Shown here: positions 1 through 64,000 of the stretch, piece by piece
Layout: every line of letters begins with the position of its first letter
Numbering within the stretch: the stretch's first letter is position 1
Origin: Octopus vulgaris
Lineage: Eukaryota
Assembly (NCBI GenBank): GCA_951406725.2
Contig: OX597815.1
Coordinates: 201,748,001-201,812,000 of the forward strand
Length of the DNA stretch: 64,000 nucleotides
Reading direction: 5' to 3'
Translations under genes and position numbers: made by a program
Notes under the pieces: generated by a model
Database searches by the model: none
Seen by the model: the letters and a program-made list of their open reading frames with translations, nothing else
What the model was told of the DNA's origin: nothing

Positions 1-2560
1 CAGGACAATCAGAGAAACACAGTTCTATGTCCACCAACCCCTAACTACAGAAATATACCTACAGGTGAGGAGGGGAAGAGAGAACCTGAAAAGAGAAGTG
101 CACAATTAATTCAGGACAGAAAACTATCATATCTTGCAATCCACAATTTGATGCACAGACTCCAGGGAGACTATATCCTACAATCAAATATATGGCAATA
201 ACTTTTGGCAAAACCAACAAAATGATGAATATCTAAATATGCAGGAACCTTAACTACCACATTTTAAGAAACACCAAGGATACAATAATTACAGATTATT
301 GTAATCCTAAAACCATTTTTTAAGCATAGACCAGAAACACGAGGAAAGAAGCTACATTCCAAACAAGAGAAATAAAAATGATCAATTTTTTACGACTAAT
401 ATATTTATAAACAAATATACTTTGAAAGTGACTACATTTCACACAACCACCTCTAAAATCAAATAAATGAAAATTAAATTAAATTGAATCGAAAATCATA
501 TTAAAGATAACGTTGCAGAAAACTGCAGAAAACTAAGATTAGCAGAACTGTTTTTGATGTAAGTGGTGAAGATGAAAATATAAGTAAAAGCAAAACATAT
601 CTCTATGCTGGACGAGGACGAAATACAACTCTTGACTAATTTTGTGTGTATATTTGAAACTTCCCTATAATAGAACGGGAAACAACAAATCAAGTCTCTT
701 TCCAATAGACAATAATTGACCAACTTAACAGATTTACAATTGGACAAAAAATAACAATAAAAGAAGCTGATAAAGAGGTCGGTTGTTGTTATGGCTACAG
801 ATTACAACAAGAAATCAATATATGATAGTAGTGACAATGAAAATCACGTAAGTACAAAACTACGAAATCTATGAACTACTTAGCATCCTACTCCATATAT
901 GCTAAAGAACTGGACTACCTTACAAACTTCAAATATAAAGCAAACAAATTCTATGGACTACCTAAAATACATGAAAATGAATTAATAAATGAACATATGT
1001 ATGAGCAAACAACCAGTTTCGTGAATATCCCAGCACTATCAGATCTTCAGTTGAGCCTCATTGTAGAAACCCATCGTTTTAACCCCAACCCCGTAAGTAT
1101 TATACTAGACAATCTGATAAAACCCCTCCTCAAACATATAAAGAGCATTCTACTATATAATTTGAACATTCTCAACCTCGACCTAACACAATAAACGAAA
1201 TCGCCTATATAGTCACATTATAGTCACCTTTGATGTTCTGAATCTACTTACCAGCATTCCTCGCAATTAGGGAAATAAAGTTATAGAATATTGGTTAAGC
1301 GCATTTCTACATGTAATACCAGAACGCAGGGAGAGATAAATTATTGATGTTTCAGTTGTTATCATAGGTAAAATTTACTATAAGTATTTGATATTGGATA
1401 TGTTACGTGATAATGGCTAAAATTACTAAAAGAATTTAATCTTGCATATGGCACGTGAAAGTATTTACAATGAATTCATATTCAATAACACAGCTTATCG
1501 ATAAAATTCAAAAACGGCCATGGCAAAACAGCCATGGTAAAAATGTTGCCCACACGTATGCCAACTCGTCATGGTATATCATGAAATAAAAATCTATGAA
1601 ATATCCATCGTAATTTTTCGAGTAGAGTTATGTTTTTAGAAATAAAAAGAAAATTAGAAGAGGTTTCTAGATGGTTGTTTAATTTAATGGCTGTAAATTC
1701 CTAACTTATATCGTCACATTCAATTCATCTTAGAAATCAGTAACGATAAACAGTCAGCCTTAGACATTCTAATAATAAAAGACATTTTTACTCGAAATCC
1801 TCTTTTGTTTATAACTACCGAATCATGACAATACCTCTTCTTGATCTCATGTAAGGCAAACCACACAAGAAGTAACAACCAAATCAGTTTAACCAATAGC
1901 TGGAATAAGAAAACATAGTAAAAATGGAGTGAAAAAATACCTATCTCAGGAAAATACCTAATTGAGCTGGGTGAGTTTGTTATTCAGGAAACAAAGCATA
2001 TTAATATTGAAAACCTTCGAAATATGGGACCCACAAAAAATAAATACTATCCCAAATATTCCTAAGTTTAACTTAAGAAAAGCCTATTTGTTTATCAACA
2101 TAAATCGCAAACTATCAATTTTACTACAAGAAAAATTAGAAAAGTTGTTGAAGAGCATGCAATTTTGGAAAAGCAAGAGGCAGATAAATCCCTAAAGAGC
2201 CACGATATATTCTCAAAAATATGCTCCTAAGGTAAGTAAATGTAACAGACCAAACTGTAGAGAATGTAGCTACTAACTACTGCAATTCGGAAACCTAATC
2301 TATATTATAACGTGAACGATGCCGAGACTACCACATCGGACAAACGGATATAGCAGTAACAAAATGAATGACGGTACACCGACAACAAACCAACGAATGA
2401 TTCACAAGATAAAATATCCCTCAATGAATATATAAATAAGTGTGATAGGTCTAATCCAAATATCTTGTCTTTTCTTTCTACCAGTTCAGTGACGGAACAG
2501 CCAAGAAGGAATAAAGAAATTTAATTTATTAACAGGTACAAACTAAAACTCAACAGAGTA
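1..2560 (+). mobile_element. Degenerate Penelope-like retroelement (RT + GIY-YIG), with frameshifts and stops
   Basis: PLE RT motifs occur in the expected order: ITIKEADK (~750), FYGLPKIH (ORF 871-1194), VTFDVLNLLTSIP (~1222), TAM(G)/TYAN (~1515-1570), RFLDGC for RY(I)DD (~1662) and LDILI (~1760). They are followed by the Cys linker KCNRPNCREC (~2238), NLIYII (~2293) and a terminal FINRYKLKLN (~2525). The 5' boundary is uncertain. Confidence 0.85.
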
Positions 2561-3074
2561 TGGTTTATTTCACTCCCAGCAGTGATTATGTACACAGAAC
2601 GTTCCTCCGACCAGATAACACTCATGAAAATTCTCACTAAATAAAATTCAAGTTGTAGAGAATAGTTATAACTACTCAGAGAAGAAAGAAATATAGTTGT
2701 CAATATTACTCATACTTAGTAGGTATTGCAATCCAATGTCGGACTGCTATAACGTCAACTCCGGTATAGCAATATACTTAGTTATACAATTAAGACACGA
2801 GTATCTGTGATCGACTTCGCCGACTTCTCAACCACTGTCCTTCCTACGTCACAATATTTTAGCGTCACTTGGGAGAGGTGTTGAATTATTATTTTTATCC
2901 TCATCTCCCCTTTTAAGTTATTTTTTCTCAAGAAGTGTAATTTTATTTATTTTTCTTAATAATGTTTACATCACCCGACCTCATTTTTTAATTTCTTTTT
3001 CCATACAGTCACAACTTTTTTTCTTCGTTTGGCATCCACTTCCAGGAACTCCAGAAGCTGTAGCAGAACAAAAA

Positions 3075-3155
3075 TAAGGAAGGTTCCACGCAGTGGGACA
3101 GAACCCAGACCCATGTGGCTGTGAAGCAAGCTTCTTACCACTCAGCCAGTCCTGT
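3075..3155 (-). mobile_element. Head fragment of a tRNA-derived SINE (same family as 29305-29458 and 45097-45251)
   Basis: The segment ccacgcagtgggacagaaccc...gcttcttaccactcagcca aligns with the other two copies. Confidence 0.75.
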
Positions 3156-4214
3156 GTCCACATAAAATTTTCTACTTTCCTATCAGCATCTATGCATGAT
3201 GTGTCGTTTCCGTGTGTGTTCCATTAAATAGCACTGCATATTTGATATAACGATGCGCATATAATGTAATATTAATGTTACACTAACAAATATAATTATT
3301 GCTAATTCCCTATGTCTTTAATGCCAATCATTTAATTTCACTTTATCACATCATTCTATATTTGAATATACATAATTAGCAAGTATGTGCACTGCATCTA
3401 TTCATATCTCTCAACCCTTTTATAATACATAGCTGTCTTGGTTTACGTTATGATTGAAATCTGCTCAAGCGTGCGCCATGCATAACATGTTGCAGAATGG
3501 ATGGTTTAACATTGCAATTGAATAGCCGTTTATAATATAGTCAAAATCTAAATTAGTATTTGATTTCATGATTTATATTCACTAGACCGTAACAACCAAG
3601 AATGTGACGAACAGAAGACTTCCTTCACTTTTAATATATTTTCTAAAAAAAAGGAAATGGGAAAAAAAAGGCATGTATAGAAAATAATATAGATTTAGAA
3701 TATATTTAATTCATGTCCCATTTCTTCAGCACTTGAATAAATTTGAATCACATTAAAAGCATAAATATCAAATTAAACACTTGTCCGGATGTTCCTTCAT
3801 ATATTTTGAATATAATTTGAAGTCAGCCTATTAAATAACATTTGAGTGTAAATTTCCATTCAAGTAGCTTTCTATAGAGTATCCATTGGGAACGGATTTC
3901 GATGGGTTTTATTAATGACGAAACATATTTTACATTTTTCAGTTGAGTTATGCAGGTAATTAGAAGTCATTAAAATATATCAAATATTCTCATTTACACT
4001 TCAGACATGATATAAATTTTCCGTTCTTTTCATATTTCAATATTTTTTTCCTGAAAAAATTAGAAAGTTTTGTAATAATTTAGTTTTTAGTGGTTTGGTT
4101 TATGTGTACGTGTGTTTACGTATGTATATGTGCGTGTATATGTGTGTATGTTTCCGTGCATGAATTCTTCTTTCCTATTGAATGCTTATATTTCTTTCAA
4201 TTTTTTTTTTTTAG

Positions 4215-4291
4215 GAACAGCATATCACATTTAAGAATTCAATATATATCTATACTCCTATAACATGAAACGTCGAACCATGTGGGTTACG
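4215..4291 (+). CDS. Candidate first coding exon of an unidentified host gene (ATG at 4265, MKRRTMWVT, phase 0 donor)
   Basis: It has a strong acceptor (poly-T + ag ending 4214) and a donor acg|gtaagc at 4291/4292. No homology was recognised. Confidence 0.3.
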
Positions 4292-7145
4292 GTAAGCATT
4301 CAGTTTTCCTCCTTTATATGTTGAGTTCAAATTTTGTTCAAAGAAGCATGTTTTGTTTCCTCACCGTAAATTTTCTGTTAAATGGGAAATCATTACTTTT
4401 TCTCTAATAAATCCGTATGGAAACTTATGCCTTTTAACAAAATAAGTTATACCTCAGAAACAAACAAAGACTTATACATAGCTTTTTAGTTTTGTATCAC
4501 GGCAATATTTTGAAAAGTTTTTGAATGCAAAATGCTGTCAAAATGTATATCCCTATAAAATGAATTCGGTTACAACAAACCTTACTATTTTCCTTTTTTT
4601 GAACCTGATATCGATTCTGGATTAAGGTACACTTATATAACTTTTATGTAGCTTAACATCCAGTTAGTGCGGTTTTTTGAGATGATACATTCTAAACAGC
4701 GTGAAAAGAGAGACTTAAAATAACTTGAGGTGATATCAATGAATTTAAAACACAAAACAAAACGTTCTAATACGAATCCAAACTTATATGTTACCTAAGG
4801 TCTAGTTTTGAAAATAATATATCCCACTGAACTAATGATGCATGACACACGCTCTTTCTCTTCTATGAATAGAAGAGAAAAAGCTTGGCGTCTGAGAGTT
4901 TCTTAGAAAGTTTCTTAGACAATTCATCGGAAATGTTGGACAAACTATGTGCAGTATATTCTCAAGCACATAGATAAGATGGTAAGATGAGCTCGAACAT
5001 TTATTAAAAAAATGTAAACTCAATGGGGAAAAGATCATGGTATATGTTGGTGATAGTTGTAACAGGAAACTGATGTGAAGATCATAAAGGTGCTTTGATG
5101 CATGTACGATGTACTGAAGGTAAATGTTATAGAGAAAGTGCATTAAATAATTGCAAGTTCGACATGTAAAGGGAGATAAAAAGCCCTAAATGAATCAATG
5201 ATAGAAGTGTCACTCTAAGATCAGAAATTCCATAAACATAATAATTGAATGACTACGAAACTGAAGACTGCAGTCTTGCAAATCGTATTTAAAATGCGTG
5301 TATACATGTAGTGAAGCGCATAGAGTGTAATAAACATTTTCCTGAGTAAAACAGTGAAATGTTTTTTTTATGGACCACCATGAGACTAATGAGGGGAAAC
5401 AGCTTTGAGCTGATGTAATGAAAATCCAGAGATTCTCAGTTGTATAAAGCAACTGAGCAAGTCCTTCGAATGTCTTCAGTAGGGAATATTTCCAGGGAGA
5501 CACATCGTGTATGTGGGTTTTATGGTTTATATCATGAAGTGAGTAGGGTGGTGTGAGAGTGAAATGGGAAATCAAAACGAAGAAAATAACATGAGTTAAT
5601 GAGTTGATTATATAGGAATAGAAGGAAAAAGATTTTATGGTCCTAGGAAAATTATTTCTAATCGGTTCGTGCAAATGCTATTAAAGTTAGAAATGTCCCT
5701 TAGTATTATGTTAATGTTAGTTTCTTTTATTTTTATAATTATATTTATATATTTTAAGTAATCTTGATTTTGCATATAATTGCACCCTCCAAATAATCCA
5801 CATAAGGTTAAAAATGTACCAACAAGGATGAAGGAACTCTCAATTTGTAAATCTTATACATACAAATAAAATTTAGATTCTGTAAATTACAGGAGTGCTT
5901 CAGCACAATTTAGAAACGTTGGGAACTGACTAATTTCTTTGTTCCTTATATATCATTTCTCAACAATGAGTAAACTAATAACAATAAAAGTAAAAGAATA
6001 AATGCTTGCAATATAGGAATAATGAGGGGAATGGAAACAGTTTCTCAATATATTCATATCTAGAAAGCAACATTTTTAATGAATTCACAACAACTTCATT
6101 CAATCTATGTAATTTTTGCCAAGCTTGTTTCCAAGTAATTCGCTTACTTTCATAGAAATTACTTCTTTGTTCGTATAGTGCAAAATACAATGCTATTAAT
6201 GCTATTCAGAAAACTAGAAAAAAAAACAGTAATAAAAATATGTATCATTCATTATTAAGTGGTGTAAATTATTCATAATGTGCTTGAATATCCGCTGGCT
6301 ATATTTTAAAGAATAACATAAAAATTATGAGTGACATAACACATTTTAGTTTATGCTATGCATGATAAGATCAACACCACATGCATAGGCTTCATATTTT
6401 AATTCATATTTTATTTTAATAGTGAGACCAGAAAATTAGGACCAAACACCTTGATGCAATTGCCTTTATTGGTTAATTGCTCGTAAATGATTAATGAGTA
6501 GCTATTCCCGAATGCACACGTAAATACTCATATTCAGATAAATAGAAAATATTACATGCCCGCACACACATACCGAAGCAAGAAGCAAATGCCTGTAAAA
6601 TTGGTAGAAAATGTGAAATTTAAAAAGAAAAGCTTTACATGTACAACCTAATCATTTCTCTAGGCTTGCCTGATAACATTACTCATTCTCGCCTGAATAG
6701 ACATCAGGATCATAGATTTAATTTCGTGATTTTCCTGTGAATATAATTCATTACATTAACACATTTTAAAAAGGCTACCTTCATCCGTTAAATTAAGTAT
6801 TGAAGTAGTTGTAGTAGTATTAAATCTAAACTGATAGAATATTGGATCAGATCATTATAACCTTTAGATATTTGATATCGATCCCATAATTTGCATTTTC
6901 ATATCTGGCTAATGCTATGATTAATAAAGCGTTTAATTTTAACATAATTATTGCAAAATTTAGTTATATTCGTATAACTTCTCGGTTCAAATCCCGTTGT
7001 TGTCAACTACGCATTCATACATTAAGGTAGATCAAATCATTTATTCCGTCTAAATTGAAGGAATTAAGCATTTGTTAGAAAACATCAGCATCGTTGATGT
7101 CGACTATTATTATTACTGTTGTTGTAGTTGTTATTGTTGTTGCTG

Positions 7146-7373
7146 CTTTCTTCTTCTTCTTCTTCTTGTTTCTTCTTCTTCTTCTTCTTCGTCTTCTTCA
7201 TCTTCTTCTTCTTCTTCTTCTTCTTCATCTTCTTCGTCTTCTTCTTCTTCTCCTTCTTCTTCGTCTTCTTCTTCTTCTCCTTCTTCTCCTTCTTCTTCTT
7301 CTTCTTCTTCTTCTTCTACTTCTCCTTATTCGTCTACATCTTCTTCTTCTTCTTCTTCTTCTTCTTCTTCTTC
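7146..7373. repeat. (TTC)n/(GAA)n microsatellite, probably the expanded 3' tail of the adjacent minus-strand SINE
   Basis: About 225 bp of imperfect TTC repeats directly abut the SINE 3' end. This explains the poly-S, poly-L and poly-F ORFs at 7072-7408. Confidence 0.95.
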
Positions 7374-7852
7374 CAATGAGGACTCACGCCATTAACCACA
7401 AAGAATAATCTCTAATTCGAGCCTACTCTAAGCTACTAAGAATGCGTGTGGCAACTTGAAGATCCACCCACCACATGCGATAGACTGGCGGTTGCACGGG
7501 TGCGAAAGCTACGTTGTTATCATCATTCCGTAAACGGTAGCTTTTAACGGGTGGAGGGCTGAACCATCCTCGGGTACAGAGGATTCTCAATGTAGACTAT
7601 GGTCTGAATGTTTATCACACCATAGTAGGTTACATCATGGTTCCTTTGCTTTGATGCAGAAGTAGAAAGAATGAGTCAGTGGAAGTTGTGGTGAAAGAGT
7701 ACAGCACGGTTCACCAACCCTGTCCCGCCGGAGCTCGTGGCGCTTAGGTTTTTATGTTCAATAAGTACTCAAAATGCCATGTCTCGGAATCGATACCGCG
7801 TTCTTACGACCGCGAGTCCGCTGCCCTAACCACTGGGCCATGGCACCTCCAC
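7374..7852 (-). mobile_element. tRNA-derived SINE sharing head and body with 28427-28720 and 55785-56082
   Basis: The minus strand starts ggaggtgccatggcccagtggttagggcagcgg (A box), then ggtatcgattcc (B box) and body aaacctaa..gctccggc..gctgtactctttcaccac. It ends in (GAA)n. Confidence 0.8.
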
Positions 7853-7949
7853 TGCTGTTGTTGTTGTTATTAATGTTGTTGTTGTTGGTGCTGCTGCTGC
7901 TACAGTTGTTGTTGCTACGACGATGATGAAGTTTGGATTTGACATTCTT

Positions 7950-9553
7950 CTGTTTGTACGAGCTGACTTAAATCTCTTCCAGGAACCTCAAGAGGCAGCA
8001 AGTTATAAGTTATAACTAAGTCGATTATTAACTCATGTGATTTGGGGTAGAATGTAGTTTATTTATAGCAATCTGTGTTTTTGTACCTTGAATACGTTTG
8101 AAGCATTGTTTTAGAAAATATGCATTTGATAGTATGGGGAGAAACGATTGTTTGGATTTGTGATGACTGTATTTTGAAAGATATGAGTAGTCCCCATGAG
8201 TACTATACTACAATTTTCGGCCATTTTTCAATCCCTTCGTATTTGAGAGAATAAATTACCACATTGGGTATTATCGTTGAGAAACTGGAGCGTGTGTATT
8301 GTTCCACCCCTGAGTATCCACACTTTACCAATTTCTATTTCAAGATTTTTAAATTAGTTCAAATTTTACTAGGCCTTGACAGATATAATTATATAGATTG
8401 AGAAAGTCAAATCAATGGGGATGAATGATTTCCATCTAGAATTCTTCAACATAATAGCTGATATATTTGCATATATCTGGCAGTTAGTTTCAGCAGAAAA
8501 GTACCATAGTAGTGAGCTATGTTTTTTTCAAATCTTGAGGAGACTTGCTTTCCACTTTCTATGGTGAGGTAGGTCAATATGCTTGGAAAGTGTCCAGTGG
8601 ACAAGCAGTGCAGCTCTTTCATGTTTGCTGGGGATGCGAGTGGGTCACATATATAGACAATGTGAACGATGGCTTCGGGCTGTTTTTTACACTCTAGAAA
8701 ATTTGGGGTGCTGCCGATTTTTAAGATGTTGGCTCGATAATTTCTAGTTTGTAGGCATTAATCTTTGGCTGTTATGAAAAGTTATGAAGGCTAACCTTTG
8801 ATGAGTAAGATTTTCGTCAGTGTCAGCCTTAATAGCTATCTGTTAGTATTTATCACTTAAGGGATTTACTGCCATTCGCCTGTAAGTTTACTTGGGGCCG
8901 CGTTATTAATAAGGGTTTTCATATGTTTAGCTATTTCAGCGCTTGTACATAGTTCATCTAATTCTAGATTTTCTTCTTTGGAATTTCAAAAACAATTGAA
9001 TATAAATGTCAAATTAGAGTTTAGGCCAATCATGGTAATTTTCAATGATAATTCATGTTGCGGGGGCGCATGGTCTCCGTTTCGTCGTTATAAATAGTCG
9101 TTATAAATAGTCTTTCGATGTCTACTTTAAGGTCTCAAAAATTCAAATGTTTTCACCAGTTAATTATATTGAAGCTCTAAGTTACGACGGGTATGGCCAA
9201 AGTATTAATTGCAACTATCCTCTTTCTAGCGTTTAACACTCTCTTTAGTATTGCATTTACCTTGCGAAAACTTTTACTTCTGATCTCTTTTCCCCTTGCT
9301 GGCAATTCTATTCCATCGCCTTCATATACCCCATTCATATACAACAAAGAACCTTTCTTTGCCTCTAAGTCATTGATAGAATGTTGTCGATCAAGTTCAA
9401 CGCTGGCTATTGGCGACGGTTTCCATTTGATGAAAGTACCCTTTGCGCATTTATCAAAGTCAAATTCCAACCTAAAATCATCACTAAACAATTTTACAAC
9501 AGATAGTAGGTCACTTAGCTGCTGGTCCTTTTTTGTCAATAGTTTTAAATGAT
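7950..9553 (-). mobile_element. 5'-truncated degenerate R4/Dong-like non-LTR retrotransposon (RT C-terminus, zinc-knuckle and RLE region)
   Basis: ORF 9177-9650 reads (D)DHLKL..FSDDFRLEFDFDKCA..LNARKRIVAINTLAIPVVT, typical of R4/Dong RT. Further decayed motifs are (Q)TRNYRANILK, CKKQPEAIVHI and HERAALLVHW. The 5' end abuts a (TG)n tract. Confidence 0.8.
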
Positions 9554-9594
9554 CCACGTGAGTGTGTGTGTGTGTGTGTATGTGTTTACGTGCG

Positions 9595-9634
<40 letters not shown>

Positions 9635-9734
9635 AAATATATTTATACATCTACTATGGAAGCGGGTTGGTGGAAATTCAACGGTGAAAAATAAAAGAGT
9701 GCTTCAACTCTGTGCGAGTAGATGTGTGTATGTG

Positions 9735-10176
9735 TGCGCGTCTTGGGAAAGTCTCATCTCCCTTCACCTTTAAGCCTCCATATGATGTGCTTCTCGTGCC
9801 TTCGCTGATCTTGAGAAAGTGTCTTCTCCCTGCTGTGTTGAGACTCAATTTGATGTGCTGCAACAAGCCTTGGCTGATCTTGAGAAAGTCTCATCTCTCT
9901 TCTATCTTGGGACTCCATGAGACCTGCTGCAGCATGCTTTTGCTGATATTGAGAAAGTCTCTTCTCCTTTCTCTCTTGAAAATGTATTTGATGTCCTACA
10001 GCATGGAAAGTGACATGTCCCTTGTATTGAGACTCCTTCTGACGCCCAGCAGCATGTCTTTGCTAATGTTGAGAAATACTCATGTTCTTCATCTCTTGAG
10101 AAGCTCGCCTTCTGTTATATGCACGCCTTGCTTTGGAGGTGTTTCTGGAGTGATTACGGTTTTCCTTTCGCTGCAT
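9735..10176 (-). pseudogene. Decayed ORF start with 23-aa (69-bp) STPR-like repeats, resembling a Helitron RepHel N-terminus
   Basis: The motif tga(tc/ta)ttgagaaagt recurs at 9806, 9875 and 9944 (69-bp period). The minus strand reads MQRKENRNHSRNTSKARR... then ESQDRREMRLSQDQPRLVAAHQI / ESQHSREKTLSQDQRRHEKHII, with an in-frame stop. Confidence 0.6.
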
Positions 10177-10556
10177 ATTTTTTTCAATATTTTAGAGTAA
10201 ATTATGCACATTTAAAATATATACATACATCAATATCTATTTTTGTAAGCAGTTGTGTCTATGTAGTATATCTATAATTTTGTTTGCAGTGTACAGTAAA
10301 CAAATATAAGCAAATTGTAAATAACTTGCAACTTTGCAACTTCTACGATAATTATCAACTGTTAATGGAACGGTAGATGTACATCTTTATATATCATGGA
10401 CCTTCCAAGTAATAGTGTTTTGTCAAGAGTTTGTGTAGATGCATGGGTATGTCCAACAACGTAGGTAGCGGGTGCGCAAACACACACACACTCACAGACA
10501 CCAACACATTTATATACAAAATGTGACGATACGCACACATACACTCTCATATACAG

Positions 10557-10591
<35 letters not shown>

Positions 10592-10674
10592 GAGAGACAC
10601 ATATATGCATTCACGCATGTCAGACGTCATAAGTGTATATGTATGTGCAAATGCTTGTATCTTTAAATGTTTGT

Positions 10675-11118
10675 GTACTGGATATTAATAGTGTTAGCCA
10701 AGCACTCGTTCTAATTTCTGGACTGCCATATTGGCTTGGCGATAACTATTAATATCCAGTACCGCAGCCGTAGTCTCCTTTAGAGAGACTTAGAGATATT
10801 AATATTTCTATTTTTGGAAACCAGTGGATGTATTCCACGGAATTTAGGTAAATAATACTTCGAACAGACGGTCAGTAGCGACGCCTTCTGAGTTCGGCTG
10901 CTCTAGATTGATAAAGGGCAAATACCCTGAAACTAGTCTGCAGCTGCCTGACCAGCAAGGGGAAGCAGCTGACCTCCCCTGTTCGAAGGGTATAATGGAT
11001 ATAGGTTCGTGTGTCACATAGCTACCTAGAGGCGATGGCCTCTTGGATCTAAACAACGGTAGCTTTAGTCTTATATTTCTGGACTGTCATATTAGCTTGG
11101 CGATAACTATTAATATAC
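10675..11118 (+). mobile_element. Probable PLE terminal-repeat remnant (inverted plus direct repeat, with a degenerate hammerhead-like motif)
   Basis: There is an 18-bp perfect inverted repeat at 10675-10692/10745-10762 and a ~45-bp direct repeat at 10714-10756/11075-11117. A hammerhead-like motif lies at 10903-10943. Confidence 0.55.
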
Positions 11119-12249
11119 TTTTAAGAATGAATTACAGAAATTTTGTGGCATGATTTAAGGATATAATATATAGACATAATATGAGGCTGCATTTTTTTAA
11201 AGAGAAAATAAGTGATACCTATCTACATTCCATGAATACAAAAGTGGTTCAAAAAATAAATGCTTCAAATAGGTACCTGTCTGAAAAAGTACGAGGTTGG
11301 AAAGTAGTTACAGTCTTCCTCTGTGAACTGTGTTGTTTTTTTTCCCTGTTAAAGAGCTAACCGTCGCCTGCTTCATTTGAGAAAATGCAGCAGCACACAT
11401 TTTGATTACAACTACGACAGCGGAGTATATGCGGACCTGTCACTCCCTATCCCATTAAAGAAACTCTGGAATAATTTTCGAAATGATGAAAGCATTTTAT
11501 CAAGAAAACCCGTACGGGGGAAGACCTCTACATGACCTCTACCTGAACAGTGAGTTTCTGCTGAGTGCGCCGCGAGACATGACAGGTAACCCTGTACGAA
11601 ATTACCTTGTTGCAGTCAAGACGTATTGGAAGAGTGCATCAAACATTCAGTTTTGCATGGGAGAACTGTATGGAGTGACCTCTGTGAAGCATACTCCTAC
11701 AAATACCAAAGATACCAAGCAACAAACTTCTACATGTAGCATTGGGGGACACCGCGAAGTTTGTGAATTCTCAGGGAGGGACATGATTTCACCCAAGAGG
11801 AATCCTCTGAGCCTTGCATGAAACGAGGAAATAAGCGTTGTATTTGCACATATATATCGTCGATTCTCATCTGAAATAAATGAAAATTTTGAACTCCGAA
11901 AAGTTGTTCGAGAGCATATAACAAGTTCATTTGTTTTCTTTAATTGTATATTTTCTTTACTTATTTCCTTTAATTTTATCATTGTATTTCATACTATTAT
12001 ATTCCACTTTTTAAATATATTTTCACTAAATGCTCTTTATTGTTTATTAAATTCCGTTATCCGGTATTTTATTTATTGAAAAAATGATTTCGTAATTTTT
12101 TTTTCTTCTGACCAAGACATGTGAATAGCGACTTCAGGTATGTCAATAAAGGGGGCTTCTGAACCTCTCAAACTTCCTACATTAAAAAAATACTAATCTG
12201 TATATTATTAATTTGTCTGAACATTGAATGCGATTCCCATCGTTAGCAT

Positions 12250-12480
12250 TACAAACTACCTGAATTTAGAAAACTGGAAAAAAATTGTCAAGACGAAGAA
12301 AGCCGAATTACATTTTCTCCCTTCGAATCTTATACTTGAAGCATCAGAGAATGGCTGTTCTGTGTATAACAGAATACAAAGGACATAAAAATATCTAAGA
12401 GCGGCCTCTCCCAATACTTCAAAGGTCTGTTTTAGCCGAATTCATCTTATAGGGATATAGATTTTGACAGCATTTCGCTT
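12250..12480 (-). mobile_element. Possible very decayed hAT transposase C-terminus
   Basis: The minus strand reads LKQTFEVLGEAALRY..(frameshift)..MSFVFCYTQ..QPFS, loosely like the hAT dimerisation motif AL..L.PF.TTYLCE..FS. Confidence 0.3.
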
Positions 12481-12589
12481 TCAAAAACTTTTCAAAATAT
12501 TCCCATGATACAAAACTAAATAATTATTTGAAACTACATGGCCAGCTATTTTAGGGAAAGGTGCAAGTTGAAATATATTGGCTCCACTA

Positions 12590-12790
12590 CTTGAGTGGTA
12601 CTTTATCCTATCGAACCGAAAATGATGAATAGTAAAATGGACCTTTGCAATAAATGTATTTTGACCATAGCGGTACTTGAATTTTGACATCGGCAATACT
12701 TGAGTTCTAGCAGTATTTGAGTTCTGAAACGAAAGAAATGCTACTAAGCATTTTGTTGGACATTATAGCGTTCCTGCCAGCTTCTAGCCT
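12590..12790 (-). mobile_element. Old degenerate copy of the SINE family at 62847-63077
   Basis: On the minus strand, gctggcaggaacg..aaaatgcttagtagcatttc..ttcatcattttcggttcgataggataaagtacca aligns to 62847-63000. Confidence 0.55.
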
Positions 12791-13700
12791 TTTATGAGAT
12801 ATAACAATACAGTAGTAAATGTGTTGAGATTCACAAAACTAGACATACATTCCACAGGGGAATAAACTTCAAAAATTATATAATGAATAATTTATGGAAC
12901 ATTTAATAGAATAACGAAATATTGTGAACAGTCGACCAAATAAACTTACACATAGCGTTAACTGAGAAAATTCGCATGTCGTGGTATTATTTGTGTTAAA
13001 TCTAATCTTGCACCTGTTGTTTCATATAATAAAATTTTGAGGTTTAATACATTCACCTCTCCCTTCTATTAAGACTAGTGGGGAGAATTTTGTAAGTGGA
13101 AGCAATGCTTTTGGTCAAACGTTCTAAACCAACGAGAGCAAGAAATAGATAAAATACATATGTAGTATGAAAAAAGATGCTGGGATTATCTAATCATCTT
13201 CAAAATGGCAGCTAGAAGAGATATTAGAATAAACATAGGGAGAAATTCTCACGATATTAAATTTGGAAAGATAGGATCTTGAATCTTCAAAAATGGAAAC
13301 TCCGCCAATGCACAAGTCGAAAGAGAAGGGCAAAGAAATATGTAGGTGACGATAAGGGCTATTTGGCATTATCTTGATTCACGTCATATTATCAACTTTT
13401 GTATCGATAGCGTTAAGGTCAACCGAGGTTAATAATAGTTTGCAGACGCTTTATGAGCGCGTTATGAGCGTCAGGGTAGCTTTGAGATAAGCGTCTAAGG
13501 AATAAAAGTATCCATTATTCTGCCGGCATAATTACTTATGTTAACCCTGGACATATATATGCAAGCATATTATGCTCATTGCTTAAAGGTAATGACAAAG
13601 ATAAACATGAGTTTATCAGGAACCAAATTTAAAATAAACAGGAAATGGAGATGGTACATACACACACACATACGCACGCACACACACACACACACACAGA

Positions 13701-14142
13701 GGATCTTTTCAGTTTGAACGGCAGTGTTTAACATAATTTCTAGGAAACTAAAAAAATTTAAACTCCGTATACTGGTAGATTGTGTTTATAAAACACCTTT
13801 TTCTTTTCGTTTTATTGAGAAAATTCTATACTTTGTAAGATATTTGTTGTTTTTTTTTGTTCAATTTCTGCAATTTCAACCAATCACTGACGTCCATTGA
13901 GGTAAACAACATTACGTGCCGTATGAATATGTCCCTCGTTTCAGAAACAGATTGGGTTTATTTAGATTTGTGAAGAAAAAAAGATACCCTTCCCCCACTC
14001 CTAACCCTAAACCTAACTAGCCCTAACTAACCCTCACCCTAAAATAGATTGAAATGTAATAGATCGATACTAGGGTCATGTTTATGGGTGACAATTTCAT
14101 ATGACACCGCTAGAAAGACTGCCGTTCAAACCGAAAAGATCC
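13701..14142. mobile_element. Non-autonomous DNA transposon (MITE) with 24-bp TIRs and internal telomere-like repeats
   Basis: The left TIR ggatcttttcagtttgaacggcag differs by 1 base from the reverse complement of the right end, ggatcttttcggtttgaacggcag. A degenerate (TAACCC)n run lies at ~14000-14042. The element is inserted in (CA)n. Confidence 0.85.
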
Positions 14143-15396
14143 CACACACACACATATATATAAAGGGAGAAAGAGATATTTTCCTTCCTAACACCATTAG
14201 AACGTTTGACGTCGGTGTTGAATATGCATTCCTTACTATGCCTGGGTCTTTATTTAAAGATAATTCACTCATCTACGCCTAATTGTGATGTAATTTGAGT
14301 GGATTTTATTGATGGTCATTTTATCAATTACACCTACACGAGTTTTCTAAAGCAAGTCTATCAAAATCTTTTAAGCTTCATAATACGTTTAAAGTTGTAT
14401 TCGTTACAATACCTCTCTACTTGAGGTCGTGTATACATGGTGTTAAAAAGACCGCTGTTTGTGTTAGTCCAAATTTTGTTTTCAGGTTCATTCTCCTTAG
14501 CATTTGAACAATATATGAAGAGAGAGGATGTGTCTTTGGCATCATCCATTCTTCTAAGGATATTTTTTTCTGCAGTTCGCTTCTTTATATCTAGACATTT
14601 TTAAAGCTTTTATCCAGGGAATTTTCATAAATTCTGTTATTAACTTTGCCAGCTATTTCATGAATTTTCATATAAATATTGCCGGCTATTTCACTGCAGG
14701 CTATTTTATAAATTGTCTTATTAAAATTCTCCGACTATTTCATTGCAGGCTTCAGGGGTTCTAGGATCCACAGAAGGCGAATGGAAGCACCTACAACGAA
14801 ACTACTGTTATTTCTCGTTTTTCATCCATCGCTTAGTTGATCAGTATTTGACATATAGAGTCATGTTAATATTTGCTATTTTTGAAATTGGCACATAAAT
14901 TTGTTAATGTAGGAGAGAATTTTTGTTCTACGCCAACACTTTGTATATCATAGACAGTTAACTACTGTAGATTTAATTTACGTGTAAATAATTCTTATCT
15001 TGATAATAGCACAGCTTGAGACATATTTGTAAGTCTAAAGTATTCACTGCTTCTCTGGTGCCCTCGATATTCTTTTTGTGATTTATGATTAAGGCAGTTT
15101 TTACGGAGTTTGCTAAATACTTATTACATTCATTAAACTTTGGGGGATCATATGCATACGCACTCGCACGTATATGCATAGCATAATATAAGCTAGTATT
15201 GTATTTATTGATAATTTTGCAATGTGCAAAATTCATATGGATGTAAAATATTGTCTAGTATATAAATAGATTTACATTACCTTGTTTCGAACATCTGGAA
15301 AGTAAAGTTAATGATCGAAGTCGAGTTTTGTGAGAAATTACTTTCTGAGGGAGACTAAGTATACAGTTATGAAAGAGGGGCACATAATATTTGCAA

Positions 15397-15443
<47 letters not shown>

Positions 15444-15474
15444 AAACACCCTGAAACTGAAGTAAACTTACTAA

Positions 15475-15517
<43 letters not shown>

Positions 15518-15855
15518 ACGAGGATTTACTATTTGGAACAGAATATAACAGTAAAACAATGCTGAGGATTATTTATCAATCTATGTGTAACCCATTTCTA
15601 ATAAGGTTACACACTTTTGCCATTCATGTACCGCATGAACTAAACTATACGTCAATGATGATGACTCTTCTGGAGCTGAATTTATTAGACGAGTAAAAAA
15701 GCAACCCACCAACCCTTTTGCTTAAGGCATGTTTGATGAAGCTGAGGCAAGTTTGATTAATTTTTTTAGCCCTTAACATGGTATTTCACAAAATTTGTCC
15801 AACAATCTTTTAACGGTATTATATTTTCTTGAATAACTTAAAATAAAAAATAAAT

Positions 15856-16082
15856 GCGCCCTTTTAAAGCCTAGCCAGGCTCATGGGCCCGGTTTCCCGG
15901 TTTCTATGGCGTATGTGTTCTCCAGGTGGACTGGACGACAGTCCATCGCAGCTGAGCGGACTGGAGCAACGTGATATGAAGTGTTTTGCTCAAGAACACA
16001 ACGCATCGCCCGGTCCAGGAATCGAAACCACAATCTTGCGATCATGATGCTGACATACTGACCACTAAACCACACGCCTCCG
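15856..16082 (-). mobile_element. tRNA-derived SINE (second family)
   Basis: The minus strand has ggaggcgtgtggtttagtgg (A box), ggtttcgattcc (B box) and a central tgtgttcttgagcaaaacacttca motif. Confidence 0.8.
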
Positions 16083-17224
16083 CACTTGAATAACTTACCG
16101 ATTCTATATCCGACAAAATGATAAAAAATATGACTGCATTTTGTTAATTTTGGGTTGGATTAAATACACGAAAATAAGCCCTAATACTCTTTGCAAATCT
16201 ACTTCATATTTCTAATCCTATGATTACTATAGTACTTAAGCCACACGTTAATATTTTCTGTGGTTTGCTAGCTGTTATCACCATCATTTCATTTTCTGTT
16301 GATTACACAGACTACTTTCTAAGGTTTGTACTCTTCTGTCATTTGAAAGTTGATAAACATGAATTTAAGGCTGATAATTTGCTTAAATCTTTGGCTTCAT
16401 TTTTCTAAATTACTTGGAATAATTTATTCCGAAGTTTAGGTTTATTTTCCGATATTGTTATCTAAATGGGTCACCATTTTGTATGTTGGGGAATTTATTC
16501 GCGATACGTTACTTTGGTGAGGTTTCTTATTCGTTGTTTTTTTACAAATTCTTATATATATATATAAGCGAGCCACACGGATTTTATAAGATATTCTTAA
16601 ATGTATGGTTATCTACGGAATTACCTTATCTTGTAAATACCTTGTACTGCGATTGTGACTCGTTAAAATTTATCTTCTGTCATTTAATAAATTGTTAATT
16701 TTTGCAATAGGAGAACATCATACTTTTATTACCGGTACAATGGTACATAATCGGTATTGCGTTCAGCAAAATTCTTAACGGCATTTCTACCGCCTTGTTA
16801 TGTTCCAAGTTCAAATTGATTTTAACATTTGTCCTTTCGGTTGCGATTAATACGATTTTAGCAGTGGGATTGAATCAATTATTTTATTACACTTAAGTCT
16901 CTGACCTCGTATTAAAATGTGGAACACTTAACAATTCTTCGTCCTAAGAATATTTATTTTTCATATATCTATCTCGGACAAATTATTGGTTTAGAATTTT
17001 GACACAAGTTTTTTCAGGCGGGGAAGTAATCGATAAAACCCACCATTGGACATAGCTGCTCCTTATTTTTATCAACTCCGAATGAGTGAAATGCAATTTC
17101 GCCTACGACAAGAATGATATGAAAGTTTGTACGTAAGATTTATAATTTTTTTTGTAATCGCAATTAAGTAATAGATATAAATTATACTCATGGTTTTTAA
17201 AATCTTCGCCATTTCATTCTGAGA

Positions 17225-17336
<112 letters not shown>

Positions 17337-18034
17337 TTAATGTTCAACTGCATAGTGCTTTATTTGTGATAACTTCAATTCCACACTATTTATATTAAAA
17401 GGCTTACTCTTTCGAAATCCATTTCCAATTTTTATATATTGCTCCATTGTATTTTGGGATTTTTAAAGCATCGGTTACATGTAAATATGGTTTGTTTTAC
17501 GGTGGCGGCCTTACAAACAAGTTTCTTAGTTTCTTCTTTTTCTTTGGTTGCAAATCTTATTTGCTGGTTGTGTATGGTACATTGATTTGAAACTTTCTTA
17601 CTCAAATATTCGCGGTCCTCAGTTGATTTTATTTGTTATATGATCTTTCTTTCGTTTTGGTTTAGTTCATGCATGTTATATAGAATCTGTCAATATCTAA
17701 TAATGTATTTTATTGTCACTTAAATTAATTTTCTCAAGTTGGTTACTTTGTTAGCTTTGATTCGGGGATCGTAGTTAGAACAAATTAACGTAACATAGCA
17801 TTGGAATCAACCTAACAAAATTATAAATGTAGACAAAAAAAGAGAGAAACTGGAATGTGTATGAAATAATCAATAAACCGAAAAGTAAGATATAACACCC
17901 GAAGAGCCCCCTGGCATGAAACTTGACATTAGAAATGTTTCAGCCTACATAATATAATACGGGTAAAAAGAACTGGTGTTCTCATCTGCAAACTAACTGG
18001 AACATATGCGTGTGCGCTAAAATATGTACTGACG

Positions 18035-18088
<54 letters not shown>

Positions 18089-18109
18089 TGCTTTTATTTG
18101 TATTGCTTT

Positions 18110-18390
18110 TACGACCTGTTCTTGTCACATTTTTTTCTTTCCTTGCTTTTACCCCTCTACAAAGGAATGTTATTTAATTCATTTGCAGGAAGGACTAGTT
18201 CGACGGGTTGTGTTCTGTCCTTACCTTCGAAACACGCATTGAGTCGAACCAGGGACAACTGATGAAGGGTTATATTCCTTGTATTGTTTGTCTTGTACTC
18301 TGTTTTTTCGTTGTTAAAAAAGTCCGTTTCCGAGTTTGTTTTTATGTTTTCGTTTCTCGTTGAGTTCGTTCATTTGTGGTGTCCTGTACT

Positions 18391-18395
<5 letters not shown>
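18110..18395 (+). repeat. Dispersed repeat related to 52820-53065 (probable PLE terminal repeat), flanked by (TA)n
   Basis: It shares ggaaggact..gttg(t/c)gt..tgtcctt..ggg(a)caactga(t/c)gaagg..tgtcctgtac with the 52820-53065 copy. Confidence 0.65.
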
Positions 18396-18443
<48 letters not shown>

Positions 18444-18878
18444 GCTTTACTGACTATACTTGTATACGACACACTCATTTCAATGGGCTACCATAAAACG
18501 CAATAAAATTATATAACATATATCTCCTCTCGAGAGAGAGAGAAAGAGAGACAGAGAGACAGAGACATATGTATCTGTGCGCTTGTTTGTGTGTGCATCT
18601 GTGTGTATGTGCGTGTTTGAGAGTGTGCGTTTTGTGCCATTGTGTATCTACGTGGGTTTATAAATATTTATTTCTGTATATGCTTATCTACATGGATCAA
18701 AATAGACTTTTGTATGTTCACAAATGTATTTGTGTATACAGAATTACTGTTTACGTGATTAGGTATAATATCAATGCATGCATAGATAAATATAACGTGG
18801 TGTGTCTCTGTATATTTATGCTTTATACGTATGTGTTCGTGCACGGGTGTATATGAGTGCTTGTGTACACACACACAC

Positions 18879-18921
<43 letters not shown>

Positions 18922-19715
18922 AATAGCTTAATTTTACAGAAAAAAATGAAGACAGGTGTATAAACAACAACCAGGTGTATTAGTTTGACACTGGGGAAGG
19001 TAAGGAAGTATTTTGCATTTCGAGCCCACGCTCTTCAATAAAAAGGAGTAAGAGAAAATAAACAGAGAGATAATTAAAAAAACAAACTTGTGTATTGGAT
19101 TTAGCGATCGATCATAGCGACTGTTTGGGAAAACAAATGTTTGACAAGAGAGGTAGAAATTAAGGGAGCTAATAAAGTATTAATGCCCCCAAAACGATGA
19201 CGCGCGCGCGTGTATGTATGTATGTGAGAATATGCAAGTGTGTATGTGTGGAGTGTCGCTAGTGACTTTGACGTATGTAGATGTGTGCATGTATAAGTGT
19301 GTGCCTATGTAAAATGTGTGGTGTGTGCGGAGTTAGGGTGGGGATGGAGGGCGTATGGATGAAGAGTGAAGGTGGGTATGAGGGAAGATAGAGGAAGATG
19401 TCAGAAGAAGAGAGGAGAGGAGAGGTGGGTAGGAGTGAAGAGGGGAAGTAGTGTCTGAGGAAGAGTGGAAGGTGAAGAGAGGAGAGTTTAGCTCATAGGG
19501 CGCAAAGAAGAGAAGAGATATTAATTCTTGTTCATGGTAAGGGCGCGAGTCTGGATGGCCCCTCTGCTAAGACAATGCGAACACAGGTGTTGTAGTGAAT
19601 GTCCGGTAGAGTGGAATTGCACGAGATCGGGGTCTCATTGCCGAGTCTGATGTCTTGGATGTGCAATGTGATCCGGTCGGCCAAGCGGCGTCCCATTTGA
19701 CCGATGTACATGTGT
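18922..19715 (-). mobile_element. 3' end of a Penelope-like element: GIY-YIG C-terminus followed by a terminal repeat with a degenerate hammerhead
   Basis: Minus strand 19712-19490 reads MYIGQMGRRLADRITLHIQDIRLGNETPIS..FHSTGHSLQHL..HEQELISF..LRPYELN. The downstream repeat matches 35897-36085 and 33923-34110. Confidence 0.85.
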
Positions 19716-20257
19716 ATGTGAATCTTTTTCCTGTGTGTGTATATCTCTTTGTGTGTTTGTGTGTTTGTTCATGTGTGTTTGTGTGTATGTGTGTGTGTAT
19801 GTATCTATAAGGTAGAAAATGAATCAATTTAAAAGTACAAATAGAATGTATAAGCATGTTTATCTATATTCACATTCAGGCAATTTATTTTTATATCTTT
19901 AAGGTTTACAAGTGTAAGCTTTGTAAAGTGACATGGCGCAATAAAATCTATGACATTTCTAGTCGTAGCTGAAAAATTTATCCCTTTTATCATAGAGAGT
20001 ATGTGGCTTTCATCTCCATCATATGATGTACTTGTTGATTGGTTGATGATGATCATGTGGTGAGTAGAGGAGAATGTGTTCAGTTCTATCCAACGACCAT
20101 GTCCGAGGCTATACGGCAGCCGAACGAGAGCTTTATGTCGAAGTCTTAGTTTAATAGAACTTTTAGTCTAATAGATTCTCGTTGACGCCCAAAGTCTCCT
20201 CGGAGATATTGTTGCGGAAGAGTGAGTCTGACAAAAGATACCCATATCTGCTCACTG

Positions 20258-20580
20258 TCAAAGAAGCTCCCACGAAAGGCGACGGATCCGTCGTCGTAGC
20301 GAACGAGCAATACGGGGGTACTCGCAACGAAAGGGAGCAGGGTTAATATTCAGGAACCCGAACTCGGAGAGTGCCCATCAGTCGGCGGAAACGCGATGCG
20401 CTTCCCATGCGTCCGTCCTCGAAGCTGGCAGCACGGCGGAGTAGAAGCAAGGCAAAGCAGCGGCAATGCAAACGAGCCCTGAGTCGCTGCCGGGAGCCTT
20501 TTGGATGAGTTCTCTCTTCTAAGTAAAGGACTGCGTCCGTGGAATTGACTCGTCCGGTGATACGAATATGGTGCCGTCTT
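20258..20580 (+). pseudogene. Degenerate 28S (LSU) rRNA fragment around the D7/hidden-break region
   Basis: This GC-rich island contains cgaaagggagcagggttaatattc..gaacccg, gcggcaatgcaaacga..ccgggagcc..gagttctctcttct and ccgtggaattgactcgtccggtgata. These are collinear with conserved metazoan 28S motifs as recalled from memory. Confidence 0.75.
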
Positions 20581-20679
20581 GCCCATTTGATTCCAAGATC
20601 GAAAAGAAAGACGAAGAAAATACAATTCCTTATAATTTGAAATAGGAAGATTTTGGCTTGTCAGAATTTAAAAAGTTTT

Positions 20680-21140
20680 GGTTGTCGGTTGTTCGACCTT
20701 AACCAGTGGAACATGTCCTTTAGTGGCTGACGATAGTGCATCTCTGATCACGAACAGAAGTAGTTGGGGAGCATCATATCCATGTGTTGAAAGGAATTCT
20801 TGGAGGTTTGGATAATTCACTTCTGGAAACATGGGTGTTTCGTTCAACGTCCTTAAACAATTCTTATTCAGCGACCCTTTGAGCGGGATAGATTACTCGA
20901 CCAGAAAAAATTCTAACTGGGCTCCACCTGCAAGGTCATGCACTGTTTATCTTGATATGAGATCACCATGTCGAGCACATTTGGTTGTGATGCATGTTCT
21001 AGGTGTACATTATCAAACGGGTAGTCATGATGGGTATACTGGGCTTCGTATATTTTACCCCTGTGTCAATTTGATGGCATGCCCTACACTCTTACTCAAT
21101 AATAATAATAATAATAATAATAATGATAATAATAATAATG
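20680..21140 (+). mobile_element. Putative retroposed repeat ending in a (TAA)n tail
   Basis: A relatively GC-rich ~410-bp block ends abruptly in (AAT)n at ~21098. It has no recognisable ORF and the family was not identified. Confidence 0.45.
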
Positions 21141-21807
21141 AAAATAACATCAACATCAGCTATTATCATTATTGTTGTTACTATTATTATTTTATTGCTC
21201 TTATTACTATTATAACACTGTATTATTAAAGGCATGTTGTAGATCATGGAATAGTTGAAAACAGTATGGCACAAACATAAGACATAAGAATAATCAGGAT
21301 AGTCATTAAGGGCGTCATGTCTCTTTGAAGAGAAGAATCGATTACATATATCTAGTTTATCTACTGATAACATGTTGCATTGAAATGCTTGTTGAAATAT
21401 TGCGAATAGTGACCTAAAAGGAAAGGTTTATATGTATTTGAACGTTAATGTGTATTTCTACAGCTTTGGTCAATAAAGCACATTTTCACAAGAACGTGTC
21501 CATCTTTAAATAACATAAAACCAAACTATACGTTTGTTGAAGAAAATGCCTGAGTCGGTATTTGAATATATGGAATAATGGACTATAATGAAATCCACCG
21601 CTGAATCATTTGGAATTTGAACCTCTAAATACAAGTGTACGAATTAACCTATATAACAAAATTTTATAAATGACTCTTCATACAGTCTGTGCCAAATCTA
21701 GTCCCTCAATATTACGAAATGTTACAATGCTTTCTAATTTTTCTTTCCTTGAGTAATCAGCTAAATTGTGTGTATATATATATATATATACATACATATA
21801 TATATAT

Positions 21808-21867
<60 letters not shown>

Positions 21868-21986
21868 CACACACACATGTGTTTGTGTATTTGTATATAT
21901 GTATAAAGCACTTAATAGCTTCCTTGGCCAAAAGTAGATGATCGATTTTATTTAGTATGCCATCATATTAATTTATATACTTTCAG

Positions 21987-22060
21987 GCAACACAACTGCC
22001 GATGTTCACTTTCAATGGGAATTATGCCAGTCGGAAATGATTGGAAGTATTTCTTGGCAG
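21987..22060 (+). CDS. Candidate internal coding exon (74 bp, phase 1 to 0: NTTADVHFQWELCQSEMIGSISWQ)
   Basis: It has an acceptor atactttcag|, a donor cag|gtataa and an open, protein-like frame. No family could be assigned with confidence. Confidence 0.35.
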
Positions 22061-22979
22061 GTATAACCTATGTTCGGGGATAGTGATAGGATTACATACA
22101 TATCTGAAAATATAAGCTCGTTATGTATTTAAATCATGATTTCTTTCCAAGTGATACTCTAACTCTATATAATGGAAATGGCCTATCTATCGTATTCTTT
22201 TCTACGACGTTATTATTTCTGTTGGAGGCATTTTGTTTTGTTAAAGGTAATCATAGTATAAATAAGAATAGCAAATCATTTTATTATGATAATGTAATAG
22301 CAACAACAGGAGCTAATGCACTGAACACCGAATTTATAATAATAATAAGGAGGAGGATCAGGAGCAGGAAGAAGAGCAGGAAGAGAATAAGGAGAAGACG
22401 AATTATCTATGTTATTGTACGACAGTTGTGAATAATTGGCGACATTCATGATCTGCAGTGCTCTGCCGGTCTTTGTTACCTTCGGAGGAAGCAGCTCTCT
22501 CAAATAAACAAATTAGAGTAAAATATGTCTGGTAAACTAATACTACCTCAAGAGTTTAGAGTTTGTAGGCGGTGGTTTGGTCTCAGTATATTCCGTGACA
22601 TCGTTACTTACGAGGTGGTTCGAACTTCATGTAGATCATATTAACAGCATATTGACTGTGGGGGTAGTGGAACATGTCACTTCTACAAATTGAAAGACAT
22701 AGGGATGTCGCCCGCAAAGGATCACACATTTTTCGGCGTTCTAGGTCGCGCTGGATCAACGTCTCCAGCTGCCGCAAGGAAACACTGGTGTTAGGTTACA
22801 ACGAAAATACCACGTGGTGGAAACTGGAGAACAGAAAGATTGTTACTGAAATATTCTAAAATACGGATATCTGCTTTGACCACTGTGCAAATCTCGTTGT
22901 CATTTAGTCACCCTTCCCTCGAAATCGGAAACAAATTATTAACCTCAGGATAGACGCCAAATTCTGGTGGCTGAACATA

Positions 22980-23490
22980 TCACAGTTTTTCGAATAATCT
23001 AAATTCATCAAGGCTCTTCACATGGTATTGTTCAAAAGTCTGTCCCTGTGCCTTTTTGCACGTCAAGGCGAAAGCTTGCTTGACAGGAAATTGTTTGCGT
23101 GTAAATGGAATTGGAAATTCTGTTTTTTGAGATATATGTGGTATTCTTGAGATTATCAGAGTTGATCCTGCATAAGGACCAGAAGCAACCACAGCCTCAG
23201 TAACATAATTATATACATTGCTAATGAAGTAGTGCATGCCATCACAATGTCTATTAGTAGCATGTGAATTTCTCAGAAGCATTATGCACCTTGTTTCATC
23301 AGTTTGAGAATGTATGGTGGAAACCCTGAAGGTGAAAGTTTGTTGATGAACTCGTCTGGGTACAGTGTTTCATTATCAACAGTATCTGAGCCTTTGTATA
23401 TTTTTAGCTCACCAGCGATCCTGTTCAAAAGAACGTCATTCACAAATTCTGCTGCTTCATTTATAGCTGGATTGACGTTGAAGTGCTTTT
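22980..23490 (-). mobile_element. Helitron remnant: C-terminal part of a PIF1-family helicase
   Basis: YPDEFINKLSPSGFPPYILKL is followed by MLLRN..HCDG..GPYAG..ISRIP..FPIPFTRKQFPVKQAFALTCKKAQGQTF, matching the PIF1/Helitron motif RRQFPVRLAFAMTINKAQGQT. Confidence 0.85.
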
Positions 23491-23581
23491 ATCGTTTTAC
23501 CACTTGGCAATCACATTATTATTATTATTGTTGTTGTTGTCATTATCATCATCATCATCATCATCATCAGTAGTAGTAGTG

Positions 23582-23626
<45 letters not shown>

Positions 23627-24205
23627 ATCGTTTACTTTTCGAATGTAATTCCGAAGACGTCTGCAACAGATCGCAGTAAGTCAATAAATTCTATTTAATT
23701 TCTATTAATTTTTCTTTGCCAGTTTTATCAAAAATTAATTTCAGGAACGAAAAAACTATAATGAGCTGCAGTAAGAATATCAAACAAACATACGTGAATA
23801 TTTCTAAACCTTACGTAATTTTAATAGAATCTAGAGTAATTTTATATTTATATAATGAGAAAATCACATTTAAAAAAATAATTTCCGGGACGAATTCATT
23901 CTAGAATCCACTGATATATCCAGATATAATTCCATGCGATACATATAAATTTCATGAAAAAAATCCATTAGGTAAAGGAAATTTCTGCAATAGATCAAAT
24001 GAAATATTTTGGAGAAGTCTTGCAATGGACTCAATGACGCCAGGAGTACATGTGTTATATACTCTTCACTAACAGTAGCATACTTTTTTCTCTAAATTTT
24101 CTGCAAGTGAAATAGTCGTAATTAGAGTAAGTTTTATTTTCATATACGTATTGTGATCTGGCGAAGCAAAATTAACATGAATATATCCTCTAAAATAGGA
24201 CAAAG

Positions 24206-24434
24206 TATTGGGTTGTCCGAAAAGTTCGTGCCGATTTATAGTAGCTTGTCTTTCGATTTAACCTCCCAGGCATCTCAATTCTTGGAAGAGGGTAATTTCA
24301 AGTTAAAGGAAAGATGGAGACGCATTGTGCAGCAAAATGGTTCATAGTTGATTGATTAAAAATATAATGGCAATTATTTATTGACATTTTTCTTTCCTTT
24401 AAAGACCAGCACGAACTTTCCGGACAGCCCAATA
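24206..24434 (+). mobile_element. Internally deleted mariner element (MITE) with TA TSDs
   Basis: The TIRs are TA|ttgggttgtccgaaaagttcgtgc...gcacgaactttccggacagcccaa|TA. The interior encodes the mariner C-terminus FLEEGNFKLKERWRRIVQQNGS. Confidence 0.9.
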
Positions 24435-24827
24435 CTTACTACGTTCTTTGGGTAGTAACTTGTTAGTGATGTTAAACTGATTGTATTCATCTTAATCGTT
24501 AACAACTACGCATGTTGAGCTATACTTCCATTCTTCTGATTTGCAGAAACTTATTTTTCATCCTTATAACAACATAACTTACGTTTTGGATAATACCGAA
24601 GCTCCTAACAATGTGTTGGATTTCATTACATATATATTATATACAACCCCAGCTGTTTGCGTTTTGCAATGTCCTCAAAATTCACTTAGAAGTTAAAAGG
24701 CTAAGGTGTCGATTCTTATTATTAAAATATTTAACCGACAGCTTTTGAAAAGGAAAAAGAACCAAAAGTTTGGTCTAGCATTGATATCTACGAATATCAC
24801 TAGTACATGTATTGCCATAAAGATTAC

Positions 24828-28286
<3,459 letters not shown>

Positions 28287-28376
28287 ATATAAATATATAT
28301 ATATTTAAATATATATATATATATACATATATATGTATATCTATCTATCTATCAATCTCTCTCTCTCTCTCTCTCT

Positions 28377-28416
<40 letters not shown>

Positions 28417-28426
28417 GTGTGTGTGT

Positions 28427-28720
28427 GGAGGCCCAATGGCCCAGTGATTAGGGCAGCGGCTAGTGGTCGTAGGATCACGGTTTCGATTCCCAGACTGGGC
28501 GTTGTTAGTGTTTATTGAGCGAAAACACCTAAAAGCTTCACGGCGCTCCGGCAGGGGGTGATGATCTCTGCTGTACACTTTCATCACTCTTTCTCCCACT
28601 CTTTCTTCTGTTGGCCTGCTTGCTTAGCTAGTGGGTTGGCGTCGTTCAAAGCCTAAAACAATGCGAAGGCATTGAGACCAGCGATGCGTAACATCTGATG
28701 GTCTGGTCGATCACGTGATA
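28427..28720 (+). mobile_element. tRNA-derived SINE
   Basis: It has ggaggcccaatggcccagtgattagg (A box) and ggtttcgattcc (B box). Its body is shared with 7374-7852 and 55785-56082. Confidence 0.85.
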
Positions 28721-29244
28721 ATATATATCTATATATACATATATATATATCACACGCACGCCTATACATGCAGAAATGCACATATAGAGGCGCATACCTA
28801 CGCCAACACAGACACACTCGTATGCAACCATGCACTCAGACACATCTTAACTTTATTTTATCTTCAACCAACCAGAACGTGTAAAAATACAAATGAGAAG
28901 CAGCAGCTTACAGACTGCTATATTGAATGCATAAACAAATATATATAAAAGCCAAGCATATATTTTTTTCCTCTGAAGGGATTGTGCCCAGGTCATATGA
29001 ATTTAATATTCAGTTAATTCACTGAGTATTAACTGAAACAGAAGTATGGGTTGATGATTGATTTTTGTTAATATTAAACAACTATTAATTACCCAAACTT
29101 CATTTTCTTTTTCTTCCTTCAAACGAGTATGAAATATTCTTTAGTATATATACTTTTTTTAATGAAAGTAATTCCCCCAAAATATTAAGTATTAAACCAG
29201 TATTTCCTTGGATGAGCCCATCCCTTCATGAGGCTAACACAACC

Positions 29245-29303
<59 letters not shown>

Positions 29304-29304
29304 A

Positions 29305-29458
29305 GACGGGCTTCTTTCAGTTTCCGTCTATCAAATCCACTCACAAGGCATTGGTCGGCCCGAGGCTACAGTAGAAGACACTTGCCCTAGGTGCCACGCA
29401 GTGGGCTGAACCCGGAACCATGTGGTTGGTAAACAAACTACTTACCACACAGCCACTC
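29305..29458 (-). mobile_element. tRNA-derived SINE with a CORE-like central motif
   Basis: Reverse-complement match to 45097-45251. Confidence 0.85.
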
Positions 29459-29471
29459 ATATATAGGTATG

Positions 29472-29527
<56 letters not shown>

Positions 29528-29528
29528 G

Positions 29529-29581
<53 letters not shown>

Positions 29582-29582
29582 G

Positions 29583-29704
<122 letters not shown>

Positions 29705-32700
29705 TACGTATGCGTAATTAATACTACTGATTGTATTACTTAATTTACAACGATAAAAAAGCAGAAAAGAGTATGAAACTATACGTAAAGCTCAAAGGTA
29801 ACAGTGGCAGTCGAGTATCTATTTGTAGACACAGTTTCTACTATAGATTTAAATCAGCAATTTCATTAAATTGCTGAAAACAGTTTGCACCCAATACATG
29901 GATCATCGACCTCGTACTAGGAAACACAGGACTATAACATGTGTGTAATAATATATATAATGTTACGTTCGAATGCCCCATTAAATACATACATATGGCA
30001 TATATTCGCACATCCACACTCATACTTACACCCATACTCACTCCATGCACTCCATTATTTCTCTGTATATTTACATATGTACATATGTGTATCTTTCTAT
30101 CTATCTATTTAGTTATCTTTCTCTCTGTATATATATATATATATGCGTGTGTGTGTGTGTGTATACACACACACATATCCATCTCTCTCTCACTCGATAT
30201 ATACGCGTCTTTGTGCGCGCGTGTGTATGTGTGTGTGTGTGTGCGCGCTTGTGTGCGTGCGTAAATACTTGTAAGCATGTATGTTTGTTTCTGAAATACA
30301 TTTCTAATTCACGTAGTAATTCGTAACGAAATACTAGAAGTGGGTTGCACATACATGTAAATTACTAATTTCTTTGAAATATATACCTGCGAAGAGGAAA
30401 TAATTTCAATCCCAAAGAGTAATTACTATCACCACATGTGAAAGGGGCTACTAATTTGGAAATAATTTATATTATCGCGAGGATAAATTTAATGTTGATT
30501 GAAGAATTTATTCAGTATGATATTTGTATTCTGAACACATAATACCTGTGCATTTGCAATACATTTGTCGATCACCTCATTAACGCTTCTCTACTAAACA
30601 ATATTCTAGTGTGTGCGTGGAAAATGTTCGCTTGAAATATTGCATTTTACACATCATATAACCTCTCGTAAAATACCCATATGCCCAAATACACAGATAT
30701 GATTACTTGTGAATGTTCACACTTCGCGACAATTGATGATAATGAATTATTTTGTGAACTCTCCCATGGTTTAATTGTTATCGAGGAAGATTATCACCAG
30801 TGTCACTGGATTAAAAAATTAATCAATAATGTGAATTGGAATTGTAACAAGCTTCGTGTTTCACACTGTCAAGAACAGATATTTAAATATCTAGACTAAA
30901 ATACGTAAAATTCATGTGAAGCTAACGTTATTGTTACAACAGTGGAATGTATGATGAGAAGTGATATCAGGATCTAGTCAATTCTTGGGCTTATTATTTT
31001 TTGCTCAAATTTAGCAATGGCCATTCTGGCATATACGTACAGGCAGATATTGAAGGCGAGCACACTAGTTTCGCAAAAATAGGATTTAATTTCGGTCATA
31101 TTATAAAATACATTACGAACTTGTTCTCTACTCAACCTAGGACGTGACTAATGCTTCTTCCCGCACAATTCAGTTATGGAAGCTATACTGAATACTGTTC
31201 AAAGTGTCAATCTTGTTCTTGGGGGTGCAGAATCCGTCATCTTGCTTATCACTACCAAGTGACTCAGGATTATTTTTGCGGAGTTTGCATTGCTACAAGT
31301 CAAGAAACTCACGAAAAGTTTCATGAATGCCACTCCGTTTCCTTTGACTAAAACGTTAGTAAACGCATACATGAAAATAGAGTCATACTAGTCCAATCTG
31401 TACTGCATAATCATAATATACTATCTGAAATTCATGGAATATGTAATGTCAAAGCATCTTAATTGAACTATTATTGCTCGGATTTGGTCAAAATTTTCAT
31501 AAATCAGAACGAAGTATTACAAAAGTCAATCTTGCTTGAAATTTACTCTTTGATCATCTGAGTTTGCGGTTGTAAGCTACCAACATATTGAAAGTTGTTT
31601 CCGTGCGCGACACATTCACTTTAAGCCAATCTCCAAAAATAATTAATATCTAAGGCATCAAATAGAAACATTCAGTAAAATGTTCGTCGAAATTTTATGA
31701 TAAACTCCATTTTCGTATAGGAAAACCTTGCCAATACGAATAACAGTATTTGCACTGGATATTAAGATAGCTAGTTACACGATTTGGCTAGGTCTTAATT
31801 GTATTATTTCATCTAAAAGACTTGAAACTGAAAATGTCCTTCTTTAGGGGATTGATTAACACATTCCGAACTTACACAAATGCCAGTAGTTTTTCAACTT
31901 GGCGCGAGAGCAAAATCGTTCATTTCTGAAAATTAAACTCATGGTGGTCTGAGTCAGTGACCAACATCTAATTTAAATCTTACATTAGAATTACTTTATA
32001 TCACATATTAATAGTATTAGGAATGATAGAAATGCAATAAGCATAAATTTTTATCTTCGATAGAGTATTCGTCAGTTGTGCATATTTTCATTGCGTTATT
32101 ACTATTGTAAAACTTTGGATAATGCGTGTTGTCACAGTTCGTGCATAATTTAAGAGAAAGCAAGCTTTTACAAATCAACACATTTATGTTACTGGTTCGT
32201 GTTGAGATGTAAAATGTATTTCTTCTATCACATTATCTATTTTTGAATCTCGTACAATCACCCCGTCCAGAATAAAATCATAAAATTAATATTTTAATCG
32301 CAGAATATTTTCCTATAAAACATTCAAAAGTTAATATGTATCTCTAACATTAGACATTGTATCATACAAAACCACGCATTTATTAATGTATGTAATGATG
32401 CCAAAATTAATTTTGAGTTACAACGTTATAAACTGCGCATAGTTAAAAACTTTCTGGTTCATCTGACTTGGTCCAACATTCACTGGATATCAAATATTTT
32501 TTTCTTTTTCTTTTGCATGCAAGTTCTGTGTTATCCTGCTGAAGACCTTAAAAACTTAGAACATATTTAAGCATCTGTATATATATTTCAGCAAACGAGA
32601 ATATCAATATATTTCCTGCTTTCATTTACGGTCAATAATGACACATAAAACACCAGATGTGACTTTTAATAATATTTTATGGTTTTCTAAAAATTAGATT

Positions 32701-33178
32701 GCATTTCTCAGTCATAAGAAGTTTGTTTAGATTTATGCGATAATAATTAAACAAGCTTTCGTACAGTTACCCCAAGGACATATTCTTACGGACGTTTTCT
32801 CATATGGGACATGTGTACATCAATGATATAGAGGAAATATGCAAAATAAAAATTATATTTCGTTCACACACTAATTATTAAAAAACTGTACAGTATTATG
32901 TCTTCCTCAGTTAGCACTGTGAAACAGGCATTACACATTTTTAGTTTTATTGATAATGTTGTTTTTGTTACTTTGAAATATCTATCACGACTGTTGGTTA
33001 TCTCAAGATCCTTACTATTGGTGGAAATAAACCGAGGGCATTTCCTTTATGATCACCGCGTTTCATACTTTAAATGATATTTAAAATTATCTTATATTAT
33101 ATGCAGGTGGAGTACAAACAAGGCAGGTGCAGTACAAACAAACAAATGTATTAGTATAGCGCTCAGGAATAGAACAGG

Positions 33179-33216
33179 TCTTTTACGTTTCGAGCCTACG
33201 CTCTTCGACAGAAAGA
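33179..33216 (-). ncRNA. Minimal type-I hammerhead ribozyme motif (A6U variant)
   Basis: The motif is UCUUU-CUGUCGA-A-GAGC-GUAG-GCUC-GAAAC-GUA^-AAAGA. It has a 5-bp stem I, a 4-bp stem II and a palindromic ACGU stem III. Confidence 0.75.
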
Positions 33217-33859
33217 TACACAGAAAAAAAACAAGGAGAGAAACAAGGAGAGAAAAACATATGTTATATGGTATGTTCCAGTAATCGATATTTGATGGAG
33301 ATTTAGCTGCTCTATGTAGAAAATCCAACGGTATTTTCATGCTTAGGCAATTTATGTGTTTTCAGAATGTTGTTCCTTTTTGAATCCCTAGTGAGCATAG
33401 GTAGATTTTGTGCAATAGTTTTGTATGCCTCATTGTTTCTAGGGTTATGGGTTGGTATATACGGTAGCATTTTAAAATGAGTTGTGGTGTTACATTTGGT
33501 TTCTCTTAGTGTTTTAATGTCTAATTTCTTGGCACGCTTAATTCTATCATCTATAAATTAGGGGGATATCGTTCCTCAGTTAGTGCTGTTCTGAGGCCTT
33601 AAAGACAGAGGTCTCGAGTATTGCCATCAGACACAATTGTGCAATTCATTTTCGCTAAATTAAAGGGGATATTTCTTTGGATGTGTTTCAGGTAGCATGA
33701 TTTAAATAGATGTTATTGCTTCGAGTCCGTTGGCTTATGATACATGCCACTTACAATGTGGTTGTTGAATCTTTTTTATCGTAATATCTAAGAAAAGGAG
33801 CTGTTCTTTTCTATATTCCATTCTAAATTGATTGTTAGAGTTTATATTATTTAGTTCTA

Positions 33860-33927
<68 letters not shown>

Positions 33928-34015
33928 GGAAAGTTTACGAAAATAAACAAAAGACGAAGGCAGGTGGAGTACAAACAAACAAACGTATTAGTATAGCGCT
34001 CAGGAATAGAAAAAG

Positions 34016-34053
34016 TCTTTTACGTTTCGAGCCTATGCTCTGCGACAGAAAGA
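34016..34053 (-). ncRNA. Second copy of the hammerhead motif (A6U, A9C)
   Basis: UCUUU-CUGUCGC-A-GAGC-AUAG-GCUC-GAAAC-GUA^-AAAGA. Confidence 0.6.
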
Positions 34054-35480
34054 TACACAGAAAAAAAACGAGGAGAGAAAAATGCGTGTAGTAGCTAACG
34101 ATCTATCATGGTATCCTGTATATATTTATACATCAGTTTGTACAAGCAAGGAGTAATTTGGTAAAACCGAAAGTATAATGGTTGCATGTATGCCATAATT
34201 TCTGAAATGCATGCTATCAAACGCGTACTGGCAAACATATACTTCCATATTTATACGCAATATAGTTGCAACATAAAGCTGAAACATTGATGAGCATAAT
34301 AAACTATGCGTATGTATGCAGCTTGTGCTAATGTCTGTAAATATCTGTTGGTTTTATGCTTACAAATGTATATCGGTTTTGATTTTTCTGTATGTGAACT
34401 TGTATTTTACAAACTCACTTTACGTCTTATATGTCAATAGATAGGACTTCGGTATATAGCAAAATATTAGAATAGTGTTTTTCAATTACAAAAGTGATGT
34501 AAATATGTGGAGTTGTATTGGTTGTGGACAAATGTTTGAAGTTGTTTGAAAAAATAAGTATAATTCATATTTATAAAGCACAGTTGAAGTAGTGATTAAT
34601 ATATAATAAAGAAATCGAAGTGGTTGATAGCAGGGATAAAGACTGAAAATAGATCAGAGATAGTGACATAGAACGACAACCTCTTAAGTGAAATTGAGCT
34701 AGAGTCTGTGAGACATATATAGAATATGTTCGAGGCAATAATCAAGTAATGCAATATTATCATTTAGCATTATGGTGTGAGAAACCATTCCAAAAGGTGT
34801 GACAAACCATTATTTTCTTGAACAATAATTGAAACAACTTCGAGGAAAAATAATTTCGCAAAAATAGTATTCACTATAGAATCAGCTTCAGGCTATGAAT
34901 TGCAAGCTTGTTGTTAGATGTATGGTACAGTGACAATATTAAAGCGTGAACTTAAATTTAGATTGTTAGTTGACACAGTAATCTAAGTTAATTCAGCAGC
35001 TATTTCGGTTGAAGTGCCTAGTTGTGTAAGGGGTGGCTCATGCATTTTACCAATGTTTATATGACAGCATTTCCTGGTTTGACTGCAGCCAGTGTCATCT
35101 CACCTCATGTTCTCAGACACAATATTTTATTGCATGACTGTACATCACCAGTTCTATTAATTCATATCAAGACTTAAATTTAACAAATATACTTTTAGAA
35201 ATAATCTTTGCCTTATAATATTCAGCTTTTATTTTAGTAGGAAAATACTCCTTCTAAACTAGAAATATTACAGGTATTAGAATAATATGTTTAAAATTTG
35301 AAGAACAAAATTCTGCCGTCCAGGAGTTCGGGAAAATGTTGATTCTATTCTGTCATGCATTTGTGAATGTCTGTTATTTCTGAAGCGTATATGGCAATTA
35401 TATTTGAGGTAGGATCAATTAGTTTTTATCGGTTCAAGTGGCCAAACAATCGCATACAAGTAGAATATGCACAGATACCA

Positions 35481-35526
<46 letters not shown>

Positions 35527-35896
35527 CATAAGAATACTTACATATACGAACGTATACATACATATGTATGCACGTATGCACGCGACCAGTTTAAATTGCT
35601 CGCCTATAATTCCTAGTGCGATATGGTCAAAACATCACCGCAGTAAATACAATGACGAAATAAATATAAACATTTATGTAAATACGTATAAGGATAGGAA
35701 AGGATGGGGCCATTCTCATACCCATCGCAGTCCCAGCTTTTTATCGTTATAAGTTGTGTTTGAAGACGAAGAAGTTATTCTCCAAGAGGAATTTTAGAGC
35801 TTCTATTGCGAATTTTGTTTTGGTGCTGTGTGGAAGTTCATTGGTATAATACTCTAGCCAGAGAATACACCACGCACGCGCAGACACACATACATA

Positions 35897-36085
35897 TAGT
35901 TAAAATTTACAGAAAAACAAAAGAAAACAAGTGTATGAACAACATGCGCGTGTATTAGTTTGACGTTCGTGAAAGTGAGAAAGATTTTACGTTTCGAGCC
36001 TACGCCCTTCAGCAGAAAGGATTAAGAGAATACAGAAAGAGAGGGAGAATAAAAAGCAACTTGTGGATCTAGCGATTTAGCGATA
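35897..36085 (-). mobile_element. Solo PLE terminal repeat with a hammerhead motif (35983-36020, A6C)
   Basis: The motif is CCUUU-CUGCUGA-A-GGGC-GUAG-GCUC-GAAAC-GUA-AAAUC. The flanks align with 18922-19110. Confidence 0.7.
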
Positions 36086-36835
36086 TATGTAAAACGTGGG
36101 CGATGAGAATGAGAAATCTGACAATTTTCAATAATATATTCGGAATATTCGGAGTTATATTTTGGAACAAAATCTCAGCTGTCCTGTTTACATTTCTGTG
36201 AACGTACAAGATTCTGCATTTCTATTTATCTGCTAACATTGAATATAATAGTTTGACATTTCAAGCACAAATCAGTGAACTGTTATCAACGATATAAATT
36301 CAAAATATCGATGCATGCAAATATATGAATATATATATGCTCATTCCAGACAGTTTATCCTGGGTTTTAAACACATAAACATATTAGATGGTGTGAAAGA
36401 TCATCAGGAACCATAGAATTAAAGTTTAACGAATACAATTCAATTGCGTAAAACGAAATTGACTCCGCTTGCTAAAGATTTTGAAGTGATTGCACTGTGT
36501 AAGGTTTATTTGCGTAATCTATCTAACTTAGGACACTGAAACATCATTTCACTTAATGGTTATTTATATATAAATAAGAATGTGATAACAAACCTGTGGC
36601 AACGAATGCCAAATGTAATAAAATATTAAAAGTTTTGGGTAAATATTTTTCACCTGCGAAATTTATCACAGTAATATTAACGTTTGGACATTTTTCCCGT
36701 AAAGCTTTCTTCTTGGCATGACTATGTACTTACGTATTTATGTTATGTACAACGACGATTACGATATGAAAATTTTTCGGAAAAGAATAAAAAGGATATA
36801 TCCATGTACCTAGCAGATCCCACTACACCTCTGTC

Positions 36836-36907
<72 letters not shown>

Positions 36908-36935
36908 ACTATCTATCTATCTATCTATCTATCTG
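36836..36935. repeat. (TATC)n microsatellite
   Basis: Direct tetranucleotide repeat. Confidence 0.95.
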
Positions 36936-36947
36936 TCTGTCTAACTG

Positions 36948-36998
<51 letters not shown>

Positions 36999-38149
36999 AT
37001 TTACCTATCTGTATACTTATCTATCATTTTACCTATATATCTATCCATCTATCTTGCTATCTACCGATTCTTTTGTCTATCTGTGTACTTAACTATAGAA
37101 CAACCTCTCTATCTATCTGTCTACCTACACATCTATCTATCTACCTATCTATCCAGCTAGCCAGCCAGCCATCTATCCAGTCACTTGCCCATCCGTCCGT
37201 CCATATTTAACAATTTACTATGTCTACTCTTGTGAGGTCATTCTAATAGCAAATTGACCAAACACAGTAAATATTTTCCATCAACATATTGGATTGCATT
37301 TCATTTTCTTTCCTGCGTGCCCTTGAATGTTTCATGGCTGTGATTTCTATTTACCCCCATAATTAATCGCTTTGGTTTAATTAGTAAATATCTCTGTCCC
37401 AAGTTCGGGCGAATTTCCGTCGCCTGACTACAAGTATAGACGCATGAAGAAAGTTCAGGAGATGGATTTAGGCAAATGTAGTATCGGCTTTGAATGGACA
37501 CCAGAGAACCCTTTCGTTTTCTGCTGAATAGGGGCGTGGTTCCCTTGGAGAAAGCACTGAGCAAAAACTTATCGAATAATATCTTATAATATTACTTTAT
37601 TTTTCTTCACACCTCATAATTATTATATCTTGTGGTAAACTATATCAGCAGCCATACATTAAATGCACTTTAAAAAATGCTTTTCTCACACAATAATATC
37701 ATGTTTTCTTTCAAGTACTTTCCACTTTCACACAATTATTTCCCTCTATTTTGATTAGTTTTTGCTCGTATGTGTGCATTTCTACGTCTCCTTTCTTTTT
37801 CCTTAAATTTGATGCTTATATTCACTTCATCTTTCATTTTTTTCGTTTGTATATTTTTAAATGTTTTCACTGGACACATAAAATTGTGTTAACCAAAAGT
37901 GTCTATGTTGATAAATGTGTGAATATTAATATTTATAATTTTCGGAAATGTCAAAAAATGAATGATGATGTTTGTTTTGCGGTAACTTACTAATCATTCT
38001 TCCTAAGTATGATACCGCATTTTGGTACAGTATATATATTAATGCTATGCCAAAAAATATAGTATTAAATCCCTAATTACTTTTGTCGAGTTATCCTTAT
38101 TTGTAACATTAATTATTATGTCTCGCGCTCGAGACATATCTTCGCAATA

Positions 38150-39350
38150 ACCACCTTGTCCAAGCAAGATATAACCATTACAACAACCCCATTCAGAGAT
38201 GATCGCAATTGATAGCCCACAATAGACCATGGGTCAGCGGAAGGACACTCAACAGGAACAATAATTTCTCATATCAAATCACAAGAAGCCATTTTTTAGG
38301 CGAACTCGGCCAAAACTGGGACATTCTGTGGAACCAACCAAATGTGAGATCCCGAAAGTGATAAATTTCTCACAAACCAACAAATCAAAATTCTCGCAGG
38401 GGACTGAGGTTCACCCCAACACCACAAAGATCGAACCTAAAGGATATATAAAATGATATCTAGGAGTTCTGCGGAAAACTTCAAATCACTGAAGAATTTT
38501 GTTGCATAAAGAAAATAATGATCACTCTATATTTCACAATAACAGTAACTACTGACGGACAAACAGAAGAAATCAAACTCTGGATAACTTTTGTGATTTG
38601 GTTTCCACTTATCCCTACAATTTACTCCCAACTCGAAAATTTAAAGCAAATACAAGTCGAGAGGAATGGGAAATCATTAATAATCTCACTATAATTATAA
38701 AAGAATCCGATAAAGGGAGTGCTATAGTAATCATGTTCTCAGAAAAAATTCATAAACACTACCCTCTTCCTCCTTCAAGACAATGACTACTATGAAAATA
38801 TCAACAACGGCAGTGAATCCCAGATAACGAATAAACTTTCTATCTTCATCCACCAGTTCCAAACAGATTTAACAGAAAAGGAGAGAGATTACTAGACGAC
38901 ATTTGACTGCAAACCAGCAGAATTTATGGACTTCTTAAAATCCACAACTGTGAAGACATAAACGAAGCCAGTAACAAATCAACTTCTGTAGTCAGAAATA
39001 TTCCACACCCGACAAGATCTCAAAATGAGACCGATTGTGGCCGGTCCCTCCTGTGAGACAAACAGACACAGTAGCTTTATTTACGACCGCCTTAAACCTG
39101 TTCTGCAACATATACCGAGCTTTATAAATGATTATCTGAACTTTTTAAACAATCTTCCGAAAAGCACCCAGTAAGGACCCACTTCTCGTTTCATTCCATG
39201 TAATAAACTTCTACACCTCGGGTCCTCACGAATACAGAATAATAGCTATACGATATTGGCTAGAAACATTCCCAAATGACATTCCTGACCGAATCGGAAT
39301 AGAATTCATCGTTGAAGAAATAAAATCCATCCTACAGATCTACTTCTTGA
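38150..39350 (+). mobile_element. Degenerate Penelope-like element, N-terminal and RT part (related to 1-2560)
   Basis: Motifs in order are GLRFTPTP (~38400), IIIKESDKGSAIVIM (~38691), FYGLLKIHN (~38925), KMRPIVAGPSCETNR (~39022) and [13 protein letters not shown] (~39182). Confidence 0.85.
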
Positions 39351-39450
39351 ATGTCAACAAGATTTTGAAATTCAGGGTCGTGTTCAAAACAAATTTTCCT
39401 ATGTGTATATATACATACATACATACATACATATATATGTGTGTGCGTGC

Positions 39451-39504
<54 letters not shown>

Positions 39505-39516
39505 CAGGCACACACA

Positions 39517-39552
<36 letters not shown>

Positions 39553-39599
39553 TATATATATATATATATATGAATATATATGTGTATACTATATATATG

Positions 39600-39634
<35 letters not shown>

Positions 39635-39910
39635 GTATATATATATATTTGGATGCATACATACATGCCTGCATATATATAGTTATATGCGATTATATAT
39701 GTTTATATTGTTTATATTTATATAAATGTGTATGTGTTTGTATGTATGTATGTTTACATGTATTAGAGCCTGTATAATCACATATACATATATACACCCA
39801 CATATATACATACACACAAATACAAATACTCTTACACGCACACACAAGCACACATGTGCATACATGCAGTCATTACACCCATACATACATACAAACTTAT
39901 ATATATATGT

Positions 39911-39948
<38 letters not shown>

Positions 39949-40357
39949 GTGTGTGTGTGTGTGTGTGTGCGTGTATGTATATATATCAAATTCAGCTGAA
40001 GTATTCACTATTGCTGAGGATCTGAACATATTGCACATCTCTGTTTCTGCTTTTAATCGGTACAAAATAACGTTTGATTCTTAGAAAATAATGAAAAAAA
40101 ATGTTTCATATTGGTATGACTTTAAGATACAAAGTTTCCCAATATTACAATTCATCGGGAAACAAACAAAAGGGAATACATTTCTCTCTCTCTTCCTCTC
40201 TCACTTTGTCCTCTCTGCTTCTGTGTTTCTGTTTCTCTCTCTTTCTCTCTCTTTCTCTATCTCTCTCTATAACTCCCTTTCGCTCTATACACACAAACAC
40301 ACAGAAACACGCTGCACACAAAACCTAAATACAAACAAATATATATAGCTTCAACAA

Positions 40358-40942
40358 TGTGGACCTCCTGATCTTAGAGACCAATCACTTATGTGGCCTG
40401 TCCGCCGGGCTCATTCACTCCCTATGGAATGCCTATTCACACCATTGCTGCATCACGCCAAAGATGAATCTCGTCATTTACAACATGAGTTCTCTCTATT
40501 TTCCACAATGGTGCAAAATTGACGCGCAAAGAGGGTCGACGGCTTCAACAGTAGAGAGTGGAGAACGATCAGAATTATCAGAAGGTACCATCATGTTTTC
40601 CTCCAAGATAAACCCGCAGCTCGCGCACTTATAACCATCCACTGCATCCATTGGTAGATATATATGTATACTCCACCTGCAGCCAGATCGCATCAGCTTT
40701 GGGGCGAAAGAGGATGTGTGACAGGCTCCGTGACAGGCCCCGCACCGGATAGCTGGACGTGAATATGGAAAATTTTCAGAGACTCGACATCACTTTATAT
40801 CATACAGAGGAGCTCCCACGGTACCGGCCACGATGCACTGGTAGTGGCGGTGGAGTTACTGGTGGACCTGTTTCGATATATGTTCAATTAAAGACACTTC
40901 TTATTTCTAAAACTTCATGTCGTCATTGAAAACGTCTCTAAG
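40358..40942 (+). other. GC-enriched block resembling a solo LTR and ending at a canonical splice donor
   Basis: It starts with TGTGG, has higher GC than the flanks, carries attaaa near its end and has AG|GTAAGT at 40942/40943. No TSD or terminal CA was confirmed. Confidence 0.3.
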
Positions 40943-43196
40943 GTAAGTACTGTTATCGATGAGATAAACACGGATCTAGGTTTATTGAATTTCACGTAAA
41001 TCTATATTGAAGACATTCATTGTTTCGTGTTATGGGAAGTATAAGTGCGATTTGTAGTCTAGAGTCACTTTTTACAAATTGAGTACAAAAATAATATTTT
41101 CGAAAGAAATAGATAAGTAATATTTGTTGAAGATTCTGTTTAAATTCCAAGCGTCAAAATCTATCCGGACCACACTTTAACTGAATAGAAGTAGCGTTAA
41201 CAAGATTATAAAAGACGTAGTAGGTCTGTGATGAGAGTAGAATCCAATAATCTTACTGTAGTGTCAAAATACTACTTGGTAGAACGTCAAGGGCATAGTT
41301 TATTATTCAAAATACACGCGTTAAGTTTTGACATTGAAATAAGATTTCTTTCGGAACGAAAGAGAGGTGCCCGTTTCCTAGCAAATATTAAATCCTTAAT
41401 ATCCAGGGAATAGGAAATAGAAGCAGCGTAATGAGTAATAAGATGTAGAATGGGAGCGTCTGAATATAAGGTAGCTTATATTTTTCAGTTTGTGGAACAA
41501 AATGTTGACCTAATCTGTACTGCTCCAAAGGCTAAATCTTAATTTATCTCTTAATTTGATTTAATTCATCCCGAACTCTATTTTCTTTTTAAATAAAGCA
41601 CCCTGATGCTCGGTTAGATCAGCCCGAAAACTTCTATTGAAATCATCACATCTTCAAAATAAGGTAAGATCTTGGCGTTTAGCGTTTCGACATATGATAC
41701 ATACCGAGGTCTCTAACAGGTTTACCATATGTGTAATTAATTTTAAATACGCTGTTATTAGTTAATCTATATATCTTGTTCGATTTCTTTGTGATGACCT
41801 TCGTATAGGGGACCGTGAGTGGAGCGCATGAATTTCTAGGTTTCTCGGAGAACACGTGTACGCAAAACGATTTTACTGTGGAAAAATTCACATATTCTAA
41901 GGAGATTTGTTAGAGAGTTGTCGTTAGTCCTTAGAAATATTATCTGTGAAAGACAACCGTCTCTTTAAGACATTATGTGTGGTAATGACATCCTGTCGCC
42001 ATAAACTCTACAAATCCTTTTACTCTTACCACCAAAACTCGACTCAAACCGACTCAGATGTGCCTCATTGAAATGAGCGCTGTGTGACCTGTAATAAAAT
42101 GTTTTGCTTAAGGAGACAATAAGCTAACAGGACCTGAAATTGAAATCGAGATCTTGCGATTGAAAGTGAAACATACTTACAGTAGGCCACAAATCTGAAT
42201 TTACACAAAATACATAGAGATATATATTTGTGTTTATGGCTATACGTATGTATGCATATATGTATAACAAAATATATAAATATGTAAATATGACTGAACA
42301 TATGAATGGTTTTGTGTGCATGGGCAACAATTTTCATAACACATTGCAATTTATAGTTCAAAGATTCTACGTCGTGAATAAGTTTATAATTAAGTAAATT
42401 TACATTAAAAGTTCACGCAGGTACAAAAATGTTCGGTGTTCAATATATATTTAATTACTTTGTGTTTTATGAAGTTATTTCTTACATGACAAGTTCGAAT
42501 AAACATAAAATTATATGCATGCAATTTTACACATACGTCTCATATATATGACTAAGATTAATATGCATATGCAAAATAAGCATACAGCTGTTAGTCTAAA
42601 TCATAGATTATAAAATCTGTAATTATTACTTTGATACAATGATAATTATAAATTAAGAAATCATTTGAGATTCTGCTGCAAAATACGAGATCATTATCCA
42701 AAGAAAAGCAGCAACAAGTTATGTTTTATGGTGCAATTTGTATGGATGTATGCGTGGATTTGATGAAAATCTAATGCATAAAATCTTTTAACCAAGCTAC
42801 TTTACAGATTGACATATTTTCGATATTGACATATCCTCCAGGTTTTTGTATGTATATTCTAAATTGCACTTAACATAAAGTGAATTTATGTGAAAAGCTG
42901 CGCACAAGATATGCTCACGTTGCAGAAAGTAACACCCCAATACATCCATATGTAAACTATACATATGAACGAAACATGTGAAGATAATCATTCTCTCACT
43001 CCCGCACTTATTATTACGTAATCGTTTCAAAATTACTCATAAATTATTCTCATCTCATCCAACTATATTTCATGTAGAGATGTATTCAATATTGATAAAA
43101 GATATTCATGGCAGAAAATATTTGAATTAATATTTTGCTACCCAAACATGGATAAATGTCAAAGTTTTGGTAGTAACGAAGAGCAGATGAGCAGAT

Positions 43197-43278
<82 letters not shown>

Positions 43279-43460
43279 CGAATTAAAAGGGTGGCTTATT
43301 AGCAATTAGAGCCTAAATGTGAAATCACTAGAGGTCAAAAAAGTGACGGAGGGTTCTGACTAGCACCGCTTAAGCAAAAATAAGAGCTGAATTAACTCTA
43401 AAGTCACTAAAGCCCTATACTTAATGGCTGACAAAGTGCAGTATGACCTTAGTGTACATA

Positions 43461-43513
43461 GCCGTATCGCAATTTCGAATTTTGGAGTAAACCACTTTAT
43501 TCTCATCAGTGCC
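43461..43513 (-). ncRNA. Hammerhead-like motif with a canonical core (second family)
   Basis: The motif is GGCA-CUGAUGA-GAAU-(18 nt)-AUUC-GAAA-UUGCGAU-A^-CGGC. Stem III (AUUGCGAU) is near-palindromic, and only 2 of 4 pairs in stem I match. Confidence 0.5.
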
Positions 43514-45096
43514 TCTTTGTCAGTCATTAGAGGAATATACCTTGTGAAGGTATTCTGAACCAATACGTCAGAACTAAGCTGTGAAACATAGTTTTGCTTC
43601 TGTATTCGAAAGTTCTTTAAAAAAGAAATAAATGAAAAAAATAATACAATAAAATTTAATACTTGGTTACTATTTAGTAATGCGATGATTCTGGGAGACG
43701 GAAGCGATTAATTGTCAACACTGATTATATCCAAGATACAATTATTTGTAAATATACAAAGAAAATTTATTTGGAAGGGAAGAAATGCCAGATATCAAAA
43801 TACCTTGATAAAAGGAAATTCGTATCATGAATAGAATGTATTCTCTAAAACAGACAAATGATACCAACCGTTTTCTGGCTTCGTTTAAAACAAGGATTTG
43901 GCTGCATAGAAAAGTAACAGAATTGGAATGGTGCATTCATATTGTTACAAATCTTAAGTAGACAGATTTCTTTAGCTAAAAGACTAGTAACATATCTTTA
44001 CGGAACTTATCAATGGAATTTTTTTATTCTATATTTCACCAAATCATCTGTCGCATAGCACGATTTTCAACTTCTTTAGACACAATGAATCAAAAAGTAA
44101 TGAACACAATGTGTCCTACTCATTTATATAATAGGTGATAATATATTTCACGCCGAATAACAAGATTGAGCTTAACTTGTACTGTGTTGTAGTTTGAAAA
44201 ATTACGTAGCCCCGAATTATCCCGTCATTGCTTATAGACGTAGAAGTGGGCACACACATTCATACATACATTCATACTTTTGGTGACTAACCAGACGTAT
44301 TCAAATGTCGACTTTGTTGTGAAGGACTCATCGTACCATTAGAAAATAAGACAAATATATAAAAGCTCAAAGCTAATGCATACCATAAACAATAATACGG
44401 ATGATAGCTTCTCTCAATGTGTATTAACAACCCAATATTTGGCAAACCCACATGGGGCTGACGAGGGTTTCATATTACAAAAGAGAAGATGCGCTCAATA
44501 AAAGTCATAGATATATTTATTCGGGTTTCCCATCCCATGGTTTCCGCCATATGTAATGACATCCGAAATTTCTCTCACAGAGAAATGACCAAGTTTGGCT
44601 GTGCGTAAAATTCGCTACGATGGCGCACCCTAGTACAATACTCTATTTCGTATGTCACAACTACCAAATATTTCGATTCTCACAGAGATATATGAATATG
44701 AATGTTTGTGCGTCATGTGTGCGTGTGTGTGAACATGTTTTTCAATGAGGCTGTAAGAATATGCTCTATGATATTATTTGTTCCATGAAGTCATAGCATA
44801 TACCTGAAACTATCGTAGAAAATGGGGTGACTTAAAATTTGCTTACTGACATGGAAAAATTATCCGACCCATTGTGCAACGTAAAGGAAATAGCGTCATT
44901 TGAAGAATATTAGTCACACATTCTACGAGGATGCAGCATTTCTAGATAAAATAAGTGTTGTAATTCCCTATTAGATTAAACTTGAGGCTAAGTCATTTCA
45001 TCGAGCTAAACATAAAAAAAGTAGCACTATCACTTACACATAGATTCACATACACATGCGCATGGGTTGTTTCTGTGTGACTATGGGTATGTGTTC

Positions 45097-45251
45097 AGGA
45101 GTGGCTGCGTGGTAAGAAGCTTGCCTCCCAACGACATGGTTCCGGGTTCGGTCCCACTGCGTGGCACCTTGGGCAACTGTCTTCTACTATAATCTCGGAC
45201 CGACCAAAGCCTTGTGAATACATTTGGTAGACGGAAACAGAAAGAAGCCCG
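45097..45251 (+). mobile_element. tRNA-derived SINE with a CORE-like central motif
   Basis: It has an A box tggctgcgtgg, a B box ggttcggtccc and a central gcaccttgggcaa.tgtctt motif. There are three copies in the window. Confidence 0.88.
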
Positions 45252-45268
45252 ATATATCATCATCATCG

Positions 45269-45346
<78 letters not shown>

Positions 45347-45389
45347 ATTTATAACAGAAGGCCCTGCATGAGTGAAAATATATTAGGAT

Positions 45390-45990
45390 GAGAATTTGAA
45401 AATGCAGAAGTCTTTTAAATATATTTATTGACTTGACTGGTTTCACTGGTATTTTTTCTAAATGGTTTTCAAAAGTAAAGTGTAAGGAATTGTGTAGTCT
45501 TTGTAGTATTAGAAATTTGTTAACATAGCTGTATTTAAATACAGTGATGTAGTCTTTAACAATGACAAGAAAATGGTAAGAAATAGAATCTCTGACAATG
45601 ATAAGAAAATGTGAAGAGTGGCTCTGTGTTTAAATAGTTTACACAAATGTGTTCAAATAGGGAGTAAAATAAGTTCATAATTGTTTATAAGATCATCAGA
45701 AAGTATTTGTAGAATGTATTTGATAGAAACATGCGTGTATTTCTTTGTCAAAAGTTCATCAAAAATCATAATTATTTATAAGAATTTTATGGGATGGCCA
45801 ACCTTTTTCCTTAATATCCAGTCTTGTGTGTGTGTTTCGCAAGGATGGTTGCTATTTTTAGAAATAGTGTGGCAGGTTCGTTGGGAATGTGTATGTGTGT
45901 GTGAGTGTGTTGTATTTGTCAGGGGCTCTGTGTGTGAAACCTGTTAAGTCAATAAGCATCTTTAAAAGGCCTCTGTATTTTCAAATCCTC
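45390..45990. repeat. 57-bp imperfect inverted repeat pair (45390-45446 / 45934-45990)
   Basis: gagaatttgaaaatgcagaagtcttttaaa..ttgacttgactggtttcac matches the reverse complement of the right arm, gaggatttgaaaatacagaggccttttaaa..ttgacttaacaggtttcac. Confidence 0.8.
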
Positions 45991-46084
45991 TCCCCTACAC
46001 ACACTCACACACACACACACTCGCACACGCACAAACACACACGCATAAACACGCATATATATGTATTTGTGTGTCTGAGTTTCT

Positions 46085-46220
46085 CCCCTCCCCACCAACT
46101 GAAAACCGATGCTGGTGTGTTTACATCCCTGTGGCCTAGCGGTTCGGCAAAAGAAAACGATAGAATAAGTACTAGGCTTACAAAGTATGAGTCCTCAAGT
46201 CGAGATGTTCGGCTAAAGTC
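46085..46220 (+). mobile_element. SINE-like fragment
   Basis: The segment cgatagaataagtactagg resembles the central motif cgataaattaagtactag of the SINE at 62847. Confidence 0.45.
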
Positions 46221-46234
46221 ATTGAAACAAGTAA

Positions 46235-46293
<59 letters not shown>

Positions 46294-46349
46294 TATGTAT
46301 ATATAGACAAACAGAGAGATTGTTAGAAACAGACAAACAGACAGATAGT

Positions 46350-46384
<35 letters not shown>

Positions 46385-46482
46385 GCTCATATTTGTATCT
46401 ATGTTTATATATACTTATATCTGTAAATGTAGATAGAGAGGTAGTTATGTAGGTAGGCCGGTATGCAGATAGATAGAATGAG

Positions 46483-46527
<45 letters not shown>

Positions 46528-47556
46528 TGAGAAAGAGAGAGAGAGAGATATGGGCATGCATGCATATATGTATGTACATATATTGGCAGTTCAATGGAAG
46601 TAGTTATCCACTGATGGATGAATACGATTAGGTAGCTTCTGAAATGTATTTCACTGAAATTATTCAGCACATTTGTGTAAAATAAATAAGTATTGATTTA
46701 TTTGGAAACGAGACCACAATTTCATATAACATTGCAATTAAGTATGTGACTTTCATTGACTAAGCAACAAACAATATTCCCAGTAGGTAGCTGTCATCAG
46801 ATAAGAAATGAAAGAAATTTTAAGTTGCTTATAAATATTGAAAACCTTAATGAGTGATTTGCGATTATTAACTCCCAATGCAAAAAGTAGATTGCCAAAA
46901 AGTCAAAAGATTATTATTTAGAGCTAAATTAAGAGCTGATTGTGCTATCCTACATGGAATTGCATATGTTTTTCTATAGTTATTTTGATTTCTCACCGGG
47001 GAAACAAGGAAAGAAACAGTATTTCAACTTTATCATTTGTAATTATACAGCGAATGATTGTACTATTGTTTGTGTTGTTTGTTTTATTGTTATTACTATT
47101 ATTATTATTACAAATACTATTTGTTCTACTTTCAATCCAACTTCAGTTATTTCTATAGTGGTTTAACAAAAGACTGCTGTAGCTAGGGATTAGACAATAA
47201 AGTCATGCGATTAGGAAAAACAATTAATAAATATCTATTGTGCGAAAATTATGCTTACGTAGACTATACAGTTTTATGATAGAAAAAAAATTGCGTTTGA
47301 AAACTCAAAAGATTATCAGCAAACAATGGCAGATATATTATAAGATATTCATTAGGTAGGTCCTATTTTTTTAAAGTTCCTGTTTCAGCAGACAATAACA
47401 GCTTTTCAAGTCAGAACGCCAATGAGAGCGCTAAAGATATACAATCATACATGTGTACTCAAACTTTAAATCACAAATACGTTACGCACATCCATATACA
47501 CAGATTTATATATGCAAATATATACATACAGACACACACACACACACACACACACA

Positions 47557-47608
<52 letters not shown>

Positions 47609-49379
47609 TACACACAGAGACAAACATATATATATATATATATGCATATATAGAGAGAGACAAACCCACATACAGACAGGAAGACTGAGAGAGAGGGGGA
47701 GGGACGGGGTTTATAGATAGAGTGAGAGAGAAAAATGATAAATTTCAATATAGTATTTCTTTTATTGTTAAGTTTTTTTTTCAATGCCTGACTTTTAATA
47801 TATGTGGCAATATACCTACTTATACTACAAGCAGAATTTTTTTTTCATTTAGTGTTAATTTTTCCAAATTATAGTTTGGAAATTCTAATTAAGAAAATTA
47901 GGAATTATTTTTAAGTAACTCAACGCGAGAGGAATTTGTTTTAATCTTGTATCCCTTTAGAATTTCTGTAAATGCATACATATTTGTGTGTTGATTGCCC
48001 CTGCAGTTGGTTGTTCCTTTGGCATTAATTAACACAATTACGAAATTTCTCTTTTCATTATTCTCTAATCTGTCTTGAAACATATTTAGCATTTGTTTTT
48101 ACTTTGCAAATATAGCATGAGCCACTGGTGTTAACATCTCTATGTATTCTTCCTAAATTAAAACTGAGTAACTTTGATGTATGTCACATTAACGTCCCCC
48201 TTACTTACATAAAGTTGCCAACTGGTTTTAATAATTATAGATATGAAATTTCGTTGTCTGTAACTGCTTGCCAATGCAGGACTTAATAAAGCAACGTGAA
48301 TACATCTATCTGCATACTGTATGCTTTACATGTATTGTAATGTGTTGTGTAAAGGAAATGTACGAAATCCTATCAAATGGACTCTACTTCGAATTCAAAG
48401 AATCAGAGGTTTTGCTTTTTGAATTGTGTAACAATATTACATACTTAAGTGTAAAAATGTTTGTGCTATACCTAGTCTCTGACTGAAGCAAATCACAAAA
48501 TACAGCCTTCGACTATTAAGTTATGTTACATGCTTTAACTAATAATATGTTAACCTAACCTCACTGTAATAACCAAGATATATACTCGCACAACACAGTT
48601 GATTGAAAATACATGTACTACAACACGAAATCCTAAAATATATTTCTCAATGCCTATTTTGTTTTCTTCTAATGATTCTCCAGCAATTTCCACTTACTAC
48701 ATATTAAAATTACATATTCTGTATTAGCATCTCATTGTCTTCTGAGGGACAGTAGCTCAATCTCTCTCACATTACGTTATGTGTTACCTTGAATGAAAGC
48801 AAGAACATTTGAAATCCTCATGGTGTACATTTATACGGGATGGTAAGAATTGGAACGTCTTTGATCATATGCCCAATGTGACTCGATCTGCAGTTAAGCT
48901 GTAGTACTTGTGACTTCTTACATTGCAACATGAAGACACAAGGCCTTTACTATTCGCGTGTTACTTCCCACTGAATAAAATACCTGCATTTATCATTTAC
49001 TGCAGCTTTCTGACATTATTATGCATACTTAGCATCATTACATTTTCTCATTTGTATAATTATATTTTCTATCGATTTCTTTTCATATCGTTTTTCTTTT
49101 GCGAACACTACCAAATCCTTGTATATTTAATTTTAATTTTTTCAGCTCTCAATGTATGAGTTTGTGTGTTAGTGCATTTAGACTTATTAGTCATCATACA
49201 ATTTATTGTGAAAGTTTACATGCATTTTCTTTGTACATTAATAGAAAATTATAAATATATTAAACATTCTAGCTTGCATTAGCTTTTATAATATACTTAA
49301 CTATTGATTTAATCAAATAACCTCAGAAATTTTGCTTCTCTCAGCAGGATATATCAACCAACGTTTTGATATTGTTTTC

Positions 49380-49550
49380 GAATTTTGGCAGAAGGGTGAC
49401 AATTTCGGGTGAGGGTTAAGTTGATTACACAAAACCCAGTTTTTAACTGGTATTTGTTTTATTGACCTTGAAAGGATGAACGTGAAGATGGAAGAAATAC
49501 CGCTAAGCATTTTATCCGTGGTTTTAATGATTCTGCAGAGCTCACTGCCC
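49380..49550 (-). mobile_element. Old internally deleted copy of the SINE family at 62847-63077
   Basis: The minus strand reads ggcagtgagctctgcagaatc..aaaatgcttagcggtatttc..ttcatcctttcaaggtcaataaa..taccag. Confidence 0.65.
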
Positions 49551-52026
49551 TCAAAACAAATGTGTAATTTTATTTATGCTTCTAAGAAATCTGAAACTTC
49601 ATTTTTTATTCTATACCATGAAAAAATGCTTTGTAGCAACATAGTATATTGTAATCACATGTGATACATGTAAAGCAGAAAAGAAATCAGATTTACTATT
49701 TGGTACAATAGAATGAATACTTTATTTTTTAACTAAATATGTTTCAAGGAAATCTATTGCCAAGTGAGTAATGTATTTTAGGCCACAAAAGATCTGTACA
49801 AATATACAAAGTAGGGAAATGTATACGTCAATATCACGAAGCTCAACGAAAGATCGATATCTATTTGAACGTCACACCAATGTAATATAGTCGAAGAAAT
49901 CATAATCGTTACCTACGGGCCGATCATAAATTATCCCCAGGTTTTAAAACGAATTTATATCTGCTACTGGTGAATACAGCATATCAAGACATAGGGAGGA
50001 AATAATCAACTTCGATAAATTTGTTTTCTAAGCATGATGACACACCCTGTAACTGCCATTCACAAATCACTTTTAATTCACAAACTAATGTTTCAAGAAA
50101 ACGGAGTGCATAGTAGATAATATAATCTTGGATAGAGAATTTCTGAATTCACGACGGGATGGTCGTGATTAGATGATATTTTGTCTTACAACATTCAAAG
50201 CGAGTGGATAGAATTGGTCTACGGAAGAAACATAACATCTACTAGTCATATTTTCATTTCATGTTTATATGGTATCCATTCAGAATATGATGTGAAATAT
50301 TACTATAACGTTCTGCATATGGCTGCCGAGCAAGTGTGCTCGTGCGTCTGTGTTTGCTTGTTTGTATTATTCATATGTATGTTTGTGTGTGCTTGTGTGT
50401 AGAAACATAGGTAGGTAAAAAAAGGAAATTAATTCTGAGCATGAATTATCCATTAATATATCAACATTTTTAATGAATTGAAATCTCATTCTCATATACC
50501 TGGTTTTACATGACATCATACAAATGATTAGAAATTTTTTGTCATTGAGAACCGAGTACAGAGGGACAATAATGAACAATATTTTAGGCAATGAATGGTG
50601 CAATCTAACATTGGTTATAATGCAACCAGATGTTGATCCTATACAATATTATGAACTGCATCTCAGGACACGAGTGCTGAAACACATGATGGCATAATGC
50701 ATATACCACGTTGCAATAATTCATATATAGGAAAATATTTCATTTCGTATTCCCCATAGGATGTTTCGCAGTGCGCTAAACGGAGTGATACATTGTAAGA
50801 AGTAGCATTAGCTACTGTTGCATCAGAAAAATTATTGTATAACGTTAATAATGATTGCGCAAAAATCGACTTTGAGACGTATAAGGATCAGTGAGGAATC
50901 ATTACGCATTCCATGTAAGCCGATATAAACGGGAAAGGGTGGGGAACAAAAGTTGGGGAAGACGAAGTGAAGTGGAAGTAAATGAATTAAGGATTAACAA
51001 TAGCATGTATATATGCATACTACAATAGCGATTACAGTGCACGAAGACCAAGCAAGGAATATCGGTGCCGAAGAACTAAAGCTGTGTATTATGCAAACGT
51101 TACACATAATCGTGTATATTTGTATGTTAGTGTTATGTGTCTGTGAGTGTACGTATATTTACATTAATCCATACGAATAAAGGAAAAATAATTTTCTCAT
51201 CTAAGCACTGTGTTTTTCGTTCTATGGGATTGAACATATCAGTCGATAATTTTTGTCCAGTTTCTTCTGTAAATAATGTATGTTTACTTTTAATTGCTTT
51301 TAGCTAAGATATGGAAATATTTGCAGTATGCAGGGGAAATTTTACAATACTTTGTTTGGTATACAGCAAATAATCAAAACATGTTTCAAACAGTAATATA
51401 ATTATATCAACAGAAACAAACATGAAAAGAAAACCGCCATGCATTTTTTTTTTATAAATATTGTAATTCCGCAATGCATTAGGGAAAATGTAATTATTTT
51501 AAATTCTGTTGCAAGAAAAAAAAATTATATTAACGCTCTTTAGAACATGCGGTCAAATAATTCGCCAACGGAACAGATATTGATTTTCTACTCGTGAATG
51601 GGTTTTGTAAAGCATGTCCCCTTATAATAACGCCCAAACAATGAATTTCGCATAATAAGCGTATGCAATTTGTTTCTAGAAAAACTCACATCTCCACCTA
51701 CAATATAAATAAGAAATAATATTTCTTGTATCCTTAAAAAACAATCATCAGATACACATGTTCACTCATAATTATATGTATTGTATATATCATATAAACT
51801 ATATACAAAATCTCGTATACTAGTAATATTAATACCATGGCTAAACTTCGTTTCTGTGTCAATTTTGTTTCACTCATTTCATTATGTATCTATTTCTGCA
51901 TATTCGTCTCATTCATTATATATGTGTGCGTGGTGTATGTGTGTGTGTGTGTGTACGTGTGTGTGTATGAAAATGCATGATTGTGTAAGTATAGGTGCAT
52001 GCGTGAGTATCCACACACAGTTATAT

Positions 52027-52085
<59 letters not shown>

Positions 52086-52086
52086 T

Positions 52087-53135
52087 AAAACCTACTTGGA
52101 AAAGGATGCGTCGCGTTCGATCATATAATAAATAATATATAAATATATGCATATAAACATACATATTTAGGTGTATATACATGCATATATGGGTGATGAG
52201 GGGAAAGTTCTTTATGTTGCATGTCTCGTTTCTCTGCTTTTTTTTCGTTGTTCGAAAAATGTTCGTTTTCTGTTTTTGTGTTTTTATGTTCTCGTTTCTC
52301 ATTCTGTCAAGTATTTTAGATGCCCTGTACCCATATATGTAATTATACATATATCTATATATGCATGTATATATGCATATATTTATATATTATTTATTAT
52401 ATGATCGAAAACCACGCATCCTTTTCCAAGTAAGCCTTATCTTAATAATTATAATGAGCACACTTGTTCTATCTCTTTTTTTGTCTATCTATCTCCCCCT
52501 CTTGTTCATCCTTTCTGTTTTTCTCTCCCATTCTTTCCCTATTCTTCTCCTCTCCGCTTTAGTGTTCCTGCTTGCTTTCTCTCACTCTTCTTCCTTGACT
52601 CTCCTGTTGCTCACACGTGACTAACGACCATTCTTTCTTCCTTCCACTTCCTTCCTAAAGACAAAACGTGCTTTTATCTGTCTCTTCTCAAAGCTCATTT
52701 TCCCAGCATTCTGCACTTCACATCATCTTGGCTTAACAGCCCTCACCGTTTGTTTTTACTGTTTTGTTCTCACTGTTCTGTTTTTGTTGCCAATTTCCCC
52801 TTCCGCAAAAAATCCCAAATTTTATTAAATTTGCTTTGCGGGAAGGACTGTTTTAACGAAGTTGCGTCATGTCCTTGCTTTCCAAACGTGGAGTATATAA
52901 AACAGGGAACAACTGACGAAGGCAATGTTCTTTGTGTTGCATGTCTCGTTTCTCTCTTTGTTTGTTTTCTTTTCCTTGTTCATAGAATTTTCGTTATCTC
53001 CGTTTTTGTATTTAATATTCTCGTTTCTCATTCTGTCTCGCTTTTTGATGTCCTGTACCCATACATGCATGTATATATATGTATGTATATATGTATATAT
53101 GTATATATTTATATATCATTTATTATATATTTATA
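52087..53135 (+). mobile_element. Non-autonomous PLE-like remnant with a partial tandem terminal repeat and an inverted 5' segment
   Basis: It has a direct repeat (~52190-52400 / 52912-53130) and an inverted repeat (52093-52153 / 52372-52432). KLIF..FCTSHHLGL at ~52690 resembles a GIY-YIG C-terminus (KLIF.LGT..P.GLN). Confidence 0.6.
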
Positions 53136-53145
53136 ATAAATAGAT

Positions 53146-53349
53146 GATAGATCGTTAGCTCCTACACGAATTTTTTTCTCTCCTTGTTTCTCTCCTTGTT
53201 TTTTTCTCTGTATCTTTCTGTCGAAGAGCGTAGGCTCGAGACGTAAAATACTTTTTTCTATTTCTATTCCTAAGCGCTATACTAATACATTTGTTTGTTT
53301 GTACTCCACCTGCCTTCGTCTTATGTTTATTTTCGTAAACCTTCCCGTT

Positions 53350-53350
<1 letters not shown>
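53146..53350 (+). mobile_element. Solo PLE terminal repeat with a hammerhead motif (53213-53250; GAAA mutated to GAGA)
   Basis: Near-identical reverse complement of 33923-34110. The motif is UCUUU-CUGUCGA-A-GAGC-GUAG-GCUC-GAGAC-GUA-AAAUA. Confidence 0.8.
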
Positions 53351-53419
<69 letters not shown>

Positions 53420-54035
53420 CATATGCGTAATCTATATACTTCGTGTACTTTCCGGTGGCTGCAATAGCGTGGGAGAGTATATACTGTCTCAAGTCGTCGG
53501 CTATTAAATCACTTCAGAGTCATGTACATGGGATGGAGTGATGGACACAAGGTCTTTCGCCCGTTTTGGGGCTTGTCAATATCACGTACCTAACAAAGTT
53601 GTAGGCAAGTCACCTAGCCTGTCCAATACTTATAAGACTTGCAAAACCATGTGCTGTCTTGAGAGCTGCTTCTATTTCATATATTAGTTTTCCATTTACA
53701 AATTCCATCTTCTTCACACCTGCTTAGTTATCATGTAGTATTATAAATATATAACACTACATGTTCACCCATGATTATATGTATTGTATACAATATATAT
53801 ATATTATATACAATATATATACAAAATCTCGTATAGTATCGTGGTGATGCATTATACATATTTTAATGTAATGCCACGCGCGTTTTTGCAAATTTCATGT
53901 TCCTTAAATGCAGATCGTGGTTTGAATTTTGGAGATGATTACAGTATTGGTCCGTAGCACCCATGGATACTTGTGTCCCGTAAGCAAATTTAAAGGATAT
54001 ATGTGTGTGTGTGTGTGTGTGTATCTGCATGTATT

Positions 54036-54080
<45 letters not shown>

Positions 54081-54152
54081 GTATATATATACATATGTAT
54101 GTATATACTTATATGTATGTATTTATATAAATATATATATCTAAGCAGTGTG

Positions 54153-54192
<40 letters not shown>

Positions 54193-55075
54193 TCACTCGT
54201 CTTACTTGGTCTTTCCAATTTTGCCGCTAGTACAAAACTGAAACAATTTTCATCCATCATTTGTAATTCGATGCTAGTGATAATGATTTTACCAGTAATT
54301 GCCCAACTGCTAATTAACCTCCTTCTTCCCTCCATCTATTTACCTATCTATTTTTCTGATCCATTCTTTCTTTTTCTTTCCATTCACCATTTTGTCTTTG
54401 ACTTCATCATATTCACGTCCTCTCTTTCCTTCCTCTACTCCTTTGTTTCTTCTTTTTCCCTTTTTTCCTCCTTCTTCTCTTTTCCTCCTTCATCTCCATC
54501 ATTATCGTCTTCAATGTCTTCTATCATTCACTATATAATTCCTCCTCATCCCATAAATGTACTTTTATTTATACTTTTTATTTACTTTCTATTAACTTTT
54601 TGTTTTCTCTCGATGTAAACAGAACACAAAAGTCTGGCTGGCGCCCAATATAAAAGAGAACTTTCAATGCAGGTCTGAAGAAATACCAATCAAATAATCT
54701 AAAACCGCAAATATTACGTAAATTTTGAACTGTTGTATGATCTGGTCATGAAAGCAGAGTTGGTACAGTAACTGACCATTAAATATGAGCTAAAGTTTGG
54801 CTTAGTTTTATTTGGATGTTTATACTTTTATACCTTTAAGCAAACATTTATACTTATAGGTATGCTCACATGCACACACTTACATACGATGGAGTAGCAT
54901 ACATGTTCTTTTTTCGAAGGTGATCCTTGTAGCATTTATAACAGTGGTTATGGACTTTATTTTACAACTAACTACATCTATAGAAAACTATATTTGATTC
55001 TACTTACTTAGACTGATATTTGCGTTTAGCTTCTATTGACATATTTGCTTAAGTTTTTATTGTAAGTTTTTATTA

Positions 55076-55229
55076 TAACATATGTTATCTTAGGTAAGGG
55101 TGAACGTATATCTCTCTTGTTACTTGTCCAATGAAACTAAAGACATTACGTCCATAATTCAGTATAGAAATGAGGATGTTTATATATTTGCTTTGAAATA
55201 TACTTCGTATTCCATCATAATATCTATAA
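55076..55229 (+). repeat. 154-bp direct repeat, copy 1 (copy 2 at 57299-57452)
   Basis: Ungapped alignment with only a few substitutions. Confidence 0.9.
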
Positions 55230-55784
55230 TTATGAGTGAACATGTGTATTTGATGATTGTTTTTTAAGGATACAAGAAATATTATTTCTTATTTATATTG
55301 TAGGTGGAGATGTGAGTTTTTCTGGAAACAAATTGCATACGCTTATTATGCGAAAAAGCAGTTGTGCAATTACTGGTAAACCACACAACGGTTTTACAAT
55401 CACGAGGGCAGGATTCTCCCTCCCGGAAAAAATTCTCTATTAGTCTGCAATCCAACAGCGTTGATATCACAGACGTCAGGTATATATACTACAGTGTAGA
55501 TGATGATAATTTTTATATCAAAAGATTTATGATACACTTGAGTATCTCATGTTCGCATTTATTTCCCATGAAAATGAAGCCATATATTTTGCTACATATA
55601 TTTCTATATCTGTGTGTGGTCTCTCATGTGTATGTGAGTGTATGTGTGTGCGCGTGCATGCATGTGTGTGTGCATGTGAGCATACATATAAGTATAGATG
55701 TGTATTTAAAGGTATAATACAATAATTATTTTTCTATAAAAATATTTCTGTTCAATTTCATGTAGCTTCTCCAAGTCTGTTTCT

Positions 55785-56082
55785 TCTCACTCCGTCGGTT
55801 ACGACGACGAGGGTTCCGGTTGATCCGAATCAACGGAACAGCCTGCGTGTGAAATGAACGTGTAAGTGGCTGAGCACTCCACAGACATGTGTACCCTTAA
55901 CGTAGTTATCGGGGATATTCAGCGTGACACAGAGAGTGACAAGGCCGGCCCTTTGAAATACAGGTACAGCAGAAACAGAAAGTAAGTGTGAGAGAAAATT
56001 GTGGAGAAAGAGTACACAAGGGATCACCACCATCCCCTGCCGGAGCCTCGTGGAGATTTAGGTGTTTTCGCTCAATAAACAA
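55785..56082 (-). mobile_element. 5'-truncated SINE sharing its body with 28427-28720 but with a different tail
   Basis: The minus strand has gtttattgagcgaaaacacctaaa..gctccggcagggg, then a distinct tail ending gtcgtcgtaaccgacggag. Confidence 0.8.
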
Positions 56083-57065
56083 GCTTCTCCAAGTACAAAA
56101 TGGCCAGAACGAAAGCAACCAAATGCTTTTAACTGGATGCCCCATTAATGCAGATTTAATAAAATTATATAATATACATCGCTCTGATAATATGGGAAAT
56201 TGCTTGAGAGCGTTGTCTGGAACTTAAAATATTGTGGGTATAAAATAGACACTTTACATCTCTAATAAAGTGATATCAATTGAATTCTAGTGGAGAATAG
56301 AGGTACCCTTTATATGTTTAAACACTAGTAAAACTATAAACGCTGTTGTGTAATCACAAAGTTACATTAATCTAATAACTTTAGTTTGTGTTTATATTCT
56401 GTAGTATTTACTGAGTTGTGAAATATCACATCACTTATCTTGTAAATTCTAACCGCTTTTCTTTTCTATGATTGTTATTTCATTAAGATATCTATTGAAC
56501 CTATCGCACTGTATTTCCAAATTCTGTGTGTTTGCAGTCATAGAAGTAATTACTTCATGCAATGCCCTACGCATACAACCGGAACCAGTTTGTCTATTCT
56601 TCGATGAACTGTCGACTCGTGTTTGATGTAGACATGGCAGAATATGTGCCGGTAATTAAAGCAATGCATCACTTACCAAGTCAAACTGTATGAACGCAAT
56701 CAGATATCTATCAGATTTCTATGAATTGTCAAAGCGAATACGTGCATAAACGTATCTGCAATGTCGCTCTGGTTTTCTTAAGTTTTGCCAAATGCTGCTT
56801 CATCTAATTAGTGATTATACATGAGCCGGTAAACGTGCTTCCAACAGATTTGATCTGTTATCTATCAAAATTCTAATCAGTGCAATAGGATTTCGACAAT
56901 AGATAATATACTCCGCTTCGCCATGCATATCACAATATGCCAGTCTTTAACAAATGTGCATTTTTCATGCGAAACATTTTCTTGTAGTATTGATTTGCTT
57001 CTCAGTTCTCAATTTACTCTCAGGTAATAGGGTGTATGATCTTAATTAATTGTTGTGATTGAGCC

Positions 57066-57150
<85 letters not shown>

Positions 57151-57298
57151 GAGAGAGAGTGAGAGAGAGATCATTACGTAGCGTAAATGTACATATGTAC
57201 CACGTTATGTTTTATAAAAAGGGACTGCCTGTAGAGCGAGAGAAATGGAAATCAGTCAATGTAAGATACTCTACAACCGCTGTCAGAAGTATTTTTCT

Positions 57299-57452
57299 TA
57301 ACATATGTTATCTTAGGTAAGGGTGAACGTATATCTCTCTTGCTACTTGTCCAATGAAACTAAAGACATTATGTCCATAATTCATTATAGAAATGAGTAT
57401 GTTTATATATTTGCTTTGAAATATACTTCGCATTCCATCATAACATCTATAA
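57299..57452 (+). repeat. 154-bp direct repeat, copy 2
   Basis: Matches 55076-55229. Confidence 0.9.
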
Positions 57453-57549
57453 AGTGTTTTTTGCGATTTTCATGAGTGATTTGACTTTGATTTTAAATAG
57501 CGGAGACAATAGTAACAATTGGTAATCATGTCATGTTCTCACCAATGAA

Positions 57550-58130
57550 TATCTGTGAGTCTATCGTATTTATAAGAATTTGTTTTCCTTGCCTCGTAAT
57601 AATTTTTTCAATCACTGTATTTTAGATAAAATCTACAACAAAATCTTCATATTGCTACACTTACCAACTCAGGATAAATGCTAAAACATAAAATGAATTA
57701 CAGATTACGAAGACAGATAAGCTGGTCATCTGTTCCCAGAATACTAATTTACAATGGCATCGATAAAGAAATATACTTATCAGCGAAACCTGAGGTATAA
57801 TGAAAAGAGGTGTAAGCAGAACTATATTTAATATAGTAAAACTGATGGCCATACGAAGAGTATTGTCTTTTAATTTTGCTTCCAAGAAAATATATGATGT
57901 ATTTCTACTAATCCTGTGAGTAATGAGAAAACAAATTTATAGACGAGAAGGGGGTTAAGTATGTCCTTGTAGAGATCCCTTTCCATGAGGAATGTGACAC
58001 TTGCCTTCCTGAAATTTGTAAGGGTTACCTACCAAGTGTATGATATTGAATAAGCTATAGATTATTCAGGGAGAAATATTTGACACTCGTGGTTTGGGGG
58101 AGTCGTTTCTCTTAAAGAACAAAGTAAAAA
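57550..58130 (-). mobile_element. Possible highly decayed PLE RT fragment
   Basis: Only weak traces are visible (TTPPNH.., HIPHGKG like TNIPH..G, YIKYSSAY like YL.Y.S.H), with many disruptions. Confidence 0.3.
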
Positions 58131-61100
58131 CAAAACATACCGTAAGTATTACTGACCCCTCGACATTTCAATTAGGCTGCGTGCAGTTTACATTGGATCG
58201 CTACAATTGCTTCACACGAGCGAATAAATACCTGAAGAAAAGTATCATTCCTTAGAGTAGAAAGGATGAATGCAAATGGTGGTATGATTATAAATATCAA
58301 CAAAGGCATAACTTTAAATTACCTATTCAAAACCTTAGGCTGACATGATTTAGAAACGCTGGTAAAATGTATTTAACAGCGTTTCCCAAACGTTGGCCCT
58401 TGTAATATTGCCCATGTAAAGTAACTAGTAATAATACACAGGAATTTCATGAATAACGATTCCAACTGTCAAGGTATTCTGAAGAAATCAGCAAAACTGT
58501 AACTCTTATAATATATTCCAATATTATTAAATGAATTTATAGTCTATATTTCTATACCTTGGGCTAAAAACTTAAACGAATATGCCAATAGAAGCTAAAC
58601 GCATGTGGCAGTCTAAGGGAGTAGAATCAAATATAGTTTGTCTGTAGATGTAGTTAGTTCTAAAATAAAGTCCACAACCACTGTTATAAATGCTAGAAGA
58701 ATTACCTCTAAATTATTCTGAGCTTGGATTCGAAAAAAGAACATATTATCCAGATATATTATATGAGAACGGATTCGAAGTAGGCTAAAAAGAAACATAT
58801 ATCTGAGATATACATCAAAGACCCATATGCAAAATCTAAAGTAAAATAGCTAGTTACGGTACATCTCTCGTAAATAAAGGATTATCTTATGAGGATTTAG
58901 AGTGATATTCGATTAATAATTATTACAGAGCTAAGTGTAATGCAGTTGTTAGCAGCTTTTCAAAAATATTCTGAAATGCACACTATGTGAATTATGAATT
59001 AAACAGGAAAACAGCGATATCTGCGATTTTCTTCACAATATAACACCTAAATGTGACAAGGAAAGGTTATATTTAACATAAATAATGTGGTAATAAAAAT
59101 ACAACGCATCAAACAGATTATTATAATATACAAAAATTATTATAATGTTATCAAATCAAAATACTCTTTTCTCCTTTCAACCTAGCCAGTTAAGGGGAAA
59201 TCAAATAATCCTGAATAGAAAGGTAGACTAGATACAAATAAACGTAGATATGATACTGAGGCTACGGAGTAGCATGCTATGCAAAAGGAAATTTAAATGG
59301 ATAAAGGAAAGTTCAAATGGATAAAGAAAATATCACACGGGTTATGAATCCAGCACGTGAAACAAACGCTGAAGGATATTGTTTTTTGCTTTGTTCATAA
59401 TTACGTCTGCCCACTAAAACCTTTCATACACATAGATTGTAAAAGTATTTAAAAATTAACAGAAGAATATGTGACGACTGATGAGAAGTAATATAATGCT
59501 GGTTGTGTTTGCCCAGTCTTTGCAAATCTCGACAAGTTATTTTTCTCAAGGACAATCAGAGAAGGAATTGCTTGTTTATCCTAGCGGAAATCATGTATTT
59601 TTGAAAGAAATAAGACAGCTATTCAAATACATGAAAATGACCAGAATGAATTGAATGGAAAGCGGGCTTTCTTTCTAAATCTGTTCTTTTGATGCTCAAG
59701 AAAGAGTATTTGCATAGGCAGACAAAGAAAATTGCTTGGAAGTAATTAGAAGAAATCGCGAAAAATGATAATCAAACTTGGTGGATTTATATACACATAG
59801 CTTTCCGAAAACAATAATAGTAGAATATATGCATGGTTAACACGCTTTAAAGACACTCGGCAATATATTGTTTCTTCGAAAACAAAGAATACAAATGAAA
59901 TCAATAGCAATTTCAATAGTCAGCGAAGTCGGCTTTCATTCTAATAGGGCCTTTTCACTAAATCAAACCTTAGGAAAGAGAAAATGTGAGAAATTATAAA
60001 CTGCATAAATGTAATATATAAAGAAAAATATATTTCTTTAGACAATAAACAAATAACTTAGTCAACATTTTAAAACAATACATAATTTTCAGTAAAATCT
60101 TAAAAAGAATATCGGTCATGTTGACGCGTGGAAATATGTGTATTTTGAGTAGGGCCCCAACAAACTAACTAATCTAATTTGCATTCTCAAAACGCAGAAA
60201 ACACCAGAATTTGAAGCAGAGTATCTGAAAGAAAGAATGCATTAACTATTTATTACTAAATAGTAAGTAATAATCACAGAATATCTAATAGTATACGGAA
60301 TGAAAAGATAAAATAAGGAGATGCATCTAATAAGTGCTAAACTTATGATAAAACACAACAAACCTAAACCCCGAGGTAGAACAATATTGACTAAAATATA
60401 ACCTAATCAGAACACAACAAGCAGAAATATAAATGAAAAGTAATATGAAACAAATCTAAAAGTAGGAAGTTCAGAAGTTTGAAATCCTTATCTTGATAAA
60501 ATAAAAATAGAGCATCATTGAAAATTTAGAAATTGTAGTTGACCACAATATACATCATTGACAGCATATTCCAAAAATATGACTTAACAAGGAGGAAGCA
60601 ATAAAAATTGAAATAAATTTGGCTATCACACACTTAATTACAAAAGATACAAAAATCAACATTCTGAGGTAAAATTATATGTGCAGTAACCTCACAAAGG
60701 AAAGTGAGCAAGAATATGTATTATTTTTATTGCTTCTACTATATTAGCGGTTATTTTATATATGTTTAGTAATTTCTGACGGAGAAGTGACACATTATGC
60801 TTTAGTAATATAATCTTCGTTTTAGATATTCTATTTCCATTCCTGATATTGTCTCCTTTTGCGAATGTACCTGACGTTAGCTAGTCACTTGGGGTTCAAT
60901 GAAAAATCTAATGCTGGGACGGTTTCTTGTTTTACTAAATATATTCAAATGTCCTGCGTATTTTCACTTTGGTGTGTATACATACAATAGAAACACATTC
61001 CTCTCGTGTCCGTTAGGGCCTTTTAACATTATTTTGGGAAAATCGATGAGTAACGTACGGCCCAATAAGTACATTCTCATCATTTTCATAGGAATCTGAT

Positions 61101-61579
61101 TTGGCGCGCGTGATATTTTTATAGTTTTTGTACGATGATTCCAATGAATGGTTTTCTTGTATATTATTTGTGGGCTAAACTACGCTGGTACAATTTGAAT
61201 TATTTTTCATTTCTTGGGTTTCAAGGAGGAGGGCGGAGAACTGTCCTCCGGTGACTCTGTTTGGACATGTTTTTGAAAATATTGGACGTTGTAAATACTT
61301 AATTACATTATATAAATGCGTGAAATGTATAAATATATTTTAATGAGTATGACGAAATTATGTTCCTACAGCTTATCAGTTTTTTTCTCGATATTATTAA
61401 TTAAATTTCATCGTTTGCGCTTGTGATGCGGCTCTCGATCTTCTTCTTCTTCTTCTTCTTCTTCTTCTTCTTCTTCTTCTTTAGATATATGATAAAACAC
61501 ATCCACAAACAGTTTTTGCGTTATTTGGAAGTGGAAAAAGAGAATCTGACAAAGAATTCATAAAGCCATGTACCTTAGA

Positions 61580-62350
61580 TTCAGAGCACAGTGACAAATA
61601 AATTCTAAAGCAACGAAATTCTAATAGAGATATGGTTAAAACTGGATAAAGAGCTATGTATAGAATTATCTGAAAACATATATTTTGAACACTAATATAA
61701 ACAGAATTGTAATCGATAGAAAATATTTCTTTAGACTAACAACAATCAACTCCAAGAAATATTGCTTCTGGATGGAAAAAAAGAACAATGCAAAACACAA
61801 ACAGCGCAACATATGCAACGATCTACCTAAATCAATTAACCTATATGTTAGCCTCATTAGTCAGCAAAGAAATTGGGTATATTCTCCAAGTTTGCCAAAT
61901 CAGAACATCTAAAGGAAAGTAAACGAGATGGAAAGCGGTAAAAGCAGAATGATAACCACAATAAAAGAAAAGATCTCTTGATCCTTAATGAGATTGAAAA
62001 AAAAATGCTATAACGATATAAACTTATAAAGAAATACCCGAAATATAAGTTCCATTGAGGCAAGTAAATGCAAAGAAACCGCTGTATTAAAAATTATCAT
62101 CGCTTCTCTTAACAGCATAAACAATAATATTTCAAAAGAATTAGGTTAAGATATAATAGAATCCCATGCATCGCCAACATCAAGAGAAATATTAGACGTT
62201 TGTTAGACGTATTTTTCACTGATTAAACGGGAAATAAACAAAACCTAACGGCAGACCAATCAATTTGGAAATAGCTTACAATTTTAAGCATCTTCCAATT
62301 TATACCAAACACAATTCACAAAGTAGTGTGTATATAAGTGATACAGAATA
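61580..62350 (+). mobile_element. Possible highly decayed PLE RT-thumb/linker fragment
   Basis: Weak collinear traces: FFRLT (FLD-like), WMEK (WYRK-like), ILQVCQ, KKPLY.KL and QSSVY. Confidence 0.3.
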
Positions 62351-62846
62351 CTAATCCTTCTTTCAAACGATGTTGCTATACAGCCATGCTGTTATAAAAT
62401 TTAAAATGTAAATTAAACATTTTAAATTGTAAATTACTTGCTAGCATGCTATTGTGAAGGATTGTGCAAAACTTAGAATGCAATGCGGACGAAATTTGCA
62501 ACGTAGCACGCTCAATACAGTTCCAGAAAATCTGAGACCATGGTTACATTAGTAATAATGATAACAACAGCAACAACAACAACAACAACAACAGCAAGAA
62601 CATCAACAGCACAGCAACAACAATAATAATAATGATTTTTCTGCCATTCTTTGCTAAGTGCGTCTTATCCATTCTTAACAATTTTTTCTCTCAATTTGAC
62701 TCTCTCCATCTTCCTGCAATCTTGTTCGAAACCGTTCTCTTTCTGTTTAGAAAAAGGAACTGCCGCTGTTGCCGCTGTATTGTTTGACATAGTGGTAGCG
62801 TTGGTAGTGTTGGTGGTGGTGTTGACGGTGTTGGAGGTAATAGATA

Positions 62847-63077
62847 AGGCGGCGAGCTGGCAGACACGTTAGTGCGCCGGCCGAAATGCTTAGCGGTATT
62901 TCGTCTGCGTTACGTTGTGAGTTCAAATTCCGCCGAGGTCGACTTTGCCTTTCATCCTTTCGGGATCGATAAATTAAGTACTAGTTACGCACTGGAGTCG
63001 ATGTAATCGACTTAATACCTATGTCTGTCCTTGTTTGTCCCCTCTATGTTTAGCCGCTTGTGGGCAATACAGAAATA
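62847..63077 (+). mobile_element. Young full-length SINE (third family)
   Basis: It has the head ggcggcgagctggcaga, a B box gagttcaaattcc, a central gaggtcgactttgcctttcatcctttcggg.tcgataaattaagtac motif and an A-rich end. Older copies lie at ~12590, ~16760 and ~49380. Confidence 0.85.
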
Positions 63078-63319
63078 TGTATTGGGGGTAATAGGGGGGT
63101 CCTGCACTCGTCATTAAAAAGAATATTTCACTTGTTGTGCTACTGCTTCTGTTGTTGTTGTTGCTGGTAGTGGTGGTGCTGCTACTGCTGTCGTCTTTGC
63201 TTCGGTTCTTGACCACAGTAAATTGTTCTGAGGAAAAATATGCTAAAGCGGTTCTTAAAACAACTATACCTCCCTAGATGTGGGACCTCATATTGATATT
63301 TTGGTCTTAAAGTAACTCA

Positions 63320-63960
63320 GGTTCAACAGGGAAGAGAAGAACCGTGTGGCCAATCACTAGCCAGCCAATGCGCAAAGCTGACACAGACAGAATACAAGAG
63401 ACGCCATTATAACTTAGCGAGAATCGTTCATTGGGTGTTATCCGAAAGATAAAATCCAGCCTATGATATGGTTATAATCCACAAGGTGTTGCAGAAAATG
63501 ACTATACCATGATGTTATAAGACTTTATGTGACAAGGAAACTGAAATTTACAAACGAGATATTATTGTGATTAATGAAGGACACTAAACTGTTTATTTCT
63601 AGAGAAGGATATTCCATCTGACAGTAAGGTCTGTGAGAAAGATTTGAAGATTGAGAAGTACGAAGTACTAGCTATGTAGAAAATATACATTTATACAATA
63701 GAAGAGTCTGAGGTGTTCGCGGTTATTGTGGGTCGCTTGCTACTATAAGCAAAAGCATGGAAAACTATTTCTTTTAAATCAGGGATAACATCCGGGTGGG
63801 ATAGTTAAAGTAAACAGCACTCCTTGGAACTGCTAGAATACTTAGAAAAGTGCTTCAAAATTAAAGGTGCTATATCAGTCTACTGGTTGTGGACGTAAGG
63901 CTTACATATTAGACCACCAGCCACAAGTTTTGTGTGACAACCGGAATAAGAGTAATAATG
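63320..63960 (+). mobile_element. 3' end of a degenerate R4/Dong-like RLE LINE
   Basis: The motifs SQCAKLTQTEYKRRHYNLARIVHW, DF..DKETEIYKRDIIVI, DIPSDSKVCEKDLKIEKY and TALLGTARILRKVLQN* (~63866) match the restriction-like endonuclease C-terminus. Confidence 0.85.
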
Positions 63961-64000
63961 ATGGACTCTCCAATAGAATACGATGTATGAGTGTTCAGTT

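Follow-up and report, generated by a model that had tools for sequence, protein, structure and literature searches.

Two hammerhead motifs in the Octopus vulgaris genome lie in tails of an abundant Penelope-like element and are likely accidental neighbours

The window analysed here is the whole stretch of 64,000 nucleotides of Octopus vulgaris DNA. Two hammerhead motifs are located on its minus strand, with predicted cuts after 34021 and after 33184, that is, with a spacing of 837 nt. A first-pass annotation had described this pair, together with a (TA)n tract and a Penelope reverse transcriptase (RT) fragment between the motifs, and had interpreted the whole as a retrozyme-like unit. The motif pair could be read from the sequence just as it had been written, with the same distance between the cut sites, and the interior was found to consist of a (TA)31 microsatellite and a broken RT and thumb region of a Penelope-like element (PLE), besides a short spacer. 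The following features were distinguished, A and B being the two PLE families characterized below.

33926 to 34118, minus strand: copy 1, a 5'-truncated 3' tail (pLTR) of family A in which the 3' end of the family is complete (...TTCCCT, then TA); its 5' boundary is approximate, near the common truncation point CAGGA(C/T)(G/A)CCATG
34016 to 34053, minus strand: minimal type-I hammerhead motif 1, with U6 (the family norm) and A9C at 34042
33863 to 33924, no strand assigned: (TA)31 microsatellite, a tract such as family A elements usually have as target or tail
33349 to 33862, minus strand: broken family B RT end and thumb, ending before the Cys linker and the GIY-YIG domain
33261 to 33348, no strand assigned: 88-nt spacer, with no non-self match among the scored candidates
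33120 to 33260, minus strand: copy 2, a family A tail fragment, 5'-truncated and, at its 3' end, ~30 nt short of the family terminus
33179 to 33216, minus strand: minimal type-I hammerhead motif 2, with U6, C7 and A9, in the same layout as motif 1
33103 to 33119, minus strand: ~17-nt local duplication, read from the sequence, which replaces the normal 3' end of copy 2

The extent of copy 2 was taken from the alignment and from the family A matches of the spacer-plus-flank search, which cover positions 81-221 of the query. Both motifs sit in a direct repeat of 124 nt with 94% identity (94.4%). Each has a 5-bp stem I, a 4-bp stem II starting with G10.1-C11.1 and an extra nucleotide (A) after position 9. 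In motif 1, stem I is made up of 34053-34049 and 34020-34016, the core occupies 34048-34042 and the extra A is at 34041; these are followed by stem II (34040-34029), GAAA (34028-34025) and C-G-U-A (34024-34021). The palindromic ACGU at 15.1-16.1 is present in both copies and is predicted to form no stable stem III, the calculated self-duplex being worth -1.7 kcal/mol. The earlier assignment of the motifs to the minimal type-I PLE hammerheads, with a loop-less palindromic ACGU as stem III, matches the layout presented by Cervera and de la Pena (2014). In an Rfam scan of 28000-40000 at E<=5 no hammerhead family was returned, only microsatellite-driven miRNA and snoRNA noise.

Other mobile element remnants were also observed in the window. 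Three further family-A-type tails are located at 53144-53352 (plus strand), 36057-35952 (minus) and 19711-18881 (minus); one of the three has a changed GAAA, one is older and has C6, and one is older with a GIY-YIG remnant upstream. Two more decayed PLE RT fragments were seen at 39028-39289 and 1658-1876 (both plus), and an open frame at 24697-28077 (plus), with 1,126 codons counted from stop to stop, resembles the ORF2 of a LINE, intact and with motifs of endonuclease and RT.

The abundance of the motifs was determined in the genome of 2.8 Gb (227 contigs). The exact 38-mer of motif 2, the commonest among those searched, gave 1,643 genomic matches as compared to none for the reversed control, thus the motif did not arise by chance. 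A 29-nt family A pattern gave 19,815 genome-wide matches with at most one mismatch, and 17,801 exact matches when positions 6, 7, 9 and one loop base were left free. Judged from their sequence, both motifs are the 3' tails of a very abundant Neptune-type Penelope-like retroelement with approx. 18,000-20,000 motif copies. TA runs also follow other family A copies: in 29 of the 29 other loci fetched with copy 1, the fixed 3' end was succeeded by a TA-type microsatellite, and the 5' truncation was variable. In many of these tails (L002-L030) the 5' ends fall close together, a few bases at most from a common point ~65-75 nt upstream of the core, and this truncation hot spot differs from the predicted ribozyme cut site.

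Longer family A copies extend upstream, first across a pyrimidine-rich UTR and then into a GIY-YIG domain, and the hammerhead repeat was found ~700-800 nt downstream in 10 of the 11 further loci chosen by that domain. The family A ORFs (L074-L079, L084) contain RT, thumb, a CX4CxxC linker and, C-terminally, the GIY-YIG; the RT was recognized by Pfam RVT_1 (E=3e-8), and the GIY-YIG domain was read from the sequence without a Pfam hit. At one locus (L090, G000:C2:77211500-77220000) a full-length partial tandem is preserved, consisting of a tail, a 5' leader, an RT-CX4CxxC-GIY-YIG ORF and a second tail. Its hammerhead tails are ~4.3 kb apart and the open ORF, counted from the first ATG, has ~970 codons. 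A second locus ~37 kb away (L079) nearly duplicates the 3' part of L090. By its layout, family A would be placed among the Neptune/Nematis elements.

One property of the cores was absent from the first-pass annotation: position 6 is U in both copies and not the canonical A. Both copies thus depart from the core consensus CUGANGA...GAAA...UH at U6, and copy 1 departs from it at A9C as well. The family A core is CUGUNGA, with U6 in ~96% of the matches, a free N7 and A9 in 99%. In the alignment, U6 was present in 66 and A9 in 63 of the 67 other family A copies. Matches with A9 and a base other than U at position 6 numbered 674 against 17,801 (~4%); base 6 was C in 74 and A in 17 of the first 100 of these listed. 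Since matches without A9 numbered only 175 against 17,801 (~1%), the A9C of copy 1 is most simply, and probably, a rare change that occurred by mutation after the insertion. Position 7 is the free position of hammerheads. Among the first 100 matches listed it was U in 42, A in 25, C in 21 and G in 12 cases, a variation far above the mutation background, which suggests that the master lineages changed N7 and kept the rest. From this one site (N7) we infer selection on the fold in active family A elements, cleavage itself being only predicted.

All 56 rows of Fig. S3 of Cervera and de la Pena (2014, PMC4209133) have A6, and the consensus is CUGANGAH. An A6U hammerhead of PLEs was not found in the literature searched; since Lunse, Weinberg and Breaker (RNA Biol 14:1499) may describe such variants, A6U is not claimed here as unpublished. 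It is conceivable, though rather doubtful, that CUGUNGA is a working natural variant which is missed by CUGANGA searches and was selected as a slow, dimer-only ribozyme, and that chance pairs of it act as accidental read-through cutters. Such cutting, to which we give the same low credence, would involve dozens of same-strand pairs per genome, and at this locus the intact downstream core would cut at 34021.

The RT fragment (33862-33349) is broken by stops and frameshifts. Its identification as a Penelope RT was confirmed, both RT and thumb being of the PLE type, but it belongs to a different PLE family from that of the hammerheads. At the DNA level it matched none of 12 family A loci (best blastn E 0.21), tblastx gave no match at 0.01, and the family A protein was ~24-36% identical to the family B loci over the longer alignments. 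Among the best 40 of 802 candidates, the best non-self match of the fragment was 85% identical and the range was 79-85%; these matches all end at or before ~33349. Among the rows listed, the family B kin run on into their own CX4CxxC linker and GIY-YIG domain, and the missing 3' part of the B element was not found elsewhere in the window. The median identity of the fragment to its kin was 82.4%, as against 84.8% among the kin themselves. The tails were ~93-94% identical to family A, which indicates that the B fragment is the more decayed component.

A family A tail adjoined the RT match in none of the 29 fetched family B loci. At one of them (L058) an older family-A-like tail, oriented like the RT match, is located ~0.9 kb upstream of it; this may reflect shared targeting of TA tracts, still, such neighbours recur. 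A different hammerhead-like motif was recognized by fuzzy matching (at most 7 edits) in the own 3' UTR of 18 of the 29 family B loci, and this motif is absent from the window. It reads UGUC-AUGAUUA-GC GAAA GC-GAAA-CCGG-UC-GACA (L032-L060 3' UTRs, e.g. L054); A3 and U8 replace the C3-G8 core pair, stem II has 2 bp, stem III is the palindromic ACCGGU, and position 7 is U or A. The pattern had 56 exact matches genome-wide. The A3-U8 swap was not among the published variants compared, which did include U3-A8.

The annotation had considered that an arrangement unique in the genome would point to two independent insertions. In a genome DNA search no second copy of the 837-nt arrangement, that is, of the proposed ~840-bp unit, was found among the best 40 candidates scored. 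When the 88-nt spacer was used as query, only its tail end matched apart from the self match (best 40 of 50 candidates). With the spacer plus flank again only the tail matched, and the downstream flank was without a non-self match among the best 40 scored. A mobilised unit would give fragment and spacer matches at tail-like identity; none were seen among the candidates scored. The absence of a second copy appears strong from these searches, which are non-exhaustive, the best 40 being scored in each. The proposed retrozyme-like unit was not borne out in its composition either: its RT fragment originates from another PLE family with kin at no more than 85%, its spacer and flank lack non-self matches among the scored candidates, and unlike in a genuine PLE partial tandem (cf. 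L090) the interior is not the 5' leader and ORF of the family that supplied the pLTRs.

The two tails differ at 7 of 124 positions and by a 12-nt indel that is polymorphic in family A. The variants which separate them are common in the family, namely the 12-nt duplication, the base at position 33984 (G in 16 copies, A in 51) and a TG variant (9 of 67), thus the tails point to different master elements. Twenty-seven of the 66 other copies were closer to copy 1 than copy 2 is, and 19 of the 66 were closer to copy 2. These counts are inflated, since the comparison copies had been picked for their resemblance either to copy 1 (L002-L030) or to the 5' end of copy 2 (L062-L070). A uniform model with 17,801-19,815 copies predicts that 47-59 same-strand pairs no more than 837 nt apart occur by chance genome-wide, so the pairing of two copies is within chance.

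Other close same-strand pairs were also inspected. The B fragment was present in none of the 7 that were fetched, and unrelated DNA lies between the hammerheads of L071, L085 and (by BLAST) L088 and L089. The 815-nt pair of similar spacing, L085, was rejected as a counterpart, its interior being unrelated. On contig C1, two pairs with spacings of 3.2 kb and 1.07 kb were rejected as full-length elements; one was explained by two separate insertions and the other by local duplication. At L086 (G000:C1:101523743-101524205, minus strand) a 434-nt unit was observed which consists of a hammerhead tail, a 5'-leader-like stretch and a second tail, with no ORF; this is a better retrozyme-like candidate than the pair in the window. 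In L071 (oriented ~1615-2000 and ~2305-2690) a family A tail stands between two direct copies of a ~390-nt host sequence, and TA runs delimit each copy; for a duplication resembling a target-site duplication this length is unusual.

Around the whole unit in the window, the search for a target-site duplication gave only 6-7-nt AT-rich words. In the contigs of four sequencing runs, and then of one run at higher stringency, no piece spanned the stretch or gave information on an empty site. The 'skips' of ~820-860 nt seen in run contigs were rejected as evidence, since they are best read as other family copies that fit both repeats.

With the structure and the copy numbers of family A and the separate origin of the RT fragment established, we consider it highly probable that the locus is composed of two family A tail fragments around an unrelated family B RT fragment, brought together by separate insertions, and is not one mobile unit. 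Because no empty site was seen, we infer the order of the insertions. The family B element would have been the first to enter, at a (TA)n tract, and its 3' part would have been lost afterwards. Target-primed reverse transcription would then have added copy 1 in that TA tract. Copy 2 would have inserted ~90 nt beyond the B fragment, with loss of the 3' end of this copy. The hammerhead of the parent element may act as a dimer between the two pLTRs of the ~4.3-kb partial tandem, and the U6 core leads us to predict slow cleavage at best. For the in-cis dimer at this locus, 34021 would be the only possible cut, as 33184 is served by the A9C core.

A one-step chimera, in which the reverse transcriptase of family A changed templates and deposited tail 2, spacer, B fragment and tail 1 in a single event, would account for all parts being on one strand. 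PLEs are described as forming complex tandem and inverted insertions (Craig et al. 2021, PMC8557442), and head-to-tail truncated copies exist at some family A loci, as at L087, where two of them were found. We nevertheless regard this origin as very unlikely. Tail 1 has a complete 3' end with a (TA)31 behind it, which marks an insertion that was primed separately, the two tails carry different family-level variants, and no target-site duplication was found. Moreover, the B fragment is as diverged from its kin (82.4%) as the kin are mutually (84.8%), at a distance not seen in the tails (~93-94%).

In the retrozyme-like interpretation, a read-through transcript would fold into an in-cis double hammerhead and free an 837-nt linear or circular RNA, which may re-insert. 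The motifs do have the same orientation, and a nested double hammerhead could be drawn in which all stem I, stem II and shared ACGU pairs are predicted to form. However, compared with the free ensemble of the 999-nt RNA this fold is less favourable by 18.6 kcal/mol, a value for secondary structure only which ignores tertiary contacts and proteins. In the modelled dimer, A15.1 of core 1 is paired with U16.1 of copy 2, therefore core 1 (A9C) would serve 33184 and core 2 would serve 34021. The A9C change reported by the annotation is indeed present at 34042, but the damage had been assigned to the upstream ribozyme, yet in the dimer the upstream core serves the downstream cut. Since the A9C core serves 33184, freeing of the 837 nt would depend on the damaged core, and the model makes monomer release from the in-cis dimer unlikely. 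In favour of the interpretation, dimeric constructs of minimal hammerheads (min-HHRs) cleave weakly in vitro, at a low but real level (PMC4209133), and metazoan retrozymes have been described as PLE derivatives (bioRxiv 10.64898/2026.07.22.740005). Against it, no second copy was found among the scored candidates, the interior is a fragment of an unrelated family with a microsatellite, A9C is present in one core and U6 in both, and the metazoan retrozymes described in PMC7229834 are of a different build, as detailed below. The probability of a retrozyme-like unit is thus considered very small.

A local tandem duplication of one tail, for which L072 with its identical tails and common flank offers a precedent, is largely refuted and has a very small probability, as no flank is duplicated at the locus, the tails differ at the positions and by the polymorphic indel given above, and private mutations common to both tails were not apparent in the alignment.

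The locus holds real motifs of a known kind of element, which are likely accidental neighbours and not a retrozyme. It is ordinary repeat debris, and at ~18,000-20,000 motif copies tandem hammerheads are insufficient for calling a retrozyme. Family A reached its copy number with U at the position where all 56 published representative PLE motifs compared have A. If A6U cleaves, the hammerhead consensus widens and published counts miss whole families. Otherwise, cleavage would be dispensable for spread, which fits the report on an anole PLE, where hammerhead mutants still insert in vitro (PMC11167929); in the same report no RNA-seq ends were found at the cut site.

The motifs in the window have the same architecture as the min-HHRs of metazoan PLE pLTRs (PMC4209133), for example in the Acropora digitifera Neptune row, and the GUA cut triplet occurs in the Xenopus tropicalis (2) row of the same set. 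Their site agrees as well, the motif being situated in the pLTR of an RT-EN PLE in 10 of the 11 GIY-YIG loci and at both ends of L090. The difference is at position 6, which is A in 56 of the 56 rows of Fig. S3 and U in ~96% of the family A matches. The metazoan non-LTR retrozymes (Cervera and de la Pena 2020, PMC7229834; Li, Clavereau and Pollet 2026) have in common with the window two same-strand type-I hammerheads within 1 kb and a relationship to PLEs. However, they are described in PMC7229834 as multi-copy 150-450-bp tandem repeats with canonical hammerheads, for which circular RNAs were shown, the monomers being non-coding, whereas the window unit is 837 nt long, contains an RT fragment and (TA)31, has no second copy among the scored candidates, and is a mosaic of unrelated parts with minimal, mutated cores (U6, one A9C). 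An altered position 6 is shared with the hammerhead of phage Bcep176, a natural A6C variant with a k_obs of <0.1 per minute (Perreault et al. 2011, PMC3088659); that is a single ribozyme with a measured rate, whereas family A has A6U across ~17,000 matches and is a putative ribozyme known from sequence. In overall organization there is a likeness to the EN+ PLEs of the Neptune/Nematis type (PMC8557442), which share with family A the RT, the CX4CxxC linker, the C-terminal GIY-YIG, the partial tandem pLTRs, the microsatellite targets and the pLTR hammerhead. The linker is present in families A and B both, while the window itself holds only dead fragments of these two families, with ~24-36% protein identity.
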